64,000 bases of DNA from Oikopleura dioica (lineage: Eukaryota > Animalia > Chordata). A program made the position numbers and the translations under genes. Positions 1 to 64,000 of this stretch are shown here, piece after piece. Each line of letters starts with the position of its first letter. Positions within the stretch are counted from its first letter, which is position 1. The stretch covers positions 11,842,001-11,906,000 of the forward strand of contig OU015568.1 in NCBI GenBank assembly GCA_907165135.1, written 5' to 3'. Under the pieces are notes generated by a model, which saw only the letters and a list, made by a program, of their open reading frames with translations, did no database searches and was not told where the DNA came from.

Positions 1-660
1 ATGTTATTTATTTGGACCCGTCTTATTGAAGAGTTAGTACGCAACTTTGGAGCCGGTTTGATCTGCTCTAAGCATATTTATCACAAACAAAATGCAGCCA
101 AAACTGGCCAAATACGGTAAAAAGAAAGCAAAGACAACCGAGTAATTAAACATGTCTGGCTTCCGAGCTTGAAAATCAAAGAAACCTTGCATTATGGGAC
201 CGATAGAAGATACTTACCATTATTTCAAATTCATTGACCTTTAACCTTACGAAAAAAAAATGATTCTGGAAGGGGTTTTTTATGTTGATGATTGATAGGG
301 CGCTGTATATTGATACTGATTTCTTGCCAGACACACTTGGCTTTTTTAGAAACTTGGCTCACTGACGTTGAATACAGATTCTCCTCATTTATCTTAGGAG
401 AGATCACATGCTGATTATTGGGTTCAATTGGAACTAATAAGTTTTGTAGTCAAAGATTGTTTTTGTTAGGATTTTAGCATCTTCAATTATGACTCTGTTT
501 AGTGCAAACACTTTCAATAGATAACCCCGTCGATAGGCAACTTTGGGCACAAAGGCGACAAAAGCGCCTTTGGTCCAGTTGTGTGTATTCAGAAATCTTT
601 CTAGAGTGTTTCTGTTATTTGAAGATCGTTGGGAAGTAAATCTCATTCTTGCAGATTTTT

Positions 661-1387
661 ATGCCACGGCTCGGTCCGGCGGATTTTCCCTGCCCTGAGC
701 CGGTCGGCCTCGTGCAGGACGCAGATGATTATCAGAGACAGTTTGATGTCAAGAACTTATTCGCAGAAAAAGTAAGTACGAAAAGCGCTGTGAATGGAAA
801 CCATAAGATAATCAAACTGGCACGCATTGAGTATTTTTCTCGATAGAAATTTCTCACTCATAAGTGATCTCACTGGAGCATCGTAACATTGCTTCAGTTG
901 TTTTTTACCGTATTTTTACTGCCCCAAATAAGTCGCACGGGGCTCTCTTTTCAAAAAAAAATATTATTTATTTTATATAAATAAATATTTGTCATTTATT
1001 TTTATCCTATGGTTCCGTATTAAATAAACATTATAAAACACCTTATATTTTATAAAGGATATAATACGAGAAGTGCGAAATGACAAGAAAATGCTGATCC
1101 AGGCGGGAATTCCCCAAAGCGCAGAAGAAATCAAGGAAGAGTTGATGCGCGAGATCCCGCCGCCCGAAAAGCACGAGTACGTCCAAGACATTCGAGACAG
1201 CGTCGCCACCTGTAAGAGTCTTGTCGACGATTTCATCTTCCGAGTAATGCAAGAGGACAAAACAATCAGGACGCAAACGCCTATGCTGCCGTTTTTAATC
1301 AACTCGGTTGAAATGAGAAAGAAAAGACTGGAGATTCAAGAGAGAGCCATAGAAAATGCAGCGGCTTCAGGGAAAGGGTTGAAATGA
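661..1387 (+). CDS. Two-exon hypothetical protein (~146 aa); may instead be the 5' part of the FAM227-like gene
   Basis: Acceptor ttgcag at 654, ATG 661, donor AAA|gtaagt at 771/772, acceptor ataaag at 1057; exon 1058-1387 is in frame (phase 0) with track ORF 1073..1387 and ends in TGA. No family recognised. Confidence 0.55.
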
Positions 1388-1586
1388 AAATGAATGAAAA
1401 AAACCATAAAAATCGAAATTCGTCCATCTATAAATATTTTTACTGAAAATTAATCTCATAAATTGTCTTCGTTATTATATTTTTTAAAAACACATTTCTC
1501 AATATCTTATATTTTTGACATCCCCAAGGGGATTATTTACGCTAAAAAGCTTTTCAACCCTTGACCAGCAAATGTATACATTCTAG

Positions 1587-3646
1587 CAAAAGACAACGAC
1601 ATACACAACTACGATTACGAAAAGTACCTCGAAGACCTCGAGTTTCCACCAAACATTAAAATCCAAAGCATCATCAACCGCGTTCTAAATACAAAAACGA
1701 CCCTCCATCGCCTTCGAAAAGCGCCGCAAAACATCATGAACTCAAAAGAACTTCAAAATCTATCGAACGCGTTTCTCTGGTGGATCTACGAGCGAGAATT
1801 CGGCCAGTGTCGGCGAGAGTTACTGAACGAAATCTATAGAAAAATGGCGTACTCGTTTGTTTCGCTGCTAAACATTCAAGCAGGGAACGCCCGCGACGAC
1901 ATTCTAGACCACCTGCCGACCATCGTCGCCCAAATTGTTTGGCTCGCGCTCTGGCATCAGGAAATCGGGCTACATGTGTCTCCGGAAATCTCCAGATTTT
2001 TGTCAGAAAAGTCATAATATAATATCTTTACAGATTGAATGAATACAGTGAACAACGTTATCCACTATTCTTTTATCTGAGGAATCAACCCGTTCATCTC
2101 TTCAGCTATGGCTGTCAAGGAAAAAAGGTGAGCGTCTTAAGAGTCCTCAGGAACTTAAACCGCTGATATTTTTATTTGTTGCCCCTAAAAAGGGGTCTTT
2201 TTATTTCGAGTCTCATCACTGAAGTATCATGTTGTTTTTTACCTCAGCAGAGTAAGATACCCAGCAGGAAAGGATTAACCTTTTTCCGGAGAGGCCTGTA
2301 ACCCTAGCTGAGTTTACCGACGACTGGGCAACACTGGCTCGGCCCGTATTCTTATCGGCTTTGGTGCACGATTGTTTTATGCAAATCTCGGGCACACCAC
2401 CGGAAATCGCTTGTTGGAGACACTGGCCTTTTATTGAGCTTATAGGAACGCGCTTTTCAGTGTTTTCAAAGTTATAACCTCTTTTTGAGGTGAGCAAATA
2501 ATAACAAAAGATATTTTTGTGTGTTAGTTATTGGATAATGTTGGCATAATGGCATGAAACAAAATCATTTGATAGAAACACTGGTTTAGTAAAAGAATAA
2601 ATATAATATCAATAAATTCATATTATGGCGCTCTATTTTGAAGATAAAGAACTGCCCCTCAAATTGGAAAGGGCTATTAATTTTGCAGATTTGAGATTGT
2701 TAGCTCTAGAACAAATAATAAAGCGCTAGAAAAGAAAACGAAGAAGAACCTATCCCCGTGGAAATCCAAACATTGCTTGCTACCTCCCCTCAAATCATCC
2801 AACACAACCTTCGCAAATTTAAACCCAAGTCAACCAATCTCGACGAGGATGAAATCATAGAAAAGCCAAAAACTAAAGCAGAAAGAATCCTCGAAAATAC
2901 TGCTAAGCCTTCCAGTGAGAGTCTGCTGTCTCTTGGAGACGAAAGTACTGTGGCGACTGAAAGTGTCGATTTGAGAAGCGAAGCGCCGCCGAAAATGATG
3001 AATTTTGTAACGAAAAACTTCGATATCGGTAAGTCCTTCTTTCCTTTGCTATTCGAAAATGATCGAATAAGGGACTCACTCACCTTTGTATCGTTACCTT
3101 GTGGAGACGCGTCGGACATTCCAGAGGAAGGCGAAACGAATTGAGCTGGGGATCATCCCCGACATTCGCGGCTTCGAGAGCAAACTCAACTTAGCCGACC
3201 AAGTCGTTGAGCATGTGAAAATACAGAAAAATCGCGGGAACGAGCAGATAAAAGAAAAGCGAAAACTCGATGTTAAGGAAGTCGACAAGATGAGAAAAGA
3301 GTAAGTTTTCATGAAAATTAGCAAGAACCATAATTCTTATTTTTTCTCCTTGAATGAGGTTTTTCGTTCAAATTTAGTTGAATGGAAGTTTTTTTTTTGT
3401 TTATTCTGATATTGCGTAGCCAATACTACTATTTTATTGTAAATTTTTCTGTCCCAAAATCGGGGATCTTCTTTCAAATTCAACTTCAGAATCGCAACTC
3501 TGAGCAAACGAATCGAACACGCAAAAAGAATCAAAGACAAAGACCTTCTCAACACGACGCTGAAAGAAGCAAACGCTTTTCTCCAAGAGCAAAAAGCCGC
3601 CGAACTCCTGCGCGAGCACCAAAACAAAATGCCCATTCCCGAATAA
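1587..3646 (+). CDS. FAM227-like (FWWh domain) multi-exon gene; 5' end uncertain
   Basis: SNAFLWWIYEREF...RKMAYSFVSLL...DILDHLPTIVAQIVW (1736-1965) and LFPE...FMQISGTPPEIACWRHW (~2280-2420) follow the order of FAM227 motifs as I recall them (SFWWWF, RISESYVTLF, YPDCLAQAIY, AFPE, WCSGLKP..FWIHW). Later exons at ~2730-3030, ~3150-3300 and ~3490-3646 (TAA 3644-3646). Confidence 0.6.
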
Positions 3647-3741
3647 AGCAATTATTTTCAAGTTTGTCAAGTGTTTGAAATTCAGGTTCAGGCAAGGAAG
3701 AGATGTTCAGGAAGAGCGTTTTACAACGTGCTGTGAGAGAA

Positions 3742-6700
3742 TTATGCACGATGCCGGTTGTCTTGGAATTTTGAGTAGTACTCCCAGTCCAAAAAGTTGT
3801 CAGGACCAAATGGGTCGAAGTCCAGGTTCATTTCAAAGGGGTCGGAGCTTACGAAGGGGTCAACGAAGGGGTCCTTAAAATTGAATCAGTTTCAAAGCTT
3901 AGAACAAAGGAAAAACTAACGGATTCAAAATCTTCTAGTTGGCGGCTAGAAGATAGCGCTTGCGATCTTGTGCTCGTGTCAGCTTTGCATCCCGCTTGAA
4001 TGAGGTCAACGATCTCTTGACCGGCTTCCATCAGCTGTCCGAAGTCGTCATAATGAAGAAGATGCTCGGCATCTTGAGCAAAGTCCATCTAAAGAAGAGT
4101 TTAACGATTCTGTTTTGAGAGCAATTTTATCTATAAATCCATCGGAAAGAGAGTTATTTGCTTCTCGCATGAGAAAAACATCATGACCTCGTTAAACGAA
4201 AATGTTTATAGTAATACGTTGAAAACGTTAATGTCCTTTACCAGCTCAGATTTATCGGCATCAGCGACTCCAACGGCGATTCGCATTCTCGTTATTTCGC
4301 GGAAATAGTCGAATGTTTTCTTGTCGTAATATTTCGACCGATCACGTGATTCACCGTCGGACAGAATGACGAAAACAGTGGCGCCTTCCTGTTGAAAGAG
4401 CTTTATAAATGTTTAATAATCATTTCGTAAAAGTCCCAAATGAAAGCATTCCTTGTTTTGAACTGTCGGGAGTTTGTCGAAAATTCCGTCGTCTTTAAGA
4501 AGCATCGAAAGAGTTTGATAGGTATTGGTTCCTTGAGCTAAAAATGGGTTAAATGGGTTGAAATGGTAATGGAGACTTTTGCTGACAACACAAAACAAAA
4601 GTACTTTAAAATGCGTGCGCGGCAAAAAGTTCGTTTCCTAGCGGAAACCGCAGTCGCCTATAAAAATGTTGTCTAACATGACTATTAGTGTTTACGCTAA
4701 AGGCTTAGGTTCATCAAGCATAATTCCAAGCAAATTCCTGCAGTTTTTCACTTATTTTCGATAAAATTGAAACTGAATTTTAAAAAGCTCAATTGTGGAT
4801 AGAAATTCTTCATCTTTTAGGTCTGAAATTTTAGGAGTGGCCTGGTCAGGTAATCACCATGTAATTCCCTGTTGGTGAATAATTCTGGACGGGTGGCACG
4901 CGCGGTCATGTGATGAACCCCCCAGTGGTCAAATAAATTAGGGAAGAAAGTCATTAGGTGTCGTACCAGATTGTTTTGCGGCGAGAACGGCGGCCTTGAA
5001 ATCGTCAACGGAGCCCTGATCGCCCGGATCGAATCGCCCCATAATCTCCTGTGGAATTGCGCCAGTAGCAGGGTTCATCGAGAAATCTTGGAACACGATT
5101 GTTGATGACTTTTCTCGGTCAGCTGGGGAGATCTAAATTGAATAAAATCAGCTTTTCAGCAGAAATTTATAATTTTCTCAGCTCTTTTGCATTTCTCTGG
5201 CGAGGATTCTATTACCTGATCAACAAGGTTAGTAACCCAGGTGAGAACTTTAGGCCAGTCACGAGATGATACAGAATCGCTTCCATCAACCATAAACACC
5301 ACATCGACAGGTTCTTCACATTCGAGTGGCTAAAAGTCTGAAACGTGCGTCTTTAAAATATCCAAACCTTGACAGTGATTCCACCACCCTTTCCAGCAGA
5401 ATTGCCGCTTCCACCTCCGCAATCAGCTGATCCACAATTCAGCATGCAGTTGATAACGTCCATGTTCTCATTCATCCATTCAACAACAATTTCTCGAATG
5501 CTCGTGCTCAATGTCGACACAACCTCATCACTAAAAATATCTCCTTTACATCATCAATTCTTCGATCCGAAGTCACCTATAGTATGAGGTGAGGTAAGCC
5601 TTCCACTGTTCGGTCTGGAAGCCGTGTTCTTCCAGGAACTGGTCCAAAAGAAATCGGAAGATTGCGCATCCCTGTCCGCCGTTGATCCAAGGTTCCTTAT
5701 CTGGTCGTTCGCTGCGCTAATCGCCTCGGCCACTGATTCTCGTCGAAGACGATGCATTTCTTGCAATTTTTCCATTCCCATGCCATTTGCTTCACGTCGC
5801 AACCGAGTGTTAGCCACGTTCAGTAAGACATCGCCGGGTAGACCTGGCTGGCCTTTTTCGCCCTTCTCGCCTTGTTTGCCATCCGGCCCATTTCGTCCTT
5901 GATTGCCGTGAACACCGCTGTATCCTCGGATACCAGCATCGCCTTGTTCTCCTGGAGGACCAGTTGGACCTTGTAGGCCGACAACACCAGGGTTTCCATC
6001 CATACCATCGCCGCCATCGGGACCTATTTCACCACCAGTACCAGGTAGACCGGGACGACCACAAGGACCACAAGGACCTGGTGTGCCTCTCGGGCCAGGA
6101 GGACCAGCAGGGCCATCAACACCATCTTTTCCCGGGTTGCCAGAATCACCACAAGGACCTTGAGCTCCATCACAACCAAGAGCACCTTCCTCACCAGCTG
6201 GTCCTCGTGGAAGGTCACATTCACAATTACACGGCTTGCAGCCGCCATTGTGGTAGCACTCTTTCTGTCCGACAAAGTCAAAAACGTCACGAGCAGCTGA
6301 GCCGGCTCTGGATCCATCAACGACAAAGTCAGATAGTGAAGTTAAGTGCTCTACATCCGGACACATGACGTATCCTCGGCGACAAGCGGGAGAGTCCATT
6401 TGAGTCAGCGTAACAGCGCCGATCTGAAATCAGGAATAAGGGACCAATCAGTAAGTTATATGGGCAACGGGCACATCTAACACGATTCTATACTATAAAA
6501 CATATCTGCCGACACTTTTAAGTTTTCTTGGCGAGCCCTATTCTATAGCCTTTAGCCTATAGGAAACCAAAGTTCATTTTTGTCTTGTAAATCATATCGC
6601 CCATGAAAGGTCATTTTATCTTTGATGAAGGTAATTAAAAAAAAACCATGAATTATTTTAATGGTCCTGTTTATGGTAATGATGCGATTAGAGAATTATT

Positions 6701-9324
6701 GGTACCTTAATATTATTTTCATGAGCGGCTTCGATTGCTTTTAGAAGCGAGCTGGATTTCTTCTTCTTAGCACCATCGGAAAGCACGAGCAGCAGTCTTC
6801 AAGTGAGGATTCAAAATATTTTTCCCGATAACTCGGAAAGGAAAACGTGCGAGAAAATCATTTCCAAAAACTTCAAAATTGAACCCTTCCTGGTCGGTTC
6901 AAACCCAAGATCATCTCTTTCTTCTTCAACTGCTGGCAAGTGCGGCTCCTTGAAAAAGTCCAGTGCTCGTTCAATTCCCACGCCAAGATCCTGTTCATCA
7001 TCATTCTCAAAGGCCCACTTGTTGATGGTACCCGACTCGGATGAGATTTCATTAATTCGTCGAAATCTCCAAAATTCTGGACTTGTAACAAAACACTCAA
7101 AACCCATGTCACCGGAGGCCGGAGTTGCGCGTCTCACAATTTCCAAAAGATGCGTCCTGAGAACACATCAAAATACGGGTATCATTCTGCTAAAAAAACC
7201 AAAATTTTGAAGAATAAAGTTAAGATAAAATCTCCTTTCCTTGAAAATATTCTCAATTTTATCTGGAATGTCACTTGCTTTGAGTTCATCAACAGAGTCC
7301 AAAAAGCTCAGGCCAGTTTGAATTTCATCGTTTTCACTAGAAAATCCAAACACAGCAAACCTGGCCGCCTTTCATTTTTGCTCGTGAATTTGAACATTTA
7401 TGGATGAACGATTTATGAGTCCGTTCAGGATCCAATAATCCTCAGCGGAAAGGTCACAAAGAGGCCCCCGACTCTGAAAACATTCCTGAGACACTTTTGG
7501 TTTGTAGTGTGAAACTAAAGACATTTATCAAAGGTCAAATACGGCTTCGTAATAACTTTTCAAAGCTTTAAATTTATATTTCGAGCAATTTCCTGTCGAT
7601 TACTGCCATAGCCTAAGGTCGTTGAAATTTCATTCTCCAGACGAGACAGGAATTCCGCAGCGCTTTTTTCCTGAATATTTTTTTCAGAAAATGATGATTT
7701 TTCTTTTATCGTAATAAAAAATTAACAAAGCGAAAATCCAAAAGTCTGAGTCTTGAGTCACGTTCGTTTGAATCCGAAAAACCGAACTTTTAAGCGGTGT
7801 ATACAGGATGTTCGACAAGTAAACATCGATTTTGCACCCTAGCTGGCGGTTTTTTTTTCTCAAAAACATCGCGTTGCGTCACGTTTTTCGCTCCCCCTTT
7901 CAACTGAGTACTTCTAACGTGGTCTTGTATCTTTGACAGATCTTCCATGGAAGATAGAATTCTGGAATTCGCCTTTACCTTTTGCTCTGTGAAATACTGC
8001 ATATCGATAGCGGCAACAATGTCGGCGGCGCACGTTTCCCTAAAAGAAAATTATTTGAGGATGTTCCCTGCACTGCTTCAAAGTTTCGTTATTACAGACA
8101 TGGCTGAAATACATACTGTATATTATACAGTGTATAAGAAAATAAGTCGGTAAGGTACTGACTATCTAGCCTTTGCTTTTTGGCGGAAGAATACCGGTGA
8201 AAGCAAGCCTTTACCCGGGATTTCAAACATGTCTCCACCCCCTGTAGACATCTTTTTTCCATTGACCAATCACAAGCTTGGAGGGCCTTAGTGGCAGCGT
8301 AACCCCGGATTTGAGTCTGCTTTCACCGGTAGATAGAGATATTTGGCTTTCAAAGTTTACAGCATCGATAATTGAAGTCTCAATCGAAAAATTGCATCTT
8401 GTTCAGAAAAAAAAGATGGACGGGAAACGGATACAAGACATAACTGCAGCTGACCTAAGAGAGCCTCCTTTTTTCAAGGTTTTTCAATTTCGGACCGCAA
8501 TTATGTACTTGAAATTTAGGTTTTCAAAGGGCGAAACGGTGAGGCAAAGGAAATTGCATTTGATGATCTGCCAATTTTACCAGAACATTTTTCTGATCAT
8601 AAGTATGCGTGAACCGATATTAAGAAATTGGACAATTTAATATTCAAACAAATTAATAACTATATTTCAAGATATGCGCATCGAGAACATCAGCTTGAAA
8701 TCGACGCTCAAGAAAAGGATTTTCCACTGAAGCTACGTTTCGTGGATAACCGGAATTATATGTGGACGGTTTTCATGAATGAAAAAACTCGTTGCTCTTT
8801 CGTAATTGGCGCGTGTGTGAATATGGAATTTCAAGGGAAAGGAAACCACTCGGTTCGATTACCCGGTGATTGCCGAAACTTTGAGCTAACTATTGCATAT
8901 CAATCAATGACCAAAAAGCAAAGGTAACCCTAACCCTAGGTGATCTTGAATTATTCATCCTAGCGGCTGGACAAGAGCAGGACCTAGCCCAAACTGCAGA
9001 AGCTCCAAAACATCTTTCAGGCACGTGATGCGAGTGGAAATACGCGAACTTATCAGGCCCGTATTGACCCTAACCCGCCGATTCTCATATTGAACTTTGC
9101 GAGTTTCCCAACACTGCATAAGAAATCAATTCTCAGAAGCATAAAAATACTTCTTCAGCAAAAATGAAGCTTGAAATAAAGATTTTTGAATACCTCTGAA
9201 TATCAGGAGTACATTTTATTTCGCATTTACAGCTAGCGGAAGAATATCCTCCCCGGGAAGCGGCTAACCATCCAGGAGCAGCGGCAAGGCTAAGGCTCGC
9301 CAGGGTAGACGGTAAAATCTTCAT
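3742..9324 (-). CDS. Collagen VI-like secreted protein: signal peptide, vWA domain(s), short triple helix, coiled segment, vWA, acidic DPF tail
   Basis: Exon 9194-9324 MKILPSTLASLSLAAAP (signal-like) joins in phase 2 to the exon at 8103 (HVCNNETLK...TCAADIVAAIDM, vWA strand 1). vWA-like exons at 6811-7470. CKPCNCECDLPRGPAG precedes the Gly-X-Y run, and INCMLNC...ECEEPVDVVFMVDGSDSV follows it, a collagen VI-type arrangement. Stop TAA at 3742-3744. Confidence 0.75.
5827..6204 (-). other. Collagen triple-helix coding block, 41-42 uninterrupted Gly-X-Y triplets with 4 Cys, inside one exon
   Basis: Counted directly in track ORF 5554..6399 (GPAGEE...GLPGDV). Confidence 0.95.
8278..9093 (+). CDS. 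Nested antisense 4-exon gene, possibly C2-domain-like; start uncertain
   Basis: Three GT-AG introns (41 nt, ~60 nt, 40 nt) give one continuous frame (PPFFK|VFKGRNGEAK...HKYA|YAHREHQLEIDAQEKDFPLKLRFVD...FVIGAC...KQ|SGWTRAG...RFSY*). It lies inside collagen intron 8104-9193. Confidence 0.55.
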
Positions 9325-9727
9325 CGTCTTATTCGGGTTTTGGCGTCGAAAAAGCTTGTATTTAATCGCAAACAATACTCCAACTTGTTCTTTGACCTCC
9401 AAAAGCACTCAAAATTCCGTATCATACTACCCCATTAAAACCCCAGTCCTGATTTCTTCTCTAAAGAGTTGTCAGACAATATCTCTTTGAAAATATGTTG
9501 AGAATCGTGAGTGGCAACAATTCGTTAATAGCTAAGCTGATCTGTGGGTACCGAATCAATTTTACGGCCACTTCAAAGTTAATGGCGGACATTGAAAAGT
9601 TCTCAAACATAAACAAATATATAATAAGGATGCGCTTTGCCGCAGTCTCCAGGAAGCTATATCTTCTTTCTCACAGTCTTTGCCAAAATACAACATCACA
9701 CCTTAATGTCTCCGGCTTACATTTTTA

Positions 9728-10389
9728 GGGGGTGGTGGTCGAGACTAAGACTTTTTTCAACCTAAAAAACTCAATTTTTTTCAAAAAAATTTTTTTTTCT
9801 CTAATTGAAAATAAGTTTAAAAGGGTCCAATTTATGTGGGCGGCTATGTTTGAAAAAAATATTTCTTCGGAAAAATGGTTAAAAGTTTCTTCAAAGTCGA
9901 CCCATCTCTTGACCTAAAAAACTCTATCCCCTTATTATTTTTTTCAAAATAAAACTTACCGAGAGGAAAGTTTAAACCCTTTAGCGTGTGGGCGGCTAAG
10001 TTTCAGAAAGTCCACCTTGCTAGAAAATAAAATAGTAATTGAATGAAAACATGTTGTTTTCTGAAAAATCGTCATTTTCACTCATTATTCAATGAAATTT
10101 TCGAAAACATCATAATAATCGTAATTTTTTCACCTTTTATAATTAAAATTTTATCGAGAAACATAACTTCGCAATAAAAAATCAAGTTAAAATTTGTTTT
10201 AGTACGAATGAAGCGTTTCAAAATTCCCGAAAATGGCGAATTCATAGCATAAAATCGAAAATTTTCTTCAATAAAGTTGGTCCAATCAAAAAAAGCTAGG
10301 GACCAAAAATGCTCCTTTTTTATCAAGGAATCTAAAAATAGGATCAAAATTTTAAAAAGTCGAAAAAAATTTTCTCGACCACCACCCCC
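9728..10389. mobile_element. Non-autonomous DNA transposon (MITE), 662 bp, TTAA-type target, Kolobok-like
   Basis: Perfect 17-bp TIR GGGGGTGGTGGTCGAGA (9728-9744 / 10373-10389); flanks TTTA and TTAA; AT-rich non-coding interior. Confidence 0.8.
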
Positions 10390-12311
10390 TTAAAGCTCAA
10401 GTAAAAGAACGGTTTTGACGGTTATAAAATTCCTAATTCGTTTTTTTAAATAAATGCTCAAGAGTAAAAAAAAAAGAAAAGTCAGCGAAATAGCAAACGT
10501 CAAAACTTCATTTGTTTTATTGATCAGTCGCTGGCCATTAACTCTAAAGTTTTAGGGTAGGAATCGGAAGTATAAAGCACGCTCTGATCAATTTTCATAA
10601 ACATAAAATATTTGTTGGACCTGATGAATCAGCATTTTTCAACTGTGACAGTTTCTGTTCCCATTTTTATGGGAAAATTAGATCACATGTTGCCAATCCC
10701 ACAGTACCTCACTCATTTGCGGCCAATGCCTTCCTCCTAACAGCTCACTAATTTACCATATTTCATCATCGACGTTCTATGCTATCGGGCGAATCTGTTT
10801 CATCAGCATCTTATCCATCGAGATACCAGTATGCGTTGTACATTAATAATTATCTACTCCAAGCAAATACCACTACGTAGCGTTAGAAAACTTTCAAGTA
10901 CACGCGTTGTTGAACATCACCCTACCGTCAACTGATTTCCGCAAAAAGATCAATTCAAATCGTCAACCGCGAATTTCATATTTTGACACTTGACTATCTC
11001 GAAATTCTGACAGTGTCAAGCTTAATCGAACTCAGCAGCGTTAAACCGCGTCAAGAATCATTAGAGAAAATCAAAGAAGCTTAATCGAACAAGCACTAAT
11101 TAACCATGGTGCATGGCCTGCTAAGTTGCTCGATTCTCGCGCCAATGACCCTGTTGATAATGTCCGACAGTAGCTTGTTAACATCAAAAAGACATCATCG
11201 GTCAGTTGAGTTTAAATAATATTGCGTCAGAAGTAAATGAGCGTAAATTGCGATTAAAAACACCAGCCAGAGCTGGTTTCAAGAGATAAACTTGAGCTAG
11301 AAATCGAATTTATTTCTTTTTAACTAGCCGGCAATGATTTTAGAGGAAATAGACTCACTTGAGTTTGTTTTGATCTTGCAGTTTATGCAATTTTCGTTTT
11401 GAATTTTAAATGATATGGCCGATAATACCGTAAACTATGGTTCGTTTTGGGACTTAAATTCAGATATTGCTATCAGGGTTAATCACCATTCAGCGTTCAT
11501 ATAGATTTTGATAATAAATAAACATATTGAAAGTGTTTAGATTTATTCAAAATATACAAAAGAAAGAAATAAGTGAAAATATGCTGAAGAAAAGTGTGTT
11601 ATTCATCAAGTGCTGGGGACGGCGGAGGAGCTAAAAATGGAACGTAACATGCTTGTAGAGAGTTGTGATCAAATTATGCTTTGTAAATTGTTGTTCGTGT
11701 AAATCAGAATATATGGACTGGGAAATCAAATGACTCCAAATCAAGAAGTGGTTGATGGAAATTTTAGTTTTGTGCAAATTTTAGCCAATGAGCGCCCTGG
11801 AAATATAGAGAAGCGCCATCGAGCGGTTATGGTTGTGCTCTGAGCCAATCAGATTGTAGAATTTGGGGAGAGGTAGAAGTGATTCTAGAGCCGTCTGAAA
11901 TGGGATTAGATTCTTAGTTTTTGTACTTTGGAACATGCTTTCTTTTGTTGTTGGGTTAGGTTTTACTTCAATAGTTTAATTTGTGGCACTGTATAAAATG
12001 GGTTTTGCTCGGAAAGGATAAGTTGGTGATATAAAGTTTTTAAGTTGATAGGAGATTAATTATACTTTGGCTAAAGATTGGGCAGGAAATTGAGCAGAAG
12101 TGAGTTTTTGCGAGTTTTGAGGTGCGCATTTTTGAGTAAGATGGAAATAAATTATTTTTTTTGTAGCTTTTTTGTCCGCGCGGTGCTCAATCAGCTGATG
12201 ATAGGAATCCAGCGGAATCGAATGAAGCGTGAATTGGTGGAGCGAACACCCGAAGCGACTCGAAGCGGATTTGGAGCTCGTTTTTGAGTTGATGAGGGAT
12301 GAGAGCTACTG

Positions 12312-12430
12312 TTACTTTTTCCGGCCGAAAAGGCTGCGTTTTTTACTCTTGCTTGAGCGGGACGGGGATGGTGATGCTGCAGCGTTGTCGGTTATTGCGC
12401 TCCAGAGGGATGAGTTCTCGGGATCTCCGC
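12312..12430 (-). CDS. Beta-spectrin terminal coding exon
   Basis: Acceptor tttag at 12431-12432, phase 1, encodes GGDPENS...[11 protein letters not shown] then TAA. Confidence 0.85.
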
Positions 12431-15400
12431 CTAAAGATTCATTTTAAGAATGAGAATCATCCGTGACCCCAGAAGACCTTAAACGACCCAGGTACACATT
12501 GTGTCATTTGAAGGAGACATGTGTTAGAACATTCTATTCTGGGGCGAGGTGCAGATCTTATCTTATGCAAAAACACATTGCTCTTATGACACCTAGTAGT
12601 TATCATTGATTTCAAGTACAAAGGTTGTCGCTTCCAACGTGATCTCATTTGAATAACGATCAGTTTACTGACAATACGAGAGACCGATGACCAGGTTCGT
12701 GGGTGCCATGTTGGAAAACTTGTTTCGTGTGACTAGGTTCGTGGAATTTGGATTTTTAAATGTATTTTTATATCTTCATCATTTTCGGTTATTAAAGGAA
12801 ATGGGTTGATGACTAGGTTCGTGGGACTAGGTTCGTGAGTTTGGGACTCATTTGGAATATAAAATCCTACATTTTGCTTGTTCAAAAACCGACGAACCTA
12901 GTCCCACAAACCCTTTCCTTGTTAAATATTTACCATTTAAAAACTCACGAACCTAGTCCCACGAGCCTAGTCATCAACCCATTTCCTTTAATGACAAATA
13001 TCTTTACCATTTTAAAAGTCACGAACCTAGTCACACGAACCAAGTCATCAACCCATTTCCCTTACTGCCCTAAAATATAGCCCGATTTCAATACTCTGGC
13101 AGAACCCAACACAAACCTAGTCATCACGAACCTAGTCGTCATTCCCCAATACGAAGCGTCCACGTTGTTTCCATTTCAATCTCTTACCTAACGAGACGAA
13201 CCACTGCTCCATTTTAGCCTTGTCGCCAGTGTCCAACAGCAATTCTGTGTTCTTGCAGGTGACCTTGAGGACAAACTCGCGCTTGTGGTGCTGCTCCCGC
13301 ATCACTTTCACTTGAGCTACGAAATTTTGTTAATCAATTGTTTGCTTATTAGTAAATTATAAAACAAGCGTGAATAATTACCTTTCGGGAACGCAGGATC
13401 AGGGTTTTTATTCGAGTCCGCCGATTTTTTATCTTTGTAGAAGGCCACTTTGTCATCGTGTATCGAAATCCAGGTGTCCTTCCACGTTCTAAAAAGATGT
13501 TTTATAACTTTAATCTCTACCGCCTGTCGAACAGACAGATTTTCGCTGTCTTTGCGATTGATGGAGCTTTACGGTTACGGTTACCTGTCTTTGGCGGATT
13601 TGCCATTGATGACAACGAATTTTCTCGAAAGAGCGCCTGTCTTCAGTTTTGTTGGAGTAGAGAGAGTCGCTGATTGAGGTTCTTTTGTTGATTCAGATAT
13701 CGAGGACTCGTGCTTCGAGGAAATCGACTGGTTTAGTTCTTCGGAGTTTTGGCTCATTCCATTCTGAAAAAAACTGCTCAAGCAGAAGAACGGAAAAATC
13801 ATCAATTTACCGTTTTTACGCTGTCAGGTAGATCGTGTCCGTTTTGAACGTTCGAAACTTCAGACGGAACAGATTGGCTCGGAACAATTTCACGCTCGTG
13901 CTCAACTTCTTCCTGCCTTGATTGCTGCTCTTGTGCGGCTTGCTCTTCCTGCTTAGCTTTCTCCGCGAGTTTTTCGGCCTCTTCTCGTTCCTTCTTACGC
14001 AGCGCCTCTTCCTCTGCTTTTCGAACGGCATCAGCGTTTCCCTCCTCGAACATGGTCGGCTTTTTCAACAGGTCGATCTTTGACTCCCAAGTCTTCGCCT
14101 GGCCCACTTTTCGGTCGGTCTCTTCCAAAAGCCTAAACAAAGATTTCGTGAGATTCTGATTTATTGAGATTTATTTTGATTTCGCAACTTTGGCGCAAGG
14201 AAGTGGGGAAATGAAAATACCAAGTGGAATGAGAAAATGATAGGGTCGATGGCTACCGCTCAAGAAATTGGCTTATCAAATCGTGTTACTCCTCATCACA
14301 TGAATTTCTTCGCGCTCACCAAAATTGACCTTTTTGGTCAACGAGATTATGAGGTGGAGGGCGGCCCAAACCTTGCTGACGTCAACCCTTTATTCAATAT
14401 TCCAAATAAAGGGCCGCAAATTCAATAAATCTATTCTCCACCCAGGTGCTAGAATTCTAGCCTTACTTTTGACAAATTTCAATTGAGACATCTGGCGACG
14501 ATTCCGCTACTTTTTGACTCTTCAACCAGCTCTCCAGCGTGTCTGCATCGCGCAAGAATCCGAGCATATCGCAAGCTAAAAAATAGACGTGTTAAAAATC
14601 GAAGATGCAAGCGGAAAAAACGATTTTTGCGGGAATTATGACGCTGACTGGAGCACCTTTAATAATTATTTACGTGTAAGAATTCGAAAAACACGACAGA
14701 AATGGGGAGGCTGCAAGTGTCGATTTTGAAATTTCTCTCCGTTTTTCGAATTTCGTTGACCTCAAATCATTAAGTGTTATTTTACATAAAAACTTCATCG
14801 AAAACATCTTGGAGACATCATAGATAGCCTCCCCTTTGCGATTACATCTTACACGTTGTTTACAGCTATTACTGCCTGTCTGATCAGTTAAAAGCCTGTC
14901 ATTATTTACTGAGTGCCAAAGCAAGTAAAACACGATAATTACCAATATTGAGTCGCGTCTCTTGGTCGTCTAAAAATGCTTCAAGTCCATCTTTATCGCG
15001 TAGAAGTTTCGCCAGAGCTTCTTTCGACTCATCGTCATCAAGAGTTGAGGCAAGCCGTTTTACATCGTCGAAATCTTTCGATCTACGAAAGAAAGTAAGA
15101 AAAAATATTAATAATAAATTTTGGCGCAAAACTTTCATTGCAACCACATTCTTCTACGCAAATCGCAGAAAATCTGTATCTGTTCAAGTTCGTTTGCTAA
15201 ACCTGACTCCCCAAATTTGCAGCCACGCTTCCAGCTGAGGAGGATTTGCAAAAACGTACCGTTTGGATTCGAACCCAATATTTATATAAAACGAGCTTCT
15301 GTTGAGGATACAACAATGGCCTATTACTAGCGCGCGATAAACGCCTAAACGGTAGCTTAGCTGTAGGATTTTGTCTTGACAAAAAAGTTCACTCTAAAAA

Positions 15401-18400
15401 CGCTTTTCTGATAAATTTTAATTAGCGCCTTGATAAAGTAGAAAGCGTTCTCTTCGGCCTTATTTCACAATCTCACCCCTGACGTAACTTTGCTTACCTC
15501 GCATTCAGTTGATTTCTGCAGTTTTCGGCTTTACCAAGTGCCTTTTCAGCCGCAGCAGTGTCCCTAAACAATATTTGTAATAAGGGCTAATTTAGTTGAT
15601 GGAGCCGTGGCTTTGTTTGATGCAAAATAGTCTCATAGATGCCGTACAGTCGGTGACTCTCTGGTCGTTTTATGGCAAAGAAGAATTAGCTTGTTCAGAC
15701 TGATTTATTGATTATGATATCATTGATATGGCACATATTTGCTAAGTTTATTGTAGGAAAATGCTTTCTCGATTAAATATGCCTATAGAAACACCAGAAG
15801 AGTAGATTTTCAGGAAAAATTTTGTATTTTTCTTGATAATTGGAAGTGATAAATCTTCTACTAATGTTCCACTATTTGCCTTGTAGCACTCTGTAAATAC
15901 CCTTTCACTGCTCCTGATGGCAAATGCTCGCTTATCACCCAACTAGCCTAACATTTGACCGAGAATGGTGGCTGTTACGAAATCGGTTTTGCGGGGTTCA
16001 AGGCTGCGTCCCTCGCGGGCGTATTCACCCGCTAGCTGCTCCGTTTTTTGCTCGTCCTTTTTTTCTCGCGCGCTCATGTGGCGCCCGCGCGCATCGCCCG
16101 AATCGCGATGATGGCGTCAGAGGGCCGCGCTGCTTTTTCCCTCCCGAAACGCTGAAACCAACATGAAATCGAATTTTTGAATCTTTAACAATTTTTTATC
16201 GAATAAATGATGACCTGACAATAATTTTGAAGCGATATTGTTTTTGTATTTTTCCAGCCCCATTCATAGAGAGATTCAGACCAGCGAATTTTGCGAAGAG
16301 CGAATTTAGAGACAACGAAAACCGTAGATCAGCGAAAAAACGCGCTAGAAACTCAAGATGCGTTGGTTTGGAACGCTAGGACTTAGTCCTATGGTCTCCT
16401 CTCTAGTTTCTCATGATTTGAATTTGAACAGAAAAGGGCTCACAATTTTTGCTTTGAGTAGTTTGTGACTAGAAATTGATTACTGCTGCCATTTTTTTAT
16501 CTCTGCAAGTGATATACTAAAAAGCATCCCTTTTCGACTTGATTTGCTTATCAAAAAGACTAAAAAACTCGAACTGAATATTTAAGATAAAAGAAAATTT
16601 TGAATAAAAACTGTAAAAAATATTAACTCAGTAGTTGCGACAGTACGCTTGTTTGATTGTAGTGTATACTTAATTTTATTAATCATGTTTTTAATCTGAT
16701 GTAAAACATTGTTAAGCTAGGGAGTACATTTTTAGCTAATCGACTGTTTTCAAAATCTAGTTTATAAGAATCAAAGGAGGGTGTATAACATGTTCAGGCT
16801 TTTTCGGTTTGCTTTCGATACGGTGATTATTCCGAATTACCAGATTTTGTCCGGTCATTATGGTACCCTGGCCATGACCGATTTGCCACCTAAGCGGGGG
16901 GAGGGTTAGAAGTTAGATGCCTTTTTCGGGACAAACCGGCGGATTATCAAATTCATTAATTCTGGTATACACCCTTTCCAGACAAGGATATAAAATCTAA
17001 TTTTTGTCTATCACACCTTTTTTCTAAAGTGACATTTTTCAGCAAAATAGTCTATTGTTGAAATTTTCATTATATCCCAAATCAGGTAAAATATCGTATC
17101 CACATGTCCAAGTGTTTCCACCGGGGATTGATGACACTACAGATGACGCCCATTATAAGATCATATGCAAGAAAAGCAATTATATAAAATTTAGCAATTT
17201 TTTCATACATACAGTCCTATAATGTGTCTTTTCTGTAGATTTTCGAGTCATTCATCCATCGTCAATAGATTTTCACAAAATTCTAGCACTTTTCTGAACC
17301 CCTGGTTGCCTCGATTCTGGGCCCATTTCCTTCCAACAACGATTTCCCGGCTTTAACTTCACCCATCTTCTGGAGGATCAAGAGTTTCAGGACTTTGCCC
17401 GGCTGATCGTTCCGCCTATTCGGCTAAAAAGTGGCTCAAACTCGTCGGTCAAAAGCAATCCAAGCTCTGGTGACCGAATCACCAATACCAGGAAGTTTTT
17501 GACCGTTAATCAGATGGTCATGTACCTCCAGGAAACGCCTCAGTTTGGCAAGCACGCTTATTATGGCTGCTGGTGTTTTCCTGAAGGTCCTGACGAGCCA
17601 TTGAATGGGTATGGCGAGCCAGTCGATGATATTGATAAGACCTGCAAGAGATTGAGCCAGTGCTATAAATGCGCGTCGATGAAGTATGGAAAGGATAAAT
17701 GCCCATCAAATACGCACTACGAGTTCACCGGAATCTACGACAGTACAACAGGAAAAAAGACGATCGAATGCTGTAAGTTTCATTTTTCGCCGAATTTATC
17801 TTTCTTTTCGCTAAAATTATTTTTTTGAGAATACTTTTTTTACCGACTAATAATGCTGAAATTTGAAGTGGATCCAGAGGAAAGTTGCGCGAAATCCCTT
17901 TGCGAATGTGACCGAAATCTCGCCACTAATTTGGCCGAGCTGCAATACGAATGGGAGGAGAGTCTACACGCAAAATGGGGACACTTCCAGCGAGAAAACA
18001 TTTGCAGGTACAACCTACAATCTCGAATGCATGCAAACGAACTTTCAGAATAAAATCGTCGAAGCAAGGCTACAACTCACCTTTCAACTCGGTGGATTTT
18101 GGCCGCTCGAGCGATAGAGCTCAAGGAACTGGGGCCACGCCCGACGCGTGTTGTGGAGTGGAAGGACAACTGTAAATACATCCTCTTTTGCTTTTTTTCC
18201 AAGACTGGAAAACGTTCCGATTTTGACCCTAAACTTTCAGATTCCCTTACTTCAGCGATTCTGGAAACCGAAGTTGCTGTGGCAGTAGAACTTACAATAC
18301 TGAGCTCATGAAGTGCTGCTCTGGCAGTAGGCTCATTTCAATCAACATGGTTTGCTGAAGTACTATCAGAACGTATGTACTACCAGAAGACTCCAATGAA

Positions 18401-21400
18401 AAATTGTCCAGAACCATCACTTCTCAAAAGAAAAACGAACAACTTATCAAGGTGGCCTGTAAATATTTTGTACACAGTGATTCATCAACAAAACATGATT
18501 TCTACCCGTCCCAGGGCGGGTAGTTGCAGAAGATTTTTGTACCCCTGTCACGATTGTAAATAAACCACGTGCTGCAGTAGTACCCTTTCAAACTGAAACT
18601 TTTGTGTTTTTTTGTCTTTCCAAAAATGCATAGTTTTAATTAATAGAATAAAAGTATTATCATTTTTGACCCTTGAACCTGCTGATAAGGCTCCGTTGCA
18701 ACCTGTCAAAGCCTCAAACAAAGCCAAAATATTCATGTCTTTCCGATTGCGCGGAATTTCCGCCCCGAGATTATTAGCAAACAATCCCGTTGACTTCCTT
18801 CAACTCAGGAATTTCTACCTTGGGATATCAGCTTCGGTCAGGCTCTTCGCTATTTCGCGCAGCATTGCGGAAAGTTCACCGACCAAGGCGTCGAATTTTT
18901 CCTTGTTCTCATTCGTCTCCTTCTCCGCTTGTTTCGTTTTCGCTGCTTTTACAGTTTCGTCGTAGTCGGATTTTACATCGGAGAGTTTTTTCGTCAAGGC
19001 TTCTCGCTGGGCGCCAGCGTAGATCGGCTCCAGCGACTGGCATTCTTCTTCCAGCTTGTTGATCTAAAATTAAACTGTTTGAAGAGGCTCAATGAAAGGA
19101 TTTAAAAGGTGGGGCAAACAGCAAAACATAGGCTTTCGATGAGAAGATAATCACAATTATACGGAGGTCAGCCCCGTCGCCTCGATTAGAACGCTGTTTA
19201 TTTTAATTTGCAACAAGTAACTCATCTTTTTTGACATTAAAAGATTCTTTTTGAAGTTAAACTGCAACCTTTAACACCCTTTAATTATTGTATTATATAT
19301 TAGAATAAAAAAAGGAAACGAAAATTTGAAATTTTGAAATTTTGGACGACTCGAAATATAAAATCTGGAATTTCGAATGGTCAAAGAATCACAAGTAATT
19401 TCGAATGAACCTCGAGAGGATCATCTCCCGCACGTTTTTGTTCGAGCCTGATAACGTACAAACACGTTCTTCCTTCCGTTTCGAAATTTTGAAATTTCTC
19501 CCTTGTACATCTTTCAAACAAAGACACCGAGTACGAATTTATTATGATATTTTTAAGCTGATTAGGCCGTTACAACATCGTTTCAGGATTAACGCTTTAG
19601 GGCCAAAAAGGTATTTTATGGTTTCGAAAGTCTCTTTTTTTAATAATTATGAAAGAGAACACCTAGTTTAAAAGTGCCCAGCCAAGTGTCCATTTCCCCT
19701 GCTGAATTCGTTCCTATCTTCCCCCACTCATTTCTGCCCAATATGCAAAAAAGAAGAAGCACGTTTCCTCTTCTCGCAATTTTAAAAGTATTTTAGAGCC
19801 CAGCATTATCTGTCTATTCTCGATAATAATGGGCGGCACTAAAAGAAAGGTTGCATGACATGGTTCTTTTTTTGGAGTTGATGAGAAGAGAAAATGACTG
19901 AAAAAAGGTGCGCGGTTGGTTCTTGGGGCTTGATAACAATGTTGGTTTTTTGTGGGTGTTGAGTTTTTTTCGACCGCCGTTACGTGTGGATCCCTGGAAG
20001 CCACATTTTCAGTGACTCATGAGTCAGGGTTTAAAAAAGCGGCTTCACAAAATAAATTCTTCAATCTATTTATTTACTCAAGCGGAGCCGCTCCGCGGCT
20101 TCATTTTTCACAAAGCCGCTTCGCGGCTTTTCATTAAAGGCCTCTCATACCCTGACTCAGGTTTTCTACACAGGTTGCAGAGCCCAGCTTCCTGTATTCA
20201 GTTTAGAATTAGTTTAGGGTGGATCATTCTTTTCGATATATTATGAAAAGATTCTATATTTAACCCACCTGGGGAAGTTGCGCGAAAATTGGCCTTATAC
20301 ACACATCAGGTTTGCCAACAAATGAGAGGCAACGTGGCTAAAGCCGAAAAGGGCTGGCATCGGAAATTTGGGCATGTATGCAACGCAGGCAGGGCGGATA
20401 GGAATCAGGCAAGGGTTTTCGGAAATTTACAACTCAATTTTAGCTGTTGATTGAGATAAGCAATGCGCAGCGGATTTAGGATTTCGTAATGGCGCGCGTT
20501 TTCTAAACTGCGATTATAAACGTTGCCGATTCTCGAACTTCGCGGATTTATTATTTCAAATCCTATTCGGAGGGTATATCCTTAATTGAAATCCTTTCGT
20601 CCAATTATCTCAACTCTTCTAATTTGCCCTGACACCTAGCTAGCTCAACGAGACTCTTATTAGGCGTCATTGGGTCAATTTTTATCCGGCATTTGCATTT
20701 TTGGGTATTTAGAGGCCCAAGAATTGAACGGAAAATTTTAATCAGAAGCAGTCGGGCGGCGTTACCCGCTTAATTCGAATGACATCCTTCGATACCACTT
20801 ATCACCTAAGGAGAACAAATCGTATTGTCATTTTTACTTGAAGTAGCTAAGTCATCATTTGAATAATCGCATTCAACAATTACTTCATTCGAAAGCTCAT
20901 ATATAGTGACCGTCTTATTTATTATAAAATTTCATGAAAATTTTTCTGATAAAGAATTGACGTACCTTAGGTTCTAGCGATTGAATCTCATTGACAATTC
21001 CACCAATATCCTTTGCATTTTCGGCTGCTTCTCTCTTCTCCGCAAATCTACTTCCGAGTTCATCAGCATCAGCAAAGTATCGATGCCTCCTCAAGGTCGT
21101 CTCGAGCAATTGTCGTCTTGTCTCCATGAGTTCTACGAGATCGTCCCACATGTTGTTCACATTTTTCCTCCAGCTCTCAATCTTGAAGGCGTCTGAATGG
21201 GCAGCTTCAAAGAGGGTTTTACGCAATTTGAAATTTGTTGCACCAAAATGGCCCACGTCGCCAGAACAAAACTACAAGCGGCAGTAAATAATTGCATTCC
21301 CAATTTGTGCATTGATATAATTTACGAAATGCTCTCTGATTTAAATATAGCTCTTTCCCCCGTTCCTTCAATAAGGGTATCCACTTCAGCTTGAACTTCT

Positions 21401-24400
21401 CGCATTTTATCGCCGCCAACTCGTTTTGTTTCCGACGTAAAGCTCTCCCAGCGCTCGATAAGGATCAACGTACTTTCTAGCTTATCGCCCGTATCTTCGT
21501 TGCTGAAAAATGAGAGGTAAATCACCGGTTGTTCACGGTTTGAGGAAATCATGGAGGACAAAAGATACGATCTTGCCAGGACTCGAACCTGGAATCTTCT
21601 GCTCCGTAGGCAGACGCGTTATCCATTGCGCCACAAGACCGATGACCTATCTGCTCCTTAGTGCTTATACAAAATGGGCTTTTAGTATTAAGGAGGTAGA
21701 TATCAAGAAAAAAATTTCTATTTTTCCGCCTCAAACTTTTTCAACGTATAGTTTCGAGGTTGAGGAGAAAACTTGTAAGCAAAAATTTTTTGATTGGACC
21801 ACGTGGTTTTTCATAAAATCGCCTCTAAAATCTCGAAAATTTGCCCGTTTTATAATAGATCGACAAATTTTTAGTAATAAAATAAGTAATTACTTAGCTT
21901 TCATCCAAAAACATTAACAAAACCCCTGGGAACATTTATAGAATGATTTTAATTCGCCCGAATAAAAATTCAAAATTTTATATTTTCGTTGAAAGTCGTG
22001 AAAAACAGAAAATCGATTCTTTTCTTAAAAAAAATTTTGAAATTTTAAAATCTGGCCCTCATAGGATCTAGACAAGGGTCTTATCTAACTTCTCAGAAGA
22101 AAATAAATTCCGCCGTATATAAGGGTTTCGAGGAAAGTCTGCCAAGAAAATAGTCATTTTTAGCGATTTCTGAGTTTTCAACGCCATTTTTACCGATTTT
22201 TTTTCTGGAAATTTAGAAATCGGCCTTCCATAGGCACGAGATAAGGGCCTAAACTTTTTATTAAAACAAAAAAAATCATAGGTCACTATGTTAGGATTGG
22301 GAGAAAAGTCTGCCAGAAAACCCCGATTCTTGATATCTACCTCCTTAAGGGTCTCCCCTCCACTATTTTCAAAAACGATCAAAATAAGCGTAAAATCCTA
22401 TGATTTCTCATTAGAAACATTGTTAAACTTATTCCAAGCTCGATAAACTTAAGGGTATCACTTCAAAAAGTCTCACCTTGCGATGATCTCCTTCTCCTTG
22501 ATCCACCTCTCGACCGTGTCCAAATGCCTCCTCAGCTTCGTGAGTTTGACGAGCTCGTCGATCTTATGGTTTCTGTCGCCAACAAGTGCCTTCAACTTGG
22601 CAAATTGCTTTTCCAGCGCCGAAAGCTGTTCGGTCGCCTGCGCCTCTTCAAGTTCCTTCCCACGCTTGACGAGCTCAACGATCGTCGATTCAAAATCGTT
22701 GACAGTTTGAGCGAGTCCAATGTGACGACGCATGAGAGCTTCTGGATCCGAGTCCTCCTTAATAAAGTCTCGTTCAACAAATGAGATCAATAAAAAACGA
22801 GCTTTCCAATGCAGAAAGATTTTTTAGAAGACCGGATCTTTTTGGTTAGGTACTGGCGGATTAGTGTAAGTACTGGCACTTCTGTTGACGCAAAAACATG
22901 TTATGCCCGACTCTTGAAGTTTCCATAGAGACTAGACACTTTGTTACTTGTTCTTTTCAAATTTTGCTTTAGACATGCTTGGAACTTGATTATTTATAGA
23001 GTTCATAGGACTTAACCTCTTTAGACTTTTTGAGCTTTAAAAATAAACATAAGAGTTGAACTAGTTGAAACTTTTCTCTTTTGCTAAATAGTACCTTGAG
23101 GGGCTGCTCAACGATCAATTCGCGCTCAGTAAGCCACTGCTCTGCGTTTTCGATGTCGAAAAGGAGGCTTAATATGATTTATTATGTGATCATATAATAT
23201 GATTATATCTACCGTTGCAGGGCCATATTGGCATCGAGCTTTTTCGACCGTTCATCCGTAGCTGCCCTCAACGCGTTCCACTTTTCTTCAAGCTCCTTAG
23301 ACAAGTCAGAGAGAATATCCTTCCAAGGGTTAGAGAGCATCTTATGCGCAATTTCTGATATTATGTCGATCGTGATTTTGGCGCGCGATTCTTTTCCCGT
23401 AAATTAGGATTTTCCGGTTTTGAATTTGACTCTTGGCTAATTTTGGAGCGTAGAGATTCGCGAAAATCATAATTATCTTGTGTCCCCTTAATTGACGTGA
23501 AATTTTTCTAAACGACTTTTTCTCAAATTTGAGATTTCGAAATTTTTGATTGGAAATTGCCTAATTCAAAGGAAACTAGGAATTTCATTATACTTGAATT
23601 TAACCCGATTTCCTTTTGCTCAGCAGTTGTTTCTGCCTTTTCAGACAATTTGGAAGCTTCATCCAAAAGCGATTTTACCCGTCCATCGTGAGAATCAATT
23701 TCTAGCAGCAGATTCTTAAATCATTAATTTAAAAATTGAACGATTTCAAAATGAGGAATGTACCTGATTGCGTTTCACGATTTTCTGGACCTGGTGGAGG
23801 CTCTCGCCGAACTCGGCACTTTGCGCAACCTGATTAAAGAATAACAAGAGTAAATTTCCAAATGATAGCAAAATCACGCGAAAAAGCCAAGATGACCCTG
23901 AGCATGGGAAAAGAGCGAAATTAGGGGTAGATTTAATCGAAATTTTTCGGTATGAATTTTTTGCTTGAGGGAAACTGGGACTGTCAGGGAAAATCAAAAT
24001 GGAAAACGCCCAATGCGGCAAGTCGACAAAAAAGACATTTATCCACATGCAGAGCGTAAGTCACTTTGAACTCTGACAGCGCTTTCTTTTAAGGGTAGGG
24101 CGCCTGTCTAATATTCATTTTTTTTCTTCCTAAAAGAAAACTACCCAACGTACAGATGTTGTAATTATATAAGAAGAGGCCTTTCAAAAAATTACAGATA
24201 ACAATTGGGTTAGCGGTATTTTCTGAAATATCTGACTGTTATAGTTGTATGTCGGTCGGGTCAACCATTGTGGTCGCGATAGGGGAAACCGCTGAGTAGC
24301 TTACACGTTTCGTTCTAACTTCTAGCGCGCCTCTTTTTATTCTTTCCTGAGTTCTTTCGTCGCACCAGATGATTTCGTCTTGCAGATTTCTTCTGAGCTG

Positions 24401-27400
24401 ATGGAAGGTCTTTGCTGTTTGGATTCGCTCTCGTCTGTCAGCAAGTGGCTCGGCGAGGAGATTGATGCGCTCGGAGATCTGGTCGATCTTTTCTTGCATT
24501 CCAGAGCCAGCATCAGCCTAGAACGATACCATGAAAAGAGAATAACGTGCCGAATTCTTGTTAAAAATAGTTAAATTGTATGCTATGCATATCAGTATAC
24601 AAGGAGGAGTTTGTCTATATACACTATGTACACAGTTTTTTTTTCTTGAACGATTAGCTCGTTCAATGTCCTACCCGTCAACTACTAATTGTCTTTGTTT
24701 TACAAGTATTATCTATTTGAAATCCAAACATTTATGACAATGTTCGCAGAAGTTCATAAATCAAGTTGCTAAAGCAGCACTTGAACAAGCCATAATCTTT
24801 CGAAATTGTTGTTTTCTGAAAGTTTCTCACCTTGATGTCATTGAGCTCCTGCCTCCTGTTGTCGAGTTGATCCTCTAGGCGTTGCTGGTCCAGGAGTAAT
24901 CTGTTACAGGAAGCGAGATCTTTGGGGTCTTCCATTTCCACCGACTTCTCCAATTTCGACTCGACTTCATTCACGAACCTAAGACAAAAATTACTTTTTG
25001 ATCGTTTTTGACTTCCTTCTTCTTTTTCCGACTGTACAAAGTTTGAAATCGATACTCATAATCGAAACATATTTGAAGTTTTAATACAGGTTATTTTACC
25101 CCTAAGACGAATTTTATTTTTCAGTGGTAACTCAAGGGCTTTATCAAATGGGCCATTTGAAATGGCGAAATGGGGTGTTAAAAGTTCGAAAGTGACTTGT
25201 TTTGGCTCAGTTCATGGGAGCCCATTTTGTTGCTTGGTCTAGGTGAACGGAAATCCGACCGCGAGGTGCGGTAGATAGTCAATTTGGGAAATATCCACTG
25301 TTCAATCTTAATCTGCGCTGTTTACCATGTTCCACGAGCTTATGCATGGCAACACCGCAGATTTGTCGATGCCAGACGAGCAACTCAAGCAATTTGAGAT
25401 TTTCTCTTGATGGAAAATAGGCAGACGAGTTTACGAAAATCTTGAGTGAACCTGATTAAATTTAGACGGCAAGTTGTGGTCGGTAGCTAATAGTATCTAA
25501 TCTACGTCTTGTTTACCACACTGAAAGGACTACTAATGGTACTCGTACTTGTATGTACTATACGACAAGTTTTCTTCTCTATTATCTGGATGGAACATCA
25601 ACTGGCCTAATTTGAAGTTACTTTAGAACGAGAAGAATCATCAACCAGTTCGTAGCGCGGAGGATCCTTTCAAATTACGGCAATATTTACGCATAAGGGC
25701 AGGTGCTTCTCGTTAGAAATCAAGATTCTTACCGTTCAAGGTCGGCAGCAGACTTTTCTAAAATTTCGTTCTTGTGCTCTTCGAAGAGCTCTTTTTCTTT
25801 CTCGTTGGATTGATCGTCGACTTGAGACCATTCTAGCGTCAGAGCGTCGAGGACTTCGTCGATTGATTTGCGCCGGGAGGGGTATTGCTCTTTCAAATCA
25901 CTAGGAAAATATTATAAATGGGGTTTTTCGTATTTTTTGTTTTAAAAATTACGAGCATAAAATTTGGATAAAAAACGCTTTCTTGCGTGATGTTTTGATT
26001 AAAGATTAAGAGACGACTAAGTTTTTCTTTCATAAGCAACCTCAAAAGGGATTATTTACGAGGAAAGATAAATATGTATATTCAGGGCGTCAAAATCCGT
26101 AAACGGCCCTCTTTTCATGAAAACTCGGATGGGGGCGCTCTGGATACTTACTTGCCACGTACACGCAGTTGATCCAAACGATTTTGATTAGCCGCAAGCT
26201 CGGCGGAAAGAGCACGCGTCTGTTTTTGGTACTCACTTACTATTTACAATTGAATGGAAAAAATGAGTTTCCTGGAGTAATTTTTCAAATTGTTTCTAAC
26301 AAAAACTAAACGGATATAAATTTTTTTTGTTTTTTTTTCTTTCAAATATCAATTCATGCTTTGGCCTTTCGGTCAACCTAGAAAAAAAAGTTCAGACAGA
26401 TTGATCCAATAACCAGCTCAAATTTTCTGACACTTCATTTTTGACAACGTTGCCCTAAATGTGAAAGTTGCACCAATCCCTTTTGCCACTCGTCGTGGTG
26501 TGATGCCGTGCTATCCAAATCGAGTTTCTTTTCCTTTATCCAGTCAGACGCCTCGGTAGCGTCGCGCAAGAAGGATGACACATCGTGACATTCTCGCAGT
26601 TCGGCCTCGACTTTTTCGCTTTGCTCGACCAACTTGTCGTATTGGCTTTCTAGCTTCTCGACTCGCCTCTTGACATCTTCTTTATCGGCGAAATCGTCCG
26701 ACGCGTTTTTGATCGTTTCAACACGCTCTTTTGTCCCAGCTAAGACTTTCTGGTTCTCTTGATGTTTGGCGATAGCCTCTTCGGCCTCGACGGGATCTTC
26801 CGGAAGATTGACGCTCTGCAACTGCACTTCGTGATTAGCCAGAAGCTGCTCGACCACGGCGCAGTCAGAATTGAATTTGAGCTCTTGGAGCTCGTCTTTC
26901 AACGCTGCTTCGCGGCTCTGTGACAATGCTTGGAGCTTAGACCAGCTATCGTCCATTTGATCGAGTTGTTCGGTCAGAAATACGGACTCTGCCTGTTCAA
27001 GCTGTTTGACTCCCTCGGACTAGAAAAGAACGTAACTTTTTAGTTCGTGAAATTATGATAAGCCCCAGTCATTCCCTCTTTAATAAGCTGATAACTTATC
27101 AGTGATAAGGCACAATACTACTAAAATACCGGTAAAGCGCGTGCTCTATCAGTTCTGCATCTCTACCTTGAGGTTTTCGTAGCGTGGCTTGGCGGCCTCA
27201 ATTTCCTCTTGCAAGAGTTCATGCTGCGCAAGTAGTCGTTCTGCGTCCGCTAGCGAGCTTACACAGCGGTCGCCAATTCATTCGGCTACCATTTAATGCC
27301 AAGGTTGAACACGAGGCAATTTTGGAATACTACACGTTCAAATTTACAAATATATTTTGAGCTTTGATAAATTCGAATCAACGACCGGTTCCTGGCATGT

Positions 27401-30400
27401 CCTTCAGAAGCAATCGCGGATGTCGTTTTCTCAAGCCATTGCTAAAATAGTTGGTTATTGAATGAAGGTTCAGAAGATTGATAATTGTCTGGCAGACAGT
27501 ATAATCTGAAACTGCTAAAGTGAAAATATAATCAATGTTTATTGTGAAAAGCGAAAATCATGGAAGAGCGAAGCGACAAACTCGATAAGCGGTGTGGCCT
27601 TCAGAACCGCGATCTTCACTCGATCTTATGGTTTTGAGGTTGGAGCATCAGAAAGGTCCATCACCGACCCAGACAAAATAAAAAAAGCGCGTGAAAACTT
27701 TCCTTGCGAATTTCGCAGAGCTAGAATCAAAAACTGTTTCTTACGAGGTCATCGTTAAATAGCGCCATGGCTACTGGAAGAGTATGGCTTTCAAGCGGCT
27801 CTTCTTCTTCCTGAGAGAAAATTTTGAAAAGAGTAGGAAAGGGGTGAGCATCAAGCCTGGTTAGCTCAGTCGGTAGAGCGTTGGACTCTTAATCCAACGG
27901 TCGCGGGTTCGAGCCCCGCATTAGGCTTACTTTTGGTACTTTTCTTACAGTATTGATACAGTAAAAGTACCAAAAGTAAGCCTAATGCGGGGCTCGAACC
28001 CGCGACCGTTGGATTAAGAGTCCAACGCTCTACCGACTGAGCTAACCAGGCTTGTACTCAACTCTGATTTTTATAAAATTATAGGGCCCATATTTTCAAT
28101 CACATGATCCAACCCAAAAATTCTGCAATAAATGAAATTAGAATGGAAAAACTCAAGGTCAAAAAGTCTCAAAAATTATTCTGTTCATTCAAGCAGAATC
28201 TGTCGATGCGTGTAAGCTTTGATTTTTTGGTGGTGAAGTTCACTTGTCGGAAGAAAATTGCTGAAATAAAAAGGGACGGGGCAGAACGAGACGCTTCCGC
28301 CTTTGACTAAGTTAGTTTCAAACTTTCTTCTTTAGACTCTTTTAATTTAGAAATGTCATATTTCATTTCATCATCAGGTAGGTAATTTAGAGGGGAAACA
28401 TGTGCGTCCTTAAGTTAAGTTGAGTATCTGTTAGTATCAAACGTGACGCAATTTCTAATTTCTGCGTAATTTGCTAAGGAGCCGACTATGTAACATAATT
28501 ATTGCTCTTTTTTCCCACTCAAGAGCGTATCTATGAATGTATGAAACGAAACGTGAGTTTATTAAACAGCTGAGTTGTCGATAAAAAGAACCGACATCAA
28601 CCCCCCTGGTGAGGTTGTTCACTGTGAGTTTAGAAAATGAATCCATCCCTGTGTTAACTAGAACTTGATAAATTTAATCGCTTGTAAAAGTAGAAGGTAA
28701 GGTGTTGCGAGTTTCCCGAGCCCAGCTGGGGTGTTTTTTAATTTATGATTAATGTAGTGGCGTAAGACATTAGATACACGTTCGTTCCTGCACCGTGAAT
28801 TGATAGGACATGATTTATTAGAGTACTTGTAGTACTTGGCAATTTCACGCTTCTAACAGCCCGCGGCAGTCGGAGAGAAACAGTAAGGTCAGCTCAGCCA
28901 GTTTGTATTTTCATTTTGGCTAGCTTAGGCCTATGATAGCGAAAGCGGCCGCCTTAACAAAACCAGCGAAAAAATCTTGCGGGAATTAACTGCCGTCCTC
29001 AAAGCACGGTCCTCCATTTTCAACGTGCTTCACATTTTTCGAACTTGTTTTGATTGACGCACGCAAATTTAAGCGAAAATTTTGGAAAATACAAGACTCA
29101 TTCGAACTTTGATCTTTAAAACTTGAGATTAAGTAGGATTAGCTTACAGAGTTTACAGTGAAAATTAACCCGCTAAAGTCGCTAAAGACATTTTTTGACC
29201 TCGGGTCTGAGTTATCTTTTTGTCAATAAGTAGCTCTAACCTGAAACTCCGCGACATCTCTCATAAAAGTCTGAACATGTCCTGCTTGACCAAGTTTTTC
29301 CTCTCTTCGTTTGACAGCATCGTTGAGTTCGTCAAATTTCTGCTTCACCTGCTGTAGCCGTTCGCTTGTTTCTTCAGCATCCTCGGGGTAGTTGTCCGCG
29401 ATGTTTTGCTGCTGGGCTTTGAGATAAGCGATGGTTGTTCCGACGGCGGCTACTTCGCGCTCCATTGTCGCCAGTTTGCGTTGTAGTTGAAGTACGCCAG
29501 CGAGGGTGTCTCCGGTATCCTGTCAAGCAGTTTTGCGATGCTTAGTTTTACGGTTTAGAAACTCGCTTGTGTTTGGGTTACTTTCGACGAAAGAAATTCT
29601 GATTTATTGCTAAGCTGTCAACTTGAAAGTTGTTTTGAAATTGACCATGTTCAATCTGAGATTAATGGTAATTTTCCATGTTAGATGAAATAGTATTTGG
29701 TCAGCATAGATTCAGCTCAACTGAATCACTAATAAATCACGTTAGATATTTATTTACATCTTTGCTTTCGGCCACACGACACCATCAAACACATGTTCAT
29801 AACGGTTAAAGCTGAGGCCGGGCTCAAGTTTATGCAAAATTGAACCCAGTCCGGGGCCGTGTAAATTCTCCGATGTCAAATGATCGACATATTTTATTAC
29901 GTGCCAGGCTTCGCAAAAATGATTATCTGGACTGCTGATGAGATAACTTAGTCGCGACGTTTCATTTCGCGGATTTTGTGATTAGCTCTTTTTTCCGGGG
30001 AAGTATAATGCTTTGCAAAACCTTCCTTGGTGTTTTCGATGATTTGAGCTTTCTCCCCGATTCGCATTTCCGTCTGCGCAACATCCAGGTAGAACTTCTG
30101 AAGCGTCTCACCGTGAACAAATTCATCATCCTTCGCTTTCAGAGCGTCCTGCAGCGCCTTCCAGGCCTCTTTGACTCGACCTACAGCGCCGTCGAGCAAT
30201 TCTGGCGGAGCATCGGATCCTCCTTGATTGAGCTCATCTCCTCGGGAAGCGAGTTGATCGACGACTTGCGCGCGCTTGTCAACGTCTTCTCGGATACCGT
30301 CGAATCGCGTTTTGATAACGGAAATTTCCTCGAGATCATCTGGAACACTCAAGTTCTCAAGAAGCGTTGCTTTTTCGTGGCACCACTGGACCTCTTCTTC

Positions 30401-33400
30401 GCATTCGTTCAAGAAATCATACGCGTCAGAAATCTTGTCAAGATACACGAGCTTCTCATCAACAGTATCGACAAGTGCAGAATGTTCATTGATGCTAGAA
30501 CTGACATCAGCTTCTTCGAAGTTCTCCGCTTCGGCTTGCAACTCATCAAGTGGCTTTTTAATGTCAACGAGTTGATCCTTGATTGCTTTCATCGCCTTGA
30601 TCTGTCGTTGAACTTCTGCATCGTCAGTTGGTTTGGTAGAATGCTCGATTCGCGACTTGATCTCGCCAAGAAGCGCAACGAACTCTGCATGTTTCTGCTG
30701 ATGCTGAAGTCGCTCCCGCTCTTTTTCGAGAACTTCCGCCCGAGCGCTCATCATTTCGCTCAGCTCGCTCCATTTCTGCTCGATCTCCGTGTGCTGCTCG
30801 GCTTTTCGGGCCCGCTCGGCCAAAAGAGCCAGTTTCGTCTTTCGCACAGAAACCTCGCCTTGTTCAAGTTGATGCGCCGCGAGCGCGCGTTGAACCTCAG
30901 TAAGATCCTCGGGCTTATCTTCGCAGATCCTGAAGAGGGTGTTAAAAGGACTGATAAGTAGAGAAAATGATAAAAGATGAGCCTAATGCGGGGCTCGAAC
31001 CCGCGACCGTTGGATTAAGAGTCCAACGCTCTACCGACTGAGCTAACCAGGCCCGAAGACTGCCCATGATTCTAGTTTTATAAAATTAGCTTTTTTTGAA
31101 TTTGATTGGCTGCAAAGAAAGCGCCACCCCATGATTTTTTTTCGAAAAGAAAGAAGTTACTTTCGATCGAACTTTTTTATTGAGAGAAACTAAAAACTTC
31201 GCGTGACAATGTCTCCACGAAAAGGGCTTTTTTAAAGTCGCTCTCTTACCTTTTGAGAAGCTCGAGCTTAGTAATAATCCACTGGTCCATTTCACTGAGA
31301 TCCTGTTGGAGTTCATGGAGCGTTTGCTTAGCTTTGAGCGTCTCGCTCTTTGCTCTCGCCAGTTCGATGAGCTCATCGTATTCGGCCTTGAGTTGCTCGA
31401 CTTTAGGGCGAAGATCGGCGGCTTCTTTCGGGGTGTAGCTCTCCTCGTCCTCCTAAAAGCGGGTCACGTCAGGGGCAAGCTCAAAGGCGAACAAATCAAT
31501 TAGACACAGAACTTGAGCGTTATTCATTTCAGCGGAAAATCCCGTGTGAAGATTACCGATTGAGAAAGAAGTACAGGCCAAGTTCTGGCCTTGATAAATG
31601 AGATTATGGATAGGCCTCGCTAAGTTTTCGTTAATGAGAGAATAGTGGTTTATTTCTTGTGAACTTTTTGCAAAGTTTAACCCTTGACACACGGTAGAAC
31701 AAAAATAAGTGTGTATGTTTTTTTGTAGGCAATTAGCGCGCAGTCGTTGTCCTCGTGAATATATTCCTGTCAGAAACATTGCAACCTATCGGAATGCACG
31801 TTTCTGAAGTAGACTCCGAGTTGACTGACTAGAAGAGATTTTTTTAACTACGCCGTGTGTGTTCAACAACCACTAATTCTCACACATGTCGGGCGAAATC
31901 GCACACATCTGGATTAGGGCACATCGGCCAGAAATTGCCACTGCGAAAAGAGGGATTAACTTGAACTTGACTAACTACTATTTTGATACATCCACACAAC
32001 TTGGGTCAGTTCTTAAAAATTGGATGATGATTTACCTCGAGATAGCCGACAGCTTCGAGCGTGCATTTCTCTTTCCTACAGCCCAACATCTCAATGTCCT
32101 TTTCAAGAAGTGCGTGCCTTGAAATAGCCTCTGGGCACCAGGATTGATAATAATTCTTATCAGTCTCTTAAGTTTCTTTTGTGCTCTTAGTTAAAAGATC
32201 TGTTAAATCATTGTTGTCTCGTAGAAGAATTTCTCTCCACGGCTACTAATGATAATGAAATTAACCTTCTCCCACCGATCTTAACCCATCGCCGCGCGGA
32301 AGGGAAGGAAAGGTTAATGGAGTGTTCTAAAGCCCCAGGTGGTGAACGGACCGAAGCGCGTTTCCGAAATGTTGACAGAAGCTCTTTGTGCAAAAGTTAT
32401 ACGAGATGATACTGGAGAACATCATGATGACCAAGCAAACATTTAATACTGAGACGTATCTTATTTATCTCGAGGTATTGATTTTTTGGACAAAATAAAG
32501 GCATATGCCCTTATTACAGACAGAGAGAGCTCTTTGAGTGATTGTATAAAAGACAAAAACTGATATAAAAGAGATCATAGAAAATCAATTTTCATAATGG
32601 GACTCGAAGAAAAAATGCAATTTGAAAAAATGATCAAAATTTATAATCATATTCCAGCATTTAAAAAATATAAAAAGCGAATGTTAAATTTTTCTAGTTT
32701 GCATTATTTCTATTCTGTAATCGTCCGAGAACGTGGCCGGGGGAGTCCTCTCCGGTGTAAGAAGCTGCGTACCCTAATCATTGACACACAAACGCAAACA
32801 GCCACAAATTCAAGCGACTAAACTTGACAAGCATCTGCGACAAAGAAACAGAAACTGTTTGCCCCTGTATTCTCACGTGATCGTTTATGCCAAGTGGCGA
32901 GAGCTGCGAAAGAGCACTTGAAAAACAATAATTTCAACCCCGCGGTCCTTCAAGTAGAGCAGAATCCACGTGGTCGGAGAGGATTGATTTTGTCTCGCCA
33001 ATTGCATCTGAAATGAGAAGGATCGTCTGTAGGATTCGTTGGAGCTCCAAAATTCGATTGAGCCTGTGTCGTCTTGCAGCGAGATCGGTCTGTAATGTTT
33101 TCCACAAGTGGGTGATTTCTTCTTTTCTGAAACAAGTGGATTATCGCCGGGAAGGTACAAGTACTCATAAGGCCAAGCCAAAGTGGATCCGATTGTGGCT
33201 GCACGGCAGCAGCCAAAACGCCGGAAACACTCGCACCACGAGTGATGGCGAAATTCATTTCTACTCTTTTTTTATTAGACCTCAGATTAATGTGGTTAAT
33301 GGTAATGACACGCTTCATAGTTTCAAGATGCCGATATATTTATTTTTGAAAATAAACGGAAGCACCTATATTTAGACTTTTTTCTTAAAAACTGTTAAGA

Positions 33401-36400
33401 GTTCTGCACAAAAACGAGTCTGTTAAAAACACTAGTCGGACACGTGTCTAATCTCCCTTTGCCGAAAATAGCCCACCGCAATTAGCCTAACCAAATCTTT
33501 CAAAAAGAAAATCAAAACGGCTTTTCCGAAAATTCTTTCTAAGCAACAGTGAAGCAGTGAAGTAATTATTCGCCATGTGGTGGGCAAAAAGGACAATTTC
33601 GAAAGTATCTAGCGAGGGAAATTTCCGACTTATCTTTTTGGGTATCGCTTTGGGTTTTCTGTTTTGAATTTTATATTCGACGGAAGACCTTAGCGGGATC
33701 TGCAAAGCCGGCTATTTAGGGGGAAAAGAGCTCACTTATTCTATCTTGATTGAGGTTTTTGACTTGGAAATGAACAAAATGGCGAATTCTGTAAATTAAT
33801 TGATAATTCAAAATAAAAAGCGGAAACATTAATCGCCCAGCTTTATTAAATAACCAATTGAGATGCTGATCAAAAGTAGCTCAATCGAGTTAACCGACTT
33901 TATTGACTTTTGCAAAATTGAATCCCGTCCGATTAAAAATAAATCCGGCTTTTCCGTTTTAGAAAAATACCAAAAAATATCGAGACAGGAGCAAATTTAG
34001 CGACCGCAATTTCTACGGACGTGGCCTGCTTTTTTTCTTGAATCATGTTTTTCTTCCAACTTGGGATTAGAATGATTCTGGTTTGATGAGGAAGGATGAC
34101 AGTAGAATATTTGAATGCATCTAATAGAAAACAGCAAAGAATGATTCCAGTGGCATGTCGACCTTGCCGCAAAGTCAATGTTCAACATGCAGATGCAATA
34201 ACCACCGCAGCGGTGCCGGATGCAGCATAAAAATAGATACTGCAGATATTTTTTGAGGTTCAATCTACAGAAGAATTCCTTGAGAGAAAACCTCGTACTC
34301 ACATTATTTCTTGCGGTAGGAATCGTTTGAAAGAGGGATTGCGAGATTTTAAGTTATTTTCAGATTTACCTCAGAACGACTGGTTATGGAATTTCAGTCT
34401 CTTACACAATTCTGACCTTCTGAAAAGAAGCCAGCTTTTCATTGCATTTTTTGAGCAGATTTTGCTTACTTATAAAATAAGCTTTCGAAGTCCACCCAAA
34501 TGTTTGGGTCATAATTTTACCCGTCTCGAAATGTCTCGCCTTCTAAATTTAAAAAACCAGTGGTGCCAAAGAGGAGATCTTTGAAAGCTAGATTTTTATA
34601 AAATCTAAAATCGAATCAGCTAAATTTTGTCAAAAATTCGATCTAATATTGGCTCGGCTTTTGAGATGGGGAGGGGCATTATCGTGGTCGAGTTTAGATC
34701 ACCTTTTCGGAGCTCTAAGCTTAAGGGTCTCCCCTTCAAATTCAGCAAATATCAGATAGAAGGCTCATCCCACGTTAAATGAATTTCGCGACAATACAAC
34801 ACTCGCTTTAGAAAAAAATAATATTACACTTTGATTTTTAGAAAGAGTCGCATTTCTCGCTATGATTAATAATAAAGAGGGCATAGAGAAAAGCATCGGA
34901 TGTTGGATTTTGACGACGATGCTAATATTTTTGGACAATGTAAACTATTCTGTGACAGGGGCGGAATTTCGAAGATTCGTCCCACCTTATCATTACGCAA
35001 CTAAGCCACCTCATCGAGAATGTACAGTTTTCTGAGTCAAAAATAGCTACTAACTTAATCACAAAGCATCAGGAACTCACTTGGTCAGAATCTTTGCAAT
35101 GTCATGGTAGTTCTCCTTCTCAAGCTCGTCTGCTTTTTCCTCCATCGAGTTAATCCGCTGTTGGTAGGCGGCAAAGTCCATTTCGATAGCCTCGTGTTTT
35201 TTCTGAGCAGCTTCTACCGCGTCCAAATTGTTTCCAAAATTGTCTTATCGAGCTTTACTTTTTACGGATATTACTGTTGCTAGGAACGTGACGAGGGTAA
35301 TCTTTAATAAAGATAGTGTTCATAGCGATACTGATAGGCGGTTATCAGAATTAAGGGGGTTACCGCAAGCTGCATGATCGCAAGATCAATCCACTGTTTT
35401 CAGGAAATTTTCGCAAGGTAAGATGCAAAGCTCTTTTCCTTTCTCCAGTAGACCTCTGACATCCTTGAGCCACTCCTCGCGCATCTGAGCTTTGGTGAAG
35501 AAATTCTCGGCCAGCTGCTCTAGCCGCTCCTGTCTTTTAAGTTCCTCGTGGATGGCGAGCTCACGTGCATGCTCGGCGAGTTCTAACTCGTCCCATCGCT
35601 TCTGCACATCTGCAATGAGTTTGCCCTCAGCTGGGGTCCAGGGAACGCGGTTATCGGCGCGCATTTGGGATTGAATGTCGAAAAGCAGCACTTCTATCGC
35701 CCCCTTTTCGTCGAATTTCGGAGGTTTCTCCTGAAGAAAAAAAAATGGAATTTCAAAATCAGAGATAAAATCTTGTACCTGGAGTCGGTAAGCGTTGAAC
35801 TCAGCCAAGTCTTTCTTGACTCCATCGATTGAATTTGCAAAGGTTCGATCATTGAGCTCTTCAATCTTCTCCTCGATCCATTTAAGCAAGTTAGTAACCA
35901 GCTCATCGTAGTTGTTGATCTTTGCTTCGGCAGCGAGAGCGGCATCAAGAATCGTCCCGATTCTGTTAGACTCGATTTCTTTCTGCGCGTGCTCGTTAAA
36001 ATAGTGATAGTATGAGACAACGTAAGTGATGATGGACTTTTCGTCAGGATTCTCGACTGCGACGTCTTCCGGCTCTAGGAGACGGGTAATTCCTGGCAAG
36101 AGTTGTTTTCAGGTCGGCTAGAGCGGAACCTAAGGGGCACTTGGGCAAAGTGACTGCTCGGAAAACAGAAACAAGAGAAAGCAAATAACGAGGGTATTTG
36201 GATGACAGACTCTGTCCGGTGAAATCGCAAGAACAACTTGTTCTTCGTAATGTTTTTGAAGACACAGCTTTTTGAAAAAAACATCTAACGCTATTCTATC
36301 GATAAATATTCAACTCCATTCCTAAATATTCCGCTTGTTTGAACGCATTCTCCAAGTTTGCAGTGTTGCTTGCCACGGAGCCATCAGTTGGTAGACTGTT

Positions 36401-39400
36401 GAAATCGATCAAGTCCGGTCTATGTCTGTGAATAATTGCATTGAGAGCAAGGCCATCTTTCCACGACTTCGTGAAATTCTTGACTTGCACATTCGGATAG
36501 CCCTTTGTCTTCATTTGAGACCAGAGTAGCAAGGCATCCTTGGCGCTCCTCCTCTCTTTGGAATCCTCGGTATCGATGACAATGTCTTGGATCTAAAAGA
36601 ATTTTCAAAAAAGGGAATTTCCACGTTCAAACAGCGGAATTCAGATTTTAACTAAGCCGAGTCAGTACTTGGACTCTAAACGGACAGGGAGGATTAAGGG
36701 AGCCACCGCCGAGGAAGGCCCTTTCTAGGTAAGGAAAAGGAACTGAGTGAAACTTGTAGAACATACTACTGAGACACGTTCTTGGGCGATGTTAGAAGAT
36801 TGCTATCTGTGATTGTAAAAATGATCTGACTAACAGACAGGAATCATTTAACAACGGTAGTCAGTTAATTCGAAAATTCTCCAGAACTAACCAAGATTAG
36901 CGCAGTTCTTAGGCGAAAGATACTAGCGACTAGATACTGATCGCTGTGAAATATACGTTTTGACAAGTACCAAAAAGAATCTCTAATTCAGTTTCCGCAA
37001 GGAATCGACCCCTTTCAAAATTCACGACCAGCTCAAATTAGACAACTGTGCATTTGGGGCGTCTCTGAGTGCAAGGATTTTCGGATGAAAAGCACTCTAC
37101 GAGAGTGAAACGGATGCGAAAACTCGGTTGACATGGTGAAGAAGGGGTTTTTGAATGAGAAGATTGTGAAATCAAAAGAATCTTCCAATAAATTTTATCA
37201 ATTTTTTTATTTGGTAATAAATATTTTCAAAATAAGTTTTTTTCTTCAGTATGTTTTGAAATTCATGATATTCGCTTATCATTTATGTCCCCAAAAGTTT
37301 GATGCAATCTCAAACTTGAACTTTTGAAATGTGAGTTTAGTATGCCCTGCGCTGTGAATTCCTATTTAGCCGCAACTTGTCCAGCGAAAGTGGCGAAAAT
37401 GTCGCTTTCCAACGTGCCGAGCCGCTCTCGTCCTACCCACTTCAATACTCCAAGAAGGAAACATGTGGATTTTTACGCATAATTGAAAAATTAGAAAAGA
37501 ACCAACTTCGCACTTTCATTAGAAGCGAGCTACTGTCTTAGTGAAACCCAATTTGCGGGTACGAGTTTCTCTTTGGATATTTTTGTAAGCTCAGAAGGCA
37601 TTAATCTGCTCCAGCGTGGATGGTTCCTGCCAAAAAGCCTCTTTTGGGCAGAGACAGCCCTTTTCGCGGCCAAGGGAGTAAGCATAAGTAAATAGTCTTT
37701 TGAAAATAGTAATTTTATGGAGAGGTTTTCGGTATTGAACAAAGTCAATCACAGCCTGTCCAGTTTTTCTGATATGAACTTTCTTCATAAAAAATCATGA
37801 ATCGATTCATTTATGGTATATTTTGGTAATGACGTAAATTTAACCCAGTGGGTTCTAAAAAGAAGACTCCTTAAAAAACCGCCAAGGAATGCGATGATAT
37901 TACTCAAAAGTTTGTTTACGTGACACAATGTAATTGAGGATGATCTCCTTTCCTAAACAGCGCAACTTGAGTGTGCGCAATTTTTTTTCAGGAAAATTGT
38001 GTTTTAGAGACGTTGTCAAAATAGACTCTTCCTTTTTGACTGTTCGAGAGCAAGAACTTTTTCTCATAATGCTGGTATGCATCCAAGGAAATTCGAAATT
38101 CAAAAATGGTGGAACGAGTTGTGTTTTTCTTCCGCCTTGGTAAATGAAATTCAAGCGCAACAGGGTGCCTTATCACAACCTGCAATTGAAGTTCTAAGCT
38201 AAATTTGACACGACTCTCACGAGTAATTAAATTTAACAGTTACCCACTATTATGACGTCCTCCCGTCTGAGTCAGCTCAAATACTGGAGTTCTCACCTGG
38301 AAACGAAGAATGATGGTCCAAATGAGTCCCAAAATGATCCTATGATTTCCGTCCACAATATCGTGATTTCCAATATTCTCCATGGGCACTTGTTTCTCCC
38401 TCAGAAAGTCAATAGCTCTTTGAACGTTCTCCATCGCGTGAATTCGCATGCGCCCTCTTGTGTTTGGAATTTTGAGATGCTCGCCAGAAAGCACGTGGAG
38501 AAGCCGGATCAGATTCTTTCCGTCGTACAGGTCTCTGTAAAGATTGTCGATCTTGACGCCTTGGGGATGGCGAGAAAGCTGCGAGTTGACCCATTTCGTG
38601 AAGGTTCGACCTTGGACGGCTTCCCGTTCGTCTGAAAAGATGTTAAACGATATCAGGCAAAGAAACATATGGAACTCCACATGACGTCGGACTTCCGACG
38701 AAGGAACTGAAGAATTGTTATGCACTGTAACATTTAAATTAAGTGAGAACATGAACGTGATGGATGGAATGCTGATACCTCGAAGATATTTTACGCGACC
38801 GCTGACGCGCGATTTTTTATCTGAACTTATTGTAATCCCCCTTTTCAATGGCGTCCACTTCCCGGGAAAATTCTAACTTGAACATAAGTTCCAAAAATCT
38901 TGTAAAACCAAGCGCTTTAAAACTCGAAAATGAAAGCCCATTTTTGAGCTCTCCTTTTTCCTGGAATACCAAAAGATAGGATTACTGTACCTCTCAATTT
39001 ATTGACTTGAGCATTTATCCCCTCTCCCGAGTCGTCATTTTCGTACAGAGCCGATGCCCGTTTGCCACGCCAGGCCATATTAGGGCTCGTTAAACTTCTA
39101 TTTGAACCCGTCTAATACTTTCGGATTCACGTAACGTAAATAAAAAATATACAATCGGGCGGTAACTCTCTCGGTAAGGCTCGCTAATTGTCCACACTCG
39201 GTCGGTTGCGCTGCTAAATCGTCCTCCCGCGCCGGTGATTATCTCGCCCGGGCATCATTGGTCAGCTTCTCTCTCGGTTGAGAAGAAAAATGACAGCAGG
39301 GAACGAGCAAGGTTGAGCTGGCCTCATGAGATTTGACCCCAAATATAATAAAAAGTATCCAATTATACAAATTTGCACCTGTCTCGAGAGAGAAGAGATC

Positions 39401-42400
39401 CCATCAACTTGATTACCGAAAACACTGACTGAGCCAAACAAAGCCTAACAGTCAGAAAACAGAGAGAATCCTCAAAGAAGAGAGGGAAAAAATATAACTT
39501 CTTTCAAGTTCAAAAACTTCCGCAAAAAAAGGCGCTGACCTAGAAAGAAAGAAACTTTAATTCTGAGTTTGCGAAATTCTTGTTGATGATGTGGCTGTGC
39601 TGTTGCGTCGAGGAGTCGGACAAAGATCGCGTTTATTGCATTTACTCCTCGAGTAACGAGCACTTTGCTTCTTGTAACGCGTTTTTATGAATCCTGAATG
39701 CAGCATTCACATTCGGGAAGGATCTGCTCCGGCCAGTGCTTCCCCATTTGGATCAATCAGGCAAACAGATACGGATTTTGAACTTGCTATCGAGCTCATA
39801 TTTACATTATAAATGCCATGAGGATATTCTAGGGCTCGTAAAGCCCTCAAGACTTTTAAATATTCTAATTTCCGCAAGCGAAGAAAAATTGTATCAATCA
39901 TCATTCGAATTGAAAACAATTTTGCCGGAATAAATGCAGAAGTTCATGAGCCACCAATCGATCTACTATTTGCCCGGTGTCAGAATTATTAATATTTGTT
40001 TTACGATCTGGAAAGTTCATGCATTATTAGACAGGTATTTAACTTTCCTAGTTTTAAAAGTCAAGGTTCGTGACTAGAATCTTCTGTTGAGGTCTATAAA
40101 TACAACTTTTTCAAAACAACATTCATTCTAACAGCATCGCAAATTCTTGCTGTCCAAAAATTATACCTCGTTTTCCGAAGACATGTTTTTCAAACACATC
40201 GCTCAACTGGCTACTTCCTCTTCCCAACGTCATCTCAAAATAATCATCATAAAATAATAAAGTCCTTATTTCTCATAATTTAAAACTCGATCATTTCAAT
40301 ATTCGCTCCTTGATATTGATTATAAAATAGACCAAGACCTGCAACATCGATCAGTCACAATACAGGCTCACACTACAACCTTCTCTCCTTTGAATGATAT
40401 TCATTCCCGCCGAATCCAATTTTGACAGTAATTAACGAGCCCAACTGTGTCTGCCTGAGAGCGGCGGCGCAACTGGACATTGGACGTTGTTGTCAACGAA
40501 GATTTTCTTCGGAGATGATTCAAAAATGAATTCAAAAAAATCTAAATCTGTGGAAAAAAAATAATGAACCATCCCTCATCGTGACGCCATTGGTCGAAGA
40601 AGTCGTCGACGAGGTCGTAACCGTCGTCATCGAAGCCTTCCTCGTCCCCTGATAAGATTGACCATTCATAATTTTCTTCTATTTTTATCTCTTATTTTGA
40701 GAATCAAGCCTCCATGAAAGTTTCAACTCTAATCAAAATCTCTCTCTGGGCAATAAAATCAAAGAATAAAGTTTCGATCTCTGCCGGCGAGGGGAGAGTC
40801 AGAAGATACAGAATTCTGAAATTTACTCTGTTTTACGTGAGGCTCTTTTGAGAGGCCGATTTTGTCGGCTCTGCGTAGAGCAAATAATTCCCGACGAACA
40901 ATTGAAAATGAAAAATTTCAACTTTCAAAGTCCTTAGATCGAGTTTCTTGAAAGATATTTAAGAGAAGAACTAAAGGACAACTGGGGGAGCAAACATCCG
41001 AGGCGAGATCCGGGCAAGAATAGGGAGAGATACCGAGAGTGACGAATGTTTGAACAGATCTTCACTTGATGGAAACATCCTTTGAACTTATTTTCGGGAG
41101 AATGTGGAGATGCAAATTTGAAGAGCGTAAAAATGCTAAGTGTGAAAAATATTGTTTCCGTCGAAAAAATAATGATCTGGCCCACTGACATGAAAACTCA
41201 GATAAATAACATTTCTTTAAAATGTGAAACGATGGCAGAAATGATCCGGAGTTGCCACAAATTTGGTACTTTGGGATTTCTTATCTTTTTTTGATAATGG
41301 CATTACGACTCTTTCCAAACAAAAGATAACTTGAATCTGCCTTGACATCAGAAATAAACTTTAGTTTTCCCCTCTTTCGTATAGTAAACAGCTTCGCGGA
41401 AAAATAATTGCAAGGGTAATCGAAGCGCTGAAAAGGGCGTGAAAGGATTTATCGGAAGATTTGCATGTAAACATTTGTGATTGAATTTTTTCACGCATCC
41501 TCCCTCGATTAGCCCGTCAAACCGGGCCACCCCCAGCTTCAGAATGTGATAATCGAGTGTTGCAATAAACGGGAGTGAAGAAAGACGGATGCAATAAAGA
41601 TTTTGTTACGAAATCGTGATTTGTAATAGTAAAATTCATTTGACATTTTTGAAGGTTATTTAATGCACCGCAAGCCTCTTGGGCGACCGCGCACCGGTCA
41701 ATTTCAAATTCCGCGCAATTGTCGATTCAAAAGCGATTCAAAGTCCCGTGTTTAAATTGATACGATTAGTTGTCTGAGTGGATCGGGGTTAGAAAGAAAC
41801 CACCTTGTGGTCCATTTTACACCCGACCGCGTCTAAAATCCCGCTAACTGTATCTTATGCCATTCACTTCATTCAGTACCTGGTTTTATACAGGAGGAGT
41901 CATGAACTTATGATGAAAATAAGTCACCTAATTTCGAGCAAGAAAAATATCTTCTAAACTGAGATTATTTATTTGAAATTAATAATGAAAAATGATGATG
42001 ATTTTTCCATCTCCGATATAAATGAAAATTACGCTAGAGCAAATAACCAGGCGTGAAACCGTAGTCATTTAGAAGAAATCTGCAAAAACAATAATCGTGC
42101 TAATTGCGCGTCAGCCAACTTTATTATCGTCCGGAACAAGTGAGTCCTGACGGAGACACGAGTCTTTCACTTTGGGTTTTCTTTGGAAATCGAGCAAACT
42201 CGCGCTGTCCGCCAAGTGTAACAACAGTTGTGGACGTTTATTCGTTTTTGGTGCAAAAAATGGATGACCCCGGATAAGAGACCGGGGCGACTTTCACGTG
42301 CCAAAATATTGAGACTGGAAGGGGCGAAGGAAGGGATCAACTAACGCTGATCAATTTGAAACTATTTAAACTCGGCTCAACTGATGCTAATCATGAATCA

Positions 42401-43367
42401 CAATTGGTGATCAGGAAGATTTCTTATGAAGAGAAACTTGACCTTGAATCTTCCTTTTCTCCAAAGAAAATTTGGTGCCAGCTCATTTTTGACCGTCATG
42501 GGAAACTAACTCTTCATGCTACATTTAGACAAAAAGAGAGTCGCAATGGAAAAAAGTTTAAACAAATGATTCCATCATCACGTTTTACTCGCCAGATCTG
42601 TATACAATCGCATGTATCAAAGCTTGTTCTACAAGAAGTACGAGTACTCTTTTTCTTCTCAGCTCGGTTTTTGGGTAAACTGATCCAAAAAAATCTTACG
42701 TGAGAGCAAGTTAAAATTAGCGTTCTCAAAGTTCGTTCTAAGGTTCAGTCTGGGTCCTTTTAATTACTTCCTCATGTGTGCATTTTGACTTGGTCAGTTG
42801 CGCTTCAAGATAGTTTGTAATTACGGTCAAAAATCGGACGAGAAACTTGACCATTATTGCAAAGCAAAAGATTTTCATGACCGCTATTTTTGTCTAAAAC
42901 GCCAGGTCAAACATTTTTATGGTGACCATGAAAGAGGGATTACAATCATTCTTCAAGAACAATTGATGATGATTTTGATTTTGGAGGTCCAAAATGATTG
43001 GGAAAATCTCGCGAATTGACTGTACCTTGTAGTTGTTTTATGCGCTCAACTTCAAAGTGGGAGGCTTCTCCTTCTGTATCTTGGGTTCTTTCCCATCTCG
43101 AGTCCTGAATACATACAGTTATGCTAATGAGAAAGCTTGACAAAAAGCTAATGATAACCGATTCTAATAATTATGGGAAAGGATTTACGAAAATCGGAAG
43201 TGAGCCAATCAGTATCGCTAATCCTTTCTTTCGTTTATTGATAAAAATCTGAGAACAAAGTCTGAGAAAGAGTGGTGCCCAGTCCTGCCTACCTTGAAAT
43301 CTGGAAATACGTATTCCCGCTCTGCGGTAGAAATAATCGAATCGTTGAGTTCTGCTGTCGTGTCCAT
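12312..43367 (-). CDS. SPTBN1: Beta-spectrin (conventional, SPTBN1/SPTB-type): CH1-CH2, spectrin repeats, PH domain
   Basis: [19 protein letters not shown]...[11 protein letters not shown]...[12 protein letters not shown] (CH1), [14 protein letters not shown]...[19 protein letters not shown] (CH2), ordered spectrin-repeat exons across 14000-36100, PH strands ([27 protein letters not shown]) and C-terminus [10 protein letters not shown]. The symbol denotes the ortholog group, not a one-to-one ortholog. Confidence 0.95.
12680..13146. mobile_element. Merlin-like MITE, 467 bp, with inward-facing arrays of GACTAGGTTCGTG
   Basis: 8-bp direct repeat CAATACGA at 12672-12679 and 13147-13154; degenerate 22-bp TIR (17/22 match); 4 forward and ~7 reverse motif copies; near-perfect ~48-bp inverted segment (12790-12840 / 12943-12991). 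Superfamily call is inference from TSD length and a G/GG start. Confidence 0.7.
13188..13763 (-). CDS. Beta-spectrin PH-domain exons
   Basis: Exons 13585-13763, 13382-13488 and ~13188-13305 encode PH-like strands and the terminal W-containing helix; one acceptor is uncertain. Confidence 0.75.
17297..18358 (+). CDS. Secreted phospholipase A2-like protein lacking the catalytic His-Asp, with a Cys-Cys-rich tail; nested antisense in a spectrin intron; 5' end undefined
   Basis: YYGCWCF...[20 protein letters not shown] and [14 protein letters not shown] match the sPLA2 Cys scaffold. Exons ~17297-17772, ~17870-18006, ~18048-18170 and ~18241-18358 join in frame; the tail reads ACCG...FPY...[18 protein letters not shown]...VC*. 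Confidence 0.8.
20013..20187. repeat. Small hairpin-rich dispersed repeat
   Basis: 14-bp palindrome TGACTCATGAGTCA; 11-bp inverted pair TGAGTCAGGGT/ACCCTGACTCA (20020-20030 / 20149-20159); two internal hairpins AGCCGC-T(C/T)C-GCGGCT; 20149-20187 matches 45641-45679 at 35/39. Confidence 0.55.
21568..21640 (-). tRNA. tRNA-Arg-ACG: tRNA-Arg (ACG)
   Basis: 73-nt cloverleaf GGTCTTGTGGCGCAATGGATAACGCG TCTGC-CTACGGA-GCAGA ... GGTTCGAGTCC; intronic in spectrin. Confidence 0.95.
21692..22344. mobile_element. MITE, 653 bp, TTAA TSD, Kolobok-like
   Basis: Perfect 18-bp TIR GGAGGTAGATATCAAGAA; TTAA on both sides (21688-21691, 22345-22348). Confidence 0.9.
26435..27020 (-). CDS. Beta-spectrin repeat exon
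   Basis: Track ORF 26435..26956 with spectrin-repeat periodicity ([24 protein letters not shown]); boundaries approximate. Confidence 0.85.
27855..27927 (+). tRNA. tRNA-Lys-CTT: tRNA-Lys (CTT), copy 1
   Basis: 73-nt cloverleaf, anticodon arm TTGGA-CTCTTAA-TCCAA, intact A and B boxes, TTTT terminator at 27931. Confidence 0.93.
27979..28051 (-). tRNA. tRNA-Lys-CTT: tRNA-Lys (CTT), copy 2
   Basis: Exact reverse complement of copy 1. Confidence 0.93.
30026..30929 (-). CDS. Beta-spectrin long repeat exon
   Basis: Track ORF 29948..30847 extended to the acceptor at 30930-30931; spectrin-repeat motifs ([19 protein letters not shown]). Confidence 0.88.
30980..31052 (-). tRNA. tRNA-Lys-CTT: tRNA-Lys (CTT), copy 3
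   Basis: Identical 73-nt body, unrelated flanks, own TTTT terminator; intronic in spectrin. Confidence 0.93.
35440..36592 (-). CDS. Beta-spectrin CH2 and repeat 1-2 exons
   Basis: Exon 36322-36592 (IQDIVIDTE...AEYL), exon starting at 36092 ([11 protein letters not shown]...YVVSYYHYF), then [10 protein letters not shown] exon. Confidence 0.92.
38297..38631 (-). CDS. Beta-spectrin CH1 exon
   Basis: Acceptor ttttcag (38632-38633), phase 1, donor CAG|gtgaga; canonical actinin-type CH1 sequence. Confidence 0.95.
38991..39078 (-). CDS. Beta-spectrin proximal alternative first coding exon
   Basis: [29 protein letters not shown] plus a phase-1 donor AG|gtacag that matches the CH1 acceptor phase. 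Confidence 0.65.
42356..43019 (+). CDS. Candidate nested antisense gene in a spectrin 5' intron
   Basis: Two adjacent same-strand track ORFs (115 and 73 aa) with a plausible phase-0 donor GAA|gtacga (~42637) and acceptor gtcag|ttg (42797); no start or homology recognised. Confidence 0.3.
43026..43367 (-). CDS. Beta-spectrin distal first coding exons (43293-43367, 43026-43104)
   Basis: [25 protein letters not shown]|[26 protein letters not shown] plus a phase-1 donor; resembles the conserved RW...FERSRIKAL-DERE N-terminus. Confidence 0.8.
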
Positions 43368-43451
43368 CTCTAAATGACAACTAAGTTGTTTTCAAGTTGA
43401 AAAAAACTAAATTCGAATTTCGTTGAAAAATGCTCCGATTCTTTCGATTAA

Positions 43452-43560
43452 GGGGGGTCGTCAATATCGGGCTTACTGAAAAACAAAAAAAGCGGTGAAA
43501 CCCGATTGGATGAGAAAAATTCAAAATTACTCTGAAAATCCATATTGACGACCCCCCCTC
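43452..43560. mobile_element. Tiny TTAA-flanked MITE or internal-deletion derivative, 109 bp
   Basis: GGGGGGTCGTCAATAT ... ATATTGACGACCCCCCCTC with TTAA on both sides (43448-43451, 43561-43564). Confidence 0.8.
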
Positions 43561-45502
43561 TTAAGATCCAGATGGCAAATAAGAAAGTGAGCTTTTGACC
43601 CGTTGGAATTCAAAATAATTTTTACCATAATTTATGGCCCATAAATAGAACTTTTTCTTCCGGAATCACACTAAATCTCCTCTAAGTTGAATTTTGAAAA
43701 AAAAGCTCAATCACAGTCAAAATTAATAAAAAAAAAAGATGACTCCTCCGGCGAGTGTCGCCTTTCAATGCTTCCTCCAGTCGGCTTTGTTCGCTAAAAA
43801 GCCAAAAACTCAAGTTGAAGGTCAAGTAAACTGTAATACCACGCTTCTTGAAATCACAGTAATCTGCTTTTTCTTTCTTTTTCAGTAATTAAGAAGGGTG
43901 AGATCAAAGGCGCGAAATACAAAGCTCTTCAGATTGTCTTCTGCTTTGGGTAAGAACATAATGATCGAAAACGTATCGCGTGCCGAGATTAGGCGCCGCT
44001 GACTTGTTCACCGATAGCACCCTTAATTCGGATTCTAACGGTAAAATAAGCGGATCAGATATTTAACCTTCCGTCGGAAGATATTTTGAACTTACTGACA
44101 AACTGCCAATTCGGACCTTTTTCCCGTGTTCAAAATTTATCAAAACCTTAAATTTATCCGCAGAAATCCGAGGTTTCTTCAAAAAACAAATCGAAAAAGG
44201 CAAAATTACGCCAGTGGGTTAAAAAATGAGCCCTTGAAATTCGAACACGGTCCTTTTTCTTCACTCATCTTGCTTGATCTTACTTTCAATTTTCTACATA
44301 TTCGAGTTTATCTCTAACTTCTCTAAATTTATGAGCAAAAAGTGCGCAAAAATGCAATCAACTTTACTGCATCTCGGGGTTTACGACTTTTTCGCCGGAG
44401 CAAGAGAGGCGATTTGATGTGATTCACCTTTTCGAAATAACATTCAGCTTATTTCATTCACACGATCCTCTAGTTTTATCCTCTTTGAGTAAGATTTTGA
44501 TCGTATAAATTTGAACTTGATCAATTTTTGATTCTTTCGATACAAATTCAATAAAAGGAAGTGGGAGGCATAAGGAAAGATAAGATATTGATCCAATGGA
44601 TCATCCTGCAATTTTTTTCTACTGAATAAAATAGGGGGTACTGATTCGAGTTTCTTATTGGTTCGAAAATCAAGCAACTCAAAGATGACTCCATTTTTTT
44701 AATAAGCATACCATCCTCTTAATGAGCACCTAAACACCACAAAAATACACTCGCGCACGCGAATAGTTTCTGTTTCAAATATCCATCGAGGATGGCCTCT
44801 TATCACAGAAAAATGAGCTTACTTCTGATCGAAAAAATAGCGAAAACATTCTTGGGCAGCGTGGTGTCCTGATCGATTGCTCGATCAGCGGCTTTTTCGA
44901 CAGAGCGACACGTTAAAAATTTTCAAATGAACCGAAATTCATAACTCTCTGTTACCGGTAAAAAAATGAATAAGGGTGAACCGTATGCACTTGTTTATCT
45001 GCTGCATAAATAATCTTTCCAAGCGCGCGCGACATCATAAAAGGGATGAACATTGGAGAATCAGTACTAACCTCAAAACACAAATTGCATCTAAATAAAA
45101 ACCGAAAAGTATCCGATTGTAATAAAGAAATCCCAGCGGCCTCTCTTTTAATCTTTCCTCTTTCTCGTTTTCTGCTTTTTAACTTGGCCTCGAGACCTTT
45201 TTCTGCAAGTTGAGCGCGAGGTTGAAAATTCTATTAATTTTTATTAACAAGAAATTTTTGATGCGAAATAGAACTCGCTACCCCTGACAAAATCCAGACT
45301 TTAACTCGGAGTTGGTAGTTTGTTTATTTCGAATGAGACAAAACAGCTGAGAGCGTCATCTGGCGCAGTATCAGAAATACCGGTAATATAGGTAATCGGA
45401 ACTTTAGCTCGGCAGGTTGCGTCACTACCGCTTCGCTGAGGCCCGAAATCGGTCAAGGGGATAACACAATATCGTAAATCAATAAAATAGGCTGCCGGGG
45501 GT

Positions 45503-45569
45503 TTTGCCTGAGCGGGGGTTCGACCTGGCGTCGGATTTACCTGGCAGGTCAAACCCCCGTTCAGGCAAA
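45503..45569. ncRNA. Isolated 67-nt stem-loop of pre-miRNA size (candidate only)
   Basis: 25-bp stem TTTGCCTGAGCGGGGGTTCGACCTG / CAGGTCAAACCCCCGTTCAGGCAAA with one G-U and one mismatch; 17-nt loop. Confidence 0.3.
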
Positions 45570-45640
45570 TCAATTTTCGCATCAAATTTCGTACTTTGAG
45601 AAAAAACAATTTTTCGTTTTTTTCACAAAATATTTTTCAG

Positions 45641-45679
45641 ACCCTGACTCAGGTTATCTACACAAGTTTCTGAGCCCAG
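45641..45679 (+). repeat. Second copy of the 20149-20187 repeat end
   Basis: 35/39 identity by manual alignment. Confidence 0.6.
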
Positions 45680-46489
45680 TCAGAAATCATCAGAGGTGCA
45701 CCCTTGAATTAAGGGCCGCCGTATTATCATTCGGCTGAATACATCGACGTGGAAAATCAGTAGCTGCTGTAAAAAGACAGTCTTCGAGCAAATAAAAAAA
45801 AATGTTTTTCGCTCTACGTAGCGTAACAAATTAGCCCGTTCGGGGCTACTTTATGAACTAAACCAGACTTACGCTCGTGGAAAAATAACATTTTAACCGG
45901 CTTAGGGGCGAAAGTACTGATACTCTTCTAAGGGATCAACTCGGCGCGGCTAAACATCTACTCTCTTTCGAATAACGTAAGAATCAAATCAAGTTAGAAT
46001 CAAAATACACAGTCATTCAATAGAAGAGTTCAAAAATCCTGCGTTTTCAAGTCCAATCATGAATACGAAAATGACATTAAGACAAATTAAAAATTATGAA
46101 GCTCGGGGTAAATAGCAAAAGGCGTTGAATTTATTTTTGATTGGTCTGAAACGGAAGTTCTAATGATCAACGTGATGCATGTTTCTAAACGCTCTCTTTA
46201 GCGGAACTCACCGGAGCGAAGTACAAATCGCTTCCCCCAATCGGGACTAAGTGTTTTTTTAAACACAGAGATTTTCGAAATTTTGCAGCTCACAGAAATC
46301 GGCAAAAATTATGCAATACCCTCACATGACCTTTTTAATTATTCCAAATTGACGATTTTCAATTGGTACTAGAGGGTTGAAAAAGCCCGCAGAAAACCCT
46401 TTAAGTTCACCTTAATCGAAAAAAAGAAGAAAATAAATAAAAATATTAATCAATTTTTGATTAGTAACACGCGCCTCTGGCTAACTTAA

Positions 46490-47218
46490 GGGACCCGGGC
46501 GAGTAACGCGAAGGCCAACTTCACGCGCTCGCCATTGATCTTTCAGAAAAGCTTTTTTGAAATTTCTTTTTGCTAAACATATCTTCATTCCCTCAGCTTT
46601 CATCTCCCACTTTCAGACTCATGATTAATTCTTGAGCTAGAGTGAAAAAGAGAAGTTCAACTTCAAAAGGCATCAACTCCTGCAAACTTCATTTTATTGA
46701 CATGAAAGCAGCACCATTGAAAAGCCCATTAAATTCTGAACAGATCATACTTAATGCGCTAAGCTGAAACTGCAGTAATGAGCGATTAAGGCCAGATAAA
46801 CAAGAAAACTTGGTGCGGGCGCAGCGGGAATCATGTCCCGGGAGCCCAAAATAGCCCGATCGGAGTGTCCTGCCTTGCTGAGAGCGCTCAGTCTGTTTGT
46901 TTATCAGCGCGTTCAGGGCAATTAGTACAGTTCTAGCTTAGCGCATTAAGTATGATCTGTTCAGAATATAATGGGCTTTTCAATGGTGCTGCTTTCATGT
47001 CAATAAAATGAAGTTTGCAGGAGTTGATGCCTTTTGAAGTTGAACTTCTCTTTTTCACTCTAGCTCAAGAATTAATCATGATGTAAAAAGTCTGAAAGTA
47101 GGAGATGAAAGCTGAGGGAATGAAGATATGTTTAGCAAAAAGAAATTTCAAAAAAGCTTTTCTGAAAGATCAATGGCGAGCGCGTAAAGTTGGCCATCGC
47201 GTTACTCGCCCGGGTCCC
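46490..47218. mobile_element. Palindromic (foldback) MITE A, 729 bp, TTAA TSD
   Basis: Ends GGGACCCGGGCGAGTAACGCG; ~310-bp inverted arms, outer ~280 bp nearly identical apart from one short indel; ~100-nt centre; TTAA at 46486-46489 and 47219-47222. Confidence 0.92.
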
Positions 47219-47746
47219 TTAATCACCACTGTACCTGTACTTTAACAATCGATTTCCTTCTAACAGTCAACTTCTTATCTTCTTTCCGACCTCTCTACAT
47301 AATTCCTTATTCTCTATCCAGTTCTGTACTTGTTTGTTTAGCCAACTTCCTTTTTAGTACTCGGCAAAACAGAAAAATTAGGCCCGCCTGGAGGATCGTG
47401 CCTTGCGCCAATCGCTCCTCCTCCTTTTTTGATCAATCAATAGGAGAGGTCTCAGAAAAGGCGCGCCAACGGGAGAACCCGCTTTAGCCTGCGGCGCGTG
47501 CGTAGCGAGCTCCACACTTGCACCATTAATTATTCATAAAACCAGCTTATTGACGGCGGCTTATCGTTAATAATCGACTTCAGACTTCATTGAACTACTT
47601 GCGATGATCTGATACTTAATTTTCCTCCCTCCTTTCGACTGAAATTACCGTCGCCCTGAACTCTTTAGCAAAAGGGCGCCAGTAGATTCCCGCTGAGAGA
47701 GCGCAATAAATTCTTGAATAACAATGAACACTGTGGTAAATTTGTT

Positions 47747-48296
47747 TTAATGAAAGATATCTTCGGGGAGATAAATTTCACTTTCGGTCACAGTTAAAAT
47801 ATGTTCTCCTTCGGCGTTGAGAATCGGATGAGTAAAGTGGTCAGGCAAAATTATTCTCTCGCATTGACTTGTGATGATTTCGTATTCCTCGTCTGATTCT
47901 ACTAGTTGTTCTTCGTCGTCATCTTCGTTGCGCTCCGCTTTATAAAAGTTTTAATTCATGGCAGGTAGAAAATTTATACACCTAGATTTTCGATGATCTT
48001 CTTGTCTGAGACATTGTTTTCGCCCGATTTACACTCAGTTTTAGCTACAGAACCATCATCATCGTCGCTAATCAAAATGAATCCATCGTCTTCAGCACAA
48101 TCATCGCTACATTCCTCGAGATCAGGAAGACCTGTAAGATCTATTACTTGCTCTTCTCTAAAATTTTTCTTCGTTTCCATGAGATCGTCTCCTCTTTCTT
48201 TGAAATCAGCCTATTGAAAAGTTTTAATTCTCACTTCTTTAAATTTCACGTCACCTCTTTACTGGTGTCTTCGTTGGAGAACCCGTTCATGTTCAT
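47747..48296 (-). CDS. Three-exon acidic 153-aa protein with SUMO-interacting-like motifs
   Basis: Exons 48255-48296, 47982-48210 and 47747-47937 with two 44-nt GT-AG introns in matching phases (0, 1); motifs EQVIDLT and FILISDDDD. Confidence 0.8.
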
Positions 48297-49029
48297 TTTC
48301 AGAAAATAATTCTCTCGAGCGATTTGTTTGGAGAATTTCTAGCTGTCGTTCAGACGAGAATACAATTTTTAGAACAGAAGAGCTTGTCCCTACTCTAGAA
48401 AATATCCTCGGAAAGAGGCATAACTGTTATGCTCAGAGCTCTTGAAAGGCAAACTAGGCAACTAATCATTGTTTGCAAAAATTATACAGCAGTTACAGAT
48501 AAAAGTCTTGGCACTTTAATTGAGCAGATATAGTTTTTTCCCATCCATAAGAGGCTTTAAAATCGATAAGCTAGGAATTGTTGTTCAAGTACCCACTCAG
48601 AGGATTAACAATTAATTATTTTTCCACGTCTATTCTAATCTAAGGGGGTTATCTCCTCCTTCTCTTGGGGTCTTTCTTGATTGCAAAAAGAACAAAGTTT
48701 GTGAATGCAGATTTATTGAAATAAGGAAAGAGACAAGAAAGCAGAAAGCAATGAAAATCTAATATCGAAAGAAAAAAAGTGTCAATTCAATAAAAAAAAA
48801 TTCCAATCCGTCTATTACATAAAAAATGGGCACAGAAAACATAAAAAAGCGCAACAAAAAATAAAAACAGTTTATATCAAGAAAAAGTTTTTTTGCGGTG
48901 TGACTGATCGTTCCAAAAATTTAGTAGCGGGACAAGTGACTTCTTTTCTGGGGCTTTTGATGGACAGAAATTGTCTCGTATTCTTATCGAAAACTCCATG
49001 CCTGTTCAACTTCTTTTGTACAACTCTCA

Positions 49030-50050
49030 AAACAGGGTATATTTTTGAAAATCACTATTTCGGAGGAACGAGACAAGCGTAGCTCCGGTGATTTGACAGA
49101 AATATACAGACGAGTCTGAACATCCACGCCAGAAAAGTACTGAAGGGTGCTCGTGATATAGATTCAAGCTTGTTCGAAATCTATAAACATCCGAGGACCC
49201 ACCCTGATCAGCAGCGCCAACAGATAAAATCCGAAAACAGGCAACCAAACACTGTTCAAAGGATAAAAATTGATACTATTTAGCTACAGTTGTTAATCCA
49301 CTGCAGTGGCAACGCTGAATGAAGTATATTAATCCGTTCCTTTCGCAGAGGTTGATAGAGGAAAGAACTTCTTCTCCATCATCATCTGCGGAGCGACGTC
49401 TTCTTCCGAAAAAATTCCCAGAAGAAGGCTTTTTAGTTGTTGTTGTCGGGGCTGAATTTCAGTGATCTTTGTTGTTTTAGTATTTTTACCTGAAGTTTGC
49501 GCCGCGTAGACCGTTTGTACTTGCTTGGGGAGGTGAATTTGACAATTCTCGAGGTAGCCGCTGCCGAACATGGACACTTGAATCCCTCTTTAGCAAAAAA
49601 AATTCATCGACGTCGATTTACCTGCTACAGGGAGAACGGTGAAAAAGAGTAGGAAGATGGCCTTAACGTGGAAAGAACCAACTGGGACGACATACTTCGA
49701 GCCGGGGCTCTCGTAGGCAACGGACTTGTAAGAGACAATCTCTTCGCTAAAAACAGGGTTGTTGAAATCAAGGAAGACTAATTATTTCCAGGCTCGAAAA
49801 TTCCCCCAGAACGACCTTTTATTAATCAAAAAGTGTTAATCTTTGCTTTTTCTTACTCTATCGGCTTCTCTCTGTGCAAACTCACCTGTTGTCGGCTCCC
49901 GTGGCTTTCATTTTGTGAAAAAATGAAGCTGCTCCTCGTTCTTGTTGAGGAGCGGGAGTGAAGTTGTCGCAGCTCCGCTTCGAATTAAATCGCGAACCAT
50001 TGACGCAACTGGCAGCTTATCATCACCAACCGTTTCTCATGCTCTGGTCA
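49030..50050 (-). CDS. Multi-exon hypothetical protein with Thr-rich stretch and RRRRS furin-like site; ends uncertain
   Basis: Exon-like blocks at ~49885-50040, ~49622-49750, ~49490-49586 and ~49290-49452 bounded by GT/AG; ...PTTTTKKPSSGNFFGRRRRSADDDGEE... Confidence 0.4.
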
Positions 50051-50707
50051 CATTCCTTATTTATGATTTGCACAGATTGAATGATCAGCATTATATAAGG
50101 AGACGAACTTTAGAACATCCAAAAAAGTAGGAGTGACATGAAATTTTCCATTCTAGTTTTCAGGAAAGGAATACTTATCTTTCTTCTTTATCCAGAGACA
50201 GATTTCATGTCAAAAGATATGCATGGTTTTGATATTAGTGGTATCCTTTTAAAGTCTTGTCAGCTGTGGATCCCTAGAGAAAGCTTCCCTCCGAGATGTT
50301 CGACTAAAACCTCGTGAAAATGCACCTAACAATGCCGACACATTCGAGTTTGCCCTGCCTCAAGACTGGCTTTCGGACTACGTTCTTTACGCAAGGAAGA
50401 AGCAGAAGAGAGGTGGAAAGTTGATCCATAGATTTTCTTTCTTGTGATTTTATTCAATAAAGTATTTCATGATCATTTCAGTAATTTATTCGGGTAAGAA
50501 ACATAAAATTTATATCATAAAAATTATATGAGAAAAACAAACTTAATTTTCTACATCAGCACTGATGACTTATGTGGTTGAGAATTTTCATTTAATTTTT
50601 TCATGATGATTTTTTATCATAAATGGCTTTCCTCCATATTCTAGCGCATTCACTCATGATGCATTTCAATAGCAAAGCTATTTAAATGCTAATTATAAGC
50701 TAATTAA

Positions 50708-51450
50708 GGGACCTGGGCGAGCAGCGCTGAGCCAAACTTCACGCGCTCGCCGTTCTTCTTAGAAATAAGATTTTATGAAATTTCTTTTTGTAAATTATAT
50801 CTCCAAATCTTCAGCTTTCTTTTCCGATTCTTAGTTTTCTCTATCATTCTTGGTTGATGAGCTAGCGAGAAAATGAGAAGCTCAACTTCAAAGGCATCAA
50901 GTCTTGCAGACTAAATTTTTCTTCATGAAACTAGCACCATTGAAAAGAGCGTTAAATTCTGAACAGATCCCACTCCATCAGCTAAACTAAATCTGTACAT
51001 ACTGGAGATAGAGGCCAGATAAACAAGATAACTTAGCGCCCGCGCAGCGGGAATCATGTCCAGGAAGCCCAAAATAGCTAAATCGGAGCGTCCAGCCGCG
51101 CCGCGACCAGCTGCGCGCGCTAAGTAATTTTCTTAATCTGGCCTTACACGCCTATAAGTACGGACTTAGTTTAGCTGATGGAGTGGGATCTGTTCAGAAT
51201 TTAACGCTCTTTTCAATGGTGCTAGTTTCATGAGGAAAATATTTAGTCTGCAAGACTTGATGCCTTTGAAGTTGGGCTTCTCTTTTTCTCGCTAGCTCAT
51301 CAACCAAGAATGATAGAGAAAAACTAAGAATCGGAAAAGAAAGCTGAAGATTTGGAGATATAATTTACAAAAAGAAATTTCAAAAAATCTTATTTCTAAG
51401 AAGAACGGCGAGCGCGTGAAGTTTGGCTCAGCGCTGCTCGCCCAGGTCCC
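50708..51450. mobile_element. Palindromic (foldback) MITE B, 743 bp, TTAA TSD; same family as element A
   Basis: Ends GGGACCTGGGCGAGCAGCGC; ~330-bp inverted arms; TTAA at 50704-50707 and 51451-51454; centre homologous to that of element A. Confidence 0.92.
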
Positions 51451-51734
51451 TTAAAAGAGAAACTCTTTTTTCAAAAGTGGGATGAGTTTTTAAAAAAGGC
51501 TGAAGCAAGAAACCCCACGGGGCAAGTTGCTTATTAAAAATTTGATTAATTGTGAATAATTTATTTGCAAAAAAGTGGAATGGTGAATTGTGTAAACAGG
51601 CAGTGTAAAAGTGATGCTCCTTTTAGAGCGAAGCAAGATGCTGAAGAGTGGCCTCTGATTTGTTCGCTAGTTGAATTGGTGGATTCTGTTCTTGGGCTCT
51701 AAAATACGATGAATGATTGAACGAAAGAACATGT

Positions 51735-53153
51735 TTACTTGAGAAATTCGCGAGAAACTTCACGGGCTTTTTCTTCATTTTGTAAGATAACTTCCATTCG
51801 TCTGGCTTCTTTTTCGCGAATCAATGAATGAAGCTTCTCCTCTAACTCATCTTTTCTCACCATGCTCCTACAAATTATATAATCTCTTTTCAGCAAATTT
51901 GCTTACGATTCGAAGCCACAGAGACTTGCGAGCTGTCGGTTAATGGGAGAATCTTTTACAAGTTCCGATTTTGCATCGAGTTCAGCTGCGCTCAGGTCAC
52001 GTTTGAAAATGTTGATCTTCTCCATCAAGATCTCCATTTCTTTGCAGCTCTCATCCGCAATCGGCTCCAATGCTTTAAGCCTTTTAGGGGATAAAAATAA
52101 TACTCCTTTGACTGAATTAAAGTCATGCACCATTTTATCCCATTCCTGACATAGACTTTTCGCATCCTATCAACATCAACATCGATTATCTTCCTGAGCT
52201 TACTCCATTCTTCATTGAGCTTTCTCTCGTTCGCCTGGCACTTTTCCATTTCAACGAACACCTTCTTCAGGACATCCTTAGCAATTCTGCTCTCAAGAGT
52301 CTTTCCTTTGAGAAATTTCTCTCCTTCGTCGAGATACTTCGCGATGCGAGCGCTCAAATCCTCAACGCTAGCTTTCAAGCTTTCTTTGAGAACAGTTCGG
52401 TTCTCTTCAGGCATTCCTTGGAAGATCGACAAGGTATTTTCAATTTTCGAACGAGATTCCTTTAATCGGTTTCATAGCCTATTTTAACAGCTTAAGTTTG
52501 AATCTAATATTTGTGAAACGTTCCTCATATTTCTGCAGGAAAGTCTCCTTGAAAACAACCTCAGTCTCTATTCTCAAATAAGCGGCCTCCTCTATTTTCA
52601 AGGCTTTTGCTGTGCTTGAGCCTGAAGGAATTGGTTTAGGACTTGTTCTCGAGAATAGTTTCTTACCGAAGTTAGCACAATTTTCTAATTTCTTTGACAA
52701 GTTCTTGACAGTTTCCCCGAGTTTCCTCTAAAAATGAATTCAAGGAAGAGAATTAAAAATGGTATTCGCTACCTTTTGCTCTAAAATATCATTAGCGGCC
52801 TTTTCAAGCTTTTCCGTTGTAAGTTTCGAGGGATGACCGAAATCGTTTTCCATCTGCACGAAACAATTATTCAGCACTTCGATTGACTTTTCAAGCTCGT
52901 CAAACGGGTCTTGATCGTCGCTTTTTTCGAACCAGCTCTCTTTCGCAAGTTTTATCTCTTCTTCCATAATTCTTTCCATTTCTTCCTTCTTCCTTTTCTC
53001 CTGCAGCTTTAACCCTCGCTGGTATAATGCCTCAATTTCTATAGACATTTCAGGGTTCGTGAAGATTTTCCACGAGTTTGCGCGGATCTCTTCTTCATTA
53101 AACTTTTTCTCGTTGAGTCGCAAGGCCTCGATAAGCTTATCAATGTCATCCAT
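51735..53153 (-). CDS. Multi-exon coiled-coil (Glu/Lys-rich) hypothetical protein
   Basis: Acceptor atttcag shortly before ATG 53153 (MDDIDKLIEAL...); successive same-strand track ORFs at 52740, 52479, 52025 and 51903; last exon ...AREVSREFLK* (TAA 51735-51737). Internal junctions unresolved. Confidence 0.6.
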
Positions 53154-54038
53154 AATTCTCTGAAATTCAAAAAATATTGAAAAATAACAGCCCTCGTTGA
53201 GTGTTACGTGGACGCAAAATGGACAATCCGCGGCATTTTCAGATACAAAAATCAGTTTGAAGCCCTGAAAGCATGGCGGTCCGACGAAGCTGCAAAATTG
53301 CCAAGATATTATCAAATAACACCGCAGATTTTTGATGATAATTGAATTATAAGATATAAATTTATTACTACGTCCGCTGGAACATAAAATTGAATGAAGT
53401 TTAGACATTTTATAGAGGTAACAGTTTTTGACAAATAGAAATCATGGTGAAACTGCGCATATTAATTAAAGATATAGAACTTACTGAAGCATTTTCTAAA
53501 TTATGATGACTCAAACCATTACCTATGAATGAAAATAAAAGTATTCATTTGATATTTATCGGTTTGAAGAACAAAAGCTTGAATTCGTATGAAAGTGTAG
53601 GATCATTTTACCAAGGCGACCATTCTAAATATTGTCGTTGCACATTGAAATGCCAAATTAGATTAGTCAATTAGACTCAACATTGAAGAGAAAGGTTGAA
53701 AATAGCAATAAGTTGAAGATTGGATTTACTCATCTCATATCTGGTGCCTAAAGTGTTTTGATTCATTTTATAGGTTCATATTAGATCAATGAGGAAGAGA
53801 TCATATAATAGTATGCAGTCACATCGAAGCAACTGAGAGATTTCCTTTCTTTTCTTAACACTTATTTTGAATAAAATTATAAGATTATTGAATATTGAGA
53901 TGGGGATGGCTGTTATTAACTTTGGATTTGGAAATCAGTTTTCATTTTATCTTCTTTGAACAAGACATCTCATTTTCTATCAAACCATTCTAAAAAGACA
54001 GTTTTGAAATTTCAGATAATTCAACTAGCAAATGTCTT

Positions 54039-57000
54039 TTATTGTTTGACAAGCGTAGCCTGTAAAAAGAGTCGTTTCACATTGAGCTCTTCTTTTACGT
54101 TCGTCGTCGATCTCTCACAAATTTCGACAGATTCAACAGAAAATCCAGCCGCTTCGGCGATCAAAGTAAATTCTTCTTTTCCAAAGAAATAGCTTCTGGT
54201 TCCATCGTGGCGAGCGTAAAATTTGTCGCTGATCTAAAAAGCTTTTTGAAGGACGGAAATCTTAAAACTAATCAACGGATAAGATAAAAAAAGGTCAAAT
54301 TGCTTCTTCCGGGGTGAAAATTGCCTCAATTTCAAAAAGACGCGGTGCTTTTATTGGCCAGTAGAAAATATAAAAAAATGAAGAGAAGATTCGGATTGAG
54401 CTTGGAAAAGGATGGACCTTATGCGATTCTGGTCGTTGCTTCTACCGCTATCCTTTCTGGCTTTTGCTTCGGGTAAGACTCTATTTACACTAAACAAAGC
54501 CTGAAAACACAAGCAAACAAATCTGCTGCCTGTAACAAATGTTACCAGTTTCTCGATAATAAAGCCTATTTGAGAATCTCAGAAGTTCAAACAAACTTTG
54601 ATTTATTAAGGCGCCACTACGTACATTCGATTATACGTAGTAGTCTTGTACTTTTTCATACCCACGCGGGTTATCGAATATAAAAAAGGTTGATTCTTCC
54701 AGAAATCACACAACAACGCAAAAAAGAATAAAAATGAACTTTCAAAGAATATTTTTAATCCTTTTTTACATCTTGGAACTTCATGCAACTGCATGCAATT
54801 GGGACTTCCCAATTGAAAAGCCAATTTACTTTTCGAGAGTGGTGGAACCAAAGTTGATCAAAACGATCCGGACGAAAACCCGCTCCTTTTTCAGACAAAT
54901 CCGCGAACGAAACCTTTTTACTCTTGGCTGAAACAAACCTTCGAACTGTTCTGTAAATAAAAGCTGAATTCAGATTTACGGGCTTTCAACAAGTTTTAAC
55001 TGCGCAATGGAAAGTGCACTTTCAGCTTCCGATTCAGGTTGCTTCATTGCACCAGCGTTTTTCTCAGGAAAAGTTGGAATAATCAACACTTTCATAGTCA
55101 GTGTAAACTCTGTTTTCTAACTCAATCGAGGGATTCATGTACTTTGGCTCAATTCTGGTAACGATTTTCTACGCTCAAATATCTCCCGCACAATGGATGA
55201 TTCTCTCCTCCCTTTTATCTGTCGCTGGTTACGGAACACTTTTACTTTTTATGTTTCTCGGTAGCTCCTGGCTAACAGTACTACAAATCATCATGGGCAT
55301 CCTTGCCGGCCTTGGCTCTGGTTTTTCCTACGGCATAATTTGCATCACTCCGCAATTTTGGCTTGAGAAAAAACGCAAAAAACTCAATCCATATCTATTT
55401 CTGGGCTATCCAGGGTTCTTATTGTTATCAGTGACGCTCGGCAATTATTTATGCAGCATCTTCTCATGGTACGGCGCCGTGATCGTCATCGTTGGAATTT
55501 TTCTCAACCAGCTGATTCTGGGAACGATCTTTATTAGACACGAGTCGGAGCCTGTCAGACTCGAGAAGACTAAATTCAAAATCGGTGAGAGCATTGTCGA
55601 GATTAAAAACGTTCTTGCAATCAAGGAACGGGCTCGGATTAGTCTCCTAAGAACTAAGAAACAACAACAAGTGAGTCTGAAAATAGGGATGCGTGCCAAT
55701 GCTGATTGTGTCAGCAATATCCTCAGGTTTTATTTGCTCTGGGGTCATGACAGAGGTCACCAATGTGGCCATTGAATCTGGCATCGAGCCAGTTCTAGCT
55801 ACAAAGCTACTTCTGTTTGCATCTCTACCCGAGCTGATTTTCAGGAATGTGCCTAACAATACGTAAATTAACGATAAAACGTTTTGCAAGACATAAAAAG
55901 ACCGATCTGGGGATATTTCTGCAACAAGCACGACGTGACCTTGATGCAACTTTTCTACCTCCTTTCATTTCTGCTCTCTCAAATTGCCCTAGCTCTATCC
56001 TCTTCCTATTCCCATTTCATATCCGGAATGCTTCTGTACTCAATCGGCATTTGTGGATATACGGGAATCAAGTTCGTCCTGTTCATCGAGCTCGTCGGAA
56101 CGGACAAACTACGAAATGTTCTTCTATGCGATCAAGTCATAAATGGATCTTTGACGCTGATAGTTCCTTATGTTTCGAACTCGATGGTGGAATTTTTCGA
56201 CACACCAAAAGTCATTTTCTTTGTCAATACTTTTGCCGCTATATTCTGGTAAAATCTACCGTATTACTTTGTTTCAGTAAATTTCTAGCATTTCTGTCGG
56301 CCTTTACATACGAAAAATTGTCCATACGAACCGAAGAATATCCCGAATGACTATAAGACCTGGGATCGAAGAGAACCAATCAATCTCAATAATCCAAGAT
56401 GTACGAAAAAGTTCGATATTACCAAATAAAAATTGAATAAAAAGACGAATAAATTACCTTTGTTCCTGGCTTAAATCTAAGCATTGCATGATCGTTTTCT
56501 GCATAATCTCGGAAGATTAATTTTCCATTGGGTTTGAGAATCTCAGAAATGTTCTTCAACGCGATCACGTGCTTGTCAGGGTGAATTGCGGAGAGGACGA
56601 AGATGAGCGAGGCTAAATCGCACTTATTTTTTATTTGACAATTCGTTTTCACGCTAACCTTTTCCGTTACATTTTTTAACCAGTCGTTTAGTGTCAAGTC
56701 AGCCGTAAACGTTAGTAAACGACCCTCTAGCCCTTCATCTTTTGCTCTATTCTTTACAAAGTCGACCGCTCTTGGGGAAAAATCGCAACTGAATCCGGAA
56801 GCGCTCTTGTTTGCTTCCAAAATTGGAAAGATAAAGTTGCCCACACCGCATCCAAGTTCAATAATTGTCAAATTTTCGCTTGCCAACTCGGGAAACTCGC
56901 GTTCGGTCCAGTGGCGATCTTTGAAGAAATTCGTAGTGTTGCGCATGTAGAACTTGTCCCAATGCTTCTTCGCTTCGCGCTCCAATTTAGACGCTTCGAA

Positions 57001-57069
57001 GTTAGAAACCATCCGTTTATTTTGCTTTTCTAGCTGCTCAATCTGAGCTTCTGTTAATTCCACTTCCAT
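54039..57069 (-). CDS. METTL6: tRNA N3-methylcytidine methyltransferase METTL6-like, 256 aa, 3 exons
   Basis: AKKHWDKFY..NTTNFFKDRHW, ELGCGVGN (SAM motif I), CDFSPRAV, LIFVLSAIHP, FRDY...DHAMLRFK (exons 56659-57069, 56458-56622). The last exon 54039-54233 gives ISDKFYARHDGTRSYFF...RLFLQATL, phase 0. Confidence 0.92.
54378..56350 (+). CDS. MFS monocarboxylate-transporter-like (SLC16 family), nested in METTL6 intron 2
   Basis: DGPYAILVVAS N-terminal motif, hydrophobic TM blocks with GILAGLGSGFSY, QFWLEKKRKKLN and WYGA; terminal exon ...TEEYPE* (56348-56350). Confidence 0.8.
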
Positions 57070-57256
57070 TCTAAAGCGTTCTGATAAAATTTAAATCAAG
57101 ACAGCTAGGGCACTTGAACACAGAAAAAGTATGACGCGCTCTGAGGCGTGCACGCTCGGAAGAGCTTTTCCCCTTTGCGCGCTAAGACTAGTTTCAGAAA
57201 GCGAAAGCAAACTTCTTTCGTTTTAACATTAGAATTGCAAATAGTTTTTGAAAGAT

Positions 57257-57579
57257 ATGTCTGATTCCGAAGAGCAGCAGATTCCCGCTGAGGTTCCTGA
57301 AGAGCCAAAGGAAGAAGCTCCAAAGAAAAAGGGACGAAAGCCAAGAGCTAAGAAGGCTAAGGCCGCGGCAGATAAGGTAAGTGTGAGAAATGCTCTTGGA
57401 TTCGATACTCTTCCTTGATTTCAATCAAAATTTAGCCCGCTGCTCCAAAAAAGGAAGGCAAGGTGGCGAAAAAGTCCGCTCCAGCTGCAGCTAAGAAGGG
57501 CAAGGGTAAGGGCCGACCGCCAAAGAAAGGAGGAAAAGGAAAGAAAGCCGCTGCTCCAGCCGCAAGTGAAGCCAGCTAA
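57257..57579 (+). CDS. 87-aa Lys/Ala/Pro-rich AT-hook protein (HMGA-like or H1-tail-like)
   Basis: Exons 57257-57376 and 57436-57579 (GT-AG, phase 0); KGKGRPPKK is a canonical AT-hook and KKGRKPR a second, weaker one; acidic N-terminus. Confidence 0.85.
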
Positions 57580-57811
57580 TTTTAAAACTCGTGTTTGACC
57601 AAAACCTGACTGTAACAATAACAAATAAAAAACTCAAATATGCATTTTTATGTTATTTTTATTATTAAAGAAAAGGGTATTGCACTGAAGAACTTGAAAT
57701 ACATTCGTGATGGTCTGATAAATTGAGACGTTGAGAAAGATAAATGAAGAAATACGGACAGGTAAAGGTAATAGGAACGGAAACTTTGAAGATGCATTTG
57801 TTTTTGGCAAA

Positions 57812-59306
57812 TCACGTGCGGATCTCGACAGCGTTGGCGCTAGTGATGTACTTGACGCCTTTGAAAGCCTTGTAGCCCTCGCCGAAGACATTCAACTGGT
57901 GAACCTTGATATTCGAAGCGGCGTATTGCTCGACGCTGAATTGCACGGAAAAGACAAGCCTCAGGTCGCACTTTTCTTTCAAGTTGATGCTTCCTCTCAA
58001 TGACGGCGCCGTTCCAGACACAAGTTTACCAACGTCCCATTTCAATCGCTTTTCGAAAGAGTCAAAGCTGTACGATCCTTCCGAGGCGGTCAGGTTGACG
58101 TTCGTTACGCAAGCGGGCATTTTACATGTAACAAAGACATTTGTCACGGGCTTTGGGGTCACTAACCGCTAGAAAAGGGCGTAAAAATGATTTTTATCAC
58201 AATAAATACCTTTGGTGATATGGAGATGTCTAATTTTCCTGCTTGAAGCGATGCATTTGCACGAATATAAAACGGCAAAGCCGCTCCTCCATTAATGGAA
58301 GACTAAAAAAGTTAGGATAACTCGAAAATAATTGCAATCCACCTGGTATCTCAGGAGTTCAAATTGACCATCTGGGGGAATAAAGGAGAGCATCTTCTCA
58401 ACGTTCCATCGTTTCAGTCGAATACACGGATGGAAGTTTACGTTGTTGAAGACTTTCGGATTTTGCCATGAGAGGCTGCAATAATGTTTGAGCGGGGAAG
58501 CGTTTTAATAATTCCTACCTCAGATCTGGTGTTCCTGAGAGCTTGATACTCGAGTCAATTCGGCCATTTGCGAGAGACAGTAAATGAGAGCCCTGTTTGT
58601 TGACCACCATATTCAGCTATAAAAGGGATGAATCTGATATTGTTAAGATACTGGGTTACATTTTCTTTCATATCAAAATATGCTTCGTTGTTGTTGTACT
58701 TGACGTTCGCCTTTCTCCACGGAACATTCGACAGTTGCCCAGTAGGCAAGTTCTCGGACACGTTGCTCTTTCCAGTGACAGTATTCTTGATTGAACTGAG
58801 CATCGTTGTCGGCCGAATAAGCTCCTTGAGGACGTTGGGTTCGGTAACGAGAGGAAATCCAGCGTCAAGGAGCTCGTCCAATAAGGAGTAAACAACGACG
58901 AAGTTTTCTTTGATAGAATTGACGGAACACTCGCCGAAGTAATCGATGAAGACATCTTTGATTCGATGCAAGAATTCTGTGATCATAAGCGGCATCACAT
59001 CTAGATAGGAGAGATGAAATTTGGATTAAAGATTTTTAATACCTTCGCGAGTTACGGCTAGAAAGATGGTGTCTTTGTGAAGAACGTGAATAAGGTAGTG
59101 GTTGTTCGGCCCGAGATAGACAATCGGCATGTCGTTAACATCAGATAATCCACGGAGCTAGAATCTTTTAGAGAAGAAGATTAGAATAATCTTACATTTT
59201 CTAAGAAATCATCAAGAACTGTTCTTTTGATCGCCGAGCACCAATGCTTCTCCATGAAGACTTTCAAGTCATTCGTCGCGATTATAAATAAACTATTGAT
59301 CGTCAT
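57812..59306 (-). CDS. AP3M1: AP-3 complex subunit mu
   Basis: MTINSLFII...FMEKHW, EFLHRIKDVFIDYFGEC, ELLDAGFPLVTEPNVLKELIRP, PTGQLSNVPWR, FKGVKYITSANAVEIRT*. Confidence 0.93.
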
Positions 59307-59364
59307 TCTAAAAGGAAATAATCTTGAAGAGTGGGTAGAAAAAGAAAAGTGTAAAAATATATTT

Positions 59365-59805
59365 TTAGGAATGTAAAATTTCAAAAAGCTGCGAATACGA
59401 GATCCGCCCGTATCCATCGAGATCAAGGTTGCGGAAAATTTTCCTCGCTTCAGCAGGATCTTCTCCGTGTCGTTCGAAGAGTTTGGCGAAGGATTTTTCT
59501 GTGTAGAAACCGCGGTGGTTGTGGTCGAGAAGCTGCGACATTATACTGAAGTCGTCATCTAAAATCGATTAAGGAAATATTTTACTGAAAGAATTACCAG
59601 CAATCGACTTGTAGTGAATAATGTAAGCAACCAGCTTTTCTTTTGAAATGCGGCCGTTTTCGAAGAATGGGAGTAGTTTTGCTTTCTTGACTTTGAAGCC
59701 GAAAAACATCATCCAGATGTATTTAGCATCATTAATTTCGAAAAACTTCTGCTTCTTGTAGACCTCTTCTATTCGTTTTTCAATCGATTCTCGCTCTAAG
59801 TCCAT
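59365..59805 (-). CDS. EFCAB11: EF-hand protein, EFCAB11-like, 133 aa
   Basis: Exons 59598-59805 and 59365-59558 (39-nt intron, phase 1); WMMFFGFKVKK, LDHNHRGFYTEKSF and FRNLDLDGYGRISY resemble EFCAB11 motifs as I recall them. Confidence 0.7.
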
Positions 59806-59998
59806 CTGAAGATGACGATATCAAAGAAATGTTTCTACTTTTAGCAGTTTTGTTCTATTTCAAGGCAGTGTTTGTGAGACAAAGTTGGAGAAAGTACATG
59901 AAAGTTATAGAAAGAAAGATAGACTAAAGAAAAATGTATGTAGGTCGCTTTTTTCGTTTTCGGAGTGCGAGGAGAGTTTCGGAGAATAATACATGTCA

Positions 59999-61524
59999 CT
60001 ACCAATTTTCGCGAACAACGCGCCTGAGGCGACGAGTGTTGCGATCTTGGTTGCGGGTCTTTTTGGCGAGCTCTTGGTCTGTCAGGATTTCCATTTGAGG
60101 GCTCCAGGCGTCTGCTTCGGTTGTGTTTCTTAGCGCCACGGAAACAACTTGAATTCGACTGTGAAATCAAGGAAGAATAAAGCTCTTACCTGGAAGAGGA
60201 TTGTCGGAAAACGAGCACGTCTTTTGATGCCAGGTGAGCTGTCCTCTGATAGAATAGGCAATCGTCGTCACGAATTCTCCTCCAAGTCCCAGTTCTTGGC
60301 AGTACTAGAATAAATTTTAACCCCCGAAAAGATTTATCTTCCTAAAACCTGTTTCGCAAAAACTTCAGGGTCATTTGTTCTCTCCGCCATGTCCCACTCA
60401 ATTTGATCGACGACAGATATGTTTCCAATATGCACATTTAGCTTCAAAATGACTCTCGCATCAGATGCCCTTAATTTTCCAATAAAACAATATACACATT
60501 TTCGCAGAATTACTCTTTGAGAACATCTTCAGATGGCTGATATTGATCACATTGGACGCGTATTGATTCCGCAATCGCTCGGACAAAGAGTCCCGGTGGT
60601 AAATTCATATCGTCACACATCAGCTCTGCAAATTGTTCCGGGGAGATGAGCTTTTCATTCCGGTTCCAAGTGAAACAGTCTCGTAATTTATGACCTTGAT
60701 TGAACTTTTATCATGAAATTTTATGAATGTGACAAACCTTCGAGCTCCATATCAAGTCGTATAGGAACCAAGCATTCTTCCTGATCTGCGTTGTTGAGCA
60801 CGTGATGGTCTACGTTTGAGTTGAGGAACATCGGGTAGCTTCTGACTTTTTTCTTGTTCTTCGCAAAAATAAGACAAGGAGTCGTCAACGGAACGGGGTC
60901 CAAATGCTGCGCGACGCTTGTATTTGTCTGTGGAATAGGCGCTAGGGACGATCTACGCGTCGTTGGAGTACTGTTTCCTAAAATAATTTGGTCCCTCGAG
61001 TAAAAGAGGACAAAAGAGAACCTGGAACAGCGGATTGCATGGACGCGTAATTTTCGACTTTTTCTTCGACTTCTTCTGCTTCGACTTTATTCGAAGTTCT
61101 GTACCTTCCTCCTCTTCCCGCCATGACTTCGTCCACCTCCGATGCTTTCATCAAACTAACGGAGCTCGGCAAATTTGCATGGTTTGGGTCTGTCGATGTC
61201 TAGAGAAAAATTAGCCTAGAAAAATTGTAAAGACGCACCTTTTTGATGTACTCACGCTCTTCTTCTGTGGCAGTTCGCCTGTATAAACCAGGAAATCGCT
61301 TGTACAATTTTCCACGGAACATTCTCAGATAGTTCCCTACTTCTGATCCAATGACATACACTGTATCGTCGTCTTTTAACGTAATCTTTGTCTCGTTAAA
61401 AAAGAAGCTCCATTAACTCAATATTCAGTAGAAAAAGTATTTTAACAAGTTCCTGAGTGGGCTCCTTGCCATAAGTGACAAATCCACCCTCGGTCTTTCT
61501 CGGCTCGGTCGACATTTCCGACAT
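59999..61524 (-). CDS. SMARCB1: SWI/SNF subunit SNF5/INI1
   Basis: [71 protein letters not shown]; ATG at 61524 one base after a ttctag acceptor; stop TAG 59999-60001. Confidence 0.95.
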
Positions 61525-61598
61525 TCTAGAAAGAATCCGTCTAAGCAACAAGTTTCAATTGAAAATATCGCCGTCGATTCTCTCGAACACGAACTTCG

Positions 61599-61626
61599 AT
61601 TGGCGGCGGAGCGCGGCGCTGATTGG
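61599..61626. promoter_or_regulatory. Paired CCAAT boxes in a GC-rich divergent intergenic gap (candidate bidirectional promoter)
   Basis: ATTGG at 61599-61603 and 61622-61626, between SMARCB1 (-) and the microprotein gene (+). Confidence 0.45.
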
Positions 61627-61720
61627 CCAAAAGCGAGAAAGAAGAATTTATCGACAGGCGCTTTTACTACGCCTAGAAATCGAGAGGGATAAAAGAAGAG
61701 ATACAGTCAGGTTACAGAGG

Positions 61721-62043
61721 ATGTTTCAAGCCAACCAAGATCCTAAGATGATGACGGAAGAGGAGAGAGAAGCCTATTTTCAGAGAGACGAGTCCTTATC
61801 TGTAAGTAAATTTATCGAACAGTTGCTAAGAATCTTTCAAAGCTCAACAAGACTTTTTTTTTCTCACGAATCTCTGTATATAGTATAGACAATTTGTCTT
61901 TTCTTTTGTGCTCAGGTAACTTTTCCTTTTAGGACCGATTCTCCGACTTCTGGCAGGAAGCTCCGCTCGTCAAAAAAGTCCGAGATTTTGACGTCATCGG
62001 CAAATACGCATCTTTTCACAACAGGAATGAGTTTTTCCTCTGA
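61721..62043 (+). CDS. Two-exon 63-aa microprotein
   Basis: Acceptor ttacag 3 nt before ATG 61721; exon 61721-61801, donor gtaagt, acceptor ttttag, exon 61933-62043 in phase 0 to TGA. Confidence 0.55.
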
Positions 62044-62073
62044 ACCGAGAATCAAATAAAAAAGAAAAAATTA

Positions 62074-62145
62074 AGGGGACACCCGGGTTTGAACCGGGGA
62101 CCTCTCGATCTGCAGTCGAATGCTCTACCACTGAGCTATATCCCC
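62074..62145 (-). tRNA. tRNA-Cys-GCA: tRNA-Cys (GCA)
   Basis: 72-nt GGGGATATAGCTCAGTGGTAGAGCATTCGACTGCAGATCGAGAGGTCCCCGGTTCAAACCCGGGTGTCCCCT. Confidence 0.96.
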
Positions 62146-63117
62146 ACGTTCACTGCGGCTAGATCAATTCTATTTGAATCAATACTGTAGCTTGTTGAAA
62201 ACTCAATTGACAGCGCCTTCAACTACGGACCGTTGATGATCATTGCTGTCTACTACATGGCTCATTCTAACCGATTCTCCGTCGTCAGCTCTGGACACTA
62301 GAAAAAGCAACGAGCTTATTTATTCAATGAAGATCATCTGATTGCAATTCAAATTAGTCATGATTATATTTCCGCCTGTACATGATCTCTCATCAATAAA
62401 GCTTATCTAACTAATGTTACTGAATAATTTTTACCAAGTTGAAATCATGATCTTTTGATTTTCACTGGGCATTTATCTGGATAAATGCATCTTGGTGATT
62501 TGTGGATACACGACGTTTTCCTCAAACCGACGTTTTCCTCAACCGACGTTCTCGTTAAACCGACGTTCTACTCAATGATCAGAACGTCGGTTTGATCAAA
62601 ACGTCGGTTTAATGAAAACGTCGGTTTTCACGAAAAATGCGTGGGCGCCTAGAATTCGACTAAGACTCAGTTTGGAAACCGACGTTTTCGTTAAACCAAC
62701 GTTTTCATTATGCTTATAATTTATAAGTTATAAACTTAACGCTTGAACGCATAATGAAGAGTAAAAGTATAAGAATACTGTATATTTTCATTTTATGAAC
62801 TAATACAGCTAAAATATTTCTTTTTAAAATGTATACAAGACCGATAAAATGTAAGACGATCATTTTTACTGCATAAATTATGTTGGCTAATGTTTTTCCG
62901 ATAAACATATCGACTTTAAATGATACTTACTTTTTATCTTTTTTAATAATTAATATAGTTAAAATTTTCAAAGTTTACAATTTAAGGAAAATGTCGGTTT
63001 GAAAAAGACATTATTCCAAAAAGAGCCTATTCTCATTCGCTCTGATTGCCCCCGCATTTTAAGGGAAAACCGACAATTTCATTAAGCCGACGTTCTGATC
63101 AAACCGACGTTCTGAGT

Positions 63118-63955
63118 CAGGGGTGACCATTTGGGCATTGGGCATTTGGGCAAATCGGGCAATTTTCGGGCAAAAACGCTTTTGGGCGGGCATTTGGTCG
63201 GCTCAACGCCTGAAAATAGGCTGGGCAACATTGGAAAAGTCGGGCATTTGGGCATTTTCTGGGCAGTTGGGCACCATCGGGCAGTTGGGCAAATGCCCAC
63301 CGGGAAAAATCATAAACGTGGGCGTTTTCCTGTCCGCTTATTGGTCGTTAAGCTCACAAACAAGAAAAAAGATAAAAGGAGAAGGTTCTGCAAGGGTGTG
63401 TGAAGTGGACCTCTATGGTTAGCTGTTTACCTTTGACCACTTGATCCTTTTGTGAAATTATCCCTACCCTTAACTCAGCCACTTCTTTGCGGAGATGGTT
63501 CTGCAAGGGTGTGTGAAGTGGACCTTCATGGTTAGCTGTCTACCCTTGACCTCCAGATCCTTTTTATCCCTTATTTTTCCAACCCCATTTTTGAACCCCT
63601 TTTTTCGAGACGGTTATGCAAGAGTGTGTGAAGTGGACCTTAATGGTTAGCTGTCTATTCTTGACAACCTGATCGATCTTTTACAAAATTATTTTTTTAA
63701 CCGCTTTTTAAATAAATTTCAAACCTTCCAAATCTTCAACTGAAATAAATTATTGAGAGAAATTTAGAAAATTAAAGTTTTAACAAGCTCGAAATGTCGG
63801 GAAAATTTTTGCCCGAAAAATTGCCCAATTGCCCGATTGGGCATTCTGGGCACATTGGACTGGTCGGGCATTTGGTCGGCCCGGGTCTTGATTTTTGGTA
63901 TTGGGCGGGCAATTGGTCGGCCCGACGAAGATTTTTGCCCAAATGGTCACCCCTG
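63118..63955. mobile_element. hAT-like non-autonomous element, 838 bp, nested in the preceding element
   Basis: Perfect 20-bp TIR CAGGGGTGACCATTTGGGCA; many subterminal T(T/C)GGGCA repeats; degenerate 8-bp TSD (GTTCTGAg+t left, GTTCTGAC right). Confidence 0.85.
63380..63700 (+). repeat. Internal tandem repeat, ~114-bp unit x3
   Basis: GGTT(C/A)TGCAAG(G/A)GTGTGTGAAGTGGACCT starts at 63384, 63497 and 63612. Confidence 0.85.
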
Positions 63956-64000
63956 GTTCTGACCATTGACGAGAACGTCGGTTTAACGAAAACGTCGGTT

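Follow-up and report, generated by a model that had tools for sequence, protein, structure and literature searches.

Inverted copies that lie in cis can be kept identical by intramolecular gene conversion while their spacer and borders diverge, as happens in sex-chromosome palindromes and plastid inverted repeats, and arm-to-arm copying of a related kind occurs in the template-switch correction of quasipalindromes. These large genomic palindromes are resident and of kilobase to megabase scale, whereas the Oikopleura dioica elements described here are mobile and 740 bp long.

Among transposons, the closest precedent is maize Mutator, in which heteromorphs with dissimilar TIRs are present in multiple copies and homomorphs are regenerated by TIR-to-TIR copying (Hunter, McCarty and Koch 2023, PMC10401008). 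For the Drosophila Galileo/FB elements, a published proposal holds that recombination and conversion are drawn to long TIRs; the O. dioica family shares with them very long TIRs, many subfamilies and chimeric copies (PMC3573991). The O. dioica arms have no tandem repeats, whereas Galileo/FB elements have tandem-subrepeat arms, belong to the P superfamily and make 7-bp target-site duplications (TSDs). By element class, the family compares with the Kolobok T2-MITEs of Xenopus (Xmix/T2 family), which have TTAA duplications and RR/YY termini, occur beside transposase-bearing relatives and are long-lived with several subfamilies, all as in O. dioica (PMC6004289, PMC9587614). Unlike the T2-MITEs, the O. 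dioica family has arms of ~280–340 nt that make up ~75–90% of the element (foldback-like) and termini that read GGGAC rather than AGGRR, and its host is an appendicularian. Arm self-copying is thus already known in other long-inverted-repeat transposons, and the O. dioica case is a very clear one.

The window analysed is a stretch of 64,000 nucleotides of O. dioica (assembly OKI2018_I69 (PAR), contig OU015568.1, positions 11,842,001 to 11,906,000). It holds two ~740-bp palindromes, A (46490–47218) and B (50708–51450), both flanked by TTAA and both with ends GGGAC...GTCCC, which are made up as follows.

46486..46489, no strand: left TTAA of A, the putative target-site duplication (TTAA on the left in 40/40 full-length copies)
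46490..46779, + strand: left arm of A, homogenised, ~290 nt, begins GGGACC (inverted repeats; 4 mismatches)
46780..46920, + strand: asymmetric centre of A, diverged inner arms and conserved core (22–34% mismatch in columns 281–340)
46822–46838: core 17-mer of A, CAGCGGGAATCATGTCC
46921..47218, − strand: right arm of A, terminates GGTCCC (inverted repeats)
47219..47222, no strand: right TTAA of A
50704..50707, no strand: left TTAA of B
50708..50994, + strand: left arm of B, homogenised, ~287 nt (inverted repeats; 5 mismatches)
50995..51163, + strand: asymmetric centre of B, diverged inner arms and conserved core (17-mer at 51045–51061)
51164..51450, − strand: right arm of B (inverted repeats)
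51451..51454, no strand: right TTAA of B

An earlier note on this DNA had described the two elements as homologous and different at about a quarter of their arm positions, which agrees with their identity of 74% overall and 72–80% by block. It was also accurate in calling the arms of each nearly identical over ~280 bp: in columns 10–280 of the joint arm alignment (the outer ~270 nt), left and right arms mismatch at 4 positions in A and at 5 in B, and past column 280 the mismatch climbs to 22–34% (columns 281–340). The inverted-repeat segments of A are 97–98% complementary (134 + 161 nt); those of B are 99% and 97% complementary with an inner part at 87%, and its first inner left/right mismatch falls at ~column 288. 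Rfam (E up to 1) and ARAGORN searches of 46.0–52.0 kb placed no RNA family or tRNA in A or B, and a search of the arms of both for tandem arrays found none, the arm sequence being unique.

The O. dioica genome contains ~55 copies of this family; arm trees and change counts are based on the 40 full-length copies, with ~15 further members left out. Genome-wide, a 24-nt end pattern gave 44 + 44 matches compared with 0 + 1 for the reversed control, a family signal far beyond chance, and the core 17-mer occurs ~52 times at no more than one mismatch. A metagenome scan with the same 17-mer returned 88 matches, all attributable to chance and 0 of them containing the MITE. TTAA adjoins the left end of all 40 full-length copies and the right end of 37, and the flanks beyond are unrelated; as read from the flanks of filled rather than empty sites, TTAA appears to be a target duplication. 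The elements are 737–764 bp long without an ORF of note and are MITEs in the sense used here (multi-copy non-coding elements of under ~800 bp that have TIRs, a TSD and a larger coding relative). A has one near relative (L002, 98–99% identical) and B has seven (97–98% identical); the two are members of two of the deepest subfamilies. Variants at the ends that had been read as specific to a copy and present in both of its arms are real and mirrored, but they mark subfamilies rather than single copies. All subfamilies have the asymmetric centre in common and the transposase-bearing relatives lack it, so the MITEs arose once.

The earlier note had suggested a search for an autonomous element with the same termini. 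Two TTAA-flanked loci, of 4673 bp (L052:501-5173) and 3066 bp (L053:2537-5602), encode a PF20700 transposase between arms homologous to those of the MITEs, and the ends GGGAC...GTCCC are present in both as well as in every MITE subfamily. With the two transposase exons searched one by one rather than as a joined spliced model, the first exons scored 26.4–32.3 bits against PF20700 (cut-off 26.5). Candidate transposase open frames of 672 and 731 aa lie at C4:6998705 and C5:7518220. An ESM Atlas search with the transposase gave a feature score of 0.96 and a TM of 0.70 to PF20700 clusters, with PF20700+YqaJ and PF20700+RNase_T/Exu (DEDDh) proteins as neighbours; these architectures match those published for the KolobokE and KolobokD lineages (PMC9587614) and lend indirect support to the Kolobok class. 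Conserved VAVDG, IACDxDA, HxYGDHxMCDxNCP and SPVEYxHA motifs are visible by eye in an alignment (A2). The transposase is probably of Kolobok type, an assignment that combines a Pfam model labelled ‘Mutator-like’ with matching domain architectures. Kolobok elements are defined by a TTAA TSD and termini 5'-RR ... YY-3', unlike the CCC...GGG of piggyBac (PMC9587614, PMC6004289), and the family has TTAA flanks, RR..YY termini and end-sharing relatives with a Kolobok-type transposase. Judged by these sequence features, A and B are non-autonomous MITEs of a long-TIR Kolobok-superfamily family. Membership of piggyBac fails on the termini, GGG...CCC here in place of CCC...GGG with an end-linked PF13843 transposase, and neither the MITE nor L052 has any DNA in common with the PF13843 loci, of which the genome has two (L048 and L049; surroundings L050 and L051). 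The preference for Kolobok over piggyBac in the earlier note, drawn from TTAA and the GG..CC ends, is therefore upheld. A B-type end at C5:3207286 with a transposase fragment 1.3 kb inside was rejected as a further partner, the segment examined containing no B-like arm. No Kolobok family of O. dioica was described in the literature that we searched, and transposase-bearing partners are now supplied for a TTAA/GG..CC MITE family of this animal.

Left and right arms of the 40 copies were placed in one tree, as the earlier note had proposed. Over the outer 280 columns they group by copy and not by side: the side label changes 39 times, at least 30 of these changes being forced by well-supported branches, compared with a shuffled mean of 28, and three copies have arms that are identical over all 280 columns. 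Over their inner 60 nt, the arms cluster by side. A first tree of 340 columns had shown side clustering within subfamilies, a signal traceable to the inner 60 columns, which the outer-280 tree corrects.

By parsimony, internal branches carry 189 mirrored and 126 single-arm changes, so that ~3/4 of arm substitutions there are mirrored, and terminal branches carry 82 and 302, respectively. Changes that hit both arms symmetrically on one branch numbered 267, compared with 7.5–11 expected from a hot-spot control that took the same column and state on another branch. Column-shift controls yielded 2–9 mirrored changes, and permutation of the terminal branches gave a mean of 4.3 and a maximum of 14 in 2000, compared with the 82 observed. 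Mirrored substitutions are thus 20–30 fold above every control, in line with the earlier proposal that new mutations are copied arm to arm; on the stem of L040/L044 alone, 42 changes are mirrored, 1 is confined to the left arm and 3 to the right. On terminal branches mirrored changes are scarcest in the outermost arm bin, which could reflect selection on transposase-binding tips. The mirrored fraction is higher towards the inner arm (p = 0.02), but this was discarded as evidence of where tracts start, since it comes mostly from that outermost, selected bin.

Copying is episodic. Terminal branches vary strongly in their ratio of mirrored to single-arm changes (chi-square 147.8, 30 df, p = 1.7e-17), with extremes of 10:0 in L014 and 0:19 in L011. 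The private changes of A (3) and B (2) are all single-arm, with 0 mirrored in either, so their symmetry was inherited and copying took place earlier in their lineages. Because a single genome was compared and the donors of cut-and-paste moves are gone, conversion in situ at a resident copy and conversion in a lineage that moved afterwards are not separable.

The most probable explanation, in our view, is that these are Kolobok MITEs that move via TTAA and whose outer arms are kept alike by episodic intra-element gene conversion. The elements would move by cut-and-paste into TTAA, presumably through the PF20700 transposase of the longer relatives that share ~300-nt arms. In lineages still transposing, one arm would be copied repeatedly onto the other within the element over the outer ~280 nt, and a new single-arm mutation would be either wiped out or passed to the opposite arm; erasing or copying such mutations would leave roughly neutral arm change with symmetry kept. 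The copying is episodic, often spans most or all of an arm, can push the perfect palindrome inward and is not obligatory at each transposition. As the molecular route we infer that the most likely is repair in which the opposite arm serves as template for mending a break or gap, possibly after one-ended cleavage by the transposase; alternatively, a single strand may switch templates by folding back during replication or repair. Against this explanation, A and B lack mirrored private changes, and the scarcity in the outermost bin is unlike what end-initiated tracts alone would leave.

It is conceivable, if rather unlikely, that the transposase itself restores symmetry, through an abortive one-ended cut at the right end after which that arm is resynthesised from the other, leaving a scarred junction without TTAA. 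The only three copies without a right TTAA (L014, L043 and L033; 3/40) have 0, 0 and 1 arm mismatches, an association with a post-hoc probability of 0.001 from 3 copies, and L035, with both ends damaged yet 10 arm mismatches, does not fit it; a link between end breakage and arm symmetry is possible. Were symmetry restored in this way, arm mismatches would measure how long ago an element was last cut like this, and the asymmetric core could be a cis element that stabilises the palindrome or directs repair.

Much less probable is the idea that every transposition rebuilds one arm, for example by single-stranded fold-back, so that mismatches date the insertion. Arm mismatches are indeed seldom common to related copies at different loci, and terminal branches do fall into ‘all mirrored’ and ‘all single-arm’ classes. 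However, L038 and L039, a heteromorph with arms ~20% apart that is present at two different TTAA sites, have ~45 arm mismatches in common, and L028 and L029 have 4 in common, so both arms passed unchanged in those jumps; inner-arm differences, moreover, pass by side across the whole family. This two-locus heteromorph, the grouping of arms by copy and subfamily, and unidirectional tracts in two lineages (below) are what most resembles the TIR cycle of maize Mu, although Mutator (MuDR-class) is a different, if related, superfamily with a 9-bp TSD in place of TTAA. A 14-site left-then-right pattern near L038/L039 was set aside as a sign of copying direction, being better explained by a recombinant (the heteromorph) misplaced on the copy tree.

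Episodic conversion also left tracts. A contiguous block of left/right differences at columns ~288–335 has vanished in the L028–L037 clade and, independently, in L006/L009, while the sister lineages of both retain at least 9 of these differences; in both tracts the left inner arm was replaced by right-arm sequence. The palindrome thus has an inner boundary that shifts over time. The arms change at ~1.0 internal-branch step per site, compared with 1.2–1.3 in the never-homogenised inner zone, and single-arm mismatches show no wobble bias on either strand (113 versus 101, plus 204 transversions). This near-neutral rate without wobble bias favours copying between arms over stem selection. Compared with maize Mu, the O. 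dioica MITE allows the process to be counted per site, its inner boundary can shift and its arms evolve close to neutrally.

The same data make it very improbable that only elements with a perfect stem spread, as RNA for RNAi or as DNA for transposition, with mirrored changes arising as compensatory mutations. Mirrored changes are the classic sign of a selected stem, and A as RNA is predicted to form a single long hairpin with a ~300-bp stem (−551.7 kcal/mol, z = −67.7 versus shuffles). But compensatory mutation would be far slower than neutral change, whereas the arms change at almost the rate of the unconstrained inner zone; wobble-compatible mismatches are not in excess, blocks of at least 9 adjacent differences changed together to the sequence of the other arm, and the heteromorph still occupies two loci.

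Pure inheritance, in which A and B are copies of two old masters with identical arms and arm-to-arm copying never took place, is scarcely credible for the family. The scenario raised earlier as a refutation, that each belongs to a subfamily of near-identical members, does hold for A and B individually, which have 97–99% identical relatives and only single-arm private changes, but it fails for the family, in which mirrored changes far exceed expectation (267 versus 8–11). Subfamilies with one shared centre, and hence a single origin, are ~25% apart in their arms, yet each is symmetrical, and the inner 60 nt, without copying, reach 22–34% left/right divergence. Separate palindromisation of half elements in each subfamily is likewise argued against by the shared centre. 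An assembly or polishing artefact, with reads of one arm mapped to the other, is no more credible: the assembly is a polished long-read one and the reverse-complement arms lie less than 750 bp apart, but long reads span the entire element, many copies keep 5–20 arm mismatches, and such an error cannot give a lineage 10–42 derived mirrored states that agree with the phylogeny at loci on different chromosomes.

The family offers an unusually clean per-site record of a mobile palindrome keeping its halves identical, in a laboratory animal with a small genome. In such families TIR identity is an unreliable insertion clock, and arm identity alone is no sign of youth. Among mirrored changes there is a weak W-to-S excess (odds ratio 1.43, p = 0.053), which makes GC-biased conversion borderline. 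The core is slow (0.33 internal-branch steps per site, compared with ~1.0 in the arms). When the centres of 22 copies were folded with RNAalifold, covariation supported no structure (covariation term +0.06); the core is kept as sequence.

The earlier note described elements A and B as palindromes whose arms are near-identical even though the elements themselves have diverged, and this description was correct. Each has an asymmetric centre between two long inverted arms; the arm segments of A are 97-98% complementary and those of B 99% and 97% (dropping to 87% toward the centre), whereas A and B are only 72-80% identical to each other. The hairpin fold of such an element is a trivial result of the palindrome and has no bearing on transcription.

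46490-47218, element A: TTAA on both sides, starting GGGAC and ending GTCCC
46819-46874, asymmetric core of A (core 17-mer, 46822-46838)
50708-51450, element B: TTAA on both sides, starting GGGAC and ending GTCCC
51042-51100, asymmetric core of B (core 17-mer, 51045-51061)

A search of a single genome (64.28 Mb, 19 contigs) with A and B recovered over 45 full-length copies, 737-764 bp long. The size of the family, about 55 members, follows from these copies together with 44 + 44 matches to a 24-nt end pattern (0 + 1 for a control) and about 52 to the conserved core 17-mer at ≤1 mismatch. A and B lie 4.2 kb apart; by our own arithmetic, 50 copies in 64 Mb would be expected to form about 0.2 pairs this close, and the closeness of two members is unsurprising. 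Among the 40 full-length copies analysed, TTAA is present on the left in 40 and on the right in 37, and the flanks beyond it are mutually unrelated. Terminal sequences differ among subfamilies, with every variant mirrored at the opposite end. The closest relative of A is copy L002 (98-99% identity); B has seven relatives at 97-98%. One B-type copy carries a hAT-like MITE nested within its left arm (L027:787-1500; inverted ends CAGAGTTTGAAAT..., 8-bp duplication of CGCTCGCC), and another copy, L036, is truncated at nearly the same arm position.

For the 40 full-length copies of the approximately 55 members, we aligned left arms jointly with reverse-complemented right arms. The left/right mismatch per copy is 2-7% over columns 1-280 and leaps to 22-34% over columns 281-340. 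When all columns are used, arms cluster by side within young subfamilies, a grouping that stems from the inner 60 columns with their old, fixed left/right differences. The earlier note had proposed an arm tree as the means of distinguishing pairing by copy from pairing by side, and over the outer 280 columns the pairing is by copy: the side label must change 39 times, at least 30 of these changes being forced by well-supported branches, whereas shuffled labels average 28. Support is strong for many of the same-copy pairs, and the two arms are identical over these columns in L014, L043 and L044.

Changes were then mapped by parsimony on the copy tree and scored as mirrored (same column, base and branch in both arms) or single-arm. 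Internal branches have 189 mirrored versus 49 left-only and 77 right-only changes, and terminal branches 82 mirrored versus 148 + 154 single-arm changes. Long internal branches are nearly all mirrored; on the stem of L040 and L044, 42 changes are mirrored, against 1 left-only and 3 right-only. A column-shift control gave 2-9 mirrored changes, a hot-spot control (same column and base, different branches) predicted 7.5-11 against the 267 observed, and permutation of terminal branches gave a mean of 4.3 against 82. These counts support the central proposal of the earlier note, that new mutations are copied from arm to arm. Such behaviour is known in kind, and this family is a very clear case of it.

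Arm sequence is nearly free to change while symmetry is kept, since internal branches show approximately 1.0 step per site in the arms compared with 1.2-1.3 in the unhomogenised inner zone; the terminal 20 nt (0.45) and the core (0.33) are slower. On internal, transmitted branches no other part of the element is as well conserved as the core, whereas its decay on terminal branches is arm-like (0.58 versus roughly 0.5-1.25), and it may be a cis-acting site. No covariation-supported RNA structure was found in the element centre (RNAalifold, 22 copies), nor any wobble bias in single-arm mismatches on either strand (113 versus 101; 204 transversions).

The inner edge of the perfect palindrome varies by lineage. 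Contiguous left/right differences over columns ~288-335, at least nine of which are retained by sister lineages, have been lost twice, independently, in the L028-L037 clade and in L006/L009; in both cases right-arm sequence now occupies the left arm. These are multi-site, one-directional conversion tracts. With the near-neutral rate of the arms and the lack of wobble bias, they point to copying between arms rather than to selection for a stem. Around the local palindrome GAAATTTC (columns 72-79; ~46565-46572 in A), a recurrent cluster of four left/right differences is found in the unrelated copies L005, L012 and L028, and as a mirrored cluster in L009; it would fit a small flip, or template switching, inside a local quasi-palindrome.

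The private changes of A (three) and B (two) are all single-arm and none is mirrored, so these two elements owe their symmetry to inheritance from recent ancestors. Terminal branches differ strongly in their balance of mirrored and single-arm changes (chi-square 147.8, 30 df, p = 1.7e-17), from 10/0 in L014 and 11/1 in L033 to 0/19 in L011 and 0/17 in L008. This does not fit a steady copying process in every copy; it fits occasional resets, in which symmetry would be restored in lineages that stay active and resident copies would then decay. Transposition itself passes on both arms faithfully, because L038 and L039, at different TTAA sites, have ~45 arm mismatches in common. Both are heteromorphs (elements with unlike TIRs), with a B-like left arm and a right arm from another lineage. 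L028 and L029 have four mismatches in common; beyond these two pairs, related copies seldom have arm mismatches in common.

The three copies that lack the right-hand TTAA, L014 (CCC|AAAC), L043 (CCC|AAGG) and L033 (altered end), differ between their arms at 0, 0 and 1 positions, which places them at ranks 1, 2 and 5 among the 40 (post-hoc probability 0.001). Although three copies are a thin basis, they would fit a break at one element end repaired by resynthesis of that arm from the other, a model proposed for maize Mu (PMC10401008). However, L035, in which both ends are damaged, has 10 mismatches, and template switching by a folded-back single strand is equally possible. The closest concept is the maize Mutator cycle of homomorph and heteromorph TIRs (PMC10401008), all three features of which also occur in this family: symmetrical TIRs specific to each subfamily, heteromorphs present in multiple copies, and the regeneration of symmetry. 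Long TIRs have been proposed to attract conversion in Galileo (PMC3573991); unlike those of FB and Galileo, the arms here are without tandem subrepeats.

Two family-type end pairs enclose longer elements. Their locations, with those of other transposase-related sequences, are as follows.

L052:501-5173, longer element of 4673 bp, arms 98-100% alike over ~359 nt
L052:610-2178, 1.57-kb insert breaking the left arm of that element
L053:2537-5602, longer element of 3066 bp, arms 87-90% alike
G000:C4:6998705-6999868, transposase homologue, 53% identical to the L053 exon-2 product
G000:C5:7518220-7519344, transposase homologue, 38% identical to the same product
G000:C1:539284-540003 and G000:C5:1088671-1089363 (L048, L049), piggyBac-like (PF13843) coding remnants or genes

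Numerous repeat units of ~64 bp, both tandem and inverted, make up the insert, and ~10 nt of arm sequence is duplicated at its borders. Both longer elements contain a two-exon gene whose first exon matches Pfam PF20700, 'Mutator-like transposase' (exons searched one by one). The minisatellite between the exons (L052:3190-3530, L053:3680-3890) is probably intronic, because the annotated protein P0001 skips this stretch by splicing. In the ESM Atlas, P0001 groups with proteins of the PF20700 family (feature score 0.96, TM 0.70), and its neighbours include PF20700+YqaJ and PF20700+RNase_T/Exu architectures; accessory nucleases of these kinds have been described in KolobokE and KolobokD, respectively (PMC9587614). 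The MITEs have both features that define Kolobok, a TTAA TSD and RR..YY termini (PMC9587614, PMC6004289), and together with the PF20700 partners and their KolobokD/KolobokE-like neighbours this supports the Kolobok assignment made in the earlier note. Neither of the two piggyBac-like loci has any DNA in common with the family, and piggyBac was rejected as its partner. The literature searched contained no description of a Kolobok family, or of MITEs of this kind, from O. dioica.

The MITEs have a single origin, because they have a common centre, core included, that neither longer element contains, and because their arms form one clade that excludes L052 and L053. Twelve further transposase-like places occur in the genome, among them the two homologues on C4 and C5; the open frames around these run without interruption for 672 and 731 aa, respectively, and either homologue could be an intact Kolobok transposase gene without introns or a domesticated copy. 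The 3.1-kb Kolobok element is preceded, 0.7 kb upstream, by an unrelated element of ~760 bp (L053:1042-1803), whose TTAA flanks and ends (GGATATAGCC... / ...GGCTATATCC) place it in a second TTAA/GG..CC family.
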